Shown here: piece after piece, positions 1-64,000 of the stretch | Numbering within the stretch: the stretch's first letter is position 1 | Layout: the number at the start of each line of letters is the position of its first letter | Assembly: GCA_008690995.1 (NCBI GenBank) | Contig: VRMN01000002.1 | Location: forward strand, 930,001 to 994,000 | DNA: 64,000 bases | Direction: 5' to 3' | Source of the DNA: Porphyridium purpureum | Taxonomy: Eukaryota | The notes under the pieces: model-generated | Told to the model about the DNA's origin: nothing | What the model saw: only the letters and a program-made list of their open reading frames with translations | Databases searched by the model: none | Translations under genes and position numbers: made by a program

Positions 1-8
1 TCTCTGGT

Positions 9-1130
9 ATGCTGCAGCTGGGCGGTGACAGAATGCCGCCGAGAAACATGAAAGGCGCACTGTCGCGCGCACACGAAGAAGAGCATCTGGTCACGCCGCA
101 AGGCGGCTCGGGCGCAGAAGGGCTGGGAGTGGATGGGATGATGGCGCACGAGGTGGAGGAGGAGCCGGCGCCGCTGGGCTCGCATCATCAAGTGGGGGTG
201 CCAAGCGGCGAGGAGGCCGCAGAGGCCGTGCTGGAAGCCGCCGTGGAGGCAGCGGCAGCGCAGGACGGAATCGGGGAGGTCGAAGGCATGACTCTTCCGG
301 ACAGAGACGTCGCGCATCCGCAGGACGTGCACACACACTACACGCCCGTGAAGAGCAGCGGCAACGCGGAAATGCCGCGAGCGAGGAGCTACACATTCCA
401 ATTGCAACACTGCAAGAAGTACGGCCTCCGCTTGAAAGAAAACGAAAATGGCTCATCGGAACCAGAACTGGTCGTATGCCGGTTTTGCGAAACCTTTGGT
501 CGCGAGCCGCAGGTGGTAGAAGGATCTTCTGTAGAGGCGGACGAAATCCTCAAGGCAAGTATGAAGCGCCGCAAAACAAGTCCGGAAGAGTTCAAGGCAA
601 ACAAATTTTATATCTCAAACGTATCTGCGCACATGCACAAGCAGCATCCCAAGAAATGGGCAGAGTACGACGCGGTGTGCCGGGCCGGAAATGAAGACCA
701 GATCAACCAATTTTTCAAGGTGCCGTCACACGTGCAAGAAAAGGCGCTCAAGGAGCCGTCGAAAGGCCCAAGAAGAAATTACACGTTTCAATGGCAGCAC
801 GCGATCCGTTTTGGTTTGCGAGTCAGGGCGCACCGCGAGACGGGTGAACCCGTCGCCGTGGTGTGTCGCTTTTGCGAATCGTTCGGACGGGACCCGATTA
901 TTACGCCTTCATCGGATGACCCGTCGGCTCCTCCAAAGGCGGCGAGAGGAAAGCGTCGACGCGCTGATGTCGAAGAGTTTCAACCAGACAAATTTTACGT
1001 GTCAAATGTGCGTATGCACATGAACAAAATACACGGTAAGAAGTGGGCCGAGTACGAGAAGCTTTTAGCGACGGCCAATGACAAGGCACTTCAGGATTTC
1101 TTCGTTGATGAGCCGCCGCAAGAGCTGTGA
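9..1130 (+). CDS. Protein with two tandem BED-like C2H2 zinc-finger repeats
   Basis: 373-aa ORF; internal duplication YTFQ.QH...(Y/F)GLR...VVCRFCE.FGR...KRR...EEF...KFY.SNV..HM.K.H.KKWAEY occurs twice (CxxC...Hx4H). Confidence 0.75.
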   Translation: MLQLGGDRMPPRNMKGALSRAHEEEHLVTPQGGSGAEGLGVDGMMAHEVEEEPAPLGSHHQVGVPSGEEAAEAVLEAAVEAAAAQDGIGEVEGMTLPDRDVAHPQDVHTHYTPVKSSGNAEMPRARSYTFQLQHCKKYGLRLKENENGSSEPELVVCRFCETFGREPQVVEGSSVEADEILKASMKRRKTSPEEFKANKFYISNVSAHMHKQHPKKWAEYDAVCRAGNEDQINQFFKVPSHVQEKALKEPSKGPRRNYTFQWQHAIRFGLRVRAHRETGEPVAVVCRFCESFGRDPIITPSSDDPSAPPKAARGKRRRADVEEFQPDKFYVSNVRMHMNKIHGKKWAEYEKLLATANDKALQDFFVDEPPQEL

Positions 1131-1785
1131 TGCTGAACAGTGGCAGCTTTTGAAATGTTTAGTCACAGTCAGGCATATTCGCTGGCTTCTGACGCAGCAT
1201 TGCAATCGCGATGGAGTTCAGGTACAACGTCCGTGCCTGCATCGCTGGTTCTACAAGAGATGAGGCGGTCCTTTCTTGCCAGTCTCTCGAGTTCAAACTA
1301 ATTTTGCATCAAGGCGTCGCTAGGAGTGGGCACCGGAGCGATCCGAGATATCGCTGCATGTTCCCCCCCTCGTGTAGGCATCTGCGGATCTGTAATCTTC
1401 TTCGTGAAGTATCAGGTTACGTTGCGGTCAAATACAGAGCAGGTCCTTGATAGGGCGCCTGACGTTCTTGTGCCGATGGCTGAAAAAAGGTTATCACGGT
1501 GTTAATATTGTACTCAGGCAAGGAACAAACGCACATGGCAGACTTTCTTTGAAGCGAACATCTGCTTTACGGGGCTGAGCACCTTGCCTTGACCCGGAAT
1601 ATTTCCGTGATCTCAAAAATGGTTCGGTCTATGTTTTATTTGAACACGGATGTTAGCCGCGCTCCTTTCTGATCATTGTACAGACGACGGTCCGTTCCCA
1701 CAAGTTTGGTAAATCGCCGGTCAATTTCCCTGCCGATTGCCCACCGATGCGAGGTATGGGAATCCGCGTCGAGGTCTGGCTATAT

Positions 1786-3336
1786 TTACACAAGGCCGCT
1801 GTCAAGCTCCGCGGGCTTGGTCAGGAGACGTATGATGTGCGCGTGGCTCAAGCGACCCGCCAACTTTATCAGGAGCCCTTCAATATCCGCATGTTTCCGC
1901 AACGACCCAGAAGTCTGGTCCACTTCGAAGTGCCGCATCCGCGGCAGTGCGTTCTCGAAAGGACTAAATAGTTTCATGATTACCGTTTGTTTCTCAGGGA
2001 CATCTGCGTGACGATTGATATCTGCATCACAATTGATGAGCAACTCAATCATATCTACAACTTGCCACGGCGTACGATCCTCTTGCCCCCATCGATGCCA
2101 TCTGCTCAAGAGCAGGTAGTCCAGCGGCGTGTCTCCACTTTCGTCAGGTTGATCAGCGGGAACGCCGGCGCGGATCAGCAAGTACGCACAACGCAAACTC
2201 TTCCAATCGCGGACACTGCCCTGTGCCGCAAAAGCACCAATAAATTTGTGCAAAGCCGTTTCGCCCCGCCTCGTGACAGCAGACGCGTCCGCGCCTTTTT
2301 TCAGCAGCAGACCAATGCATTCATTCCGCCAAACACCAGCACTTTCAGCGTCCTCAGACGCCGATACGGCGTAAAAAAGAGCATTCTCGCCCCGACTATC
2401 GATCTTATTGACCCATGCTCCATGTTCCAAGAGAACGTGCACGCATTCTAGGTGTCCGCTCCGAGTAGCATGCATTAGCGATGTCGTTCCGCACGCGCCT
2501 TCCGACGCATTCACATCCGCGCCGTGATCGACGAGCCGGCACACGCACGTGGTGTGCCCATTTGAAGCAGCAGCACCCAACGGCGTCCGCCCTAAAGCAG
2601 TCGTCGCGTGTACCATTGCACCATGCTCGATCAAAAGTCGGACACACTCGTCATGGCCAAACTCGGCCGCCATCATCAAAGCTGTTTGGCCTTGCTCGTC
2701 CGCCGCGTTCACATTTGCGTCATGCTCCATGAGCAAACTCAGACACGAATCGTGTCCTTTTCGAGCAGCGCTCATTAAAGCCGTCCTCCCCCTTCCAGTC
2801 ACCGAGTTCACATCCGCGCCATGCTGGATCAACAAACTCACGCAGACGTGGTTCCCATACGACGCAGCACTCATCAAGGCCGTCTCGCCGTGTATTGAAT
2901 CCCCGATATTCACGGAAGCCCCAAACTTCACGAGGTGAGAGAGACACGTGCTCTGTCCATACGCAGCAGCATGCATTAATGCTGTTTTCCCGAAGCAATC
3001 TGCATCGTCCACGTGCGCTCCATGTTCGATCAGCAAGCAAACACATGCGCCATTGCCATGTCTTGCGGCATAGATGAGAGCCGTTCTTCTGTACGGACAG
3101 CGGGCGTTGACGTCCCCTCCATGCTCAATCAGAACACGAAGGCACGCGACGCTGCCTTGCAAGGCTGCTAGCGCTGTCGGCGACAACCCGTCGCCATTGG
3201 CTTCGTCCACGGGGCAACCGACATGTAGCAGTAGCTTCACGTCGCTGTCGCACCCATATTTAGCTGCGACACAAAGCAGAGGCTCGCCTGCACATGCGCC
3301 CCATCCCGCTCGCGGCGCACCCTTGCTCGCCTTCAT
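1786..3336 (-). CDS. Ankyrin repeat protein (paralogue 1)
   Basis: About 10 repeats of G.TAL..AA..G...CV.LL..HGA.VN; first ATG at 3336 (ORF track starts at TTG 3342). Confidence 0.9.
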   Translation of the reverse strand: MKASKGAPRAGWGACAGEPLLCVAAKYGCDSDVKLLLHVGCPVDEANGDGLSPTALAALQGSVACLRVLIEHGGDVNARCPYRRTALIYAARHGNGACVCLLIEHGAHVDDADCFGKTALMHAAAYGQSTCLSHLVKFGASVNIGDSIHGETALMSAASYGNHVCVSLLIQHGADVNSVTGRGRTALMSAARKGHDSCLSLLMEHDANVNAADEQGQTALMMAAEFGHDECVRLLIEHGAMVHATTALGRTPLGAAASNGHTTCVCRLVDHGADVNASEGACGTTSLMHATRSGHLECVHVLLEHGAWVNKIDSRGENALFYAVSASEDAESAGVWRNECIGLLLKKGADASAVTRRGETALHKFIGAFAAQGSVRDWKSLRCAYLLIRAGVPADQPDESGDTPLDYLLLSRWHRWGQEDRTPWQVVDMIELLINCDADINRHADVPEKQTVIMKLFSPFENALPRMRHFEVDQTSGSLRKHADIEGLLIKLAGRLSHAHIIRLLTKPAELDSGLV

Positions 3337-3718
3337 CCGCAATGGCCGAGATCACACAGCACGAGTGCCACGCGTACCTCGGCGCAAATCGAATCTCAGG
3401 ATGTCACGCTGTGGAGGGAAGACGAGCGAAGGTAGGGAGTCGGGACAGTGTTTGTGCGAGATGTTCAAGGCTGGATGCTCGGACCAGGTCAGAAGCGTCG
3501 AACATACGCAGCACGAGTTGTACGTCGGGGTTGTTAGGGAGACCTAAAGTGCAGAACAATTTTGCGCGGGGAGCGTGTTCAATCGGGCGGGTCGGGAAAC
3601 AGGAAGTTTGGACGCGCATTCAGTCTGCTCAGTTTCTGTATGTTGCAGTCCATGCACCATCAAGAAGATCGCTGATCTCGCACATTGAGCCGGAAGGTAA
3701 AACACGTTTGCCTTCAGC

Positions 3719-5002
3719 ATGTCTACGGGTGGTGAATCTCTCCTGTGCGTCGCGGTGGAAACAGGAAATGAGGCCGAGGTGGAGCGTCTGTTGCAACGTG
3801 GGTACCCGATTGAAGAGGGAGGTGTTCCGGGTAGAACTCCGGCCTTTTTAGCGGCAGCAGACGGGAACCTTGCCTGCCTTCGTCTTCTGATCAAATATGG
3901 CGCAAATGTGGACGCAGGGGATCAGTGGTGGGGGCGAACCCCACTGATGGCTGCTGCTCGGACACGGCAAAACTCATGCATGCGTCTCCTGATTGAGCAC
4001 GGCGCAGACGTGAATATTGCTGACTTCTCGGGGAAAACCGCCTTGATCTTTGCCACCGACTTTGGCGATGGAGAGTGCGTTCGCACGCTCATTGAGTGTG
4101 GGGCGGATGTGAATGTTGCTGACGACGACAGCAGGACGCCTTTGATTCATGCTGCTGCAAAGGGTTGTGACGCCTGCGTTCGCGTGTTGTTGCAGCATGG
4201 CGCAGATGTAAATGTGAAGGGAGATGCGGGATGGACAGCCTTGATAAAAGCTGCCGAAAAGGGACTTGGGTCCTGCGCCCGGCTTCTGATCGAGCACGGA
4301 GCGGATGTAAACGCCACTACGGATTATGGCTGGACTGCGTTGATGTATGCTGTTTGGAATGGGCTTGATTCAGCTGTGAATTTCCTGCTCGAGCACAGCG
4401 CCCGCGTCGACATGACTGACCGCTTCGGGGTGACTGCCCTCCACCTCGCAGCGCAGAAAGCCCGCTCGAGGTGCGTTCGTTCTTTGTTGAAATATGGTGC
4501 CGATGGAAATGCAGAAGCAAAGGACGGAATGACAGCTTTGCACAAGCTTGCTTTGAAGGAATGGTGCTTCAGCCGGGCATGGGAGAGCCTCGTCGTCGCT
4601 CAGCTTTTAATCAGTCACGGCGTCGCTGTGGACCGACGTGACGGACACGGGAATACGGCTCTGGACTTGCTCCTGACTTTGAAGCAGTCTTTTCAGATGA
4701 GTGACGGTCCAAATCAGTGTCTGGTGGATTTGTTTGAGCTGCTTGTCCGAGGCGGCTCGGACGTCAATCGGCACGTGAACGACATTGAGAAGCCAACTGC
4801 GTTTATGAAGCTCTTGAATGTTTTGGAGTACGAAAAGGAAGTGCATCTTGGACGGGTGGAGTATGACATTGAAGGCTTGCTCGTTATAAATATCGGTCGG
4901 GTGAACAAGGCCCATATCGTGCGTCTCCTGTTCGAGTATTCTGCAAATGGCGGTGATGGATTTGATTCTCTCAGTTTGCTTGAAGAGGACAACGGGAATT
5001 GA
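3719..5002 (+). CDS. Ankyrin repeat protein (paralogue 2)
   Basis: 427 aa, repeated TPL/TAL..AA...LL.HGADVN units; C-terminus similar to paralogue 1. Confidence 0.9.
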   Translation: MSTGGESLLCVAVETGNEAEVERLLQRGYPIEEGGVPGRTPAFLAAADGNLACLRLLIKYGANVDAGDQWWGRTPLMAAARTRQNSCMRLLIEHGADVNIADFSGKTALIFATDFGDGECVRTLIECGADVNVADDDSRTPLIHAAAKGCDACVRVLLQHGADVNVKGDAGWTALIKAAEKGLGSCARLLIEHGADVNATTDYGWTALMYAVWNGLDSAVNFLLEHSARVDMTDRFGVTALHLAAQKARSRCVRSLLKYGADGNAEAKDGMTALHKLALKEWCFSRAWESLVVAQLLISHGVAVDRRDGHGNTALDLLLTLKQSFQMSDGPNQCLVDLFELLVRGGSDVNRHVNDIEKPTAFMKLLNVLEYEKEVHLGRVEYDIEGLLVINIGRVNKAHIVRLLFEYSANGGDGFDSLSLLEEDNGN

Positions 5003-5235
5003 GACCCGTGTCTGAATGAACCAATTTCCAGGTACGAAACAGACAGGCAAGACACGGATTTGCACGCTTCGAGCATTTCAGCAGCTGATTGAGCGGAGAC
5101 GCATCTGTGGGATGGACACACTTGTAGCGCTGCGGATTCCGGCACCAAGCCCGTTTGCAAGGGGTGCGTGTCTATGATTAGCCGCAGAAACAGTGTGACT
5201 TTCATTCTGGCGAGGTTCGCTTTTCTACCACCTGT

Positions 5236-6489
5236 CTAGACTTGCAGTACATCTTGAAAGAGTCGCCGCATGTGATCGTGAGATATTCGCGCACGATGGT
5301 TCAAAATAAACTCCTCTGCACTCTCCGGATGCGCTCGAGCAAAGACCATCAAAGGTGTGGGACATCCGAACTGTTCTGCACCGGTGTTAATGTTCGCACC
5401 GCATCGGACTAAAAAGGACAAAAGGAGTTGCGCCATGTGCGCGGAACTCCTCCATGCGGTCACGGCAAGATGCATCGGAGTCTCACCGCGTGAATCGACA
5501 AAGTCCGCGGACAGCCCGTACTGAGTGAAAAGTTGAATGAGATCAGACGCGTCACGCATGCTTGCGGCTGAAAGATCGTAGGAGAGCAGCATATGCAACG
5601 CAGTCCTACCAGTGGAATCTGTGGCCCACGCGCTCGCTCCAAGCTTCAACAGACGCAGGCACGGATCACGCCCTTCAGGCACGGCTTCGAGCAAAGCTGT
5701 ATGGCCAGAAGAGGTAGTCCGTTCTTCTAAATCAGCGCCGTGCTCCATTAGGATCTTCACACACTCCGTCGAGCCCCAAAGACCCGCATTCATTAGTGGC
5801 GTGCGCCCTTGACGGTCTCGCGCATCAAGATCCGCACCACGCTCGAGCAAAATCTGAACGAAAGTCTTCTGATCGCTTTCCGCGGCAAGCGCGAGGAGTG
5901 TCTTGCCGGCTTGGTCCCTCATCTCCACGCTCGCCACATGCTCAATGAGCAATCGAAAGCACGACTCGTGCTGCTTCTCTAACGCTAGCACTACCGCCGA
6001 ACGACCGTATCGATCTGCACATTCAATGGCAGCGCCGTGCTCTAGCAGTAATTGGAGACACTCTTTACGGCCCCACTTCGCCGCAAGATGGAGCGCCGTC
6101 TGCCCCTTGTCATTCTTCACGTCCAGTAGCGGGCGATGTCTCAGCAACTCATCTAAGCAGTCCTTTTGATCGAATTTAGCAGCAAGCATGACCAACGTCC
6201 ATCCCGTCATCGGATCAACCATGTCTAAATCCACGCCATGACGCGCCAACTCGCGCAGAATCCGAACGCGCCCATGCCTCACCGCGTCCCACAGCGCCTC
6301 AAACACGCCCATCCTGACTGCGTCCTGTCCCACGTCGCGCTCGGCAGCCTGCTCATACTTCATACATTCTCTCACACCACGCACATCACCGCGCGCGATG
6401 CACGCACGCATTTCTGTGGCCCAGACGCTTTCCATGCGCGTGCTTGCAGCCACGCCGCGACGCCGCGACGCCGCGGTTGCGCAGCTCAT
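5236..6489 (-). CDS. Ankyrin repeat protein (paralogue 3)
   Basis: GQTALHLAAKWGRKECLQLLLEHGA etc.; first in-frame ATG 6489 (alternative 6435). Confidence 0.88.
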   Translation of the reverse strand: MSCATAASRRRGVAASTRMESVWATEMRACIARGDVRGVRECMKYEQAAERDVGQDAVRMGVFEALWDAVRHGRVRILRELARHGVDLDMVDPMTGWTLVMLAAKFDQKDCLDELLRHRPLLDVKNDKGQTALHLAAKWGRKECLQLLLEHGAAIECADRYGRSAVVLALEKQHESCFRLLIEHVASVEMRDQAGKTLLALAAESDQKTFVQILLERGADLDARDRQGRTPLMNAGLWGSTECVKILMEHGADLEERTTSSGHTALLEAVPEGRDPCLRLLKLGASAWATDSTGRTALHMLLSYDLSAASMRDASDLIQLFTQYGLSADFVDSRGETPMHLAVTAWRSSAHMAQLLLSFLVRCGANINTGAEQFGCPTPLMVFARAHPESAEEFILNHRARISHDHMRRLFQDVLQV

Positions 6490-6676
6490 ACGCGTCGCCG
6501 CCACCGCTCGTCTTCGCGCGTTCCCGCGTCCGTGGTCCACTGTTTCCGGATTTTCATATAAAACTGCGCTTGTTTCTCTGTGAAACCACCGAGAAACCGA
6601 AAGTTGGCGTGCGTGCCAAACGGTGTGCGTGTCGCGCGCGGTTGTGCGTCACGCGGCGAGAGGTATTGTGGGCGAG

Positions 6677-8242
6677 ATGGACAATGTGATTGGAGAGCTG
6701 GAGGATGCGGTGGCCGAGCGCATCAGGGTCGAGCGGTTGCAGTTTGCGATCCGCGAGCGCGCGAGCGAGCGCGCGGTGGTGGCGGCGACGGTGGAGGCGC
6801 AGCGCCACAGCGAGTTGAGAGAGGCAGCGGAGAATGAGGCAAAGAAGGTGGAGGCGTTGTTGCTCGAGTCGGGTGAGAATGCGCAGCAGCATGAAGAGGA
6901 TAGGAGGCAGCTGAAGCAGGCAAACGCTGCGCTCAGTGCGACGCAGGAGCGGTTGAAGCGGGTCGAGACCGAAGCGCAGCAAATGCGGGAAATGGTCGAT
7001 AAGCGGCACGATGAAAACATCAAGTTGTCTGCGCAGTTGAAGGATGTGTCCAATCAGCTGGTCGAGTTACTGCATTACAAGGCGGACGCCAACCACGCGC
7101 TGTCACAGGCAGCGTTGGCGGCAGTGCGGACTGCTGGTGAGTTTGCACAGGCGAAGCCTAGGCTGGAGGACTTGGAAAGAAGGCTCGCGTTTGTCGAGAG
7201 CGAGCGCTCAAAACTATTTGAACAGTTTACAGAAAGCACAGCTCGCGAAAAGATGCTCGAGTCTAAACAAGCCATCGAGCGGCAAGTGTTGGAAGACGAG
7301 CTAGCGAGTGTGAAGCGCGATTTGACCGACGCGCAAAAGCAGAAGAACCATGCCGTGCAGGAAGCTTCTACCCTACAAGTCCAGCTTAGTGACCTTAAGC
7401 ATGCAAAGTCACAGGCCGAACTGATCGCAAAACGTGAGCTAGGGCAATTGGAGGAACTTTGTGAATTGTACAAGGCAACAATTAGCGAGTCGGAGGCCAC
7501 GTGTGCGAGACTAGAAAAGGAGCTGAAAGAGGCCATGGACAAGCAACCGGACTTTGAGAGCATTCCCTTTTCGGCAAGGGCGTTGTCATCACGTAAGCGT
7601 GCTCGAATGGAGGGCGCCGCACAGTCGCTCCAGTCGCCGGCCGAAGCGCGTGACGGGCGTAGAGACGAAGACGCCGAGGATGGGTTCCTGCGGCGTCGCA
7701 GGCCCGAGTTGGATGAGCTTGAAAGTCTTCTTGAACGGGAAACTGCGAAGCGAGCAAGCGCCGAATCAATGCTGCGACTCGTACAGGTAGAATTGGAAAC
7801 GTCTGCGTCGATGCTGGAAAAGCAGTCGTCCAAGTACGATGCTGCGCTTCGAAATGAGTCTCGACTGGCTATTCAGCTGCAAGCTATGAGGCGCGAACGC
7901 GAGAATGCAGTCGAAATTGCGCGGCAAGGCGAAATTCGGGTGGATCAGGCCGAAAGGCGCATCGCACAGCTCGAGCATCGATGTGCGGATCTTGAAGCTC
8001 AGATTGAGACGCGATACCGTGCGGAAGCGGCCCGCGCGCCGCCAATGAGCGGTAGTGTACTTCGCCCATCCCGCGGTCTAGCGTCGAGTCCCCGCACGCC
8101 GACTTCTGTCCCCGCGTTGCGCTTTGGATCTGGAGTCGATCCAGCAGATGAGAGTGTTTCGTTGCAGAAAAAACAGGAAGAGCTAGTAGCGACTCTGCTA
8201 GCGCAGCGCGATGCATACAAGGACCTGATGAAAAGCTCGTAA
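6677..8242 (+). CDS. Coiled-coil protein, possibly TPR/Mlp1/NUA N-terminal-like
   Basis: Long heptad-rich ORF; EL..LEELCELYK and terminal L.AQRDAYKDL resemble TPR/Mlp motifs; ATG at 6677. Confidence 0.6.
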   Translation: MDNVIGELEDAVAERIRVERLQFAIRERASERAVVAATVEAQRHSELREAAENEAKKVEALLLESGENAQQHEEDRRQLKQANAALSATQERLKRVETEAQQMREMVDKRHDENIKLSAQLKDVSNQLVELLHYKADANHALSQAALAAVRTAGEFAQAKPRLEDLERRLAFVESERSKLFEQFTESTAREKMLESKQAIERQVLEDELASVKRDLTDAQKQKNHAVQEASTLQVQLSDLKHAKSQAELIAKRELGQLEELCELYKATISESEATCARLEKELKEAMDKQPDFESIPFSARALSSRKRARMEGAAQSLQSPAEARDGRRDEDAEDGFLRRRRPELDELESLLERETAKRASAESMLRLVQVELETSASMLEKQSSKYDAALRNESRLAIQLQAMRRERENAVEIARQGEIRVDQAERRIAQLEHRCADLEAQIETRYRAEAARAPPMSGSVLRPSRGLASSPRTPTSVPALRFGSGVDPADESVSLQKKQEELVATLLAQRDAYKDLMKSS

Positions 8243-8718
8243 AACGCTTGCTTTCAGGCGCGACACTCCTTGCAATGTTTGGACGGTAAAAGTAGGCCGA
8301 TTTTCTGTTCACAGGATCCTAAGGCCTTGCTCGTCATGCGCAAGAAGGGAGCAAAAAGCTTCCTAGTGGAGGATTAGAATCTACTCGTGGAGGCTGCGCG
8401 TCAAGGTTCTCAGAGACTCGTAATGGGACCTCGGCAATCCCACCACGAAGGCTAGAGCGTGGTCCCCGCGTATCTGTGGATAGTGGCACGCAGAATGCAA
8501 AATGAATATACCTCCCATCACGGCTAGGCTATTTCACCTTCCCCGTCTGTCTCCTCAGCAGTCATTTCTCGCTTCGGCGCAGAATCAAAAGCTGTGAGTG
8601 CGAACCGCAAGCGATCTGCAGTGAGCAAGATGGTTATTCCACGGGCAAGTCCAGCTGCGTGCTGGTGGTTGGTTCTGAATGATATCGCTAAAGGCGTTTA
8701 AGGTCCCCTGCGCTTTCC

Positions 8719-10293
8719 TCAAGCCCCACCGTTCATATGACGAATGTGACCTGTGGCGGCCTCTGCCTTATAAACATCAGCGCGCATCAAGTATACCACA
8801 AGCCTGCTATACGCCACGAATGCGATGAGCGTAACAATAACCGTACTCTGCACAAAAAGTCTATGTCCCAGATCCGCGTGCTTTGACGACAGGATGGTTT
8901 GCATGACATCCAGGTCATTCAAACTTTGCAGAACAAGCACCACATTCACGGCGATGCAAATGGCCACGATGGCCCACCCGAGCACCCGTTCTGCACCTTT
9001 CAAGGCAAAGCTCCCCATGATAGCTGGACTCTCAGCGAAGCGAAGCAACGGAATCGAGACCAGCGGAAGTTGAATGGACACCACAAGCTGCGTGGCCACA
9101 ATGAGCTTGTCGGCGGATGCCTCGCCCGCCCACAATGCGGCTCCCAAGGCAGGGAGAATTGCTGTACCCCGAGTGAGTAAATTGACGATCCACGAGCTCT
9201 TCGTATTCCCGCGATTGAGCCCGAAAAACCCCTCCACGATGAGCTGGCTTGCGTACGTACCCGTGACCGTTGCGGCATGTCCAGAGCACAAAAGGGCAAT
9301 CGCCCACGCTGTGGGTGCCACATTCTGATATTTGCTCAAAACCTCTCCCAACAAGACGGATGCGTCCTGAAGCCCAACATTTGCGAATCTGGCTTCAGCA
9401 TTGTGTGGGAACAACTTGGCTGCTGCCACAGCGACGACAGCAATGTTGATCACAAGAGAAACCGCCAGGGCAACGAATGACTCAAGGCTGGCGTACCGAA
9501 TCTTCTTCTTGATTTCGCTGCGTGTCTGTAAGTGGTGGTCGCTTCCGAGTCGCGTAAGAATTAGACCAGAGTGCAAAAACAAGTTGTGGCCCATGACCAC
9601 ACTGCCCAAGATACTGACTAGAAAGAACCAAGCATTTCCGTCTGGCACTGAAGGCACCACGGCTCCGATCGCAATCCCTGGCACTGACGGGCGCGCAAGG
9701 TACAACTCTAACACGAAACAAAGACCGAGCACGGCCAGTCCTGCCTCAATGACCGCCTCGACCTTTTTCGCGCCCCATTTCTGCAACAGCAAGATGAGCA
9801 ATGTGTCGAGCGCCGAAATGCAGCAACCGAGCGGCAGAGGAATGTTGAACAGAATCCGCAGCGCCATGGCAGTGCCAATTACCTCGGCAACATCAAAGCT
9901 CACCACGCCAAGTTGCGAAATCACGAAGAGCACCATCCTCGGGGCGGTCGAGTACTGCTCACGGCAGTGCTCTGCTAGATGTTTTCCTGTGACGAGTCCG
10001 AGCCTCGCGGCCAAGACCTGCATCCACAGCGCAATGGCGGTTGTCCATACCAGCACCCACACCAGTTTATACTCGTACAACGTGCCGACCTGCAAATCAC
10101 ACTCCAGATTCCCCGGGTCCAGAAAGGCGACCGCTGTAATCCACGACACGCCCGAGAACGTCAGCCACTCGCTCCAATTAAACGGCACGTACGCGTCGCA
10201 CACTGGGCAGTCGCACAGCTCTGACCCATCGCGGACACAGGGCTTGTTCTCTGCGCGTCCCAACAGCGCGCGCTCTTCTTCCACAGACCCCAT
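8719..10293 (-). CDS. NRAMP: NRAMP/MntH family divalent metal transporter
   Basis: AFLDPGN, VMGHNLFLHS and GTYASQLIVEGF motifs; multiple hydrophobic helices. Confidence 0.93.
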   Translation of the reverse strand: MGSVEEERALLGRAENKPCVRDGSELCDCPVCDAYVPFNWSEWLTFSGVSWITAVAFLDPGNLECDLQVGTLYEYKLVWVLVWTTAIALWMQVLAARLGLVTGKHLAEHCREQYSTAPRMVLFVISQLGVVSFDVAEVIGTAMALRILFNIPLPLGCCISALDTLLILLLQKWGAKKVEAVIEAGLAVLGLCFVLELYLARPSVPGIAIGAVVPSVPDGNAWFFLVSILGSVVMGHNLFLHSGLILTRLGSDHHLQTRSEIKKKIRYASLESFVALAVSLVINIAVVAVAAAKLFPHNAEARFANVGLQDASVLLGEVLSKYQNVAPTAWAIALLCSGHAATVTGTYASQLIVEGFFGLNRGNTKSSWIVNLLTRGTAILPALGAALWAGEASADKLIVATQLVVSIQLPLVSIPLLRFAESPAIMGSFALKGAERVLGWAIVAICIAVNVVLVLQSLNDLDVMQTILSSKHADLGHRLFVQSTVIVTLIAFVAYSRLVVYLMRADVYKAEAATGHIRHMNGGA

Positions 10294-11127
10294 CTTATCG
10301 TCGCGTTCATTCAGGCGCCCCGCTCAAGCTTCTCAAGGTCCGTCCTGTCTTCCACACACGCCGCCGTCAACCTCGTTCAGATAACGGTTTACGCCTTTCG
10401 CTTGGCCGATGACCGATAAGACCAACTGCACACCCACTGTACCTTACCAAAACCTCCCGATTTAGCGCGGCGAACGTGTAGTGTACAGTGACCGTCAAGC
10501 GCGTGCGCGTCACGCACATGCGGAAACAACGCGTTTAGTACTAAACTGGCGGTGTTTTAGAGGCACATCTTAGATTAAACGTCTGATGAAAAAAGGCATC
10601 GACAAAGTCCAGATGTACACCGAAGTACACTAGGTGAAGTTTCCAATTCCCTTTATGTCCGCGCTGGATGAATGCTTGGGATACCGCGGGTCTCTATCTA
10701 AATGCGTGGTTTTTAGAGGAGATCGAGCACGCGTGCGCAGGGAAAGAGGGGGATGAAGTGATTCACTTTTTTATTCAAAGCATGAGTGGTTGCGATTTTG
10801 GTTGCGGTGGTAGAAAGAGAAAAAGGGAGAAAGGAGTAGAGAGACAGAGAGAAAGGGAGAGGGGGAGAGAGTAGGGAAAGGGGGAAAGACTGACGCGTGT
10901 GTGCGATATGGTGCGTCGTGGAGTGTGTGGATGAGAGAGTGTGCGAGTGTGTGTGTGCATGGCGGGTGCGGGTGTATGTTTGCGTGGAGCGGGGTAGTGC
11001 GTTGTGGCGGATGGTGGGGTAGCGGTGTGCGGTGGTGGGTGATGCTGCGTGGGAAGCTCGGCCGAGAAGAGGTCGGTGGACGACTGGCGGGTGAGGAGGG
11101 AGCGCGAAGCAGCCGCCAGGGTAGGAC

Positions 11128-14100
11128 ATGGGGTTGAAGAAAGTGGGCAAGTATCTCTTGCTGGAAACCATTGGGCATGGCTCGTTTGGAAAGGTGAAGC
11201 ATGCCGTGCATGAGGACACCGGCGAGCAGTTCGCCGTCAAGGTGCTGCACAAGAAGAAAATTCGCCTGAAAAACTTGTCGCAGCAGGTGCGCAGGGAAAT
11301 TTCCGTCATGTCCTCCCTCACCCATCCTAACATCGTTAAGCTGTACCAGGTGCTCGCTTCCGAAACAAGCATTTTCATCGTCATGGAACTCGTGACCGGC
11401 GGCGAGCTCTTTGACGAAATTTTGAGGAGAAAGCGGCTGCCAGAGGATGAGGCGCGCGTGTATTTTCGACAGCTCATCAACGCTGTCGAGCACTGCCACA
11501 AGTCTGGCGTCTTCCATCGCGATTTGAAGCCCGAGAATCTTTTGCTAGATGAGTCCGGGCGCGTCAAAATCACAGACTTTGGGCTTTCGACGCTGAGAGG
11601 CGCCGATACAGTTGCAGAATTATTATACACACAATGCGGTACGCCTCACTATGTTGCGCCAGAGATCATCTGCTCCGCAGATCGCGGCTACTCGGGAGCC
11701 AAAATGGACATTTGGTCATGCGGAATCATCTTATTTGTTTTGTTGGCTGGATTTCACCCATTCGACGACCACGACTTGAAGCGATTGTTCGAGAAAATTG
11801 TCCGCGCAGACGTCAAATACCCAGAGTACTTCAGCGATGGGGTGCGTAAACTCCTGAGCTCGATGCTTTGTGCAGACCCGTTGAAGCGCGCATCAATATC
11901 AACAATTCAGCGTGACGAGTGGTTTTGCAAGGAGGCAGCTGCCGACGTGGAGGAGCCCGTTGCAGCAACCGGACGCGTCGCGTTTGGAAATCTGGAATCA
12001 GATGCTGCCGAGAACGTGACAACTGGCCCCGTACTCCTCAAGAGAAGGCGAAGCCGCATCGACTCACTCGCCGGAAGCTGTGCGACGATGGTTACTGAGC
12101 GAATCACGGACGAGTATGAAATTGAATATGAGACTGGTGAAACCGTGATGATGCGCGGCTATTCGAGTAGCTCGTGGAACTCGGCTCACACAAGAGAAAA
12201 TACTGGGTCAGGACAAGGCCGCATTGGCGATGTCGCAGACAAAACGGAAGCCGAGGATATTCTTCACACAAGCGCGGATCCTTTCGTTGGTCTTTACGCA
12301 TCCGACACACCCTCTCGAATCGGAGCGGGTGAGTCCGCACTGAACACGTCCAATCCTGCAAGTGGTGGTGGGGCCGTGGTCCATGACAAGCATGTGTCGG
12401 GCAGGCTTCGGTTCAAGGATGGTGCTGTGGCGAACAACGAAGGGATGGATCAAAATCACTCGACAAAAGAACAGCATCAGAAGCAGAAGAAGATGCTACG
12501 CAAGGCACATAGCGCGGCGTCTCTCGGAACGCATTCGTCGGCAACACACTCGAGCGCAACCTTTGGAAACAGTGGTGTGTTGCAGCACTTGGAGAGCATT
12601 GATGTTTCTTCCTCAAGTGGTGTTGTTGAAGGGGGTGTCACTCCGGCGGCACCCACTTCTGCAGCGAGGTCCCCGGCGCCGGACTTACGATTCGACATGG
12701 AGACAGTGAAACGCGCGCTCATCGCTAAATGGGGCATTGCCGAAGTACCGTCTTCCAAGAAGCTCCCCGTTTTCGAGGACACGAGTGTGGACGAATTGTC
12801 ACCCAACGCAGTCATGGCAGACGGTATCTCCAGCAGTGATGACGATGGTGACGGCGATGGCGACGAGGGAATGACCGAAAGAATCAAAAGGCAGCACGTC
12901 CTGCAGGAGGTCAGGACTTTCCGAAAAAATTTACCGAGTGTCCGGACTGGCGCACCGGATCACACCGAGTCGTTGGCGAAGACGTCGTCTGTAAATGGGA
13001 AGTGCGGCCTCATCTCGGCAGAGACAAAGGAATCTTTCGCAATGCCTCCGAAGTCGGTCAAATCGGCACCGAATAGTACCGCAGCAGTCTTTGTCAAGGA
13101 GTACCCGATGACAGTGGAACTCGGCGAGCCGGGATGCGACGATCTGTTGGACTTGGGACGCTCGCGCTTCGACACCGTCTCGTCTGCATCTGCCCTGGAA
13201 AGCAAGGATCGAAGGTTGAACGAGAACCAGCTTGAAGAACACAACGACCAAGACCTAGAGGTCGTGAGCCTCGCTGGTGGCCCGATCGACGCACTCGACG
13301 GAAAGCAACCGCGCGGCAGCGGAGGCAGCGGCAAGCTCGAGAAGCTAAACACGTGGATTGTCCGAAATCCGCGCAAACCATGGCGCTTCAGTGTTCACCA
13401 GCACGCCGCAGGAGACCATGCTCGCGCATCTGCGGCTAGCGGAGGGCTTCCGTTAGAACATCAGCGAAAGATTGAGATGGACGGCGGTGGATATACTCTG
13501 GCAGATTCGGGGGTGGGGATTACGCGCAACGCGCACGCAACAGAAGCGACTAATTTCAGCAATTTATTTATTCTATCGCCGGGCCAACCGGTAGCAGGAT
13601 TGGCAGGCAGAACTGGATCAGCATCTGCCTCGGCTCTTGCCCCTGCTCATTCGTCCCGGGAAGGGTCAGCGTCGAAAAGTTCAGCCTACACCGCAGCTGG
13701 TAAGGACTACTCAACTTGGTGGGTTGGTACAACAGCTCTTGATCCGGCGAGGAGGCAAAGCGACGTGTCTGGAGCGTCTGTACAGCTGCCAAGCGGACGG
13801 ACAACCACGGAGACTTCCCTATCCTCCTCTGTCTCGCCCGGAACAGGTTCGACGGGAGCGGACGCGATCGCCGCCACCAAGCAGCAACACGCACTGCGGA
13901 CGAGTGAACCGGTTTCATCCCCGCTCCAGACCTTCTTGGAGCGCTCGGGTTCAAGCTCAAACATGCAGAATATAGGGCAGCGAAGGCCCCCGCCTGCAAA
14001 TCGAAGCACTGCAACCGAGGCAAAGTCCGCGGGTGGCTTCATGGCGGACGATGCGCGACGGGTGCTCGAGAGGGAGCGGCAAGCACACATGGTTGATGCT

Positions 14101-15087
14101 TCACCTGCGGTTCAAGCCCCTGACGAAGCGTTGTTTCCTTCCGTTTCGTCCCCGCAATTGTTTCTCAACAATTATGGGGGCCCCACGGCTCTTTCTGGAC
14201 TCGGATATGCTGCGTATGCAAAAAGCTCACCCCCCAAAACGGCGTTCCGTGGAGTTCCATCCGGTGCATTGAAGGCTGGACCAGATGGCTCGGTCCGGGA
14301 CGATTTTGGACGCGGGCTAGTGCACCTATCACCAGCTGCGTCTTTTTCGTCCCTAAACACGCACGCCACCTCGCTGGCGGAGGCGCAAGCTCAAGTTCGC
14401 TCCATTAGCGGAAACAGCGTGTTTGGTCTTGAGGAGCAGCACAGTTCGTACTCTTCCTCCATGCAGACACCGTCATCGCTCTCCCATTCAGAATCGTCGT
14501 CGCGCGTGAGTTTAGCAGGCTCACGCGCCCGATCGAACAGCACGCAAAGTTTGACAAAGTTTCAGAAGCGTGACGGGCGCGTCAGCGGGCCAAGTGGAGG
14601 CGGCGGTTTTGCGAACTTTCTGCGCATGGTGAACCCGATCCATATCCGCCGCTACACTGAATTTAAGACAACGTTTTCGATGGACAAGACTTGGCTCGTG
14701 CTTGAATTTATTCTGCGAGACCTGCATTGCGAGTTCTCGATTCATAAGGTGTCAGACTCGTTCTGGAAAGTCCGCACTGACGCGAAGTGGAGCGGTCGTG
14801 TACTGCCTGTACGTATGGAGCTATTTCCTCTTGAGGAGCTTATCATGGTGAGCATGAAGCTCTCTAGGACCGAGCGTGGTAACACGACGGACCAGAAGGA
14901 GTTCTTAGACTTTTACAATTACGTGTATTCGACGTTCTGCCGGATCACGGACTGTGGGCTTTTGGATTCGTCTAGGAGAACTGACACGTCAGAAACAGGG
15001 CAACATGATGCGCAACACCCGCCGACCGGGGGCCGCCATGAGACTGGCGGACCTTCCGCGGGTGTCGTACACGCGGCGTGGATGTGA
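11128..15087 (+). CDS. SNF1/CIPK-like (CAMK group) Ser/Thr kinase with long low-complexity linker and KA1-like C-terminal domain
   Basis: GHGSFGKV, AVK, HRDLKPEN, DFG, CGTPHYVAPE in first ~270 aa; folded-looking C-terminal segment. Confidence 0.92.
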   Translation: MGLKKVGKYLLLETIGHGSFGKVKHAVHEDTGEQFAVKVLHKKKIRLKNLSQQVRREISVMSSLTHPNIVKLYQVLASETSIFIVMELVTGGELFDEILRRKRLPEDEARVYFRQLINAVEHCHKSGVFHRDLKPENLLLDESGRVKITDFGLSTLRGADTVAELLYTQCGTPHYVAPEIICSADRGYSGAKMDIWSCGIILFVLLAGFHPFDDHDLKRLFEKIVRADVKYPEYFSDGVRKLLSSMLCADPLKRASISTIQRDEWFCKEAAADVEEPVAATGRVAFGNLESDAAENVTTGPVLLKRRRSRIDSLAGSCATMVTERITDEYEIEYETGETVMMRGYSSSSWNSAHTRENTGSGQGRIGDVADKTEAEDILHTSADPFVGLYASDTPSRIGAGESALNTSNPASGGGAVVHDKHVSGRLRFKDGAVANNEGMDQNHSTKEQHQKQKKMLRKAHSAASLGTHSSATHSSATFGNSGVLQHLESIDVSSSSGVVEGGVTPAAPTSAARSPAPDLRFDMETVKRALIAKWGIAEVPSSKKLPVFEDTSVDELSPNAVMADGISSSDDDGDGDGDEGMTERIKRQHVLQEVRTFRKNLPSVRTGAPDHTESLAKTSSVNGKCGLISAETKESFAMPPKSVKSAPNSTAAVFVKEYPMTVELGEPGCDDLLDLGRSRFDTVSSASALESKDRRLNENQLEEHNDQDLEVVSLAGGPIDALDGKQPRGSGGSGKLEKLNTWIVRNPRKPWRFSVHQHAAGDHARASAASGGLPLEHQRKIEMDGGGYTLADSGVGITRNAHATEATNFSNLFILSPGQPVAGLAGRTGSASASALAPAHSSREGSASKSSAYTAAGKDYSTWWVGTTALDPARRQSDVSGASVQLPSGRTTTETSLSSSVSPGTGSTGADAIAATKQQHALRTSEPVSSPLQTFLERSGSSSNMQNIGQRRPPPANRSTATEAKSAGGFMADDARRVLERERQAHMVDASPAVQAPDEALFPSVSSPQLFLNNYGGPTALSGLGYAAYAKSSPPKTAFRGVPSGALKAGPDGSVRDDFGRGLVHLSPAASFSSLNTHATSLAEAQAQVRSISGNSVFGLEEQHSSYSSSMQTPSSLSHSESSSRVSLAGSRARSNSTQSLTKFQKRDGRVSGPSGGGGFANFLRMVNPIHIRRYTEFKTTFSMDKTWLVLEFILRDLHCEFSIHKVSDSFWKVRTDAKWSGRVLPVRMELFPLEELIMVSMKLSRTERGNTTDQKEFLDFYNYVYSTFCRITDCGLLDSSRRTDTSETGQHDAQHPPTGGRHETGGPSAGVVHAAWM

Positions 15088-15415
15088 GCTGAATGCTCCG
15101 GTGCAGGCATCCTCTAGATTTGTTGGTTAATGTGACTACACGTACAGTGGAATTACACGCAAAATGCCGTTTTCACGGAGTCAGCAAGCGTGCTGCATGC
15201 GGGAACAAAATTACGAACAAACAAACAAAAGATTTTGCTCGCAACCCGACCGCCACTGAGGCTGACATTGCACCACGCCCACGCTTTAAAAGACTACTTC
15301 GTCACGGGCTGCACCAGTGGTGGATTCGCACAGTCGCCATCTCATTCCGACGCGATTAGCGCCAATCATCCTAGACTGTCAATCGCCCTCTTCTTGTTCA
15401 ATGCACTTTGCAGCG

Positions 15416-15937
15416 CTAGGCTTGAGCTTTGGCCTTGGCCTCATCCTCCAGCCTCTGCAGAATGCGCAATTCCCGTTCCCTGTGCCTGTCGAAGAATTCC
15501 TTCGCCCTTATCACAGTCAGGGTAACGCTTTCCGTTCCATAATGAGGTCTGTTGTCCGAGGCTGGCGTTGGATCGTCCCCGGTTGTTGGCCGCCTCGAGA
15601 ACCCGATCGTCATTTGGGGCTTTTCCGCAAGGCCTTGATATTCCAGTACCAGGGCGGACCGAATTGCACCGGGAATCGCGGTCCCCGTCGCCAAAAGATT
15701 GATCGATGCGTTGAACTTCAACGCGTCACGCATATCAGCCACCATCTTACCGATCGGAGTGTCCTTCTTCATGTACAGCGTGCGGGCGCCTTCGCGAGAA
15801 TAGCCCGCAGTCTTCCGGTCCTGCACAACGCGCGACGACGCGATGCCGGCGCAAGGAACGCGCGCCCACGGCGCACGCCGCGCGGCGCGGCTCAAGTTCT
15901 GCAGCGACGCCATTTTCATCACCATCATCTTCAGCAT
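15416..15937 (-). CDS. Alba-fold (Rpp20/Alba-like) protein, copy 1, with predicted mitochondrial presequence
   Basis: LYMKKDTP...INLLATGTAIPGAIRSALVLEYQGL...ESVTLTVIRAKEFF follows Alba pattern (V.LSALG.AI..VV..AE.LK..G...KIEI.L.KS..F); R/A/S-rich acid-free N-terminus. Confidence 0.7.
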   Translation of the reverse strand: MLKMMVMKMASLQNLSRAARRAPWARVPCAGIASSRVVQDRKTAGYSREGARTLYMKKDTPIGKMVADMRDALKFNASINLLATGTAIPGAIRSALVLEYQGLAEKPQMTIGFSRRPTTGDDPTPASDNRPHYGTESVTLTVIRAKEFFDRHRERELRILQRLEDEAKAKAQA

Positions 15938-16217
15938 GTCACTGCTTCCGCTTTAATCTCTTCGGCTCCAGGGCACAGAAACCCACAATCGCAACGGGAG
16001 CATCTAGGGCTGGATGGCAAAATCATAAGAAGGGCGTGTTTGAGGATAGAAAGTACAGTGGTCAGGTCTGAGTGTGCGTGTGCGTGTGTGTGTTCCATTT
16101 CGCCAGATCGACGGCGACGACGGTTCTGACATGGAGCACTTGTCTTGCGCCGGGCGTCGGCGCACGCGAGACACGCCGCGGCATGGATCTGGTCCGGGCC
16201 TAACGCCGCGATGTCCT

Positions 16218-16745
16218 CTAGTCTGCGGGCTCTGCTCGCTGGCGTAAAACATCAAACGCCCGCAATTCCCACTCGCGTTGCTTGTCGAAAAAGTCGGCAG
16301 ACCGCGTCACAGTGATCACGACTCGCTCCGTTCCGAGAGATTTCCTTTGCTCATCGCTATTTTCTTCTGCCTTGGTGTTCTCGGTAGACCTCTTCGGAAC
16401 GAAGTCGACTCGCACGCTGGGGGCCTGAATGATTCCGTCCCTGTGCAGCATCGCCACCATCCGGATGGCGCGTGGAATGGCTTGTCCGATCGCGAAGACC
16501 ATCACTGACTCGTCCAGCTTCAAAAATTGGCGCAGGGTACGTAGCATAGCACCCATCCTTTCGTCCTTCTTTACAAACAAGCGCTGTAAGACCCCGATCT
16601 GGCGTTCCGTGTTCGACGAGCCTTGCGCGTCGTGCAGCGATCCAGTGTCATCCTTTGCAGCCCTTGCAGAAAATGAAACAGTCGCGCGCGAAACGTAGTT
16701 CCACGGTGCAAACCGTGACGCAGTGCGAAGCTTCATCATCGCCAT
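16218..16745 (-). CDS. Alba-fold protein, copy 2, with predicted mitochondrial presequence
   Basis: LFVKKDE...VMVFAIGQAIPRAIRMVAMLHRDGI...ERVVITVTRSADFF; ATG at 16745; clearly paralogous to 15416-15937. Confidence 0.7.
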   Translation of the reverse strand: MAMMKLRTASRFAPWNYVSRATVSFSARAAKDDTGSLHDAQGSSNTERQIGVLQRLFVKKDERMGAMLRTLRQFLKLDESVMVFAIGQAIPRAIRMVAMLHRDGIIQAPSVRVDFVPKRSTENTKAEENSDEQRKSLGTERVVITVTRSADFFDKQREWELRAFDVLRQRAEPAD

Positions 16746-17189
16746 CCTGAACCTCGTGTTCTTCTTCTTCCCAAACACCTTTCTCGGTCTCCTGCGCCCC
16801 GCGCTTTCTTCCCGTCACAATCGATACCTGCTCGAACACACTCGCTACCCTCAAAAGGACCAAATTCATAGAAAGCACATGATTTAATAAGAAAAAAATC
16901 AGGGTTCTCAAAAGTCACGATGAAATGAACATGCGCTTACTCTTCTGCTCGCGCATGCGACACCTCTGCATTCATCTCCGCTCTTGGACGAGACGCCATG
17001 CGCACACCTCTTCACACTCGCTGCCGTTCTTTGTTTCCATCGCGAGAGCCAGATGAAGCTGCCTTGGTCGTTTCCAGCGCCCAACGACAAGATTTGGAAT
17101 AGAAGAATGGGACCTCTGTGCAGGAGCACGAGTACCGCGCCCCGGCACAAACAGACCCAATGGGTGTGTCTCCTCCATATCGCATTTCT

Positions 17190-17767
17190 TCGTCTCCTTC
17201 AGTCGCGCATGCAAAGTGACATCTTTACTCAGCGAGTCAGTAGTCGCAGCCACGCGGATCAAGATTCGATCTTTTCCAGGCAGTCTCATCTTTGTGCCCT
17301 GTTCTCATTCGCGTGATACGTCGAGCCGTCATTTTGCATATTCTCTCTCTGTGTCTGTGTGTTTTGTATACACATTCAGTATGCTTTGGTGAGAGCTCCT
17401 TTTGCGATAAACTCGACTTGCAAAGCACGGCTTGAAATGATCCCGTCTTAAACCAGCGATATCACCACCGAGACAGCGCATGGAACAGCTTGCCCGCAGG
17501 CAAGAATCCAAGACTAATTCTTCGGACTTCATGTATTGGCGACGCACAGTGTTTAGCGCTTAACCCCACAGTCTCGTCCTTCTCGAAAGCTACGTATTGC
17601 AAATTTCTTTTCCCGTGCACAAGCGGATCGCGTTCGACGACCCCGGCGTGTTTGGCAGGGACAAAGCGCCACTCTTTGCAGCTCGCACTATTTGTCAAAG
17701 AAAGCGGCGCAGAAAAAAGATGTAAGGTGCGTACTGTGAGACCTGCGAGTGTCTTGACCCTTATCAC
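17190..17767 (-). pseudogene. Pseudogene of the Alba-fold tandem family
   Basis: Manual translation: LQYVAFEKDETVG / ALNTVRRQYMKSEELVL / ILACGQAVPCAVSVVISLV*DGIISSRALQVEFIAK ... PGKDRILIRVAATTDSLSK aligns block by block with copy 2; frameshifts near 17560 and 17508, TAA at 17448-17450. Confidence 0.8.
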
Positions 17768-17930
17768 ATTTCCTCACGCTCAACCACCATTGCCTTCCCG
17801 ACTTATCTAGTACTTCTGGCACCGAGCACTACCTAGAAAGCAAAGCATGCGGGTTGTCTCTCATGCGCTCAGATTCAGGCTTCTGAAGGGTTTTCGGCAG
17901 AATGGACGTGCGCGATTTCTACCAACCAGA

Positions 17931-18590
17931 TCAACATTCAGGAGTGCCCTGGCGGGGCGCATTCATGCGACTGCCCAGTTCCTGTGCAAGCTCTTCAAAA
18001 GGACTAGAAGGATGTTGATCCAGTTCCCTCGATTTAGAGAAAAAGTCAGTCGACCTGGTCACCGTCATACTCATGCTTTCCCTCATGTTTTCCAGCCTTG
18101 GTTTCTCCTTCCGTTTCGGTTTGAAAAAGAAAGAGTCACCTTCGTTCTCCGTCTCCTGCTCACTGGTATCGACGTCAAATTTGAAATCCAGACTTGCTTC
18201 ACTGGATGTTGTCAACCATCCGTCGCGCTCTAGAAGCAACGCCGAACTGATGGCAACAGGCATTGCCTCTTCTGCTGCAAGGATCTGAACCGTTTCATTT
18301 TTTTCCAACATCTCGCGCAGCCTGTGCATGAACGCGACCGGCGTGTCATAGCGATCGACGTCAATCGACCCAGTCTTGGACTCGCCCACGTTGCTGGTTG
18401 GTAACGACTCTCCAGACATGGTCGTCATGTCCGTCGTGCTCCCCGCTTCATTTTCAGGCGCATTTTGTCCGGGTTGCGTGCACAAGAAGGCCGGATAGTG
18501 CAATCGGGTGATCTGCATCGGTTCACATCGCGCGACGGCGCGCAGCATCCTACCTTTCAACATCATCTTGTTCCACGAAGCGCACGTCAT
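17931..18590 (-). CDS. Alba-fold protein, copy 3 (most diverged)
   Basis: VQILAAEEAMPVAISSALLLERDGW...ESMSMTVTRSTDFF matches copies 1 and 2. Confidence 0.68.
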   Translation of the reverse strand: MTCASWNKMMLKGRMLRAVARCEPMQITRLHYPAFLCTQPGQNAPENEAGSTTDMTTMSGESLPTSNVGESKTGSIDVDRYDTPVAFMHRLREMLEKNETVQILAAEEAMPVAISSALLLERDGWLTTSSEASLDFKFDVDTSEQETENEGDSFFFKPKRKEKPRLENMRESMSMTVTRSTDFFSKSRELDQHPSSPFEELAQELGSRMNAPRQGTPEC

Positions 18591-18785
18591 TCACAATGCC
18601 GCCAAGAAGGCGAGCGCACGGAACGGCCTCGAGTGGCGCAAGTTTACAACCTCCCAGGACCGTTAAACCGAATTGGACATTGTCCAGCAAACTTCGTCGT
18701 CTTATTAGAAGAGCGCCCCAAACCGGTAGGAATTTTGGCACGCAGACGAAGCGAAGGATTGGATCGTTGCGCGCATCGTACTCCG

Positions 18786-19598
18786 ATGGAGACAGACATG
18801 AATGTCCAGGCGGCTGGTGGAGATGGCGGCGAGCGCGTTGGTGCCAGTCCGGTGAGTGCGGGAGATGGCGCCAAGGTGAAAGGCGGCGAAATGGCGAGTT
18901 TCGTTCCGGCGGCCCCAGCGACAATGCCACACACATCGCCACAGGGGACAAAGTCCGTGTCGTCGTCTTCGTCGTCGGCAGCTTCCTTGCCTGCATCGAC
19001 TCCCGACGATAAGCAGGAGCACCAAGATAGCATGCCAGCGACTGGCCACGCCGATCGGCTGGACGAGGCAGAAGAATACCTCGAGAAAAGTAATGTCAGA
19101 TTCCTAGGATACGCGTCCAGACTGGCGCGCGTGCTAGGCACCAAGGCGGCAGTCATGTCTCAGAAGGCGCGAATCTTGGCGTATAGCTCTGATATAGGCG
19201 AAACGGGTCGTCCGATCCTAAGTCCTGGCCTTGTCAGAGCGCTTTATGGAGTTACATTTGCCTATGTCACGGCCGATGTGGCCAACCATGCTTACATCGA
19301 GTATGCCAAGGGCAATGACAGGAGCACTATCTCACGCGTTGTTGCCCAGACTTTCACATTTCAGATCGTGTGCTCTGTCGCCTTGCCATCGCTTATTATT
19401 CATCAGATTATGCACCAGGCAGAATCACAGTTCAAGAAGAACTTTACGAATCCGCGCGCAATCAAGTATGGCCCCGTCGCAGTCGGGCTTGCCGTGATTC
19501 CTTTATTGCCACTGATTGACCATCCCGTCGAGAAACTCATTCATGCCGGATTCGACACGTTTTGGCCGCATAACGGGGAAAAGACGCACACCGACTGA
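18786..19598 (+). CDS. MTFP1: Mitochondrial fission process protein 1 (MTP18 family)
   Basis: RFLGYA, AYSSDIGETGRP, YGVTFAYV.AD, FQ...SVALPSLIIH, GLAVIP...IDHPVE; ATG at 18786. Confidence 0.85.
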   Translation: METDMNVQAAGGDGGERVGASPVSAGDGAKVKGGEMASFVPAAPATMPHTSPQGTKSVSSSSSSAASLPASTPDDKQEHQDSMPATGHADRLDEAEEYLEKSNVRFLGYASRLARVLGTKAAVMSQKARILAYSSDIGETGRPILSPGLVRALYGVTFAYVTADVANHAYIEYAKGNDRSTISRVVAQTFTFQIVCSVALPSLIIHQIMHQAESQFKKNFTNPRAIKYGPVAVGLAVIPLLPLIDHPVEKLIHAGFDTFWPHNGEKTHTD

Positions 19599-19929
19599 GC
19601 GATACGTCTGCACAAGGAAGTAAAGAAAGCGTTCCAAGACTTTTCAGTCACTGTCTTTGTCCAAGCGTTCTGTCACCAAGCAGTGCATGTGAACAAGAGC
19701 ATTGTTCGATTCCTTCGTAGCACTCTTTGGGTCCAAACAAACGGTGCTCGTGGGCTCACTTGCTCCGCTAGGAAAACGTCCCATAAAGCCAGCATAAGGG
19801 GCCTGTGCGCCTTGCAAATCGCGGCGCAGCACTCTCTATCTGCTCATGACTGTGCCCTTACGTGAGAAAAAAAGGCAAATCAGAGGGGATTTGCTCTAAA
19901 AATGAACAAATCTGATGCGCACACCCAGA

Positions 19930-21213
19930 TTACGTTTTCGTTCCCTTAGAATTCTTCCTCTTCGATTTCGGTTTCGCCGCGGCAACATTCATCGTACCGG
20001 ACACTGTGGCCGTAGGCATTGCTCTGGGAGCCTGGGCTATTGAATCCTGCGTGCTGAGTAAAATCTTTGGAGCGCCACTAGTCCTCGATCGTCGCGCGTG
20101 TTCTCGCTTGTTCGCTTTGCGCCGCTTCTCGCGCAATTCCAGCATGAGCGGAGTCACCGTAACTTTCTTATCCGTCTCATTATCCATGTCGCGCACCCCA
20201 TATTTTGCTATTTCGATCGCGTTCTTCTTCAGGCTGCCACTGCCATAATTTCCATCCAACAGCACGATACGATCCGTCGAACTGGTTCCATCAGAACCCC
20301 CAACCATGGGCAAAAGTGCCAAAGAAATTGGTTCACTGCGTTCCTGAAGCTTTTGGTCATAGGATTCCCTAAACGTCTGGAATGCCTCACTTTCAGCATA
20401 CGTGCCTGCGAGAGCCGCGTCAGAGCCCGGCTTGAATGCCGGGTTCGGAATCTTGCCGTATGGAGAGGGCTCAACGGTCACTGTATACACTCCGCCAAGT
20501 TTCGGGTCCGCAAATTGAGCGCCCTGAATCGCCTCTGTGAACGCCACGGAGGGTTCTGCAGTACTCCAAGCCAACTGACAAAACGCATACGCGTCCAGAA
20601 AGCTCCGTGCCTCATTCACATTCTTTGCCTGCTCGGCGCTGTTCCTAAAGCTGGTCCAAATGGGAGCGTTCTCCAGCTTGCTGAGATCGAAGCCGCGCTC
20701 TGCACAAATCTGGCCGAACTGCTCGAAAGATAGTGTCGGCGGCAAATGCCGGACAACCACCTTGTGCGCCTTGATCTCCGCTTTAACTTTGTGTCGACTG
20801 GACCCTTCCGCAGCTCCGGATCCGGATTTCCCAGCACCGGACCCTCCGGTTCCTTCTCTCGATGACTGAGTTCGTTTCGAGCGGGAAGCCTGTTGCGCTT
20901 TGATTGCTCTAGCGCTCGTGCCGGTGCTAGCGGCGGACAGAGCGATCTCTCCGGCCGGAGAAGCATGCTGGGCGGTCAACAACTGCTTATTCGAATCATT
21001 TGCAGACTTTGCTGCAGACAAGCCACCACCAGGAGTGCCGTTTCTTGCTGCTTGAGCCGGCTTCACTGAGCCCTGTCCCGAGCGCCGGGCGCTGCCTCCT
21101 GCGCTATTTCTGGCGCCCGCCGTGCCATGACCGCACCCGCCGCGCGTATTTTCAGTCTCACGGCTCTCTGCTGATTGGCGCTGGGACTTGCGCTGCTTGT
21201 CGTCCTTCGCCAT
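19930..21213 (-). CDS. UPF3: Nonsense-mediated decay factor UPF3 (Smg4/UPF3 domain)
   Basis: KVVVRHLPPTLS..QF, VE.SPY.KIP, GTY.ES..F..F and TPLM.ELRE motifs; ATG at 21213. Confidence 0.75.
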   Translation of the reverse strand: MAKDDKQRKSQRQSAESRETENTRGGCGHGTAGARNSAGGSARRSGQGSVKPAQAARNGTPGGGLSAAKSANDSNKQLLTAQHASPAGEIALSAASTGTSARAIKAQQASRSKRTQSSREGTGGSGAGKSGSGAAEGSSRHKVKAEIKAHKVVVRHLPPTLSFEQFGQICAERGFDLSKLENAPIWTSFRNSAEQAKNVNEARSFLDAYAFCQLAWSTAEPSVAFTEAIQGAQFADPKLGGVYTVTVEPSPYGKIPNPAFKPGSDAALAGTYAESEAFQTFRESYDQKLQERSEPISLALLPMVGGSDGTSSTDRIVLLDGNYGSGSLKKNAIEIAKYGVRDMDNETDKKVTVTPLMLELREKRRKANKREHARRSRTSGAPKILLSTQDSIAQAPRAMPTATVSGTMNVAAAKPKSKRKNSKGTKT

Positions 21214-21374
21214 GCGACGAGATCGCCATATGCGTGCGCGCGCTTGCCACACACACACGCGCCTCGAGCATCTTGCTGCGCACAAGTCACTTAGAACGCG
21301 GACCTTCTACAGTAAATCAGCCTGATTTATTATGAACGTCACTGTACCCCGCACGTGCGAAGAGCCGGAACAAG

Positions 21375-22571
21375 TCAGATGACTGAGCGAGTCACCTTGC
21401 GCAGATCTTCCAGGACGCCGCAGAAGTACAGACCTATGGTGCCCAAGTATAGCTTGTCGTCCACCTCAATGGCAGAGGTTATCGACGAAATGTACCCGTG
21501 CGGGTCCTGCAAGGAGTACCGCGGCTCGCCCGACCGGGCGTCCAGGTTCACAACAAGGCCGTGTCGGCTCGGACCCGGGCTCCACCGTTGAGGCAGCTTG
21601 CTTAAATGCTTTCGAAGCTTGGTCTGCTCACGCAGTATTGGCCACAGTGCTGGGTCTGGCGCCGTCACCGCGACCCAGAAGCTGAGGCCGTCCGGGCTAC
21701 GGTTCAGATTGTCGGTGAAGCCGGGCAAACGCGCGAAAATGTCAACTTGACCTGCTTTCGGTCCCGTCAGCCAGAGTCGATGGATGCGAGATGCAAAGCA
21801 TTCCGCCACAAGCACAAAGTCCTCGTCTTTCGACAGGGCTACACCGTTCGCAAAGTAGAGCCCAGACATCAACTCGGATGTTGTGTTGGACTCGAAATCG
21901 TACATGAGCAGGCGACCGCGCGGCACACCTTCAAACGCGTTCATTTTGGATACGTGGAATGGGTTGACCCGACCCTGCAACGTATAATTGACAGAGTCGC
22001 TGAAGAAAACGCGCTGATCGTCTGCCGAAACCGCCAAGTCATTCGCGTGAAAGATGCGTGATGGTGGCTTGCCTTCCTCAACAGTGACCGTGTCCGTGAG
22101 CAGCGTCATCTTCTTCGTGGTCAGATTAAACAGGAACAAGCCGCGCGGCACGTTGCAGAGCACTAGGCTCCCGTCTGAACGAAACTCACCCCCCAAATTC
22201 CGACCATTTGCTTGTCCAAACGCATGCACCTGCTCCACGGCATACTCCGAGCTACCGCGAAGGCTCTTGATCTGATACAGGATCGCACGATCGTCGATCG
22301 TGTAAACCTTCCCGTCCGGTGAGGCAAACATTGCCTCAGGCGACCGGAGCACGTCTTGACCCACTGCAATGACTGCCTGCAGAGCCAAGTTGGGCGCAAA
22401 CACGCCTTCCAAGGGCTCATACCGCGTGATGTCGAGCGGCACGACCTGAGGTTCGATCATGAACGGCGCCGGAGCATTTATGAACATGATGAGCATCGAC
22501 AGTACTGCCGGGCTGACAAACATCAGCAGGCGGTACTTCCATTCCTGTGTGACTGTGTCCCAGAACCCCAT
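21375..22571 (-). CDS. Strictosidine synthase-like / APMAP beta-propeller protein
   Basis: N-terminal TM; GRNLG, ANDLAV, FFSDS, GRLL.YD, GLYFANGVALS, LPGFTDNL motifs; ATG at 22571. Confidence 0.88.
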   Translation of the reverse strand: MGFWDTVTQEWKYRLLMFVSPAVLSMLIMFINAPAPFMIEPQVVPLDITRYEPLEGVFAPNLALQAVIAVGQDVLRSPEAMFASPDGKVYTIDDRAILYQIKSLRGSSEYAVEQVHAFGQANGRNLGGEFRSDGSLVLCNVPRGLFLFNLTTKKMTLLTDTVTVEEGKPPSRIFHANDLAVSADDQRVFFSDSVNYTLQGRVNPFHVSKMNAFEGVPRGRLLMYDFESNTTSELMSGLYFANGVALSKDEDFVLVAECFASRIHRLWLTGPKAGQVDIFARLPGFTDNLNRSPDGLSFWVAVTAPDPALWPILREQTKLRKHLSKLPQRWSPGPSRHGLVVNLDARSGEPRYSLQDPHGYISSITSAIEVDDKLYLGTIGLYFCGVLEDLRKVTRSVI

Positions 22572-22756
22572 GGCGAAACAAAGAGCCCAAACGCACACAT
22601 GGACGTGCCTTCTCTCTTTCTATCTTCTCGGCGCCAACCAAGTAGGCTGCGTCGCACGCGGCCATGAACCGTTTCACGCATCCGGTTCAAGCCAGATTCG
22701 ATGCCGCTTGCGCCGTTAAACCGTTTTACTACTTTTCTTTTGTCTGTTGGAAGGGA

Positions 22757-23398
22757 TCAGAGCAGACCTGTCAAAGAATGAAGCAGGCCAATAAATACGC
22801 CGCCCATCGCGGCCTGGCGCGTGGCAGTCTGGAAGAATATCTGGCGAGCAAACGGATCGCCTGTCCGCAGAAGACTGAACATCTGACGGTTGGCTAGCGT
22901 GGCGCAAAAGCCGCCCACAGCGCCGCCGGCCACGGAATTGAGCAAGTCGTTCCAGCCGCGCATCTTCGTAAGCGCGCAGCGTGTCAGAGCAGCGGGGAAG
23001 ATGAACGATCCCCACTCATACGCGCCTTCCGCACCGGCTAGTAACATTGTTCCAGGCTGCAATCCCACTGCGAATCCTGTCTGCACCGCCGAAATCACAA
23101 ACCCAATTGTGCAGCCCTGCACCGAACTCTGGACCGCGTACGCCAGACATGACCGTCCCGACGATCGACTGCTGAATGCCGAGCAGGGCACAAGCTCTAC
23201 ATCCCCACGATCCACACAAGCTAGCAAGCCTGAACCCACGCGCCACTGGCGGAAATTGGCCAACCCGCTCGCTGGCATGTCGTTCTGACTCATCGTCACA
23301 CCACTCGCCAGCAGCGCGAGAGAGTGTACATGAACATGCCTGCCCGACTCGCCGTGGCCAGGCGCTGATGAAGAGCCAGCGCCACCCAGCTCTGCCAT
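22757..23398 (-). CDS. Tim17/Tim22/Tim23 family membrane protein
   Basis: C.L.KMRGWNDLLNSVAGGAVGG signature and GxxxG helices; 5' structure uncertain (possible intron). Confidence 0.7.
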   Translation of the reverse strand: MAELGGAGSSSAPGHGESGRHVHVHSLALLASGVTMSQNDMPASGLANFRQWRVGSGLLACVDRGDVELVPCSAFSSRSSGRSCLAYAVQSSVQGCTIGFVISAVQTGFAVGLQPGTMLLAGAEGAYEWGSFIFPAALTRCALTKMRGWNDLLNSVAGGAVGGFCATLANRQMFSLLRTGDPFARQIFFQTATRQAAMGGVFIGLLHSLTGLL

Positions 23399-24061
23399 GC
23401 CAGTCATCAGTCGCACACACACACACACACCCTCTCACACTCCAGACCCACTCGATCGGCGCACACGGCCAACAGCACCTCGTTCATTTTTTAACAACAT
23501 TGTTACAAAACTGCAGGGCGCAGCGTGTTTCATATGAAAACAAGGGTGCTTTACTAGGAAAGCGGGCATTTAGGCGGCGGGAAGGAGAAGACGTGGCGAG
23601 TGGTTGGTTGCTCCGACGTGCCGGGAGGCGGAGAGAGTCAGGGGAGAGAAGGGACGTTGCGAAAGAGCAGAGGTGGTAGAGGACGGCACCGTCCCGGCGT
23701 CTTCGTAGAGCTGCACTGATTCTCGTGTCAAGCAGAACGAGCCCTGCGGCTGCTTTTCCCTCCCCCTTGGTGCCTGTACCTGTCTCCGTCCGGCCTTCGC
23801 CGTCGCGTAGGATTCTTTGGCTGGGTCCAGGCTTTGCTCTCGTTTTGGCTTTCCACCGGCAGCTTTTCAAGCTTAGAACGACATTCACACGGCCCGCACT
23901 CGCCCTTTCTTCTTGTCCGCGCTGCGTTCCTTCTTGATGTCATTAAGAATCCTGCCACAGGATTCAGACGGCATCACTGACGAGCGGTCTGGCCGAGCGC
24001 CAACGACACGGGTGTTGAGGGACAGGAATTTTGTGGAAGTTCGTGGATAACTGACACTTGG

Positions 24062-27000
24062 ATGCACCCAATGCGAGGGGGAGGACCGCCCTCCCAAAAT
24101 ACATTTCCTCCATGGATGCAGGCGGCGCCGTCGCAGCCATTCCCGCAGCATTTGCAACAACAACAACAACAACAGCAGCAGCAGCCGATGCCGTGGCAAA
24201 ATCTTGAAAACATGCAAAGGATACAGCAGGTGCAGTTCCATCAACCTGACCAAGCACGTAGACAGTTGAATGGAAACTTCAATCCCAACGCTTTACCGCC
24301 GGGGTTCGGTCCAGGCGGAATGCAAAATCCGAACCAAAATCCGTACCAGTCGGCGGCGATGCCGGTGAGCTTTGCAGGCTCACATCTTTTGTATTCGAAT
24401 CCTCCTCCGCCTGGTGCACAGCATTTTCACGGGATGAATTTTCACGCGGCGCCTGCTATGCCGAATGGCATGAGCACACCGAATCCAAGCTTCCGGCAGA
24501 CGCACACTCAAGCATCTGGACCTGCTCCTCAGATTTTTGGAACTGGTATGGCGGCCAGCGGGTACATGGCTTCGAACGTGCCAGAAGCAGGCAGGGGTGG
24601 CGCGCCGCGGCCAGCAGAATCAGACCCAGCAAGGTCGGGAGGCAACAACTACCTGCAGACCTTACTGAATCAGTCTTTACGCGGCCAACACCACCATCAT
24701 CAACAACAGCAGCAACATCATCAGCAGGTATTTCATGGGCACATTGATACTCAGGCACACGGTTCGCATGCCTTACTACCCGCGGGTAATTTGACTCCTG
24801 GTCCAGCTGTCATGCAAGGATTTAGTGGAAGAGTTCCACCGCCGAATGTCATGCCGCCGATGCTCAACGGGCTACCGATGCCAGTACCTGTGGGACCATA
24901 TGGATCTTCTGGGCACCCTGGTATGCAATTTGCTGCCACGCATGGTTCTATGCACAATCCCATATTGCCTCTGCCCCCTGGAATGCCGTCTGCTTCACCG
25001 ATGGAAGCTACGGACGCTCATGCACTTCCGCAGCTCATGAATGTCGCGGGTAGTGTTGAAGACGCCCCAGTGAAAGAAGTGTTGATGTCGTTGAAAGAAT
25101 TTCTCATGGGTGATCCAAAGGCTGATAAGCTTTCCGTTGCAGAGGCGCAGGCCAAGTACGAGGCGTACAAGGTAGACTTTGAGCGCCGAAATCCTGACAG
25201 TTTCTTCGCTGCCCATTGCAACGAGGATTGGTTTCATGAAAAGTATGATCCCGTGCGAATCCGGGCTTTAGTTGATGACGCACGCGATAGAATACAGAAG
25301 AGAGCTGAACTGTTCAAGTGTGAATTTGAGCTTGCTCGCTGTGCTGGCCGCCCAGAAGTAGTGGTTCCGACGTTACAGGAGCCAAATTTTCCAGTGATCT
25401 TGCCCGAGGAGAGTGAAGGATCGGTACTCGGGAATTCGCTTTATATTCGATACGACTCGCGCAAGCTCTCGCGCGCGCTACTGTGGAAAATTATGAGCGG
25501 AGAATTGCTAGAATCGGACGAAGGATCAGGGGATGATCAGAAGCAAGAAGCCGATGCTGACCCGGTCGCCTCGCAACGGGACGCGGCGAGTGTCAAGCTG
25601 GATATTGACGAAAATGAAAGAAAGAAAGGGAGTGAGGAGGTCTCTGCCGTAGAATTGGTAGGCGCTTCTCACTTGGAAGGATCAAAGTTGAGCCATGACA
25701 AGAGTAACATGGAAAGTGTAAGAGAATTCATTGATCTGCGGCGATCCAACCATGTAGGCAAGGTTTCTGGAAGCAGAAAGAATCTACCATCGAAGCTTCT
25801 GCTTGTCGACCTTACTCTGCTACCATCGTACTTTGCATGTGCTAAATACGTCTCCGAAGAAGAAGCTCTTCGCGCCATGAAGTACTTGCAGGGATTTGAA
25901 GTCTTCGAGAGTGATGTGCAAGCTGACCGAGAGCAAGCTGAGCGTAAGCGCATGAAGGACGAGCTAGATCGACTGGGTGTTGAGGATGCGGACCCCAATG
26001 CAAAAGAGAATTCTGAAAGTGGCGATGATTCTAGCAGTGACCAGAGTGAGTCAGGAGGCGATCAGCACGCTCGCGGCGTGAGCGAGACTGACAGTGACTC
26101 CTCCTCGGCGTCGTCTTCTCTTGACAGCGGCACTCTTCGGGCGAAAAAGCGCGCTAGAAAAGGAGAGACAGGAAGGGCAAAGGCAGGCGCTGTTGTGTGG
26201 ACCCTGAACGTGCAGCAGAATATTCAGCAACGAGGTCCGCGGCCTTCGAAAAGCTTACTTCCCGAGATATTCTCCTCCCAAGAACGGGTAGCGCACGACG
26301 CTAAGCAGGCCAAGCAGTTGTGCATGCATTTGAATGATCTTCGTGGTGTGAGTTTCTCATTGCGGCATTCACTGAAAGAGTGGCTTGACGCCTTGGCCAC
26401 CGATTCGGAGCGATTAGACTTCTGCATCGCGTATTTGAGACGCGTTCATCGCTTCTGCTACTATTCCGGCGACGAGATTCTGAACGAGAATCGAAAATTA
26501 ATGCTCACATTCGTGCGCTCTGGTGTGCTGCGACTTGCAGTCTCTGAATGCGAGGCTCCCACCCAAGACGAAGAGGCGAACAAGGATGCTCTGTACGAGA
26601 ATGTCGTTCCGGCCGGGTCAGAAGTGAGTGGTATCGAAGTACAGACCGTCGTCACGGATGCTGCAGTGACAAAGGCGCTGGCGCGCTCTCTCGATGAAGA
26701 TGCAAAGGTTTTTAAAATGGCGTATCGAATTGGGAGCGGCTGTGACGAGTCAGATCTCAAAAAACCTGCGGAGCGCTCTGCTGTGGAATCGGAGGTCAAG
26801 ATTGGACTGAAGTCGAATCGACCAAAAGACGCTGACGTGAAAAAGGAGGATGAGGGCGGTGCTGGAAACTCTACGCGTATGGCTCCGTGCATGGTGGACG
26901 CAGTGTTGTGGGAAAAGGGTCTTCTGTCAGATGGCGTTCGTGCGCGGGAGCGCGCCGAATGGTACTGGAGATACGACCATATGGTGTCTGAAAAAACTCA

Positions 27001-27406
27001 CCAGCACAAGCGCTGCGCGTATTGCGACAAACTTTTCAAGTCGGCAGATTTTCTGAACTTGCACTTGACGAAGAATCATTGGGAGCAGTTGCTCGAGGTA
27101 TTGAAAGAGGTTGATGCAGACGTGTACCTACGAAATTTTCTCGCGGACCCGAGAAAGCCAACACTGGAACATGGTTCATCTGCGTCGAAGCGGCAGCAGG
27201 CTCAGCAGAAGAAGGAGCGCGCTCAGGGCAGAAAGGGGCAGGGTCAACCTAACAATAAGCGGGCGAGGCAGCAGTCGCAGCCATCCGCGCGCGATTATGA
27301 TCGCCCAGCCAAAATATTTGGAGGCGGAGGACGGTATGCGCACCCCGATGATGTATATCATACGGACAAGGAGGGCCCAAGTCTTGTCGAGTATAGCGAT
27401 ATCTAG
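24062..27406 (+). CDS. SE: SERRATE/Ars2 RNA effector
   Basis: LMSLKEFL, KYEAYK, FFAAHCNEDWFHEKYDP, LDFCIAYLRRVHRFCYYSG and C2H2 finger CAYCDKLFKS.DFL..HL..NH; Q/P-rich N-terminus. Confidence 0.88.
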   Translation: MHPMRGGGPPSQNTFPPWMQAAPSQPFPQHLQQQQQQQQQQPMPWQNLENMQRIQQVQFHQPDQARRQLNGNFNPNALPPGFGPGGMQNPNQNPYQSAAMPVSFAGSHLLYSNPPPPGAQHFHGMNFHAAPAMPNGMSTPNPSFRQTHTQASGPAPQIFGTGMAASGYMASNVPEAGRGGAPRPAESDPARSGGNNYLQTLLNQSLRGQHHHHQQQQQHHQQVFHGHIDTQAHGSHALLPAGNLTPGPAVMQGFSGRVPPPNVMPPMLNGLPMPVPVGPYGSSGHPGMQFAATHGSMHNPILPLPPGMPSASPMEATDAHALPQLMNVAGSVEDAPVKEVLMSLKEFLMGDPKADKLSVAEAQAKYEAYKVDFERRNPDSFFAAHCNEDWFHEKYDPVRIRALVDDARDRIQKRAELFKCEFELARCAGRPEVVVPTLQEPNFPVILPEESEGSVLGNSLYIRYDSRKLSRALLWKIMSGELLESDEGSGDDQKQEADADPVASQRDAASVKLDIDENERKKGSEEVSAVELVGASHLEGSKLSHDKSNMESVREFIDLRRSNHVGKVSGSRKNLPSKLLLVDLTLLPSYFACAKYVSEEEALRAMKYLQGFEVFESDVQADREQAERKRMKDELDRLGVEDADPNAKENSESGDDSSSDQSESGGDQHARGVSETDSDSSSASSSLDSGTLRAKKRARKGETGRAKAGAVVWTLNVQQNIQQRGPRPSKSLLPEIFSSQERVAHDAKQAKQLCMHLNDLRGVSFSLRHSLKEWLDALATDSERLDFCIAYLRRVHRFCYYSGDEILNENRKLMLTFVRSGVLRLAVSECEAPTQDEEANKDALYENVVPAGSEVSGIEVQTVVTDAAVTKALARSLDEDAKVFKMAYRIGSGCDESDLKKPAERSAVESEVKIGLKSNRPKDADVKKEDEGGAGNSTRMAPCMVDAVLWEKGLLSDGVRARERAEWYWRYDHMVSEKTHQHKRCAYCDKLFKSADFLNLHLTKNHWEQLLEVLKEVDADVYLRNFLADPRKPTLEHGSSASKRQQAQQKKERAQGRKGQGQPNNKRARQQSQPSARDYDRPAKIFGGGGRYAHPDDVYHTDKEGPSLVEYSDI

Positions 27407-27454
27407 TACTGACACGTCAAAAAAGTTCTCTTTACGTCCCTTCGTCTGTACCAG

Positions 27455-28033
27455 CTAGCTGGCTGATTTAGTTCGAAAGATCCCAACGAATGGCAGATGC
27501 CTGAGCGACTGATTGTAGTCGAGTCCGTACCCAACCACAAACTCATCTGCGATCTCAAAGGCCACGAACTCGACTGGCGGTGTCCCCTCAAGACGACGCG
27601 ATGTGTTCTTATGCAGCAATGTGCACGCCGCGACGCTCTTGCAGTCAAGCTCGCGCACCGCCTGCTTCAGTTTCTGAAGCGTGAGCCCAGTATCCACGAT
27701 ATCCTCGACGATCAACACGTGCCTGCCGGTCAAGTCGACGTGATCGAGCCCTGATAGCTTCACCTGGCCTGAGGACCCGGTGCCCTCATAGCTGGACGCC
27801 TTAATAAAGTAAACTTCCAGCTTGCTCAGTGGGATAGCGCGGGTCAAGTCTGCGACAAACATGTATGAGCCCGTCAGCACACCCAGAATAACCAGCGGTT
27901 GGTCTCGGTACGCCTCGCCGATTTGCGCTCCGAGCTCTTTCACACGCGCGCCAATGCGTTCTTCCGAGAGCAGCACGCGCGCGACTTGGTCTTGAAACTC
28001 GTCCGGCACCGATTCGACGAGGCCGTCCGCCAT
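27455..28033 (-). CDS. HPT: Hypoxanthine phosphoribosyltransferase
   Basis: VLIVEDIVDTGLTL PRPP motif, ASSY, FVVGYGLDY; ATG at 28033 (track extension upstream runs antisense into the Fanzor remnant). Confidence 0.93.
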   Translation of the reverse strand: MADGLVESVPDEFQDQVARVLLSEERIGARVKELGAQIGEAYRDQPLVILGVLTGSYMFVADLTRAIPLSKLEVYFIKASSYEGTGSSGQVKLSGLDHVDLTGRHVLIVEDIVDTGLTLQKLKQAVRELDCKSVAACTLLHKNTSRRLEGTPPVEFVAFEIADEFVVGYGLDYNQSLRHLPFVGIFRTKSAS

Positions 28034-28249
28034 GGTGACTGTGCCGACTGGTTGCCGCTCCGCTGCCGCGTCCACCGCAACATGCAGTGCCCACCGAAAC
28101 TCACGCGCGGCACCCCCCGCGAATCCAGCGCCACCGCCGTCGGCAACAAACGGCCTCCTGCCATTCACGGCCAGCACGAAATCGGTTAAGAATTTAGCCA
28201 CCGGTCTTGAACCGAACCGTTTAGCGAATCTGAATAAACCGAAACACCG

Positions 28250-28950
28250 CGCAAGCCGCTTGAGGCAAATGTGAAGACGGCAAACGCCCGGAAAGCAGAG
28301 CGGCTGCGAGTGAGGCTCGAGCGGCGCGAGGCAATGGGGTACAACGCAGACGAGGAAAAAAAGGCCACGGCGGCACCTGCGGCAAGGATGCGATGACCAG
28401 CGCTGTGCGCTGCGCCGTGACGTAAATTGTTTACCGCAAGCGCATACGGAGCCTGAAGGAGGAGGCGCAAACTGGCACCTCGTCGTGATCCTCACGCAAG
28501 AGTACGGTGGTATCCTGCTGCCCACGCTTGAGATATCCAATGGAAGTCGCTACCATGACTGCAAGCTCCGCTACAAGACCACGCGTCAGATGGACCGCAG
28601 GCGCCACCATTGCTTGTTCGACGATGCTTGCGGTCAATGGCGCCCCGACGCGGGTCGGAGCTGGTAGTGGCTAACGAGGCGTACGCGTCCAAGACCTTCA
28701 GCGCTTGCGGAATGGCCACGACAACTCTGCGCGGCGCCTACCTCTTCGTGTGTAGCTCTACGGGCTGTGGTACAAATATAAACCAGGACGTCCAAAAAGG
28801 CACCAAGAACATTGGACTGCGGAAAAACTTTGGAGCACTGGGCATCTCCGTGCCCTACTTTGGGATCCATCGTCTCTGGCCTGAAGAAGACGGTGAACGA
28901 GACGACACCATATTCGTCGCTGATCTCACCAAGGACGGGGAGGGGCAGAG
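28250..28950 (+). mobile_element. Degenerate TnpB/Fanzor2-type nuclease remnant (copy A)
   Basis: Across two frameshifts: RKRIRSLKEEA / VILTQEYGGILLPTLEIS...KLRYKTTRQM...H / ELVVANEAYASKTFSACG...LRGAYLFVCSSTGCGTNINQDVQKGTKNI; matches IS607-TnpB/Fanzor2 C-terminal pattern; boundaries approximate. Confidence 0.82.
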
Positions 28951-29060
28951 CCTTTGCACGGGAGAGCATCATTCATTTTATCGCACCATCTCTTTCTACT
29001 TGCAGAATGCTTTCAGTTCTTTTAAGGTTATCCAATTCTCAGAAGGAGGGAGCAGGCGTG

Positions 29061-31898
29061 CTACGGAGTTCCAAGAAGTCCGAGGAACGAGGTCTTTCGA
29101 CGAGTACAACTTTCGTCCACCTCAGCCCCGGATCCACTGATGGGCAATCCTCCTGGTTCGCTCGTCCCAAACCCAGCTTCTCGTTCCGTTTGATCTCTTT
29201 GTGAATGCAAGCGATTTGTAACCTGCGAAACTTCTGGCACTGCATCGCTCGTAGCAGAGCTCGCGAGAACGCGACTGCCTGGATCAGTTCTGTGACTTGT
29301 ACTTCTGCCTCGTCGACGCTCACCGCGCCAGCGGTGCCCTTCTCTATCAGTCTGACCGGCGCGACCGGCTTCGCAACTTCGGGCATCTCGCCCAGCTTCC
29401 TCTCCATCTCGCTGACTGACAAGCCCTGAATTCCCTGCATGTGCATCCTCTGCTCGTGCGGATTGCTGCGATCGTGCGCCTTTGGGCTTCCCCACAGCAG
29501 CTCGAGGTGCAGCACCAGAGCCCTCCTTTTGCTTCGCTTGATCTGCCAACGAATCTAAGAATTTGGAGGCAACAAACATGTTTGGTTTTGATTCACTTGC
29601 ATCAGAGCCCGCCAAGCGCATGCTGTCTCGGTCATTGCTTTGACGCACATGACCGCCTTCTCCATGCCCACTCCGTCCGCCTCGCCGACCTTGCCCACCT
29701 CGACTGGCCTGATCGCTGTGACCAACCTTCGACCCTTGAGCACCCAAGCTACCACGGCTTCGGTCTTGCTGACTGAACCGCTGCGGGTTGCGCGCCTGTG
29801 CAACGTCTGCTCGCGCCAATCGAGGCAATTGTGAGCCTTCACGCTTCTGCGCTGTAGCTTGCTGTACATGGCCAATCATGCGACGCATACATTTAAAGCT
29901 GTCCATTCGTACATTAGCGGTCACGTCTCGAACAGACATGCCGATGGTGCCGGAGTTTACGGTGAACAACCGGGGATCTCGCGGAAACAGGAAGTCGTAA
30001 ACGACATCTTCCGTACTTCTGTTCAGCTGAGCAAACGCATCAAGCATTGGGACCAACGAAACCGTACCACTTCTGTAAATCTGCTCTTTTGAAGTGAAAG
30101 TGTCCAAGTCGATGCGGTCGGCAATGGAAGCGACAACGTCTGGCAGCGCATTCTTTCTCATGGGCGCCGGCACGCATAGCAGCCCTGCTGCGTAAGCGCA
30201 CAGTCCGCGCTTGTAAGATATTGCGGGGTCTGGTGAATAGATTTCAAGAAATGCGTCCTGCTGTGAGTTTGAAATCCACTCCAACACCATCGCAACCGGC
30301 GGAGAAAATGGAGCGCAATACATGAAGTAAGGGTCCACACAGCAACCATCCACATACATGAATGTGCACCAAAGAACACCGTTCAAATACTGCACAACAT
30401 TGCACATCTTACTCGGGTCGTCAGGGTATACGCTAGCAAAAAGTTCGGCTTCCTTTCGGAACATCTCAAGTAAAGCTGGCTCAACTTCCACTGTCTCTGC
30501 CATTTCTTTCACACTTCTGATTCTCCCGCTAATAATGCTTGCATCATCATCTTCTTCGTCTTCGGTGCTTAGGACATCCTCCAAAATTTCACTTTCCTCA
30601 GACTCAGTATCAGATTTGTTTGTCTGCACCTCAAATTCACTTCCCTCGCCATCATTTTCCACGTGAATCTGTGTCATTTGGGCCAGTTTGGCTTGCTTGG
30701 CTTGTCCTTCACGTACCTTCATGGCCTTGTAGGTGCTCACCCGAGATCTGAAGTTATCCAGTTGTAGCCTTTCGCGCGTAGGTAGTTCACGGCGCGAGGA
30801 CCCCTTGAAATTCTGCAAAAAGGAGAAGAAAAACTTCCAGTTGAATGTCCGCTTTGACACGTTCAAAAGCGCACTGGCACCAGACGGAAGCTTGGACCCT
30901 GCTGGTGTCGCTTCGGCCCACGAAAAGGACTCCTTCCGCACCTTAGCATAAGCTTCCAGGGCGGAGGCGGGAGACAGGTGCCCAAGCTTCCTGAGGTAAT
31001 CGTTCCCGACCATGGTACACATACATATAAAGTCAGCGACAAGCCGGGCTTCATCCAGTTGGATACTACTCTTCTTGACGTGCCGAGAGGGATCCCGAGC
31101 GGCCATGCTCTTACTCAGAAGTACTCGCGCCTCATCAATACGCAAAATTTCGTCGCCCACCACGTATAGGGACGAGTATTCAGTCAGTCCCAACATTTGC
31201 ACGAATAGGTCGCTATCCGCACCCACGACTACGGTCACGTCGTCCACAGTAGGAAGTGTTTTCCACCGAAAGCCGCTGACTGTCTGCATGCTCGATGGTT
31301 CACGGATAGCACTTGCCAGATACTCAAGAATTTTGAGCTCGCCTTCGCCAGGCACGTCGCAACTCGAAACAATCACATCAAGGTGTGGCGTCCCGTTCGA
31401 CTTTTCTTTCGCGCCCGCGACTGTTCGTGCAGCATATTTCTTGAGCGCAATGTGCAAGTGCCTCATCAATGCAGTACCTGGAGTCAAAGCAGAGCGCTCC
31501 AAGGGAGAATCGCTCCGTATGCCCGCATCCTCGACAACTTCTTCCGTAAGCTTCCGCCGATCTCTCTGCTCAAACAGCTTGCCAAGAGGAGCGGCGCCAT
31601 CCACGGCAATGAAAAGGGACTTGCGTGGCCGGAGCTGCTTGATGATTTCGTCAAGCTTCTATTGTATCGAGCCAACCATTTGGCGATAAAAAAACGACTC
31701 TTGTTGTGTCAGCGGCTTTTTCTGCGTCCGTTTCTTGACGGCATGATGGGTCTCATGCAGCAAGCAGTTCATGTCCACCAGCACATGGTCGACACCCGCG
31801 GCAAACACCCGCGCCATGTCCTTCTTATTTTTGCTGCGGCCCTTGTGAGCCGACTTGACCGAGCTCTTCAGCCATTTGTGCAGGTCCTTCACGCCCAT
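29061..31898 (-). CDS. XRN-family 5'-3' exoribonuclease-like protein with one in-frame TAG at 31659-31661
   Basis: MGV..L.KWL, VLVDMNCLLH, RPRKSLFIAVDGAAP.GKLFEQR.RR, VPGEGELKI, GADSDL, MVGNDYL, QYLNGVLW...Y; the two track ORFs are in the same frame. Confidence 0.85.
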
Positions 31899-32171
31899 CA
31901 ATGCCACCCCGCCCACTCGACGACACAATCCCGCCACTCGTCAGCCTTCTGTCTTCGCGCCACGACTGGCACCGGAAAGCGGCGATTTGGCCAGGACTTT
32001 CCTGCACAGGGTTCCAAGTTGAAATCTTGACGGCGTACAGGCGATGGACGCAGTCTTGGAAAGTCTTTTGGTGGTACTTGAGAAGGACAGAAGGATAGCA
32101 GTTAATGAATCGGCCCGTCGCTCTAGAGCTCCTCACCAGACTGCTGAAAGGATACAGAAAATTCTAAATCT

Positions 32172-33965
32172 TTACAACATGTAGGAGCGATCCATACTAC
32201 TTCCTTCAGTGACCCTGCCATCGTGGGTTTTGAGCTTCTCCTTCAGCTGTGTCCACGTCACAACTTTTCCGGGAGTGTCGCGGTGCGTGCAGGTCGAGAA
32301 ATTATCCGAGAATGTGACCACTCGTAGTGATTCGAAGTCGCGAAAAGGAGGTGTGCTGAGAAGGAGGCCGCCTGCAAGACGAATAAGCAAACGGCAAAGA
32401 GTTAGTCTTTCCTTCGTCTCCTCGGTCTTTGCACAACGTTCTTCGTCAGGGTCGAGATACCAAATAATTCCGTCGAAGGCGCGTCGCTCACAAGCCAACA
32501 GAGAAAAGCCAATGTCGTCGCCAGATTCCAAAGATTGTACCCGGTGTCTCGTTCTCGGGATCGCTGCGTATGGACTAGGGGCTACGATTGCATTCTGTTT
32601 CAGGCATGCTTCTAGCCAAGACCTTGTCAAGATGGAACAGCCGGCCGCTGCCGCACAAAGTAGGTTGTTCGTCCACTTACATTCGGTCGTGCCTCGAGTT
32701 GGTATCGAACGAGGAACCAAAAGCACCAGTATTGCACGCTTTCCATCTCTTTGCCCACTGCTAGCTTCCTCCAGTGCAGTTCCAAACCGCTTCCATTCCA
32801 CGGGGTTCCAGTCAAAAACTTGTCCACCTCTTTGCGTAATTTTTTGACGTACTTTCTCCGACTCCTTGCGTTCAAACTTGCTCAAAGCGAATCGAAATCC
32901 AGCAAACAGAGTCATCCCTCTGCGAAATCGTGTCTTACCACCTGCAGCAAAATCGCTTTTTCTCGCACCGCTCGGACTAGATGTTTTCCTCTTCTTTGCT
33001 TGCGGGACTTGCTCAAGGGACGCCAATCTCGCCGCCCGTCCGGACTTCATCTGGAGACTGTTTTCATTTTTCATCTCACACCCTTGCTGTGATGTCTCTT
33101 TGGCAACAGCGACTGGAACAGAGCTGTGTTGCGTGGCTTCGTCAACCGGCCGCTCTGTCTCTGCTTGTTCAAGTTCAAAAGAGTTTCGCGTAGGTGCTGG
33201 GCCTGGAGACATTTTGCCAGGAGAGCTCTCTTTGCTTGCAGGCAAACGACCTCCTGTCCCCACCGAAGATTCGGTTCTCAGCGTCGCTTCAAATTCGATC
33301 GGCAGGCTTTCGGCCGGACTAGTTTCTGGTACTGACGACGACGAATGCTCCACGGAGGGCGAAGCAGCGGGCGTCACCGTCCTTGCCTCATCCATGTACT
33401 CCCTGGTCCAATGCATGAGACATGGAAAGTAATCATTTTCCGCAGACGCCATTCTCAGATTTTTCCTTCGCGTTCCGCCTGCAAAGAGCCATGCCTGAGT
33501 ATGGCCACGTTCCGGGGCATCATGACTCGAACCATGCAGTGCAGTCGGAAACTGCCGGCTATGAGAAGCCAGTCCTTCAGGATGTAATTTTGCGAGCAAG
33601 GATTCATCTGCAACCTGGTCATGCTGCTCACTCACCGTGGCGCGCCTCCGCTCGGCAACCTGCACATTCTGGCCATGTTTAAGCCCTGGCGCACGCGTTG
33701 AGGCACATGCGGGACTTACCGTACCTGTCGGCATGGTGTCATCCACTGAGTGCGCTCCAGATGAGTCGTTGTGCCGGCCCCGTTTGGCGCGCACGGACTT
33801 TGGCGCATTCAGAACAGCCTCATCCACTGTCGCCGCAGGCGCGCTTACAACGGGTGTCGTGCTCCTGAGCTGCGACGCCCGCTCAGGCGCCATGTATGCG
33901 TCATCTTCATGGAGTTGCCCCGATGCGTCTAGCTGCGTCTCTTCCACCAGTACGCGGCGCTCCAT
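32172..33965 (-). CDS. BRCT-domain protein (C-terminal tandem BRCT-like, disordered N-terminus)
   Basis: LFAGFRFALS...ITQRGGQV...ILTRSWLEAC; second repeat F.G..W...LIRLAGG; ATG at 33965. Confidence 0.7.
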   Translation of the reverse strand: MERRVLVEETQLDASGQLHEDDAYMAPERASQLRSTTPVVSAPAATVDEAVLNAPKSVRAKRGRHNDSSGAHSVDDTMPTGTVSPACASTRAPGLKHGQNVQVAERRRATVSEQHDQVADESLLAKLHPEGLASHSRQFPTALHGSSHDAPERGHTQAWLFAGGTRRKNLRMASAENDYFPCLMHWTREYMDEARTVTPAASPSVEHSSSSVPETSPAESLPIEFEATLRTESSVGTGGRLPASKESSPGKMSPGPAPTRNSFELEQAETERPVDEATQHSSVPVAVAKETSQQGCEMKNENSLQMKSGRAARLASLEQVPQAKKRKTSSPSGARKSDFAAGGKTRFRRGMTLFAGFRFALSKFERKESEKVRQKITQRGGQVFDWNPVEWKRFGTALEEASSGQRDGKRAILVLLVPRSIPTRGTTECKWTNNLLCAAAAGCSILTRSWLEACLKQNAIVAPSPYAAIPRTRHRVQSLESGDDIGFSLLACERRAFDGIIWYLDPDEERCAKTEETKERLTLCRLLIRLAGGLLLSTPPFRDFESLRVVTFSDNFSTCTHRDTPGKVVTWTQLKEKLKTHDGRVTEGSSMDRSYML

Positions 33966-34429
33966 TGCGTCGCGCCGCGCGCACGCGCGCGTCACCACAA
34001 CTTGCTGCGACAGTTTTCGCACATGCGATGCCGCGTTTCCCACCAACTAGACTATGAAGGAGTAGCTGATAAACCGATTAGACAAGTGGAGCAGAGCTGC
34101 ACTGCGAGCCATTGCCGCATGATTCCCGTCCGCGTGGCGGTTGGTGTCGCTCGTCATGGTTTCAGAGGACGCGACGCAGACGCATCCACTCGTCACTCTA
34201 AAACGAAGCGGTACGGCAGGAGTTTCTTGTTGTTCTTAGAGTCCGGAAGAAGAATGTCTTAGACAAAGCCTTATATACATTCGTTGGGGTTTGCGTGCAA
34301 ATGCCTTTTGTTGGTCATACAACGACAGTGCTGGAATTTCGTCGAGTTAAAGGCCACTCAGTGCGTACCGAGCTTCAGGAGTACGTACTCTTGCGGGTCA
34401 GTTATAAGCGCAGCGATTTAATGAGCACA

Positions 34430-35968
34430 TCAGGCGTACAGGTCATTGTCGGAGGTGGGCGTGCCGCGCGCCTTGTACAGACAAATGTAGGGAATGGCCG
34501 CGGTAGCGGCGGCCTCGCCAAGCTTCTTGATTTCTTCCAAGGAAGATGCGCTCACCGTATCGTCGTCCATCTTGGCCCACACCTTGTCGTTCAACCGCAG
34601 AAAGGCAATGTAGTGGCCACTGTCGGCATCGCGTCCCTGATGCGTCAGAACGGCATGCAGCTCATAGTTACCATTCACAGTACCATCGGAGAAAATGTCT
34701 GCTACTGCTCCAGACTTGGAGTCCACTTGCATTGCCATCGGATCCTCTGCAGGTCCCGAATCATCCACCGGATGTCCCTTGAGCGCATCGGCCCGCAGCG
34801 CTTCCGCGAGCTTTGCGCGCGCAGGCTCCATTCTCTTCTGCAATGCTTCGTCACAAAACTCGTGCAAGTCCAGATTTTCTACCGGAAAGCTGACAGGGCG
34901 CAAAATCTTGGCCTTGACGCGCTCGTTTGGTTTCCACAAAAAGCGAACAAAGCTCAACGCCAAGTATGGCGGAAGGCGCGATATCCTTGTTTGGCGCTTC
35001 CACAAAGCACTACGACCTAATGACGTGGACTGAAGCTCGATCTCTTCGTTCATACCTTCTCTCAAGCCTTCGGCGAGGTGCGACACTTTGGCGCTAATGT
35101 GGCACTTGAGAAAGCGCGATTGCTCGGTGCGCGTGATCTTTTCGTCTGTTTCCGTGCATGTGTCGTTGACTACCATCTCGAGACCAAAGAGTGCATCAAT
35201 AAGGTTGCGCTTGCTCTGCTGCGAGCCCGGCGCAGCCTGCCCAGAGCCCGCCGCACCGGCGAGTGGCGCTCGAGCCGACGTGTCCTTCAAACTCCGGGAC
35301 AGAGTCGCCAGGATTGTCGACCAGCATTCTTCTGCATCCTGCTGCATCCAGAAGCCCTGTGGCGAGCGCTCACCAAACTGCGGATTGATTCGGCGCAGCG
35401 CCTCTATGAACGCTAACGGGCTGACATTGTCGTACCCTCCCGGCTGGTCGAGCCGTTGGAACACGCTGTTGAGGGCAGTCATGAAGGATCCCTCCATGGG
35501 ACTTGCGGACTCTGGGTTTGCCGCAAGCGACTGGCGCAGCTCTGGCACGACGCTCAGGCACTGCACGGTCGCGTTGGCGTAGCACGTATTGCCCAGGTTC
35601 AGGAGACCCTTCCGGTTATCCATGGAGGCCTGAATCTGTGCCTGCTCCGGGTCGAGTATTTGAGTTTCTTTCATATCCTCTTGGAAGATGACCTTGTGCT
35701 CTGGCTCGGTGGGCAGCTCGCCCGGTGTTCCAATGAGGGTGACGGTCATTCCCGCGCGCAAGCCGAGCTTGCCCCAGTCGGCGGCGTCCTCCTTGAGCTT
35801 CCCGCCCTTGAACCCGAGGATCGACTGGCGATCGACGGGCACGCCCGTGAGGGTCCACAGCTGCGTCATGAACATCAACGCGGACTCGGACGTGTCGACC
35901 TCAACATCGCTGAACAGCTGCTTCTGAAACTTGACGTTCACGCACACCTTTGCCGCCGCTGGCGCCAT
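34430..35968 (-). CDS. UBP6: Ubiquitin carboxyl-terminal hydrolase UBP6/USP14
   Basis: N-terminal UBL (LWTLTGVPVDRQ), GLLNLGNTCYAN, QQDAEECW, THQGRDADSGHY. Confidence 0.95.
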   Translation of the reverse strand: MAPAAAKVCVNVKFQKQLFSDVEVDTSESALMFMTQLWTLTGVPVDRQSILGFKGGKLKEDAADWGKLGLRAGMTVTLIGTPGELPTEPEHKVIFQEDMKETQILDPEQAQIQASMDNRKGLLNLGNTCYANATVQCLSVVPELRQSLAANPESASPMEGSFMTALNSVFQRLDQPGGYDNVSPLAFIEALRRINPQFGERSPQGFWMQQDAEECWSTILATLSRSLKDTSARAPLAGAAGSGQAAPGSQQSKRNLIDALFGLEMVVNDTCTETDEKITRTEQSRFLKCHISAKVSHLAEGLREGMNEEIELQSTSLGRSALWKRQTRISRLPPYLALSFVRFLWKPNERVKAKILRPVSFPVENLDLHEFCDEALQKRMEPARAKLAEALRADALKGHPVDDSGPAEDPMAMQVDSKSGAVADIFSDGTVNGNYELHAVLTHQGRDADSGHYIAFLRLNDKVWAKMDDDTVSASSLEEIKKLGEAAATAAIPYICLYKARGTPTSDNDLYA

Positions 35969-36277
35969 GCTACGTTACCGCGCGGCTGTTCCTCCCCGAC
36001 TCCCACGCACGCCGGGTTCCGTTTCCAACCCAGATCCACTCTTCCCCCTGAACGTCCAACCCCGCCACCAGCACCACCTTTCCCCTCTGCCCACACACCC
36101 ACACACCGCACCGTCTCGTTGCACGCGCCAGCACCGCCTTTTTTAATTTCTTTTTTATTTCTCTTTTTAACATTCTGCAAAGCATTAAAATAACGTTCAT
36201 CGCGCTTAAATTGGATGACAAGAAGAAGTACAGTGATCGGTGTAAATTTACTGTCCACCTCGCGCTTCACCTTAACC

Positions 36278-36314
36278 TTCGGCTTTTCGGCTGTTCGGCT
36301 GTTCGGCTGTTCGC
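36278..36314 (+). repeat. Tandem 8-mer (TTCGGCTG)~4 in bidirectional promoter
   Basis: ttcggctt ttcggctg ttcggctg ttcggctg ttcgc. Confidence 0.7.
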
Positions 36315-36521
36315 TTGTTTGCAAGCCGCGGCGCAAGTGTACCCAATCGCTGTACATCGGGTTGGTTGCGATCGAGCGAGCGAGTGGAGTAGTGTACAGT
36401 GTGAACTGAACACCATGTTCTCCTGAGTGAAAAGAACGGCCGTGCGCGTAAGGAGCGACACACGCGAGAGAACCTCGCAAAAAAACACGCCACTGCGCCG
36501 TGGTTCTGCCCGGGAAGGAGG

Positions 36522-38516
36522 ATGAGGTTTGTAGAGGGAGGAGAGGGAGGGGAGGAGGAGGGTGCTGGGGGGAGGACAGAAGGACGGTGGGGGTGGGTGG
36601 ATGGTGAGGATGGAGGTGTGGTGGTGCGCTGTGGTGGCACGCAGCGTCGCAGGGCATCGCGGGCTGAGCAGGTCGCGCCGTTGCGCGCGAGTGTCGCCGC
36701 CGCCGTGCAGCCGAGCGCGCGCGGTCGCTCCGCCGTCGCGCCGGCGTCCGCGTCGGCCGCCGCAGCGGGATCGGAGACTGGCGCGCAGGCGAGCAGGGCG
36801 GCCGTCGTGCCAGACGTGCCCGCGGCAGCCCGCGACGGCCATGACCACAAGCTGGCGTCCAGTAAGCGCGTAGGAGGGAAGAAGGCGGCGTCCGAATCCA
36901 CGCAGCATGCGGCGCGTGGAGCAAGCAGTGGCGTCGAGTCGAAGCGTGGCGCGGAAGGCCAGAGACGGCTGCGCGAGTTGCAGCAGGAAGGGAGCGAAAC
37001 GCTCGAGCTGGAGCATCTGGATGATCAGATGCACGCTCCCAAGCTGCCCGTGTGGCTCGGCCGAAAACACAAGGAAGAGTCAAAGGCAAAAATTGGGCGC
37101 GCAAACAAAGGTAAGGTTCCTTGGAACAAGGGCCTCAAGCATTCAGAGGAGACGCGGCAGAAGATCGCGGCGAGCACGCGCGCCGCCATGGCAAAAGGAA
37201 AGGTAAGAGACAAGCTCGCAAGTGCCGCGAAGGGCAAGCGACATTCGGAGGAGACCCGCGCTAAAATCAAGGCGTCGCTAGCGCGGCGAAGGCGTGAAAT
37301 AGAGATAGTGAAAGGAGTAGCGCCCTCTTTGAAAACGGGTCGAGAAGCAGCGTTGAGTCTGGCATTGAAAAATGGATTGAAATCCAAAATCGGCGCGGTG
37401 CCAGAAGACCTGCTTCTCCCGCGCAATGGCCTCAGGCGAAGAAAGCAGACGAACACAGGCAGCCGCGTGACAGCGTTTCATTGGGCGCCAGAAGTGTGTG
37501 AGACCGTGCGCGCGGACTTGCAGCGCATGTGGAGTGATCCCAAATTGCGCAGAGAGCTCAACGCGCCTGTTGTGCGAAAAGAATCGCGAACTGCAGATGA
37601 AGGCTCATCCTCGGGGTTATGGCGCAGTACGCCAATGAAAGAGGAGACGAAGAAAAAGTTGTCGGAACGAATCAAAGCCATGTGGGCCGACCCTGAATAT
37701 CGCGAGCGGGTGGCCAAGGGCCTTGCGGAGCGCAAAATGCGCGAAGAGCACTTGAAGCGCAACGATCCGCTATATCGGCAATCGAAATTGCTCTCTGAGA
37801 GTCACCGCGAGAAGATCCGCCAGAGCCTACGGCGCAAACACCGAGAAAGACAGGCTGAGCTAGAATCAAGCGGTGTGTCTGAGAAATCACGGGCGCCGCA
37901 AAGGAGAAGCGCTCATGAATCACGTGATTTGAACGGCAGGCTGAACGATGGTCGCCGTGTGAGTCAGGGATCTGGCGGGCGTCGCCTGAAAGGCAAGACG
38001 GACTCAGAAGTGATAGATGCCGTGACATTCTTTAGGGATAACTCAGCGGAAGAGCAGAATTTTGTGGAATCCCTGCAGGCTAGCGGGATTCTTCCACCAC
38101 TGGGTGATGGCGAGATGAGTGCACGGGCAGTACCATTGACCGGAGGACCAGAAGAAGTTTCTGCCCAGATTATGGAAAATGACATGAGCGGCAGCCACAC
38201 TGATATACTGAATGGTCTTGATGTTGATTTGGATATTTATGATTCGCAGGCCGAGCAAGAGAAGCTGGTCGCGTCGGAAGATAACAGTGCGTCGCCGACG
38301 ATCCGCACTGAGCAGGAGAACGTTCCGGCGGTCGACGGCATCGATGTTGGCCCACGCATTGAGGCCGAAGAAGACGAGGGGATCGAGTATGTGAGCGAGA
38401 GTGAGTATGAGACTGACGAAGACGATTGGGATTCGGAGAGTGATTCTGATTTGGAGCACGCCGATTTCGTCCTCGCAGAGCTGCGCCTTTCCTTCGCGAG
38501 GAATGACGCACACTAG
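36522..38516 (+). CDS. NUMOD3-motif nucleic-acid-binding protein
   Basis: Repeated (K/R)HSEETR.KI units, GKVPWNKG, EETKKKLSERIKAMWADPEYRE; true start uncertain. Confidence 0.75.
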   Translation: MRFVEGGEGGEEEGAGGRTEGRWGWVDGEDGGVVVRCGGTQRRRASRAEQVAPLRASVAAAVQPSARGRSAVAPASASAAAAGSETGAQASRAAVVPDVPAAARDGHDHKLASSKRVGGKKAASESTQHAARGASSGVESKRGAEGQRRLRELQQEGSETLELEHLDDQMHAPKLPVWLGRKHKEESKAKIGRANKGKVPWNKGLKHSEETRQKIAASTRAAMAKGKVRDKLASAAKGKRHSEETRAKIKASLARRRREIEIVKGVAPSLKTGREAALSLALKNGLKSKIGAVPEDLLLPRNGLRRRKQTNTGSRVTAFHWAPEVCETVRADLQRMWSDPKLRRELNAPVVRKESRTADEGSSSGLWRSTPMKEETKKKLSERIKAMWADPEYRERVAKGLAERKMREEHLKRNDPLYRQSKLLSESHREKIRQSLRRKHRERQAELESSGVSEKSRAPQRRSAHESRDLNGRLNDGRRVSQGSGGRRLKGKTDSEVIDAVTFFRDNSAEEQNFVESLQASGILPPLGDGEMSARAVPLTGGPEEVSAQIMENDMSGSHTDILNGLDVDLDIYDSQAEQEKLVASEDNSASPTIRTEQENVPAVDGIDVGPRIEAEEDEGIEYVSESEYETDEDDWDSESDSDLEHADFVLAELRLSFARNDAH

Positions 38517-38679
38517 TCGACGCCTTCAAGACGAAAGGTCTGCTCATGACAGTAGCATTTTCTTTTTATGTTCTTGTGTAAAGACACGCGTGCGTCGTGA
38601 AAGGTCGAACCGTGGAGAAGGATCTTGTTCGGCGATCCTCCATGGTCGCGTTCAATATGGAACCCACGCTGCGCATCCG

Positions 38680-41040
38680 TCAATGATTCAATCCCCTCCT
38701 CTGCAGATATCCGGATTTGGACGCCATTTCACCCGACAGATCCATATCAAGCATATCAATTGAGCTTGCCACGAAACGAGGCGGGCCATGCCCCGATGCG
38801 CGCTGTCTTGGCCAGTGGAAAGATCGTTTTCCTAAATGCTCCATTTGCATCGCAAACCCGTCCAGAGAAAAATACCACGCCGCACCTGGCTGGAGTGTCG
38901 CGCTTTGAACAAGCGCAAAGACACGATTCGAACTGTCTGACGCATGACGTGGCCGTTCAGCCAGCGGAACTGGCGTCCAAATATAAATTCTGCGGCAGTC
39001 GTCTTGTTCTGCAGCCACACACACGACAACACCCAAACCCAGCGCAGACCATTCGTGTGGTCGAGTCGGAAGGACACCCACAGGGCCACAAAGAATGCCT
39101 ACAAAGGTATCCAGTAAGCTGTCGAGACGCTGGGGCATTGTGTCGTCGCATGAGACACTCCCATTTTTGCCAAAGTCCTCGCATGACGCGCCGTCGTTGT
39201 CCAGCAGAAAGCACTTGTGCAGCTGAGTGCTGTGTACACTGTACAGAGCCGTGCCTGGCGAACGAAAGTAGCTGAAGAAGAGCGCATCGCGTGTGAGCTT
39301 CGCGGAATGTGTGCTCCGCCTCTCTTGAACAATATCATGCGTATTCCATGACGTCGCGAAAACAGAAAAGGGTGTCAAACTATGTCCCAGATCCAACATG
39401 TCGCCTTCCTTTCCGGATAAATCGACAACACACGTTGCTTGCGACGGCAGCTTTTCCAGCAGCCACGAGATCATCTCTGCACCAAAGCCCGTGATCCAGC
39501 CTGGTGTGTTGATGAAAACCAAGCATGAACGACCGCGCCTCCGCTGGTTCGCAGTACACGTGGCCAAAAGAGAGCTCACTGCTTCCATGTACGGCTGCGG
39601 AAAGGAAGACGGAGAAAACCCGCCAACAAAGCGTGCGTCAATCATTTCGTGTTTCGTGTACGAACACCATGCAGGGCTTAAGATTGGCGTGGTGATTCTG
39701 TTCAAGGACACAAAACCAGGCGCTGTCATTTCGGACTGGCCCGTGTCCACGTCCAACCACAGCAAATCTACGTCAGCCAAACTGCGCGATATCTCACTGG
39801 TTTGAAAGCATAGCGCGCGAGTCGCTAGTGAGCGCATGAGCATCGATTTCCCGGATTGCTTTGGACCCACACACATCCAGTACTGAGCAGGTGCGCGGTC
39901 GTCGACTGCCGACGCGGCCTCCAAATTCTGCTGCAATTTGCTCGCCATTGCATCCCAACCTTGCCATAGGTGGAAACGCGCACTTAGTTTCGAGTCGGAG
40001 TCTGTTAGACTGCTGCTTTCTGAGCCAGACGCCCTTTCCTTCACAGTTGGACTTGAAGCGTTCGAAACGACCTGGACGATCATTGAATTTAAACATTCAC
40101 AAGCCGAAATCCCGTCCAGACTGCGCAGCAATGGTGTGTACTTGTGCGACTCGGCAAACGGCTCTAAAAACTCACACATGACGAGCGCCGACACTAAGTT
40201 TTGTGGATTCAATTGAGATGATGGACCTGTCGATGATGACGTCCAGTGCCACCTTTCCAAATGAGACTTAATCTGTTCTATTCTGTGAGGGTCAGCAATC
40301 TCCCGGTTCAGGGCGCGAAACATGTGCTCGTCTCGTTTATGCTGGCCGCTTTGGTCGCACTTCGACGAGACCGTCATCTCGACGGCATAACTAGTGTACG
40401 GCGAGGAATACAGAGGCAAGAAGGTTTGCATCGGCCCCAAAGGGCACCCCAAAATATCAACACAGCCCATGAGAATTTTGATGCGCGCCCGGCCGTACAA
40501 TCTCAATTTCGTCCCTCTTGCAAGAACCAACAGCACGGAATCCCGATGCGCAAGTTTTCGCTCCGGTGCTGAAGTCGTCGAGTTGAAATGTGATGGCTCG
40601 AGCATATCTTTCAGCTCGCACACGTAGTGTCTTATGGTCAAGCTGGAGCTACTCGCCGCCCTCTTGCCTTGTGGAAGCACCGAGACATGATCATCTGGTC
40701 CCCGAACGGAAGAGACAGCATGGCTAGCATGGACTTTGTTGCCCGATGCGCTTTGGTCTTCGGCAGCGGAACCGGAAAGCGGATCTGACCTCGGCACTGA
40801 AGGTATTGTCCCCACGAACCCATAATCCTCCACTTCGGATCCTGCCTCACGAGCTGGCGATCCTGTCGCAAATTGCGTCTTGGTCGATTCGGCCCTTGCG
40901 CGGCGCCGCAAGCTTGTTTTGGCGATCGACCCCTCTAAAGATCCCGTGTCATTGTTGGAGGGACGACGGCGTGTGTGACTGCTTCTGGTGGCCTTGCCAA
41001 ACCCGCGACCGAGCACGTGTGAGGCGCGCCATGACTTCAT
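38680..41040 (-). CDS. NOL9: Polynucleotide 5'-hydroxyl kinase NOL9/Grc3
   Basis: P-loop GPKQSGKS, LDVDTGQSEM..PGFVSL, INTPGWITGFG; ATG at 41040 (track extension overlaps the Fanzor remnant). Confidence 0.87.
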   Translation of the reverse strand: MKSWRASHVLGRGFGKATRSSHTRRRPSNNDTGSLEGSIAKTSLRRRARAESTKTQFATGSPAREAGSEVEDYGFVGTIPSVPRSDPLSGSAAEDQSASGNKVHASHAVSSVRGPDDHVSVLPQGKRAASSSSLTIRHYVCELKDMLEPSHFNSTTSAPERKLAHRDSVLLVLARGTKLRLYGRARIKILMGCVDILGCPLGPMQTFLPLYSSPYTSYAVEMTVSSKCDQSGQHKRDEHMFRALNREIADPHRIEQIKSHLERWHWTSSSTGPSSQLNPQNLVSALVMCEFLEPFAESHKYTPLLRSLDGISACECLNSMIVQVVSNASSPTVKERASGSESSSLTDSDSKLSARFHLWQGWDAMASKLQQNLEAASAVDDRAPAQYWMCVGPKQSGKSMLMRSLATRALCFQTSEISRSLADVDLLWLDVDTGQSEMTAPGFVSLNRITTPILSPAWCSYTKHEMIDARFVGGFSPSSFPQPYMEAVSSLLATCTANQRRRGRSCLVFINTPGWITGFGAEMISWLLEKLPSQATCVVDLSGKEGDMLDLGHSLTPFSVFATSWNTHDIVQERRSTHSAKLTRDALFFSYFRSPGTALYSVHSTQLHKCFLLDNDGASCEDFGKNGSVSCDDTMPQRLDSLLDTFVGILCGPVGVLPTRPHEWSALGLGVVVCVAAEQDDCRRIYIWTPVPLAERPRHASDSSNRVFALVQSATLQPGAAWYFSLDGFAMQMEHLGKRSFHWPRQRASGHGPPRFVASSIDMLDMDLSGEMASKSGYLQRRGLNH

Positions 41041-41119
41041 CGCCGCGGACAAGCCCGGAGTTGAATCTACGAACCACGAACCATTGATGAGCGCTTCCAA
41101 AATCCAACAACCTCGGACG

Positions 41120-41820
41120 ACTTGCAAAGCACGGTGAGGTGAGTGTGAGACGACGAACGCCCAGAAGGGCTGCTGCGAGTGAGACTCGAGCGACGGCGTA
41201 AGGCAATGGAATAGATATTCAAATGACGAAAAAGGCCACGGCGGCGCCTGCGGCAAGGGTGGGACTGGCAGCGCTGTGCGTTGCGCCGTGCCGTGCCGTA
41301 AATCCTGTACTTCGCGCACTTACGCAACCTAAAGGAAGAGCGATAAACGAACCTGGCCGTGATCCTCGTGCGCGGGTATGACGGCAGTCTGCTGTGTACG
41401 TTTGAGGTTTCCTCTTTCATTTGGTAGCGTGACGACAAGCTCCGCTCCAAGGCCGCGCGTCAGATCGCCCGCAGGCGCCACGACCTTTTCTTTGACGCTG
41501 CTTCCGCTCAAGGGCGCCCCGACGCGACGCCGAGTAAGCTTCGGTCTACGAGGCGCACATGTCCAGGACCTTTAGCGTTCGCGGAATGATCCCGGCCAAT
41601 CCGAGTGGCCCTTAGCTGTTCGCGTGTAGCTCCGCGGCATGCAGTGCAAGTCTGAGCCTGGATGTCAGAACGGCGCCAAGAAACTTGCATGGCGGAAATA
41701 CTTTGAGGCGTTGGGCATCTCGGTGCCCTGCTTCGGGACCTCGCCCTTCTGGTCTGGTAGCGGCCCGGACCGCGATAAAGTTTCGAGTCTCGCGAGAAAC
41801 GCGAGGTAAGGGTCAAGCGA
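41120..41820 (+). mobile_element. Degenerate TnpB/Fanzor2-type nuclease remnant (copy B)
   Basis: Colinear DNA similarity to 28250-28950; HLRNLKEER*TNLAVILVRGYDGSLLCTFEVS...KLRSKAARQI...H / VYEAHMSRTFSVRG...LFACSSAACS...DV / GAKKLAWRKYFEALGISVP; several stops and frameshifts. Confidence 0.78.
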
Positions 41821-41979
41821 AAACAGAACAATATCATCACAAAAGAAGGTGCTTCACTCGACAACATGAATTAATGGGTTAAATTTCTCCGAACGACAAG
41901 AATGAGCGCGGCGCAGGACGATACCGTGGCACAGACACCGGGCGCACGCTCGTCGCGGACGAGACGCCTCTGCGAAAGA

Positions 41980-42930
41980 TCAGAGCAGCGCGCCCAGCAT
42001 CTCGCGAAGGCCAATGGAGCCTTTCGGATGCATGTCTTCGTCTTCGGCAATGTACAGGTGCATTAGTTCATTGTCGACCATGGCGGTGCATACGTCTGCC
42101 CAACTTGCCAGCGTGCTTGCATACACACAGTTGCTGTTCATGAGGGTCTGCAAAAGCACTTTCTTCTCCTTGGTGGTTGTCACCGTCGCCTCGACGGTGT
42201 CCGCGGACTTGCGCAAGTAGTGAAGCACGGTGTCCTGCAGGTCGAGCCATGTCGACTCGTGTATGTAGAGTAGCTTTGAGTCGAATCCAGAGATAGAGTC
42301 CACCAATTTGCCGGTGTTCTCGTCGACGACTGCGGCGAACTCGGCGTTCTTTTCAATGAGCGTGTTGAATGCCTGGATCGCGGTCACGTTGGAATTGACG
42401 GTGAGGACGGGTTCCATGTTTCCAAAGTCGGCGACTTTTGGGTTCCGGAGCGGCGCGGGGAGTTTGTGGAAGACGTACGACAGAATTTGCCACCCGTCGA
42501 GCACATTCAGCAACTTGGTACTGTTGGGCCCGCCAAACACCGCTAGGTAGTGCACTTTCCGCTCGACCATTGTCTTTGCGGCTTGGTACATGGTGTCGGA
42601 CTCCTTAATGGACACGAACGGGTGTCGTTTGGAGCGGTTGATGGCGTCTCTCGCTGTGTAGCCGGAGACTGGCGCGTCGTCGTTTTCGTCTGCGCCGTCG
42701 TCTTCCGGGGAGGACAGGATAGTGGTGAGCACGTCGACGACGTCGATGAACCCGATCCACTTCTTCTCAGCGGCGCTGTACACCGGCGCGATGAGCGAGT
42801 TGTGCTTCTGCAGGAGCGCGAACACGGTGCTGAGCGAGTCGCCCTCTGCGACGACGACGAGCTCGCGCGGGTCCTGCTGCAGCGCGCTTCCCGCCGGCAC
42901 GTCGTGCATTGACTTTTCCTCCGTCACCAT
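41980..42930 (-). CDS. CBS-domain protein (AMPK-gamma/SDS23-like)
   Basis: APVYS...IGFIDVVDVL, AAVVDENTGKLVDSIS, HLYI...PKGSIGLREML; ATG at 42930. Confidence 0.8.
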   Translation of the reverse strand: MVTEEKSMHDVPAGSALQQDPRELVVVAEGDSLSTVFALLQKHNSLIAPVYSAAEKKWIGFIDVVDVLTTILSSPEDDGADENDDAPVSGYTARDAINRSKRHPFVSIKESDTMYQAAKTMVERKVHYLAVFGGPNSTKLLNVLDGWQILSYVFHKLPAPLRNPKVADFGNMEPVLTVNSNVTAIQAFNTLIEKNAEFAAVVDENTGKLVDSISGFDSKLLYIHESTWLDLQDTVLHYLRKSADTVEATVTTTKEKKVLLQTLMNSNCVYASTLASWADVCTAMVDNELMHLYIAEDEDMHPKGSIGLREMLGALL

Positions 42931-43453
42931 CGTGCCCGTCCCGTCCTCCTCCCCCCCCACCCTCTTGCCTCTCCCTCACTACAAACGCACTTGCCCAATC
43001 CGTCAGCCGCACCGCACCCAACCCCCCCACCTCTCCCACCTTCCTTCACCTGTCAAGCGACCAACTGTCTGCAGATAAATGTATCACGTGGCCACCGCCA
43101 TGCCGGGCTGACTGACAGCCGCGCCAGCTTATGCGCGGTAGTGTTCTGTGCAGGCGGTACAGCGGGGGTGCGTGTTGCGCGTGGGTCGCGTGTTGATACG
43201 CACGCGACGCGCGTTGCTATAAAACGGGAATGGAACGCAATGAAACGGGCGTTCGCGCCTCGCAATGCATCGAAGCATACATTGACGCATACATTTACTA
43301 GGAGCTTGTGCGTCTTTGTGAAGGGAGAATCGAATAGAGAGAGAGAGAGGGAGGCGCCCGTAGTGAATGAGGCGGGGAGAGAGGAGGGAAGGAGGAGGGG
43401 AAATAAGGGAAGGAGGATAAGGGTGAAATAGCTGAGTGGAAAAGAGATGCGTA

Positions 43454-43495
43454 GGGGTGTCGGCGGTGTCGGGGGTGTCGGGGGTGTTGGGGGGG
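43454..43495 (+). repeat. G-rich 9-mer tandem repeat (GGGGTGTCG), potential G-quadruplex
   Basis: ggggtgtcggcggtgtcgggggtgtcgggggtgttggggggg. Confidence 0.6.
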
Positions 43496-43668
43496 TGAGT
43501 GCGGTGGAGGAGAGGAAAGGTGGTGGAGGGGGGAGGGAATTGAGATGAAGCGGGTAGGAGTGGGAGCACGGAGTGAAGGATCAGCATAGGGAGCGACGCA
43601 GACAGCGTAGAAAAGGGGTCGAAAGGAAAGGGCGACGGGGCAAAGGAGTGTAGGAGGCGAGCACGAGC

Positions 43669-45819
43669 ATGGACTTCTCGAGCTTGATGTATGGGGGGAG
43701 TGGCGCGCCGGGCGGGAGTGCGGGCGTGGGTGCGGGCGGGGCTGACGCCGGCGGGAAGGTGGCGAGCCGGCTGCACGCGTTCGCACCGGCCGTCGAGGAA
43801 ATGCGCGCCAGTGTGCGCAGCGTGAATAGCGACGCGTACATTGGGCGAGCGGGAACCGAGACGAGCGCGGAGGCGCGCAGCTCGAAGGCCAGTGAGGCTG
43901 GCGCGGACGCGGTGAGCATGCAGCAGCTGCAGGCGGGAGTCAGGGCGGGCGCCGATGGAAGGCTGCCCGAATTGTCTGATTCCCATCAAGCCGCGCGCCT
44001 CCACAGGATCAACCGGCAGCTCTCCAGGAGCATGATTCTGGAGCAGTCCAAAGTGCCTGGTGGCGCATCCGATCGAAGCGTGTCGCAGGGCACCACCATG
44101 CCCGCCTCGACGGGTGCAGAAAAGCACAGCGCGCTGCCCTTGCCAGATGGATACTCGAGCAGCAAGGTGCTCGCGCGCCCGGAAGTGGACTTTGCCTCGC
44201 TGATGTCTGACTTTCGTCCCCCGGACTCTCCATCCTTTGGACAAGCGCCGTATTCGTTCGTGGGACAGCGCACGGAGGACACTCCCAATGGTCGCCCATC
44301 ACCAGCATCTGGCATGGCAGAATCCAACCAGGACAGCCCGATGCCATTTCAGTTGCACGCGGGCTTTCGCGAATTCTCAGACGAACGGTACACCCCCGGC
44401 AGCGCGGCACCACTCAGTGCACTGTATGCGAAGGGTGCAGGGGAGGAGCGTTTTGCAAGCGCGATGGGCGCCGGTGCATCCATGCAAGGTCCACTCCGCG
44501 GTCCCGCGGCGAATGATGTCAGAGCCGGCCCAAGCCCGTTGGGTGGTGATCCTCAGATGAGTCCTCCACCGCAAGCCGTCTCGCCTGGATTTGAGCAGCA
44601 GGCTGTTTACAGCAATGGGCCTAAGATTCCTGCTGCCGCTGCTGCTAATTATGAGGTTTTCGAAAGCGAGATCATGACACTGGAAGACGAACTGAACCAG
44701 GCCTACCACGAGCGTACGCAGCTCGAGGCCGAATTGATGCGCTTGCAGGATCAAAATATGATTGTGCAGAGACGCGCGACGGAGGCAGAAGCGAATGTCC
44801 AGATTGAAGCAAATCGCGCGGACGCAGCGAAGAAGAGTCTGCGAGAGTGCATGACTCGGCTTGATGAACTTGAAAGTAAGTTGTCGCTTTCGGCTGGAGG
44901 GCAGTCTACGTCCCGAGATGCGGACTCGCGGCTGCGTGCAGAACTCGCACAGGCGCGCGCGCGCAGCGTTGAACTTGAAGGGACGGTGACGGCGCTTCAG
45001 CGTGAATTGGGCAAGCTCGACGCGCAAAGCAAAAGCACAGCACTTTTGGAGGAGAAGCTTGATGCTCTGCAGAAAGAGCGCTTGGAGCTTGCTGGCTCGT
45101 CTTCTCAGCTAGCGAAAATGGAATCTGAATTTGCCCGGTTGCAAGCTCGTCTTGCGAGCACCGACAAGGACGCGGTAGAGCTACGAGAGAAGCTAGGGGT
45201 ATCGCAAAGCGAAGGCGGTAAGCTCCGCGATGAGCTCAGAGCCAATGATCATGAAATCAAGAAACTGCGGGAGGAATCTGCCAAGCTTTTATTTGACGCA
45301 GAGAACCGAATTGAATTGCTCACGCATGAGGTCCAAACGCTGAAAAGGGCCCTGGCAAGCTGTGAGGCAGTGATTGGGGAGAAAGGAGGCGAAGCGTACG
45401 CAGAGCGCATGAAAGCAATTATGAGCGAGCACGAAGGGCTGCTGGCAGAGAACAAGCGCAATGAGGCCATAATTGCGGATCTGCAGGCGCGCGAGAGTGC
45501 ACTATTGGGTGTGCTGCGAGATCTTGAAATGCAAGTGCGAGATCGCGGGATGGCGCCAATCTCGCAAGAAGGAGCCGCGGAAGTGAGCTTTGGCGGAGTG
45601 CGCGCACGCTCTGGTAGCGCGGGCGCTGCCCATTCACGAGGCAATGGGCCACTTGGGGCTCTGTTTGCGCTGTCCATGCGAGGAATTCGATTCGCTGTTG
45701 CAGTGACTGTGGTTGGTGTCGCTGTGGTGGCCTGCGTCAAGGCAGCTGAGCAGGGCTTGTCCAAAATGGATACAGGCACAGAGACGAAGGAGACAGAGAG
45801 TAAGCAGAATAGTGAGTAG
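43669..45819 (+). CDS. Coiled-coil protein with C-terminal hydrophobic (membrane-anchor-like) segment
   Basis: 716 aa; heptad-rich C-terminal half then IRFAVAVTVVGVAVVACV. Confidence 0.75.
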   Translation: MDFSSLMYGGSGAPGGSAGVGAGGADAGGKVASRLHAFAPAVEEMRASVRSVNSDAYIGRAGTETSAEARSSKASEAGADAVSMQQLQAGVRAGADGRLPELSDSHQAARLHRINRQLSRSMILEQSKVPGGASDRSVSQGTTMPASTGAEKHSALPLPDGYSSSKVLARPEVDFASLMSDFRPPDSPSFGQAPYSFVGQRTEDTPNGRPSPASGMAESNQDSPMPFQLHAGFREFSDERYTPGSAAPLSALYAKGAGEERFASAMGAGASMQGPLRGPAANDVRAGPSPLGGDPQMSPPPQAVSPGFEQQAVYSNGPKIPAAAAANYEVFESEIMTLEDELNQAYHERTQLEAELMRLQDQNMIVQRRATEAEANVQIEANRADAAKKSLRECMTRLDELESKLSLSAGGQSTSRDADSRLRAELAQARARSVELEGTVTALQRELGKLDAQSKSTALLEEKLDALQKERLELAGSSSQLAKMESEFARLQARLASTDKDAVELREKLGVSQSEGGKLRDELRANDHEIKKLREESAKLLFDAENRIELLTHEVQTLKRALASCEAVIGEKGGEAYAERMKAIMSEHEGLLAENKRNEAIIADLQARESALLGVLRDLEMQVRDRGMAPISQEGAAEVSFGGVRARSGSAGAAHSRGNGPLGALFALSMRGIRFAVAVTVVGVAVVACVKAAEQGLSKMDTGTETKETESKQNSE

Positions 45820-46000
45820 GGCCCGAAGAGCAACCTCCCTTGTATTTCAATTGTTTTTTAATTTTCATCTGGGAGCACGCGCTTCGATTTTGATCAGTTC
45901 AAGTGGATGTCGTACGCGGAAAGGGGAAACCACGCGAACCAAAGTCCAGCGAAACAATTCCACAACAAGTCTAGAGCTAAAGTGATAGAGAGCTGCTCGG

Positions 46001-46957
46001 TCACCTTTTGCTGTCGTGCTTCAGCGCAAGCCCTCGCGGCGACGTCATGCGCTGCGCTAGCTCATCAATTGCCTTGTCTAAGTTCTGCTGGTCTCGTGCC
46101 AGGGCCTCGATGGACGGCGGTGTGCCTTCTCCGCCGGCCGTATCTCTTAGTATGTCGGTCACGTCCATCGAGTTTGCGCGCTCAGGCTTCTTCTTCTTCT
46201 TCTTCGAAAATATGACCACTTTGACTTTCTCACTGAACTGCACCGAGCCTGCCCGACCAGAACTTGCGAATGGAGAACTGCCGAAGGATCCTGCCGGTTT
46301 CCGCCTACACGAGTGGAAAACGCTGGAAGGCTCGTCTCCATCGTCCTTCAGATCCTCCGCAAACATTTTTGACGAGTTGCTGTCTGAGGCGCGGCGCTCC
46401 ATCTTGGCCGCATTTATACGGCCTGAGGCATCGAACCACGCGCGGATGATGTCATCGCGAGACGCGCGTGAGGCGTTCATGCTGGTGTTCATGCTCGTGC
46501 GCATGTTTCGCTCCACACCATCCACGCTGACGTTGCTTTCATCCGAGCCCGTGTGATCGAACATGTGCAGCATCCGCGGCGGTTTTAGTCTACTCGCCCG
46601 CATCGCCGCACTTTCTGATTGGGCATCCGTTTCCAAATCGTCTGAATGAAACTCAGTAAATTCCTGGTTCGAGGCCAATCCCGGCAGCGACGCGCCTCCT
46701 AATGGGTCCGGCGGCATCATCAGCGGATCACTCAAGTGCGCGTCTGAGTCTGCGTGCGCGTCGTCACCATCGCCGCCCACCTCTTCTTCCGTGCATGCGA
46801 TAAGATTTTCCACCTCCCTGAGATAAAAGTCGTCATTGCCGACAGGTGGCTCCGAGCGTGCCGCGTCGGACGCGTCTGGCGGCATTTGGAGCGGGCCACG
46901 AGCGCTGCCTTGTTCTGAGTCGCTTACCCCAGTCCTAACGACAGGAACCGAAGCCAT
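46001..46957 (-). CDS. Hypothetical low-complexity protein
   Basis: ~318-aa ORF with protein-like composition, poly-Lys stretch; no family recognised; ATG at 46957. Confidence 0.6.
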   Translation of the reverse strand: MASVPVVRTGVSDSEQGSARGPLQMPPDASDAARSEPPVGNDDFYLREVENLIACTEEEVGGDGDDAHADSDAHLSDPLMMPPDPLGGASLPGLASNQEFTEFHSDDLETDAQSESAAMRASRLKPPRMLHMFDHTGSDESNVSVDGVERNMRTSMNTSMNASRASRDDIIRAWFDASGRINAAKMERRASDSNSSKMFAEDLKDDGDEPSSVFHSCRRKPAGSFGSSPFASSGRAGSVQFSEKVKVVIFSKKKKKKPERANSMDVTDILRDTAGGEGTPPSIEALARDQQNLDKAIDELAQRMTSPRGLALKHDSKR

Positions 46958-47296
46958 TTTACCCGGCAAACAGCGAGGCGGAAGAGCAGAAGGTCGTACA
47001 GCAGGACGTGCGCACCTTCACAGCGCACGCGTGCACCACCCGCAAACACGACGCTCGTAATCTGTTCGCGTCCCTCTTTTATCCTGCAGTTCCGTGTGCG
47101 CTCTACCCCCATGAACGGTCAAAACCACCCCACTCACAAGAAACACGCGTGCCTTGCCAAAAATCACGAAACGGGGTCCTTTCACTAAGTAGCCGAGGCT
47201 GTAAGTAGTGTACAGTTCGAGTCACGGAGGTGAACCGGCTGTGCAAGCGAGGAACACAAGTCGCGCAAGACGCGCGGCTACGCGTCCGGGGCCGAC

Positions 47297-48457
47297 TCAC
47301 TCGAACACCAATGGAATGGTGACAAAGGCGCATTCCTCGTTGTCTTGAATCTCAGAGTCTGCCTTGTCGACCGCAAATTTGGCCTCGGCGAGACAGTTGA
47401 AAATGATGTTCAGCGCCTCGTCGCGAACCTCCGCTGGGTCAGACTCAAAGTCCGAAGGATGGGGAATGAGCGTATCTGCGAGAATTTCGACGTGTTGAAC
47501 GCGGCCGTCGTTGGCAGCGATGGTGAGACGAAGGCACAGCACCCCCATCAGACGCGGCATTTCTTGTAAAGTTGCAAACAAGTCTTCCAGCACAAGATTC
47601 AGCGCGTCCGCGGCGGCGTCCGTGTTGGAAAACGCCTCGCCTTCGAAAAATGGGCTTGGCTCAGCGAACCAGCCGTGAAGAACAAGGCGGCCCTTGGATG
47701 GGTCCCGCGTGCCTTCCACTTGCGACACTCCGTGCGGAAAGCGCGGATCAAAAACCACAAGGCGGTTGAATTCCGGCTCGATCCGCGTCAGGATCGACGT
47801 CTCTTCGATCACTTCATGCGCTTCAAATGAACGCCAGTAGTCGAGCACGCGCGGCTTCAAAATCACCGTCTCTCCTCCCGTAAAATGCGATTTCCGGTGC
47901 TCGTTCAGGGTGAGGGACAGAACAAATGCGAACGGGCCATGGGGGACATCCGCATGCAACTCCTGCTTCATCCCATGGGTGTAATAGCTCAGCCACACAG
48001 GCGTCATGCTTGAGCAGCCCAGCCGCCTTTGCCCGTATTCGAGCAGTGCATTCTCCAGCTCCGCGTAAAGGTCCTCCGAAAAGAACTCGGACGCGGGCGT
48101 GCGCTGCATGTGGTACTGGTTCTCCACGAACCAGTTGTCCCAAACAAACCGCTTGGGGTTCAATTCACGCGCATTCTTGCGGGCGAACACAAGATCGAAG
48201 GCACCGCGCAAATTCTCAGCAAGTTTTGCGTCCAAAAAGCCCGTTTCTAGTCGCACGTGCTGCGAAGGACCAAAAGACGAGACCGAACCAGCGCGCTTCC
48301 CGGCGTCGTCGTCAGTGTCGCTTGAAATAGTGCTGTGCATCCGGGCACGGGACCTGCAGCTTGGCGCGCGCGCGTGTATATGCCGCATCATCGCCGATGC
48401 GCGCAAAGCACTGCATCGCGAGCATGACGTTACCGCAGCTGCGCACCACGCCAGCAT
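47297..48457 (-). CDS. 2OG-Fe(II) oxygenase superfamily protein
   Basis: HAD...FTGGET...FNRLVVFD...PHGV...RLVLHGW (HxD...H...R). Confidence 0.85.
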   Translation of the reverse strand: MLAWCAAAVTSCSRCSALRASAMMRHIHARAPSCRSRARMHSTISSDTDDDAGKRAGSVSSFGPSQHVRLETGFLDAKLAENLRGAFDLVFARKNARELNPKRFVWDNWFVENQYHMQRTPASEFFSEDLYAELENALLEYGQRRLGCSSMTPVWLSYYTHGMKQELHADVPHGPFAFVLSLTLNEHRKSHFTGGETVILKPRVLDYWRSFEAHEVIEETSILTRIEPEFNRLVVFDPRFPHGVSQVEGTRDPSKGRLVLHGWFAEPSPFFEGEAFSNTDAAADALNLVLEDLFATLQEMPRLMGVLCLRLTIAANDGRVQHVEILADTLIPHPSDFESDPAEVRDEALNIIFNCLAEAKFAVDKADSEIQDNEECAFVTIPLVFE

Positions 48458-48602
48458 CCTTCCGAGCGTGTCTGTAGGGAATCGAGCCTAGTTTCCTTTC
48501 GTCTATCGTTTATCAGAGACGGCGATGAATTGGAGCAAAACTTACGACATGGCAACACGCGTGCGGTTCGTTGCGAGCAATATGGCGTAGAGGTCACGAC
48601 GA

Positions 48603-51521
48603 TCAGAACGCTGCAAGAAGGAATGCAATCGCCTGCACGAGCGCGTGATCGAGCACGCCGATCTCTGCCAATGCGTGGCCGCTTTCTGGATACCAACTTA
48701 CATGGCAAGGCACCTTATTGTGCACCAGGGCTCGTCTCCATTCTAGGCCCTGTGACGCCGGCACGCGCTGATCCTTACTACCGAGCTGCAGCAGTGTGCG
48801 GGCGCGCACTTGATCGTGGTACACGATCGGACTCTTGAGCATCATGCGGAAGATCGAGTCCGACGAGACCACGCACCCACTTGACGGGCCTAGACCGCAC
48901 TCGGCAAAACACCAATCAGGAATATCTGTGGACCCGCTCATGGTCGCAATATTGACCACTGGATTGCGCAGCACCGCGGCGCGATACAGGCCCGGTCGCT
49001 GGCCGCACAGATGGGCGCCAAGGAACCCGCCGTGTGAGCCGCCCAGCACACCGACGGCGCTGCGCGAGAAGCGCGGGTTGGTCTTGATTGCCCATTCGGT
49101 TGCAGCAATGCATTCAGCAACATCCTGCGAGCCAATGCGGCCCGGTAAAGACTGCAGCGAGTCCTCACCGAGCCCGGTCGAGCCACGGAAATTCACCAAA
49201 AGTACCGCCATACCGGAGCGCACGATGGCCGCGATGGCCAACGAAAACTTCGCAACGTGTGATGAGTGCGGCCCACCATGTGGCATGCAAATCAAAGGCA
49301 CAGGCGCGACGCCATTAATGTCACCCTCAGCGTTATGGGCGCCGTCACGATGATCGTCAGTAACTGGACTCACAATCATCGCCTGGAAGCGGTTCGGAGA
49401 CTCCTCTGCCCCGTCCCGGTGCTCTGTGCCAGACTCGTTCAAAATTTCAAGCGTCTCTTCGTCGTCAAAGTGTAGGAAATCTTCAACGCTAAACTCCTCT
49501 GGTCTCATGTCTAGTACGTGGAGCACTTCTATGTCTTCATCCGATTTCATTTTCACCACCACCAGCTCGGGCGGCCGAGCCGGATTACTCTGACTGAGCA
49601 AAACGTACCCGTCGCTAATGTCCAGCACTTCTGAGCTGTAAGAGTCAAAGACATCCGGCAGGTCGTCAGAGAGAGGTCGCAACGGGCGCGTGAGTGACAC
49701 GCCCGCCGTCGCGAGCTCAAACGAGATGTTTAGCACCATCGGCAGCACCCAAAAGCCCCACACTGAGTCCAGGACGATCGTTTGCTCGTCCACAAAGATG
49801 TTCCGCGGCAAGCTTGCACAGTACAGGCCCGGAAAGTCTGTATGAATATGTGATATTTCCTTTGCAGTCGGAATATCGACTAGCGTCTGCAGCGAGCCAT
49901 CTTTCACATCGACCAGGCGCAGACGGCTCGTCGCGTTGTGAACGTTGGACTTTGTTCGGGGCGTGGAGAGGAAAACAAGGTATCGACCTGACGGATGGAG
50001 TCGCGGACAGCGCGCACACAAGTCAATGGTATCAGCTGTCTCGCTCGTCCAGCACTGCATGCAAGAAGGTAACCGGCGATTTTCAAGTGCTGGTGGGGCG
50101 CGGCTCGCGATACCTAGACCCAATTGTTGCATTTGCCGTGTCAAATGGTGGTCTGCGTCCTGCACATCGTCCTCCATCCTGTCCACAAAGACTTCCATCT
50201 CGGCGCCTTCCCCGCGGTCGTTGTCCTCATCTCCATCTCCAGAATTGCCAGCCCCGTCATCGTCTTGATCTGGCTCCTCGTGATCGTCGTTGTGCGACCC
50301 TACCTCGCCGTCATCGTCCTCTTCGCCGACTGGATACGCCTCCACGGCGTTTTCGTCCTCATGGTCGAACTCGCGTTCTTGCTTTGCGTCGTCGTCGTCC
50401 TCGCCTTCGTCCTCGAGATCGTACGAGTAAATGGCGCATGGACGGTTGTAGCAGTACCGCAGACCCAACTGGACTTCGGAAATCGGCACCGCATGGAAGA
50501 ACATATGTTTCTCATCGAGGCTGAAGCAGGGCTCGCCAGGCGCTAGCCAGCGCGGAAGTCTGCGAAGACGCTTGATTGATGCCGCGTTCAGGTCGACAAT
50601 AAAAATAGATGGATGGGCTAGTCGATTGTATGCCTCGCCGAAATGTGGATCATCGAGAAATTCGGTACCGCGCCTTGTGATGTGTCTAACTTTCTTCTTC
50701 TTGTTGTCCTTGATTTTTTCCCAATAGCCTAGCGTCGGCTCAGGTTTTTGCTCCGCCACGTACGCGATGCGGTCTTCTGTCGAAGACCACGAAAAGCCGC
50801 CAAACCACTCATCAGTGCAAAAGGCCCCGTGTTCCATGCTGGTGTCGATCGAAATGACGATGGAAGAGGAGCTCCATATTTCAATGCTTCCCTTGACTCT
50901 GTTCAATGCGGTACCTCTGGCACCTGGCGGAGTCTTTTCATGGAAGAATTTGGCCATGTAAAGACCTGATGGTGAGAGCGACACGGCGACAGCCTCGGTC
51001 TCCGTGGCAAAGGGCGCGCTCGAGAAAACGTGATCGACCGGATCCAACGCATACTGCTTCTCAACCTTGCGTAGCCTGGTGGACTCGACGTCCCGCGATT
51101 CCCAGAGCGCGTACGTGACTGGCTGCACGCGCGCCTGGCCATTCCCCTTTACCTGCCTCGCAGATCCGTGCCCGTTTCGCGCAGCTGCAGACGCCGAACC
51201 CGCTGCGCCTGCCCCCGCATCTTTCCCTGCGCCAAACCTGAAGAAGCGCGCCAGGCCACTTGCCGTTGCAGACTGCGCGATTTCCGGAGCCCCCTCTGCC
51301 GCCTCTACGGGAGCAGGCGCGCCCTGCCCATTCTCCACGGCGTGCTCCTCGCCACCCACAGGCTGCCCTGACGCGCGTCGCAGCGGCCGCGTGACTTCCA
51401 CCTCGCGCACCGCGCCGTAGATCGGCGTGCGCGTGAACACGCTCAGATCCAACACGCAATCTGCGACTTCTGCCTCATGCCTCCCAGCATACTCCCCACT
51501 GTCCCCCTCCTTCTCATCCAT
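48603..51521 (-). CDS. APEH: Acylamino-acid-releasing enzyme (peptidase S9C)
   Basis: HGGPH, VNFRGSTG.G, GGSHGGF nucleophile, RNPV, D.RVP, H; acidic insertion in propeller region. Confidence 0.9.
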   Translation of the reverse strand: MDEKEGDSGEYAGRHEAEVADCVLDLSVFTRTPIYGAVREVEVTRPLRRASGQPVGGEEHAVENGQGAPAPVEAAEGAPEIAQSATASGLARFFRFGAGKDAGAGAAGSASAAARNGHGSARQVKGNGQARVQPVTYALWESRDVESTRLRKVEKQYALDPVDHVFSSAPFATETEAVAVSLSPSGLYMAKFFHEKTPPGARGTALNRVKGSIEIWSSSSIVISIDTSMEHGAFCTDEWFGGFSWSSTEDRIAYVAEQKPEPTLGYWEKIKDNKKKKVRHITRRGTEFLDDPHFGEAYNRLAHPSIFIVDLNAASIKRLRRLPRWLAPGEPCFSLDEKHMFFHAVPISEVQLGLRYCYNRPCAIYSYDLEDEGEDDDDAKQEREFDHEDENAVEAYPVGEEDDDGEVGSHNDDHEEPDQDDDGAGNSGDGDEDNDRGEGAEMEVFVDRMEDDVQDADHHLTRQMQQLGLGIASRAPPALENRRLPSCMQCWTSETADTIDLCARCPRLHPSGRYLVFLSTPRTKSNVHNATSRLRLVDVKDGSLQTLVDIPTAKEISHIHTDFPGLYCASLPRNIFVDEQTIVLDSVWGFWVLPMVLNISFELATAGVSLTRPLRPLSDDLPDVFDSYSSEVLDISDGYVLLSQSNPARPPELVVVKMKSDEDIEVLHVLDMRPEEFSVEDFLHFDDEETLEILNESGTEHRDGAEESPNRFQAMIVSPVTDDHRDGAHNAEGDINGVAPVPLICMPHGGPHSSHVAKFSLAIAAIVRSGMAVLLVNFRGSTGLGEDSLQSLPGRIGSQDVAECIAATEWAIKTNPRFSRSAVGVLGGSHGGFLGAHLCGQRPGLYRAAVLRNPVVNIATMSGSTDIPDWCFAECGLGPSSGCVVSSDSIFRMMLKSPIVYHDQVRARTLLQLGSKDQRVPASQGLEWRRALVHNKVPCHVSWYPESGHALAEIGVLDHALVQAIAFLLAAF

Positions 51522-52948
51522 CCGCGCGTGCCCTCTCCCACCTCACCCCCCGTGCCAATCCCCTCATGCTCTTCTCTCCCACCCTTTTCCCGTCTTCTCC
51601 ACTACCGCACAACGTCTCTTCTCCACAAGGTCTAGGACCACATAACCCCACCCGCATGTCAACCGCTCGCGCATTACACTTGGCTCGGCTCCATACACAA
51701 ATACAGCGCTTGTCGCATATGACCTACACGCATTACATTGTAATACGCATGATAAATTAAAGGTACAGCGGATTCACTGTACTTCTGTTGAGTTTCACTG
51801 GGCGCGTCGAATGGAACCCCGCTCCATCCACAAAACCCGGGCTCCACACCCGTGCTACGGGACCAAGTATGTTATCCAGCTGGCGCACACTCGTTCGTAG
51901 TTCTCGCCGACGAAAACCACATGGTGGCCTCGACCTTCAAGTTTGCGAGCTTCCTGCACGCGTGGCTGCATGCAAACACACAGCTGCCTCCGACGCTTGC
52001 GAGTAAACAACGCCACTCGACATGCGCAGCAGCAGTTCTTATCGGTTTATGCGCGGAAACCGCAAACCGTTAACCGGTGCGCCGCTGCCGTGTCTTTGCG
52101 GAAAGAAGGTATTGTACAGTCTACTGTACTCACGCCACCTATTCTTTTTTTCGGCGGGAAGCGTGCGTGGCGGACCTGCGCGGCCGCGCGCGCGAGCCGC
52201 GTGGCAGCCGTAAGGAGGATGATGAAGTCGGCGTGTTTTGATATGAGCGCGTGTGGTAGTTGTGTGTTGTTGTTGGCTGTGGAGCAGCGATGCCGGAGTA
52301 GTAATTAGCTGCGTTCTCTGGACAGCAAGGTCGGGTTGGGGGGGTTTGGTGGGTCGCGGAAGGAAAGGACGGCAAGTGAGTGGGGAAGCTGCGTCCTAGT
52401 ACATACCGACACGCACCGTGTGTGTTTGGTATGGGTTGTGAAGGGATCTGGTAAAAAAAAAACCCTCACGCCAACCTGCTGCCCACGGGAGAAACAGCGA
52501 CGCGGCGTTGTTGCGCACGTGGGGTCGAACCGCGCGACACACGTGTGTGAGAAAACGCTGTGACCGCGCTGAACGAGTCGAGCCCTCGTGCAAACGCGCG
52601 GCGTGAGTCTTGCTCTGTTCTGGTCGCGTCGGTTGGCACGTTCTGTGTTTGGTTTGGTGGGGTTTGAACGGCGAAGCGAACACAAGGGGTGTTGCGGAAC
52701 GCGGTCCTCCCTTCTCTCCTCTTCCTTCCTTTTCTCGGGGAAAGATCTGCAGATTCTCATGGGCATTGTACACCATTGAGTGGCGTGACACAGATCTGCT
52801 GCCCGAGAGGGTCGGCGGCCCTGCAGGCTCCCACTTGTGAGCGCTCGGCGCGCGTTTCGAATTGCGGTATAGCCTGGTACTTTCTGGACGTGAAGCAAAG
52901 GACACGCGTCGCAGGAGACGAGAAAGTTTGAGCGCCGCGTTTCAAAAA

Positions 52949-53710
52949 ATGGGTCACGAAGTTTTGTTCGATTACGGCTTGCAGACCTGCGGCCGCCCGT
53001 TTGGCTCGCAGCAGAATGTGCACGAGAGTGAAGCACTCATCGCTGTGATTAACGGGATTCTTGTGGGCCGGACGGTGTTTAATGAGAACATTCCGGCGCT
53101 TAAAAAGTGCTCCAGCGAGTTTCATGGACTAGAGGTGCCCAAAGTGCTGCTGCTTGACTATCTTCATCGCATTGAAAAGTATGCATTCTGCTCGCGCTCT
53201 TGCTTCGTGGTTGCGCTCGTATACTTGGACTGGATTGCCATGGTCGATTGCACTTACCGGCTGACGGCGTTCAACGTGCACCGGCTATTTCTGACCGCCT
53301 TGGTTCTGGCCGTCAAATTTTGTGAGGATGTGTTTTACGACAACGCTCATTTTGCCAAGGTGGGCGGTATTACCGTCCAGGAACTGAATCGGATGGAGCT
53401 CGAGTTCCTCAAGGCGCTTGAATTTCGAATGCATGTCAGCGAGGACCAGTTTGCGGCGTGCGCTCGCTCCATGATTGAAGAAGTGTCGCGCTCGACGCAT
53501 CATAGCGGGGTCGAAGCGCAGTTGCTCTTGGCACAGACAGGGTTTTACGGTATCAGCGTGGCCATGGGATTCCCCATGCATCCCCACACGGCGTTGTTGG
53601 ATGCCCCCTTGGTGCCAGACCCGCGTACCGATACGTATGCTCACAGGCAGTGGTACCTGCCGCAGCCCTTGCTACCGTACGCTGTTAGCACGTCGCGCTC
53701 CCTGGTTTAG
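52949..53710 (+). CDS. Cyclin P/U (PHO80-like)
   Basis: FHG..VP...L.DYL.RI.KY..CS..CFVVALVYLD...NVHRL...LAVKF.ED.FYDN..FAKVGGI...ELN.ME; ATG at 52949. Confidence 0.92.
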   Translation: MGHEVLFDYGLQTCGRPFGSQQNVHESEALIAVINGILVGRTVFNENIPALKKCSSEFHGLEVPKVLLLDYLHRIEKYAFCSRSCFVVALVYLDWIAMVDCTYRLTAFNVHRLFLTALVLAVKFCEDVFYDNAHFAKVGGITVQELNRMELEFLKALEFRMHVSEDQFAACARSMIEEVSRSTHHSGVEAQLLLAQTGFYGISVAMGFPMHPHTALLDAPLVPDPRTDTYAHRQWYLPQPLLPYAVSTSRSLV

Positions 53711-54097
53711 TACGTGTGGATCGCGCATGCGGTGTTGAACTTTGGGCGGCCTTGGGCGGCTTCGGGCCCTGAGCTGCCATTTGATAGTCTAGTGAAGCAA
53801 ACTGCGAGAAATCTGTGCCCTTTCGGTTGTGTGGTTTTGAATTTGCGAGTCCGCGCCTTTGTGTGCCTAGCAAGCACTTGGCGGCCATGGTCGTCACGGC
53901 GTTTAGAACCTGTGACTAGTTGTTATTTCGTCCGCGCTCGCAATTTTTTGGTGTGCGTGTGCAAAGGATCCAAATAAAGAGTATTGCTTTCTGCGTGATG
54001 TGATGCAAGTCGGATGCGAAGCTATGCAAATAGCACTCGGGTTAATCATGTCCAGAATGTCTTCGTGAGTGGCGCGTGAGACTGTCGCGAGTCACTC

Positions 54098-55207
54098 ATG
54101 TCGAGGCATCGCTGGATGATGGGCTCCAGGGGCGCACGACTATGGATGCTACTGTGGATCTTGAACATTGTGTACAGCACGAACAAGGTGCGAGCAAGTA
54201 GCTTAAGCGCGCTGCGCGTGCCACCCGCCCAGCTTTCGACGCCTACCTTTGCTTTGAAGGTGCTGGGCGAGCCGAAAGACGACATGCGGTCGTTCCTCTT
54301 GGCGCTCGCTGCACATGAGCAGCGCGAAGCCAACGCGTCCGCGGCGCACAGTGCCATTATCGTCTTCAACTACGTCGAGCCCAAAAGGAAGCGTGCGTTT
54401 CTGACTGCACTGGCGCGGCTACCGGAGCGATCTGTGCATCGGCCGTACGTGCTGATGTTGTTGGGGTTCAATATGGATGAAGAATGCTTTGTCCACGCCT
54501 CATCTATGCGCTTCGAGAAGTTGTGCAAGACTGCGCGCGAACTCTTGTACGATCGCGGCGACTTTTTATTCGCAAACTTTGACCTTGGCGACACCTTTTT
54601 GCTTGATGACAACAATCCACTGCGGGGCGTTACAATTCCGCCGCCTGGATACCGCTCTTTGCCGCCATTTGACCCGGACGCTCCGACTCGGTACTTTTTG
54701 ACCTTCCGCGGGATCCGGAATTTGGGCTACTACAACTCAAGCCGAGTGCGCGAGCATCTAGCGCGCGCTTTTGCGGGTTGGAATGACGACCGCATTCAGA
54801 TCTGGATCGATAAGAGTCGCTTTCGGCTAGGCGCGCGTGGCGCACCGCCGTACGATGAGCTCTTCAACTCTTCTTTCAGTTTAACTGCACATGGGCACGG
54901 CCGCTGGACGTTTCGTTTTTCCGAAATTGTGATGGCGTGTTCAATTCCGGTGTATCTCGCCGACGGTATCACGCTGCCATTTGATCAACTGGTGGACTGG
55001 AGCAAGTGTTCGTTTCTGATCCCGGAGCGTGAGGCAGAGAACGCCACACAACTTCTCGCCCACCTGCCCAACGACGAGCATATTGTCCGTGCCATGCGGC
55101 ATTGTATCTGCGAAATTAACGCACAATACTTTGCCACGCCAGAGAAGCGCGTGGACGGCTTCCTGAAAAGCATTCTTGTGGAGACCAAGCGAACACGTTC
55201 ACGGTAG
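54098..55207 (+). CDS. Exostosin family (GT47) glycosyltransferase
   Basis: N-terminal signal/TM; YFLTFRG, S.FSL...G.G.WTFRFSE.....SIPV..AD...LPF. Confidence 0.85.
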   Translation: MSRHRWMMGSRGARLWMLLWILNIVYSTNKVRASSLSALRVPPAQLSTPTFALKVLGEPKDDMRSFLLALAAHEQREANASAAHSAIIVFNYVEPKRKRAFLTALARLPERSVHRPYVLMLLGFNMDEECFVHASSMRFEKLCKTARELLYDRGDFLFANFDLGDTFLLDDNNPLRGVTIPPPGYRSLPPFDPDAPTRYFLTFRGIRNLGYYNSSRVREHLARAFAGWNDDRIQIWIDKSRFRLGARGAPPYDELFNSSFSLTAHGHGRWTFRFSEIVMACSIPVYLADGITLPFDQLVDWSKCSFLIPEREAENATQLLAHLPNDEHIVRAMRHCICEINAQYFATPEKRVDGFLKSILVETKRTRSR

Positions 55208-55249
55208 CTGCTCATTTGCTTGTTTTATTAATGAATTTGCTTGAGGTTT

Positions 55250-56341
55250 TCAGGCCGAATTTAGGGACCAGTTGTACGGCAAAAACTTGCAGCGTACGTT
55301 TTGACCAGACTCGACGAGTTCGACAAGCTGGGCACGCAGCCGCTTAGCATCCGGGTCGCGTGATTCAGCATCAATGTACGAGATGATTGTGCTGAGAAGG
55401 GCGCGGTCAGACGTATCATTTTCAGGACAAAAGTCCACGCGGTACCACTTGAAAATGCTCGACAGGTACACGAATCCCTGCCTGTCCTGATCCAAACGCA
55501 CATTTTCTTCGTCGGTGACAAACGATTGCGCCGCACCTTCCAACGCATAGTCCAAGTTATCTGCGTTGAAGCAGCGCACGGGCGGGCATGACTTTGCTCC
55601 GCAATTGAGCGCAAAGTGGATTCGAGCGTCTGGTGATTCGGTAATCGACGTCCACAGGCGCGGATCCCCACTCTTGAACGGCTTTCCTGAGAATGGTACA
55701 GGTCCTGGCTTGTTGCCTCGCAGCACCCCATGTTCAATGTCGTTGAGACTGTACTCAATGCCGCCAATGACGTACGCATTTTTTGCGTAGAACAAGAGCC
55801 GCTGCAAGAGGTTGGACGGTGGCGAATCCAGGATGGCGAGGCCATGAATAATCAGCGCATTGTAGACGTTCAGAAAGAATGCGATCCGTTCTGTGCGGTT
55901 CAGCAGCTGCGGTTGCACGTCGCGCAGCTGCTGAGCAACCACTTGATAATCCCGGAACTCGAGGCTGTTCCGGAGCGCCTTGTAGTCGACCGCGCTGCCG
56001 TCTTCACTCAGAAACTGCACGTACATGTCGAGAATTCTGCCGCGCAAACTCGCGGCAATCTTTTGCGTCGCGAGCTTCTGCTGCTCCACATCATGCGGCA
56101 CTTGCGCCTCATCGCCCAGCTCCTTTTTCTTCTGCAGCGCCACGCCGCCGTCCTCCTTATTCAAAATACTGGCGCGCAGCGCAACCGACAAGGCCGCTGC
56201 CCCCCTGACCGTGTTCTTTCCACACGGCCGCGTTGCGACGCCGCATCGAGGTCGTGAGCGATATCCAGCTCCTCGCCACGACGTCGCAACGGCCCAGCTC
56301 GGCAGAAGCAGCGCGAACGCAAATGGCAATCCTTCCATCAT
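55250..56341 (-). CDS. DUF547 domain protein
   Basis: VDY..L, AFFLNVYNALIIHG, YSLNDIEHGVLR, DARIHFALNCGAKSCP, LS.IFKWY..DF. Confidence 0.9.
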   Translation of the reverse strand: MMEGLPFAFALLLPSWAVATSWRGAGYRSRPRCGVATRPCGKNTVRGAAALSVALRASILNKEDGGVALQKKKELGDEAQVPHDVEQQKLATQKIAASLRGRILDMYVQFLSEDGSAVDYKALRNSLEFRDYQVVAQQLRDVQPQLLNRTERIAFFLNVYNALIIHGLAILDSPPSNLLQRLLFYAKNAYVIGGIEYSLNDIEHGVLRGNKPGPVPFSGKPFKSGDPRLWTSITESPDARIHFALNCGAKSCPPVRCFNADNLDYALEGAAQSFVTDEENVRLDQDRQGFVYLSSIFKWYRVDFCPENDTSDRALLSTIISYIDAESRDPDAKRLRAQLVELVESGQNVRCKFLPYNWSLNSA

Positions 56342-56781
56342 CCTTCTGCTCGCCCCTTCCCCCTTTCCACAATCCGCCTCTCCGCCACCAATCCCTACTT
56401 TATTCCTACCTCTTCGCCATCCAAAGGACGCGCTCGTTGGAAGCTGCCGCTCAGTTGAGATTAGTGAACCTGCGGTACAGTGACATCTCTAGCAAAGTTC
56501 GCTTCTGTGTTAGACTCGCGAACGCGTCCCTCGCGAGCTGAAGGTTCTTGCTTTCCGTTCTTCTGTCCCACTATGAGCGGGATGGGATGAGGTGACGTTA
56601 TTTCACAATGCCCTGATCTGGCGGGCCTCGTGATAAACACAGACGGTGAGCCGATAACATGGAGGCGCGTGGATCTGAAGAACGTGCAGTCGATGCCAGC
56701 CCATGACAACCGCATCACACCAAGCGGAACGTTCCACCGCGGCTTGTGATGCTCTTCTCTGTGCTGAAATGTCGCGCTCTG

Positions 56782-56817
56782 TGCCGCTGCCGCTGCCGCT
56801 GCCGCTGCAGCTGCTGC
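56782..56817 (+). repeat. (TGCCGC)n microsatellite
   Basis: tgccgctgccgctgccgctgccgctgcagctgctgc. Confidence 0.7.
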
Positions 56818-57208
56818 ATGCATGTAGACACCCGAGCGCTTGTACTATACCTTTCAGGCCGTCATTATCATGCAGCCACCACGGCCAGCAAAGTCCGTCG
56901 ACGCACGATTCTAAACGGGTCAAATCAACCCTTTCATGACTTCACCGCATACGCCAACCGGTTCCACGTATCGCGCCGAATCGACAGAAGAAGTGAGAAT
57001 CGGTTTATTGGTTTATCGGCTCATGAGTGGATGTGAACCAATAGAGGTGGAAGTACAGCTGGAGGTCACACTCAACCGCTTGGGCGTCAGCCGCGACTTG
57101 GTGAGTCGGGGAAGTTTTGATGTGGGGGAAAGGCAGGAAGAAGAGATCGAAGACGGAAGAGAAGGTTTGAAGGTGAAGAGGAGGAGAGGGGCGGTGAGGT
57201 ATCCCTGA

Positions 57209-58846
57209 ATGGGGAGGATGGGGAGAGCGTTTGTGGCTGTGGTGTTTGGTGTATTTGTCTCGATATGTGTGTTTGAGATTTGCGGGCAGGTGGACGCCGC
57301 GTCCAGGTCGAAGAGCTCCTCCGCCTCGTCGGCTTCGTCGTCGAAGAAGAAAACAGTCAATAAGGAGGAGGGAGAAAGTGCGGTCAAGATGGAGCTGCGC
57401 TCGCCCTTTGCGGTGTCTGGACTGCGAGGGCGATTGCTGAAGGACTGGTTCATGCAGGGTAGCGCTACTATCACAAGTGATGAGACCGGTCGCGATATCT
57501 TGGAACTGGCCCTGCCGCAGAAGGCGCAGACGGGGATGATCTACTCGGATCCGGTTGACTCGGTTGCTGGCTTTACCGTGAGGTTTGATTTCCGGCTCGT
57601 GCCGGCGTCCAAGTCCAAGCATCCCGCAGACGGGATGGCGTTCTGGGTGGTCACCGAAGAGCCGAAACTTGGTGGCGCCATTGGCATCTCAGAGGATTTC
57701 GTAGGACTCGGCGTAATCATTGACTCCTTTGCAAACTCGAAGCGCTTCAAAAGTCCGGCGTACGCGTATCCGGTCAGGGGAGATGGCTCTTTCCATTATT
57801 CAGACATGCGGGACGGCGCAGATACCGAACTCACGTCAGGATGCGAGCTTGAGCCTGCCGATTGGGAGAAAATAACCATCTCGTATGCTGAAGGCACGCT
57901 TCGAATGACGGTGGGTAGCAGGAAAAGTGGAACCAAGTACACGTGCTTCGAAGTCGACGTGGCCATGCCTGGTGCCTCCGGCGCGCTCATGAGCAATCGT
58001 CCGATATACTTTGCATTTTCAGCCCAGACCGGATACTACTTTGCACACCACCAGGTGCGCGACATCTCAATCCGTGCGTTCAGAGATTCCGACGAAGCCG
58101 CCTCGAATGCCAAGTCGGCCATGTCGGGCGCCACGAAACCGAAATCGTTGGATACGCACAACATATACAATCCAGATACACCAATCATGAACGAGAAGGA
58201 GATGCAAAAGCAGGATCCCGAGCCTTCGTCAAAGAGGTCAAAAAAAGAGCGAAAATCACGAAAGGAGCTGGAAGATGAAATTGATCAGCCCATGGACACG
58301 CTGGTACGAACCATGAAAATGCAGCTCAGGCTGATGAAAGACGAGGTTCCCAAGAGCACGTATGAGGGACTCAACATCGTGTCGGGTTCGTTGTACAGGA
58401 TTTTCGACGCCACAAACAAAAGAGCAAAGATTATTGCGCGAATTGCCGAACGATCCGAGTTGGCTCAAGCGGCCTTGAAGGAAGCAAAAGAACTTGATTC
58501 GCTCTTGGACCAGGATTGCGAGGCGTTGGGGAGCGCAGTCAGGCTCATGACCCAGCGAGTTGGGAGCATCACGCAAACTGCAAATTTCGTAGGCCACTAC
58601 GCAAAGAGAGCCGTTGAAAAACCACAGGAAAAGCTGAATGAAAATTTCATGCGTGGGCGTCACCATTTAGAAATCGGTGGCAAGAGCTTGCTTGTGATCG
58701 TGTTTGTTATAGTGACACAGGCGCTCGTGGTCGTCTTGCTGATCCACGCGAAGATTTTTGACGGTCTAGATATCAGCTCGGTGTTCAAGGCGCTGCAACC
58801 CAAAGCGGCAAGAAGGAAAGGACGCGGCGGAGCCATGTTCTCCTGA
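57209..58846 (+). CDS. L-type lectin cargo receptor (ERGIC-53/VIP36-like)
   Basis: Signal peptide, ADGMAFW, GLGVIIDSFAN, FSAQTG, C-terminal TM. Confidence 0.85.
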   Translation: MGRMGRAFVAVVFGVFVSICVFEICGQVDAASRSKSSSASSASSSKKKTVNKEEGESAVKMELRSPFAVSGLRGRLLKDWFMQGSATITSDETGRDILELALPQKAQTGMIYSDPVDSVAGFTVRFDFRLVPASKSKHPADGMAFWVVTEEPKLGGAIGISEDFVGLGVIIDSFANSKRFKSPAYAYPVRGDGSFHYSDMRDGADTELTSGCELEPADWEKITISYAEGTLRMTVGSRKSGTKYTCFEVDVAMPGASGALMSNRPIYFAFSAQTGYYFAHHQVRDISIRAFRDSDEAASNAKSAMSGATKPKSLDTHNIYNPDTPIMNEKEMQKQDPEPSSKRSKKERKSRKELEDEIDQPMDTLVRTMKMQLRLMKDEVPKSTYEGLNIVSGSLYRIFDATNKRAKIIARIAERSELAQAALKEAKELDSLLDQDCEALGSAVRLMTQRVGSITQTANFVGHYAKRAVEKPQEKLNENFMRGRHHLEIGGKSLLVIVFVIVTQALVVVLLIHAKIFDGLDISSVFKALQPKAARRKGRGGAMFS

Positions 58847-58971
58847 CACACTTGTTCTTGTTGAAGCAGTCGCGGCAATGGAGAAGCGAGTATGTAAAAA
58901 CGGCGGTTTGTGTCCTCGCGGAATGCAGTACATTTTTCTCATTCGGTAGCTATATCGTGCCGTTCTCGAGC

Positions 58972-59676
58972 TCAAGAGGATAAGTCTTTTAGTTGTGGTT
59001 TCCCCGTACCCGTGTCTGACGGATTCTGGCGCGTAGGATAGTAGTCTCGCAGAATGCGCGCGCGCTCGCGCAACTTCCATTTCGCAAACTCCTCTTCTAC
59101 CTCCTCAGGCCGGTCAGCATCGTCTACCTGACCGCAGTCATTGTCATCTTGCTCAGACGCGGCGGCTTTTGCAGCGCGCTCGATCATTTCTCTTGCGAGC
59201 TCGGCTCGCATTTCTTTTGCCCGGTGCGCTTCGTCTTCCTCTCGCCGTCTTCTTTCGTCTTCCTCTCGGCGCTCATGCTCGCTCACGCGCATCCCAGCAG
59301 CGACGTACTCTGGGGCTCCGATGCTCTTGACACGGCTTTGATACGCCGCCTCCTGCTCAGCGTCGTCGGCGGAATCCGATTCCGCTGACTCTGAATGCGA
59401 CGTCGCTTCCGAGGAAGTCCGGCTGCCAGTCCCATCGCTACTGCTAGCGGCCACCTCATCGCCGCCGTGTTCGGCACCAGCTCCAAGTGCATCTGCAGCA
59501 CGCACCGCAAATGCGAGAGGCTGTGGAGGTCCGGCTGCTGACGCTTGCTGCGCGGTTTGCGGTGCCGCGTGCGGCGTCGAGTTTGCAGTGGAGCCGGACG
59601 ACGACGAGTCACTTGCACTGTCGGCGGGGCGACCCGGCCAGAACGTGCGCACGGGTCGCCGTGACCGCGGAAGCAT
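58972..59676 (-). CDS. MFAP1: MFAP1-like spliceosomal protein (short form)
   Basis: N-terminal FWPGRP and VDDAD.PEE..EEFAKWKLRERARILRD motif. Confidence 0.7.
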   Translation of the reverse strand: MLPRSRRPVRTFWPGRPADSASDSSSSGSTANSTPHAAPQTAQQASAAGPPQPLAFAVRAADALGAGAEHGGDEVAASSSDGTGSRTSSEATSHSESAESDSADDAEQEAAYQSRVKSIGAPEYVAAGMRVSEHERREEDERRRREEDEAHRAKEMRAELAREMIERAAKAAASEQDDNDCGQVDDADRPEEVEEEFAKWKLRERARILRDYYPTRQNPSDTGTGKPQLKDLSS

Positions 59677-59832
59677 GGTGTTTCGCTCAAATTCAGGGGT
59701 ATAGCGATGGTGAAGCTCGCACCCGCAACTATCCGCACAAGTCCGAGAAATTGTCGGTATTTACTTATTTTGGATGGTCTGATACAGACAGAACAAACGC
59801 CGTGGATCCCGCCGCCTCACTCTGAATCCTTT

Positions 59833-60285
59833 CTAATCGACGTCCACGGCCATGGCGGTGCCGCCCTGCACCTCAGCCTCAGTGAACTTGCCCTTGCCTT
59901 TCTCAATCGCAGCTGATCGGTTCTTCCTTTCCAGAATCGCCTTGCGGTCCTTATCGAGCTTGATCTTGGTGATGACAACGTTGGACGGGTGCACGCCGAT
60001 GGGCATGGTCTGTCCGTTCTTCTTCTCGCGCAGCACACGGTCAATGTATATCACGAACTTCTTCCTGTAGCACGTTGTGACCTTGCCGTCCCGTCCCTTC
60101 AGCGCGCCGCGTTGAATCATGACTTCGTCGTCCTTGCGGATTGGCAACGAACGCACGTTGTACTTGGTTCGCAGCTCGCGCGACAACGGCGCGGACATGA
60201 TGACGCGTCGCACATGTGAAGGCGCGGAGAAGTGCGCCGCGCGGCTCTTCCGGCGCGACGAAGATACAGACGCCGAATACTTCAT
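59833..60285 (-). CDS. RPL26: 60S ribosomal protein L26 (uL24)
   Basis: [29 protein letters not shown]...PIRKDDEV...HPSNVVITK. Confidence 0.97.
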
Positions 60286-60488
60286 CTTATCGCCTCTCTT
60301 CCTCCCTTCTCCTCCTGTTCTTCAACTCGTTCCCTCTGCCCGAAAATCCGTAAACTTTGTCCCTCCCCACGGCCGTCAACTTGTTCACTCACCCCCACTG
60401 AACCCACCTCGACTGAAACCCGCATACTCATATCAAAACACACCCAAAACATCACAACTTTTACAGGACCGCCGTCGATATGCATCGG

Positions 60489-60547
60489 CTGGAAACCCTC
60501 ATTCTAACCGTGCGCACACTCGACGCGGTTAGAGTCAGGGTTTCCAG
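60489..60547. promoter_or_regulatory. Imperfect inverted repeat with telo-box-like AAACCCT in both arms
   Basis: ctggaaaccctcattctaaccg (60489-60510) vs cggttagagtcagggtttccag (60526-60547): 20/22 complementary, 15-nt spacer. Confidence 0.6.
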
Positions 60548-60674
60548 ATGACGGTTCATCGGTTTCGACATGCGATCTGGAGCTGCATGCGGAGAGGAGC
60601 TGCGAAGAGTTGGTACAAAGTCGGTGTGGGTCTGTGGGATCAGAGTTGGCTTGGCCCGCCCGCTCGAGTTCAGC

Positions 60675-61442
60675 ATGACCACGGCATTCGTGCACGGAGG
60701 TGTGAGCCGCTTGGACCATGTCGTGGGCGCAAGTCTGCACGGAAATAGGTGTGAGCTTCGGTTTGGAAGACGTGACTGGCCGCTGCAGACGCGTTGCTTG
60801 GGTGGGCAAAGAGTGCGCGTGGTGTCGCTCTCCTCTCGTCGCTGGTGTATGTCTAGTGACTCGGTGAGCTCGGGTAGTGCCGAGGGAGAAGTCGTAAAGA
60901 AGGGCGATATTGTTCTGATCGCTATGCCATTTAACGAGTTCCGTGTCGCGCAGATTACGAGCGTCGATTCGTCAGGGAATACCGCAGATGTCGCTTTCTA
61001 CAGGAAGACTACCGACGAAGCATACGAACCCGACTCGGCGCAGCAGGAGACCTGGGAGCGCGTGAAGAAAATGACAAAGATGGCCGTGCGCGAGGTCGAC
61101 ATGGCAAAGAATCAGTTGCTCATTTCCGACAGCGTGATAGACCACGCGCGGTCAGTCCTCACAACGCGTGGTGGGGCTACCAGCGGGAAACAGAACGAGC
61201 CTGTTCTTGATGCACAAGATTCAGGAGCAGGAAACGCGCCAACGCGCAAGCAGGCGCTGCTTGGCGCTGCGATTGGCGGGGCCATGTCGATTGCCCTCTA
61301 TGGCTGGTATGCGAGACTAAATGCGACGCAGGATTTGGTCCCATCACAGGGCTTGCAGAGCATCGTCCTGGGAGCGTCTGTCTTATCCATGTTCACTAGT
61401 AGTGCGCTCGTTCTGTGGGCCGTTCTGCGCGCCGCCGAGTAG
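60675..61442 (+). CDS. Hypothetical membrane protein, probably plastid-targeted
   Basis: MTTAFV start resembling red-algal transit peptides; two C-terminal hydrophobic helices. Confidence 0.65.
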   Translation: MTTAFVHGGVSRLDHVVGASLHGNRCELRFGRRDWPLQTRCLGGQRVRVVSLSSRRWCMSSDSVSSGSAEGEVVKKGDIVLIAMPFNEFRVAQITSVDSSGNTADVAFYRKTTDEAYEPDSAQQETWERVKKMTKMAVREVDMAKNQLLISDSVIDHARSVLTTRGGATSGKQNEPVLDAQDSGAGNAPTRKQALLGAAIGGAMSIALYGWYARLNATQDLVPSQGLQSIVLGASVLSMFTSSALVLWAVLRAAE

Positions 61443-61541
61443 TAAATAAAGTAGCACACGAAACGTTAAAAGTCAGAACATCCAGACGTCAGACTCTGGA
61501 GGGCTGTGCATTTAGGTGCTGTGTTGCCAATACCGCATGGC

Positions 61542-61934
61542 TCATGATAGAATTGACTTTGTGGCGTTGCCCTCGAGACTCGAAAGCTGTGTCCGCAAGT
61601 TGCCGGTTGTGTTAGCGAGCATTCTACTCCGTGGGCGTCTGCGCACGCCCAGTGGAGCGACAGGGCGACCTGCAGAGTCGCCAAAGAGGGTCCATAACCA
61701 CGTGAGATATACCGCTGCGACGACGTACCGAAACGGGGCGCTGCTCGACACACGCTCGATGAACAGCTGCATTGATTTGCGGCTTCCCAGCCCCGCTGCG
61801 GCGAGCCGCTCCGCCATCGTGAGCTCAGCAAACATGGCTTGGTACAGCAACAGCGCTGTTATTGTCCCGAAGAGTAGCCTCAACACCACTTGGCGCACCA
61901 CGATCCGCCTCTCCGGGTCATACTCAAGCGCCAT
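61542..61934 (-). CDS. Small hypothetical membrane protein
   Basis: MALEYDPERR...LLFGTITALLLYQAMF...YVVAAVYLTWLWTLF; fills the gap between two genes. Confidence 0.45.
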   Translation of the reverse strand: MALEYDPERRIVVRQVVLRLLFGTITALLLYQAMFAELTMAERLAAAGLGSRKSMQLFIERVSSSAPFRYVVAAVYLTWLWTLFGDSAGRPVAPLGVRRRPRSRMLANTTGNLRTQLSSLEGNATKSILS

Positions 61935-62040
61935 CCTCTCGTCAGTCACGTCGATACTTGCTGTTGGAAGGTGGCAGAAAGAGGGCACAGACTTGGTCAA
62001 GTGGGTGCGTCTGGCTCGTTGACCAGTGGTGGCAACACAC

Positions 62041-62997
62041 ATGGCTTCAATGCGTATCAGTGCACTGCGCAGATGCATGCGCGCGCCTTCGTCGGCGCAT
62101 ATCACGGTGGGTGCGTCGGGGGCATGGAGGCAGGAAGTCCTTCGGCGTAGCGGGTCCCTGTGGTCACCGAGCAGGTGGACATCCTCCACAGCCAATATGG
62201 GCGGTGGCGTTGAGGCAAAAGGACAGTCAAAGACGGCACCACAAGACGTCCGCGAGAGCCATGCGCCGAATCAGGATGTGGGGCGCACATCATCGCAGCC
62301 GCATGCAGAGACGCTGTGGCAAAGGGTGTTCAAGGACACCGAGAAAGTGGACGGCCGGCAAAATTGGATTTTGAAGATGCTCGGTTGGTATGCACCGGAA
62401 GGGCGGGTGCGAGGAGCGTCGCGAGAAATCTTCCAGGATGCGATTACGGTATCAGAGAGCGACGGGTTTCTCAACATGCTCGGCATACGTGAAGCCGTTA
62501 AACCATCTTTCAATGTTCGCTTTGAATTCTTGGGTCTGCACTTGTGGATGGCATTTATCCCGCTGCGCAAGCTGGACAACATGGGCATGCTCGTTCAGCA
62601 GACTCTTTCAGATTTGTTCATGACGGAGCTTCAGAAGCGAATGTCCTATGAGGAGGGCATCGGCGCGCTCAGCCTGAGCAAGTGGGGCCGGGAGTGTGAG
62701 CAGATTTTTTTCGCGACAATGATCGCTTTGGACAAGGTTGTCTACGACTCGAGTGGGCGATGTGACCTGAGCCGCGAGGCTGTGTGTTCCGCCACCGAGG
62801 AAGTGCTTTTGAAAAACCTGGCCAGTCTGGAGAACGATCCTCACCGTGCCCGTCTGCTTGTGCAGTATCTCGCGAAAACGATCCATGGAATGCGTGGTCT
62901 GACACTCCAGGATTTGTACCAGGATGCCCACATTTTCAGCGTCGATTCCTTGCGGCGAGCAGAGATTCGTCGCGTCGCATTCCCGCGGCCAGAGTGA
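62041..62997 (+). CDS. CBP3: Ubiquinol-cytochrome c chaperone CBP3/UQCC1
   Basis: Mitochondrial-like N-terminus; F..RF....LHLWM....LR...Q.L.D.F..EL..RM motif. Confidence 0.75.
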   Translation: MASMRISALRRCMRAPSSAHITVGASGAWRQEVLRRSGSLWSPSRWTSSTANMGGGVEAKGQSKTAPQDVRESHAPNQDVGRTSSQPHAETLWQRVFKDTEKVDGRQNWILKMLGWYAPEGRVRGASREIFQDAITVSESDGFLNMLGIREAVKPSFNVRFEFLGLHLWMAFIPLRKLDNMGMLVQQTLSDLFMTELQKRMSYEEGIGALSLSKWGRECEQIFFATMIALDKVVYDSSGRCDLSREAVCSATEEVLLKNLASLENDPHRARLLVQYLAKTIHGMRGLTLQDLYQDAHIFSVDSLRRAEIRRVAFPRPE

Positions 62998-63039
62998 ACC
63001 AGTCTATGTTGTGCCGATTTAACCAGTCAGATAATAAAT

Positions 63040-63468
63040 ATGGATTCAGACAGCACGCCGCCGTGCGCGCCTTCGTGGGGAGAGTATAGCCTGCAGCACG
63101 TTCGCGAGAGCGCCGAGGCCTTTAGCGCCGAGCGCGAGTGGGAACAATTCCACACCCCGCGCAACTTGCTGCTTGCGCTTGTAGGAGAAGTGGGCGAACT
63201 CGCAGAACTGTTTCAATGGAAGGGAGACGCTGGCTGCGGCCCCGGATTGCCGGGCTGGAGCGACGCTGAGCGCGAGCATCTGGGTGAGGAAATGAGTGAC
63301 GTCCTCATTTACCTCATCCGGCTCGCGGACCGGTGCGGTGTGTCACTGGCAGAGGCTGTGAGGCTCAAGTTTGAGAAAAACGCTCTAAAGTATCCTGCGG
63401 AGCATGCGCGTGGCTCGGCTGCCAAGTACACGCAGCTCGCGGTGTCGGAACCGAAGACCAACTCGTGA
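63040..63468 (+). CDS. DCTPP1: dCTP pyrophosphatase 1 (MazG-like)
   Basis: EREWEQFHTPRNLLLALVGEVGELAELFQW...EEMSDVLIYL. Confidence 0.93.
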   Translation: MDSDSTPPCAPSWGEYSLQHVRESAEAFSAEREWEQFHTPRNLLLALVGEVGELAELFQWKGDAGCGPGLPGWSDAEREHLGEEMSDVLIYLIRLADRCGVSLAEAVRLKFEKNALKYPAEHARGSAAKYTQLAVSEPKTNS

Positions 63469-63641
63469 TCCCTTCGAATGGGGCAAAAGACGGTTCGCTG
63501 CCTTGATCAGATCAGGAACGCCGCGCGGAGTTCGAGGTCCAGCACACCGTCTGATAAAAGTGGAGCACATGGGCGGGTTACCAGCCAGGCTATTTTGCCG
63601 CATCATTGAATAAAACACAACTGCCGTTTATCAGGCCTACG

Positions 63642-64000
63642 TCAGGGAATAAGGTTGTCGGCCTTTTCATCCTCTACTTCAAACGCCTTAAACTCAACAT
63701 CTGCATCCATTCCCGCCTCATGTCCTTGCCCGTTTGCACTGGCATCTCGGTTCTCTGGGACATCCAACTGCACCACAGCAGCTTCGGCCTCAGCATCAGT
63801 CTCGATCTCACCAGATAGAGTCAAGCTCTGTATCGCGCTCAATTTCGTGTCAAGCATGCTTTGTCCAAGCTCCTCCGACGTGATCAGACTTAGTATGTTC
63901 ATCGTGTACACAACGTGGTAGTAGTTGCTGCGTGCACGGTAGCTATTGAAAACACCAGCGTAAAGGAGCAGCGCACCACCCCAAAAGAAAGCAACGATAT
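63642..64000 (-). CDS. 3' end of a membrane protein gene (partial, continues beyond window)
   Basis: Open frame from window edge: IVAFFWGGALLLYAGVFNSY...acidic tail, stop at 63642. Confidence 0.55.
   Translation of the reverse strand, partial: IVAFFWGGALLLYAGVFNSYRARSNYYHVVYTMNILSLITSEELGQSMLDTKLSAIQSLTLSGEIETDAEAEAAVVQLDVPENRDASANGQGHEAGMDADVEFKAFEVEDEKADNLIP

Follow-up and report, generated by a model that had tools for sequence, protein, structure and literature searches.

Genomic setting of the two copies

The window, which is the whole stretch of 64,000 nucleotides of Porphyridium purpureum DNA that was analysed, is gene-dense, intron-poor and eukaryotic, with a GC content of about 55%. 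The nearest named match of its RPL26 is that of Erythrolobus australicus (85%), with a partial Porphyridium protein at 80% and Galdieria at 73–75%, which marks the host as a red alga of the Porphyridiophyceae type. Two intergenic gaps of this window hold related remnants of a nuclease gene of the TnpB/Fanzor superfamily. A preliminary description had placed the first between HPRT and XRN genes, and the domains encoded on both flanks bear this out. The same description had overlooked the second, 12.9 kb downstream. The features are as follows.

27455–28033, minus strand: phosphoribosyltransferase (HPRT-like), flanking copy 1 (PF00156, E 5e-25)
28209–28217, plus strand: E-P-N, possibly a decayed RuvC-I DPG, within chance; both copies have E-P at corresponding positions (28209 and 41071), about where DPG is expected
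28261–28883, plus strand: copy 1, the span common with copy 2 (blastn 449/632 identical, 71%, E 1e-101; outside it, identity drops to background)
28432–28467, plus strand: piece 1, the helix preceding RuvC-II (RKRIRSLKEEA), which opens the frameshift-aware alignment at profile position 372 of 512
28473–28616, plus strand: piece 2, the RuvC-II region, with Pro 28521–28523 at the canonical Glu position (HMM match E 7.7e-5 within the window)
28619–28870, plus strand: piece 3, matching PF07282 (E 8.4e-8), with a tail common to the nearest intact relatives
29061–31466, minus strand: XRN 5'-3' exonuclease, flanking copy 1 (PF03159, E 2e-6)
38680–41040, minus strand: NOL9/CLP1-type kinase, left of copy 2 (PF16575, PF24419)
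41135–41756, plus strand: copy 2, in a more advanced state of decay and interrupted by several stops (43.9 bits frameshift-aware and 73.5 bits with a nearest-relative profile; background at most 25)
41980–42930, minus strand: CBS-domain protein, right of copy 2 (PF00571)

Residence in a eukaryotic genome is indicated by the eukaryotic genes that flank the remnant on one contig. The XRN frame (29061–31658) is open for 64 codons before its first ATG and its Pfam match begins mid-domain; this puts the real start, or a 5' exon, still further upstream. Elsewhere in the window, three neighbouring ankyrin-repeat genes in alternating orientation occupy 1786–6489, and a 664-residue ORF at 36522–38516 carries a NUMOD3 motif (E 1.6e-17). 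NUMOD3 is a DNA-binding module that is usual in homing endonucleases.

A nuclease C-terminus in three frames

Read in three plus-strand frames, the segment from 28432 to 28870 corresponds to about the last 140 residues of a TnpB/Fanzor nuclease. The three peptides stitched together in the preliminary description were all located, at 28435–28467 (RKRIRSLKEEA), 28485–28610 (VILTQEY...RHH) and 28619–28822 (RRCLRS...NIGLR). The extent given there, 28250–28950, was too wide, as the protein signal covers only 28398 or 28432 to 28870. Nor does the list of ORFs show only short unrelated fragments, as had been claimed: one piece lies inside a 167-residue ORF with an ATG start (28637–29140) that matches PF07282 with E 1.5e-6.

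A frameshift-aware profile aligns 28432–28825 onto positions 372–498 of 512 with two shifts and 102.4 bits; none of 40 shuffles exceeds 20.9 bits, and none of the 128 tiles of the window without either copy exceeds 25.2. Piece 3 alone scores 32.7 bits with PF07282 (Pfam cut-off 26.3, E 8.4e-8). The assignment to a TnpB/Fanzor2-type remnant stands, and the profile search that had been proposed as its check returned a significant TnpB/Fanzor match. All 30 Atlas matches were PF07282 clusters (best 0.94). The NCBIfam TnpB models match piece 3 weakly, with E 9e-4 and 0.02, far under their cut-offs, and its best solved-structure match, the mimivirus Fanzor2 (9b0l), has an E of 0.069, weak when taken alone. 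Searched by itself, piece 2 had no match among solved structures, phages, plasmids or Atlas entries.

The PF07282-type zinc finger between RuvC-II and RuvC-III, a feature of the superfamily, is present in piece 3, together with the shifted catalytic Glu, the RuvC-III Asp and an N-x-x-ALG tail. The codons for Glu at 28676–28678 (GAG) and Asp at 28787–28789 (GAC) are where the preliminary description had placed them. It was also right about the Pro in ILLP (28521–28523): in the alignment a canonical TnpB has Glu in this column, and the mimivirus Fanzor2 has Gly. Glu 28676 aligns with residue 467 of PDB 9b0l, which is the catalytic E467 of that protein; the E467A variant is termed catalytically dead in a figure legend of PMC10530073. 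The zinc finger is damaged, its first Cys being replaced by Phe in both copies, which had gone unnoticed. With two frameshifts inside the aligned part and the first Asp of the D-E-D triad missing, copy 1 has no intact frame.

The region was compared with 4 of the 24 listed sequencing runs. One of them extends over the entire stretch and is possibly the assembly source; the three others cover both breaks. Since none of the four shows a substitution or an indel, it is unlikely that the frameshifts arose as errors of assembly.

A second copy and a shared history

Copy 2 was first met at 41320–41466 with a cyanophage TnpB as query. It contains four stops in 41161–41490 plus a TAG at 41212, five in total in the frame read. 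The shifted Glu is kept, and Cys stands in place of Pro at the canonical site. Profile scans found no third copy within the 64-kb window, and no intact one. In runs X6 and X18, copy 2 carries about ten extra bases relative to the other two runs, which suggests an indel polymorphism between strains.

There is no indel between the copies from 28473 to 28790, and the frameshift near 28617 is therefore common to both. Differences between them are spread over codon positions 1, 2 and 3 as 40, 44 and 48 (154 codons). Since this frameshift and the Cys-to-Phe change are shared and the differences are even over codon positions, it is likely from the sequences that an already broken ancestor was copied once, after which both copies decayed. 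A programmed frameshift or an intron was considered for the common break and found no support, and further stops and shifts remain.

IS607-like elements have defined ends with a common dinucleotide core, and neither inverted repeats nor duplicated targets. The copies end together at the 3' side (28883 and 41756), and at the 5' side similarity fades over 28215–28261; no empty site was seen. Their flanks are unrelated and their span is the same, and because of this the comparison leans towards transposition of a non-autonomous derivative over local duplication. Two observations sit less easily with neutral decay. The dN/dS between the copies, 0.70 (bootstrap interval 0.45–1.05), leaves room for some coding constraint. 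The 5' part (28261–28430) is better kept than the coding core, with 133/163 (82%) against 245/355 (69%) identical in ungapped columns (Fisher p 0.003), a figure inflated by the gapped alignment; neutral decay does not predict such a difference.

Missing parts of the element

No RuvC-I DPG was found upstream of either copy, the best scores with two profiles being 10.9–13.8 bits against null means of 11.9–13.1, and the RuvC-I region appears from the sequence to be lost or decayed. A VLAIDP at 40916–40933 was rejected as RuvC-I: it scores 11 bits against a null mean of 11.9, its distance upstream is too great (about 240 bases where ~90 would be expected), and it runs antisense within the NOL9-type ORF. 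The N-terminal half of the nuclease is not detectable in either copy. A profile built from 25 IS607 loci found no serine recombinase in the 64-kb window (best E 6.2), and none was present in the 34 of 122 ORFs scanned. The host intergenic gaps at both copies are only about 1 kb, so that there is no room for a full element.

In the 3' 190 bases, where a guide RNA was sought, the fold is not better than that of shuffles in either copy (z +0.71 and +0.75), and two-sided change was seen in 0 of 19 consensus pairs. Rfam gave no relevant match, promoter and tandem-repeat scans gave nothing relevant, and no clear terminal inverted repeats were found. The remnant descends from a Fanzor2-type gene, yet it does not count as a functional member of the family, because the DPG, the transposase, the folded guide RNA and an open frame are all lacking.

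Lineage and nearest relatives

Two features define the Fanzor clade, a DPG motif in RuvC-I and a Glu that directly precedes the zinc finger (PMC10711439); in addition, Fanzors have Pro or Gly at the canonical Glu (PMC10530073). The shifted Glu and the Pro at the canonical site are both found in copy 1. With breaks read through as X, copies 1 and 2 reach 82 and 40 bits with an IS607-type profile, and 58–80 and 28–45 bits with twelve random 7-sequence subsets. A set of seven other TnpBs gives 48 and 12 bits, confined to the zinc finger, and a Fanzor1-type profile (10 viral proteins) gives −1 and −3 bits; the contrast is indicative and not unbiased, as the reference sets were seeded from matches to the remnant and from motif scans. 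Judged from these sequences, the lineage is IS607-type (Fanzor2/pro-Fanzor), not Fanzor1. The claim that this genome once hosted a Fanzor-type system is supported in that it fits the rearranged RuvC-II, the match to 9b0l and the IS607-type profile score.

A profile search of 1.84 billion representatives, with a profile dominated by one scaffold protein (L050), gave 10,679 matches. Among 305 proteins rescored, the nearest to the remnant are P0257 (59/147 identical), P0254, P0274 and P0304. These have 560–680 residues if complete, contain DPG, and have in common with the remnant the KTARQM-like and N-Y-x-AL motifs and the tail beyond RuvC-III. The best solved match of P0257 is the mimivirus Fanzor2 (E 4e-26); no close relative of P0257 was found in viral contigs. 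The P0257-type proteins are possibly an undescribed Fanzor2 subclade, going by their sequences. P0257, P0254/P0401/P0410, P0274 and P0304 are intact DPG-type proteins from short assembly contigs, some with basic N-terminal stretches.

In trees built without Fanzor1, the pair of copies falls inside the DPG group with moderate support of 87/83 and 84/96 (bootstrap not settled in the second). No sister is resolved and the pair is not joined to the P0257 group, P0254 and P0257 being the nearest rows by path. The trees do not separate eukaryotic Fanzor2 from bacterial pro-Fanzor. Pattern searches for close relatives of piece 3 gave 21 matches in viral contigs and 475 in prokaryote genomes, with 0 confirmed in either. 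A DNA motif from the common 3' tail occurred at three metagenome loci and one viral locus, all without a TnpB, and was judged to be chance. In the phage IS607 TnpBs L006 and L007–L010, the zinc-finger cysteines are lost and the other RuvC motifs are kept.

Origin and present state of the remnant

The reading that we favour with good confidence is that the C-terminal part of an IS607-type TnpB/Fanzor2 gene survives here in broken and non-coding form, is present twice in the window and is likely the fossil of an extinct transposon copied once after damage. By analogy with the family, the ancestor would have encoded a serine recombinase and a nuclease cutting DNA guided by RNA from the 3' end of the element, and this nuclease would have helped the element to persist at its sites. 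The two copies suggest that a piece of roughly 620 bases without the 5' half was then duplicated or moved locally, and that both copies may have decayed neutrally. The sequence makes it likely that there is no nuclease activity today.

Since searches with single pieces are weak, the likeness could be put down to chance, to a different zinc-ribbon family or to bacterial sequence contaminating the assembly. This explanation has practically no probability left and is already refuted: three pieces are collinear, two copies exist, and 102 bits stand against at most 25 in controls. One 12-kb contig holds the remnant and both eukaryotic flanking genes, which speaks against contamination, and the GC content of 59–60%, against about 55% for the window, was counted on the same side. 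It is also unlikely that intact and possibly active members of the family persist elsewhere in the genome, with the two copies as their non-autonomous derivative. Such a derivative agrees with the identical span between unrelated flanks and with the common 3' end 97 bases past the RuvC-III Asp codon; in related phage IS607 locus pairs, this distance is 114–153 in 7 of 8 and 59 in the eighth. Copies that retain only the guide RNA are described for a Chlamydomonas Fanzor (PMC10530073). A living family is opposed by the contigs of the four runs, each of which shows one further similar place, which is copy 2 (loose ends match 41199–41228 and 41527 onward). There is also no close match to the remnant among the best 150 of the 10,679 profile matches, and, as weak evidence, no relative of piece 3 with 131–2000 residues in a word-indexed protein set (8 candidates, none at E 0.1).

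Somewhat less probable again is a use of the segment by the host in the context of the flanking genes. Each copy has a minus-strand gene on either side, and both copies point the same way, an arrangement that carries little weight in a compact genome where most intergenic DNA sits between genes likewise. Copy 1 is covered by contigs from an RNA run (X18) and a presumed RNA run (X17), which break off at 28326 and 28294, respectively, while a DNA run continues, and the depth of the RNA run falls from 15 to 4 from XRN toward the remnant; this is a weak hint of antisense read-through by the 3' end of the XRN transcript, from contigs that give neither strand nor level of RNA. The better-conserved 5' part would also suit host use, as would a long-range stem in the folds of both copies (~28359–28382 with 28595–28618 in copy 1, 41230–41253 with 41469–41490 in copy 2). 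For spans chosen so as to include the stem, the fold z-scores are unconvincing (minus strand −2.3 and −0.6, plus strand −0.5 and +0.3), and an equally long perfect inverted repeat arises in 20% and 5% of 200 shuffles. The stem is an imperfect inverted repeat in two of the best-conserved segments, and the lone mismatch in the 11-base core of copy 1 would pair as G-U on the minus strand. A fuller version of events is similarly improbable, namely a 620-base dead derivative of a Fanzor2 from an undescribed subclade, which entered red algae in a separate IS607 event, moved after its nuclease broke and is now retained by the host at two unrelated genes, as a structured element of the 3'-UTR or the promoter.

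Comparison with known systems

Fanzor2 in IS607-like elements is already described (PMC3627910, PMC10711439, PMC10530073; review PMC13565253). A 2013 survey of 430 eukaryote genomes reports IS607-like sequences in four phyla, none of them red algal (PMC3673617). For red algae, Fanzor1 is described in Cyanidioschyzon merolae (PMC3627910), and Fanzor elements that are uncharacterised are mentioned for Bangiophyceae (bioRxiv 10.1101/2025.02.11.637652). No report of a red algal Fanzor2 was found in the literature searched, a scope from which most subscription papers and Repbase fall out; the data table of PMC10530073 contains no red algal genera, and a red algal Fanzor2 listed by that study could be missed from this table alone. 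In a pattern-search table in the supplement of PMC10711439, four proteins carry the label 'Fanzor', two from Porphyridium and one each from Rhodosorus and Gracilaria; by eye, none seems to resemble TnpB or the remnant. The present copies likely extend the Fanzor2/IS607 lineage to unicellular red algae, and surveys of annotated proteins miss such fossils. The remnant offers no usable enzyme; the intact P0257, P0401, P0274 and P0304 are a more useful lead.

The Fanzor1 family CMe-1A of the red alga C. merolae resembles the remnant in having old decayed copies in a compact red algal genome. It differs in type and in number, with about 150 copies, some intact (PMC3627910), against two in the window; the remnant scores −1 bit on the Fanzor1-type profile, in which CMe-1 itself is absent. 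Cyanobacterial and phage IS607 TnpBs, the 'pro-Fanzors' (PMC10711439), belong to the same sequence group as the remnant, and the cyanophage protein P0008 as query finds it at E 1e-7. They differ in being prokaryotic and intact and in lacking its N-x-x-ALG tail. Compared with the mimivirus Fanzor2, the remnant has only ~140 C-terminal residues and is frameshifted, with no RuvC-I, serine recombinase or folded guide RNA detected. With this IS607-like Fanzor2 (ApmFNuc/L79 of Acanthamoeba polyphaga mimivirus, PDB 9b0l; PMC10530073, PMC3627910), it shares Pro or Gly in place of the canonical Glu of RuvC-II, the shifted Glu, the zinc finger, the RuvC-III Asp and the lack of clear terminal inverted repeats, and like the Fanzor2 of IS607-like elements it resides in a eukaryotic genome.

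Follow-up and report, generated by a model that had tools for sequence, protein, structure and literature searches.

Two decayed fragments of a probable IS607-type Fanzor2 gene in a red-algal contig, likely copied after the gene had died

Two stretches resembling a Fanzor gene lie close together in a compact red-algal genome, and the first-pass annotation took them as members of a dispersed, old repeat family rather than the trace of a one-off insertion. This raises the question of whether the pair was produced by a mobile element or by copying of a single insertion that was already dead. The analysis covered a stretch of 64,000 nucleotides (hereafter the window), which has 55.8% GC and is dense in genes, with long unbroken ORFs.

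Results and discussion

Extent and surroundings of the two copies

The sole strong self-BLAST pair in the window joins 28261-28865 with 41135-41738 (E 5e-80); the remaining two distinct pairs span 86–97 bp, with E 1.6e-4 or weaker. In a focused pairwise alignment, which had been proposed as a check, copy B (41135-41756) and copy A (28261-28883) are identical at 449 of 632 columns (71%, E 2e-101), and gaps are few (19 of the 632). Both have the same orientation, with an offset of 12,874 bp (about 12.9 kb), in agreement with the annotated distance of less than 13 kb. The four DNA words and both translated motifs on which the annotation was based were all found in the sequence, and the colinear similarity that it described is real, while the extent of about 700 bp has to be reduced to a significant stretch of about 620–630 bp and the two-thirds identity raised to 71%; positions 41757-41820, which had been included in copy B, have no significant likeness to copy A.

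Identity per 50 columns is about 60–76% within the core and falls to background level past both borders. Core pieces beat 1000 of 1000 shuffles; flank alignments were reached by 47–651 of 1000 across tests. Weak flank similarity near the diagonal in the global tests (upstream 53–87/1000, tail 47–101/1000) hints that the homology may once have been longer than the present core, local tail alignments of A with B being null (222–474/1000). No duplication junction or target-site duplication is readable at this level of divergence. The copies and the genes that surround them are as follows.

28261..28883, + strand: copy A, sister fragment of B (alignment, PF07282, profile)
41135..41756, + strand: copy B, putative C-terminal remnant of an IS607-type TnpB/Fanzor2 gene, decayed (alignment, profile)
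27455..28033, − strand: HPRT-like phosphoribosyltransferase gene, divergent from A (domain matches)
29061..31466, − strand: XRN-like exonuclease ORF, convergent with A (domain matches)
38680..41040, − strand: NOL9-like polynucleotide kinase gene, divergent from B (Pfam CLP1_P and Cupin_NOL9)
41980..42930, − strand: CBS-domain gene, convergent with B (domain matches)

Copy B was correctly placed upstream of NOL9, since it begins 95 bp 5' of the NOL9-like ATG (41040, − strand). The intergenic spacers holding the two copies are similar in size (1027 and 939 bp). Three other features of the window may be mentioned here. The XRN-like ORF has Pfam matches to XRN_N and, weakly, XRN_M, and to nothing else; its last third reads as low-complexity or off-frame, and a second open frame is present at 29039-29554. 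The ORF at 36522-38516, convergent with the NOL9-like gene, carries two NUMOD3 motifs. At 1786-6648, three adjacent ankyrin-repeat ORFs alternate in orientation, and their DNA shows weak internal similarity.

Protein identity and active-site motifs

Read in one frame, copy A matches PF07282 (TnpB/Cas12f1 zinc-ribbon) with 32.7 bits (cut-off 26.3), and none of three pieces of copy B, each scanned alone against Pfam, gave a match. A phage TnpB found with copy A was used as seed for a profile built from 120 homologues among the matches listed, which matched the six-frame translation of the window four times, on each occasion within A or B. A profile of the subfamily described below, aligned through the frameshifts, scores A at 92.2 bits and B at 60.3, against a maximum of 23.2 for 48 control stretches. 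A PDB search with copy B gave no match, and of 13 candidates from a word-index search, for which a 75-aa piece of A served as query, none was upheld. The matched regions and the catalytic residue kept in both copies are:

28398-28864, + strand: profile match within A
41269-41749, + strand: profile match within B, covering bridge helix, RuvC-II, zinc finger, RuvC-III and C-terminal tail
41550..41552 (A 28676), + strand: codon of the shifted RuvC-II glutamate, retained by A and B

The N-terminal 337 columns of the 522-column full-length profile have no match in the window, where this profile gave five rows, four in A or B and one elsewhere at E 6. Nor would that N-terminal half fit into the spacers, which leave 228 bp ahead of A and 95 bp ahead of B. 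Upstream of the copies no significant match to the DPG motif of RuvC-I was found, the best placements (at most 5 bits) being expected by chance over 160–290 tries, and forcing the alignment to start at RuvC-I costs the scores of A and B about 25 bits. Remnants of RuvC-I guessed by eye near 28256 and 41045 were not significant and were set aside.

The DPG motif, together with a glutamate shifted C-terminally, defines Fanzors and pro-Fanzors (10.1101/2023.08.09.552727, consulted in part), and a rearranged catalytic site, as well as the presence of Fanzors in rhodophyta, is described in the part of PMC10530073 consulted. In both copies the shifted glutamate lies just before the zinc finger, in register with the relatives. 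The zinc finger and RuvC-III are recognisable but degraded: the first zinc cysteine is replaced by F in both copies and the second is lost in B too, while the last D of RuvC-III is kept and the DR preceding it is lost in both. An insertion of two residues in the zinc finger is not counted as decay, as it is also found in P0136, P0137, P0140, P0141 and L094. No intact ORF is present in either copy. Judged by sequence, A and B thus appear to be the C-terminal part only of an IS607-type TnpB/Fanzor2 gene, and neither should be able to encode an RNA-guided DNA nuclease, or to act as a working editor.

Intact relatives and phylogeny

A phmmer search with a 90-aa piece of A against 1.84 billion proteins gave 18 matches. 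All 14 that were examined are TnpB-like (the multi-stretch P0129-P0131 and P0146 were left out), and several share their C-terminal tail with A and B. The best non-repetitive matches belong to a Fanzor2-like subfamily with an N[YF]EAL tail (P0132, P0134, P0143 and P0163-P0221; loci L003 and L004, both from giant-virus bins, L094 and L096), which shows 40–43% identity over the aligned part and has the same C-terminal tail. Unlike A and B, these relatives have an intact DPG motif and zinc finger, a folded 3' region of 104–145 nt and a conserved right end. The best two of 80 viral loci are the giant-virus bin contigs L003 and L004. A viral-contig scan with the piece of A confirmed 0 of 19 matched stretches, tblastn against plasmids gave no match, and a scan of prokaryotic genomes (33 of 64 parts) found no close subfamily member among the 80 loci kept, the best segments being 26–46% identical over part of the query.

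A tree of 62 rows places A and B as sisters (100/99) nested within the N[YF]EAL-tail clade (98/90 and 100/98). The stem leading to them is 0.81 long, compared with a median end branch of 0.35; their own end branches are 0.78 for B and 0.45 for A. The tree groups the copies with IS607-type Fanzor2 and pro-Fanzor sequences and not with canonical TnpB; it holds no Fanzor1 row, and the case against Fanzor1 is that made by the PDB ranking. In this ranking the Fanzor2 of mimivirus L79 (PDB 9B0L) is the top match of the relatives' profile (E 5.7e-42, the next being 7.2e-20); it is likewise copy A's own best PDB match, but with E 0.12. In common with 9B0L, the copies have the RuvC-II glutamate shifted to a point just ahead of the zinc finger, and A has a proline at the canonical site; unlike 9B0L, they are truncated pseudogene fragments without DPG motif, N-terminal half, TnpA or structured guide RNA. 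The IS607 TnpB of cyanobacterial pro-Fanzors (10.1101/2023.08.09.552727, in the part consulted) has the same active-site layout, and its profile finds both copies, with 75 bits for A and 36 for B vs the 92 and 60 above, which come from separate scripts with slightly different penalties. The NYEAL tail is missing from the cyanobacterial sequences, which the free tree puts in a clade of their own, but an AU test in which one long outgroup row was omitted did not reject a grouping of A+B with them (p 0.21). The label Fanzor-like therefore holds on the strength of PF07282, the profiles, the shifted glutamate, the 9B0L match and the tree, and can be narrowed to IS607-type Fanzor2/pro-Fanzor.

Two of the relatives' loci have further features. 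In L003, an IS607 transposase ORF of the serine-recombinase kind (2841-3377; NF033518, 130 bits, cut-off 110) lies inside the 5' part of the Fanzor ORF (2716-4593), in another frame. In L094 (526-4144), the subfamily's Fanzor2-like gene is split and lies directly upstream of a 609-aa ORF which, by eye, looks like a eukaryotic pogo/Tc1-type transposase.

Element ends, guide RNA and transposase

IS607 elements have defined left and right ends and insert at a short motif rich in G, producing no target-site duplication, and Fanzor (OMEGA) systems have a structured guide RNA between the end of the ORF and the right end. Three relatives have in common a 10-nt right-end motif, closing a strongly folding 3' region of 104–145 nt.

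L003:4540-4643: 3' region of an intact relative
L004:4543-4687: 3' region of an intact relative
L096:1181-1305: 3' region of an intact relative
29049..29058, + strand: possible right-end remnant behind A, 9/10 to the relatives' motif, suggestive only

These 3' regions (folding z of −3.5, −5.1 and −4.3 in the three relatives) each show three hairpins, are closed by a 6-bp helix and are a candidate guide RNA scaffold, for which covariation is uninformative with three sequences.

The 9/10 motif behind A sits 187 nt into its tail, and four such matches per 128 kb correspond to a chance of about 0.8% per 250 nt. As a whole, A's tail is not significantly similar to those of the relatives (185/500 shuffles, by sum). 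For B's tail the figure is 24/500, driven by the first 70 nt against L096 (4/500), and no right-end motif is found there within 2 mismatches. Neither copy was matched by nhmmer with a profile of the three tails. The word TTGCACGG at 28954 was chosen after looking and is not counted. No left end of an element was found at A or B, no legible target motif or TAM, and no fold indicating a structured guide RNA in their tails (z +1.04 for A, +1.56 for B). The closing-helix test is null in A (566/1000) and in B (561/1000, so that the helix which appears to close B's tail is put down to chance) and weak in the relatives (18, 48 and 100 of 1000). The L003 TnpA has no convincing tblastn match in the window (best E 1.5). 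Scanning viral contigs for the right-end motif gave eight stretches, two of which are L003 and L004 and six of which have no TnpB alongside.

Shared breaks and the state of the common ancestor

The order of the events can be approached through the breaks in the reading frame, which were located by their spacing.

41302..41322 (A about 28426-28446), + strand: shared +1 frameshift region
41285..41299, + strand: GCCGT repeat, three units in the window
41488..41495 (A about 28617), + strand: shared +2 frameshift

The +1 region measures 49 nt in A, 64 nt (49 + 15) in B as read in other runs and 48 nt in the intact P0132 (hand count). In the window, B has one extra GCCGT unit (5 bases) relative to A, which masks the shared frameshift; its repeat is 10 bases longer than this in 7 of 7 runs with a contig there, and the two further units return B to A's frame. 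This suggests that the shorter repeat in the window is a collapsed assembly repeat or a strain-specific contraction. For the +2 frameshift, A and B each measure 113 nt from the KLR lysine to the catalytic glutamate; 30 of 62 relatives examined fit the pattern, and 20 of these measure 111. Three extra bases in A and two in B lie right before the NG motif of RuvC-III. The frameshifts are not introns, as the spacing is only 1–2 nt over that of the relatives.

Along the aligned path, copy A has three frameshifts and no in-frame stop, and copy B has stops at 41344, 41425, 41535 and 41613 that are invariant in four runs over B, as well as a fifth that is polymorphic (TGA at 41493, CGA in 2 of the 4 runs). 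Because these four stops are invariant and the contig of a diverged strain spanning A lists no indel there, the breaks are not assembly errors. The claim that B is the more decayed copy holds for the stops only (four fixed and one polymorphic vs none in A); its branch is also longer (0.78 vs 0.45), but a residue-level relative-rate test shows no significant difference (19 vs 14, p 0.49). That the copies are old agrees with a JC distance between them of about 0.39.

Of 48 columns conserved at 90% or more in 24 relatives, 20 are kept by both copies, 9 by A alone and 6 by B alone; at three of them (W, L and the first zinc C) both copies carry the identical change, and at ten a differing one. Differences between A and B are spread evenly by codon position (43/44/47 over 147 aligned codons), and dN/dS is 0.74 (Fisher p 0.18; 0.90 and 0.89 in the wrong frames), which leaves room for mild constraint. 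Taken together, the shared breaks, the losses at conserved columns, the codon positions and the long stem indicate that the common ancestor of A and B was probably already a pseudogene. Given the shared frameshifts, the lost zinc cysteine and the evenly spread differences, the duplication therefore most likely took place after the death of the gene. The lack of in-frame stops on A's path counts against copying after death.

Copy number

Copies were counted in the contigs of 8 of 24 listed sequencing runs, filtered and placed at 80% likeness. No third copy was found in these eight runs. With both copies as reference, no foreign contig piece covers A or B among the pieces listed; with B alone as reference, the only foreign pieces over its core, among those listed, are copy A (2 of 4 runs). 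The simulated chance of detection per target, which rests on assumed seed rules, is 1.0 at 80% identity, 0.75 at 71%, 0.33 at 65% and 0.10 at 60%. A sizeable family with members as close as A is to B is thus unlikely.

Origin of the pair

In the reading that we favour, with a probability of about two in three, a broken Fanzor2 fragment was copied 12.9 kb away by local DNA duplication or repair after the single inserted element had died. One IS607-Fanzor2 element would have inserted; going by the literature, its intact ancestor would have been a DNA nuclease steered by a guide RNA, with a serine recombinase to move it. It would then have decayed along the stem of 0.81, acquiring the two frameshifts and losing its first zinc cysteine. 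Next, a direct-orientation copy of about 630 bp would have arisen, probably through templated repair or a short duplication and not through transposition, since neither a left nor a right end can be recognised in the shared piece, and both copies would afterwards have drifted neutrally. Copy A is more likely the original than B because it may retain a right end.

The dispersed, old family proposed at first, in the form of an already frameshifted and truncated non-autonomous derivative that an IS607 transposase acting in trans spread to many sites, is the main rival reading but unlikely. A defective master that was mobilised would also predict the shared breaks and the shared 5' truncation, a red alga offers a precedent (CMe-1A, with about 150 copies some 80% identical to their consensus, in the part of PMC3627910 consulted), and copies below about 65% identity would often be missed. 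Yet the eight runs hold no third copy despite simulated detection of 0.75 at 71% and 1.0 at 80%, the shared piece lacks the ends that such a transposase needs, the tails are unlike and B is without a right-end motif, and the window contains no TnpA-like sequence (best E 1.5). These points, with the shared frameshifts and the absence of coding selection, speak against the family. Improbable in our view is that two older, independent insertions were later homogenised over about 630 bp by ectopic gene conversion, with the frameshifts copied across. The sharp identity borders, the spacers of like size (1027 and 939 bp) and flanks slightly above shuffles on the same diagonal would fit, but no flank test is clearly significant, the local tail tests are null, and the N-terminal half would have to have been lost independently to about the same point in both copies. 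The common orientation, the distance and the position of each copy between two minus-strand genes could also be what is left of a larger segmental duplication including the flanking genes, which we consider to have next to no likelihood: A lies between the HPRT-like and XRN-like genes and B between the NOL9-like and CBS-domain genes, which are unrelated families, so the flanking genes are not duplicated, and there is no other self-BLAST similarity at this offset. Such a duplication is refuted unless all the duplicated genes were lost.

It is very improbable that the fragment has been kept for a role in the host, for example by supplying a neighbouring gene with promoter or 3' UTR sequence, or as a non-coding RNA. 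RNA-library contigs do run from the CBS gene into most of B (41179-42941 in X11; from 41274 in X20), and an X6 contig joins A to the XRN-like gene (28275-31958), X6 showing a poly(T)-adapter end elsewhere; the scarcity of gaps between A and B (19/632 columns) is in line with such a role. The contigs show neither strand nor ends, however, and those from CBS to B fit an antisense 3' UTR or read-through. No Rfam match was found at A or B (16 kb scanned, with one chance-level match elsewhere), and neither has a significant fold (z +1.04 and +1.56). Both copies moreover vary more between strains than the sequence beside them (at least 9/623 vs at most 30/4578, p 0.044; 13/940 vs 0/461, p 0.007), which fits neutral drift. 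Separately, the RNA-library contig of the NOL9-like gene stops at 41047 with 28 loose letters; 14 of these were tested and have no exact match in the window, and they are possibly adapter or chimera.

Comparison with described Fanzor elements

In the part of PMC3627910 consulted, Fanzor2 is reported to occur in IS607-type elements, and the Fanzor1 family CMe-1A of Cyanidioschyzon merolae is described with about 150 copies, at about 80% to the consensus. The pair resembles CMe-1A in that both consist of Fanzor repeats, old and decayed, and lie in compact algal genomes; it differs, by description, in that CMe-1A is a Fanzor1 with about 150 copies and some intact ORFs, while A and B are two dead copies of Fanzor2 type. 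Bangiophyceae hold uncharacterised Fanzor elements according to the part of 10.1101/2025.02.11.637652 consulted, and among our algal look-ups in the portion consulted of the curated set of 10.1101/2023.08.09.552727 (PMC10711439 supplement), only CMe-1 was present. Two pattern matches from the presumed host genus in the consulted part of that supplement look like unrelated host proteins. No description of the pair was found in the literature, which is weak evidence of absence as subscription papers were thinly covered.

Dead Fanzor copies in eukaryotes, red algae included, are already known, and A and B are an ordinary genomic fossil in this respect. They do indicate that this compact genome was once entered by an element of Fanzor2 type, and not Fanzor1. 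A transposon gene present in two copies need not belong to a mobile family, because here the shared frameshifts probably date the duplication after the death of the gene. It is tempting to go further and see in the pair the fossil left when an IS607-Fanzor2 element passed from a giant virus to the red-algal nucleus, marking an undescribed Fanzor2 subfamily whose intact members, with a compact three-hairpin guide RNA of 104–145 nt, would be candidate compact editors, but this is a speculative view that we hold to be possible and rather doubtful. A useful lead is in any case given by the intact relatives L003, L004 and L096, which keep the nuclease, the right end and the predicted guide RNA.
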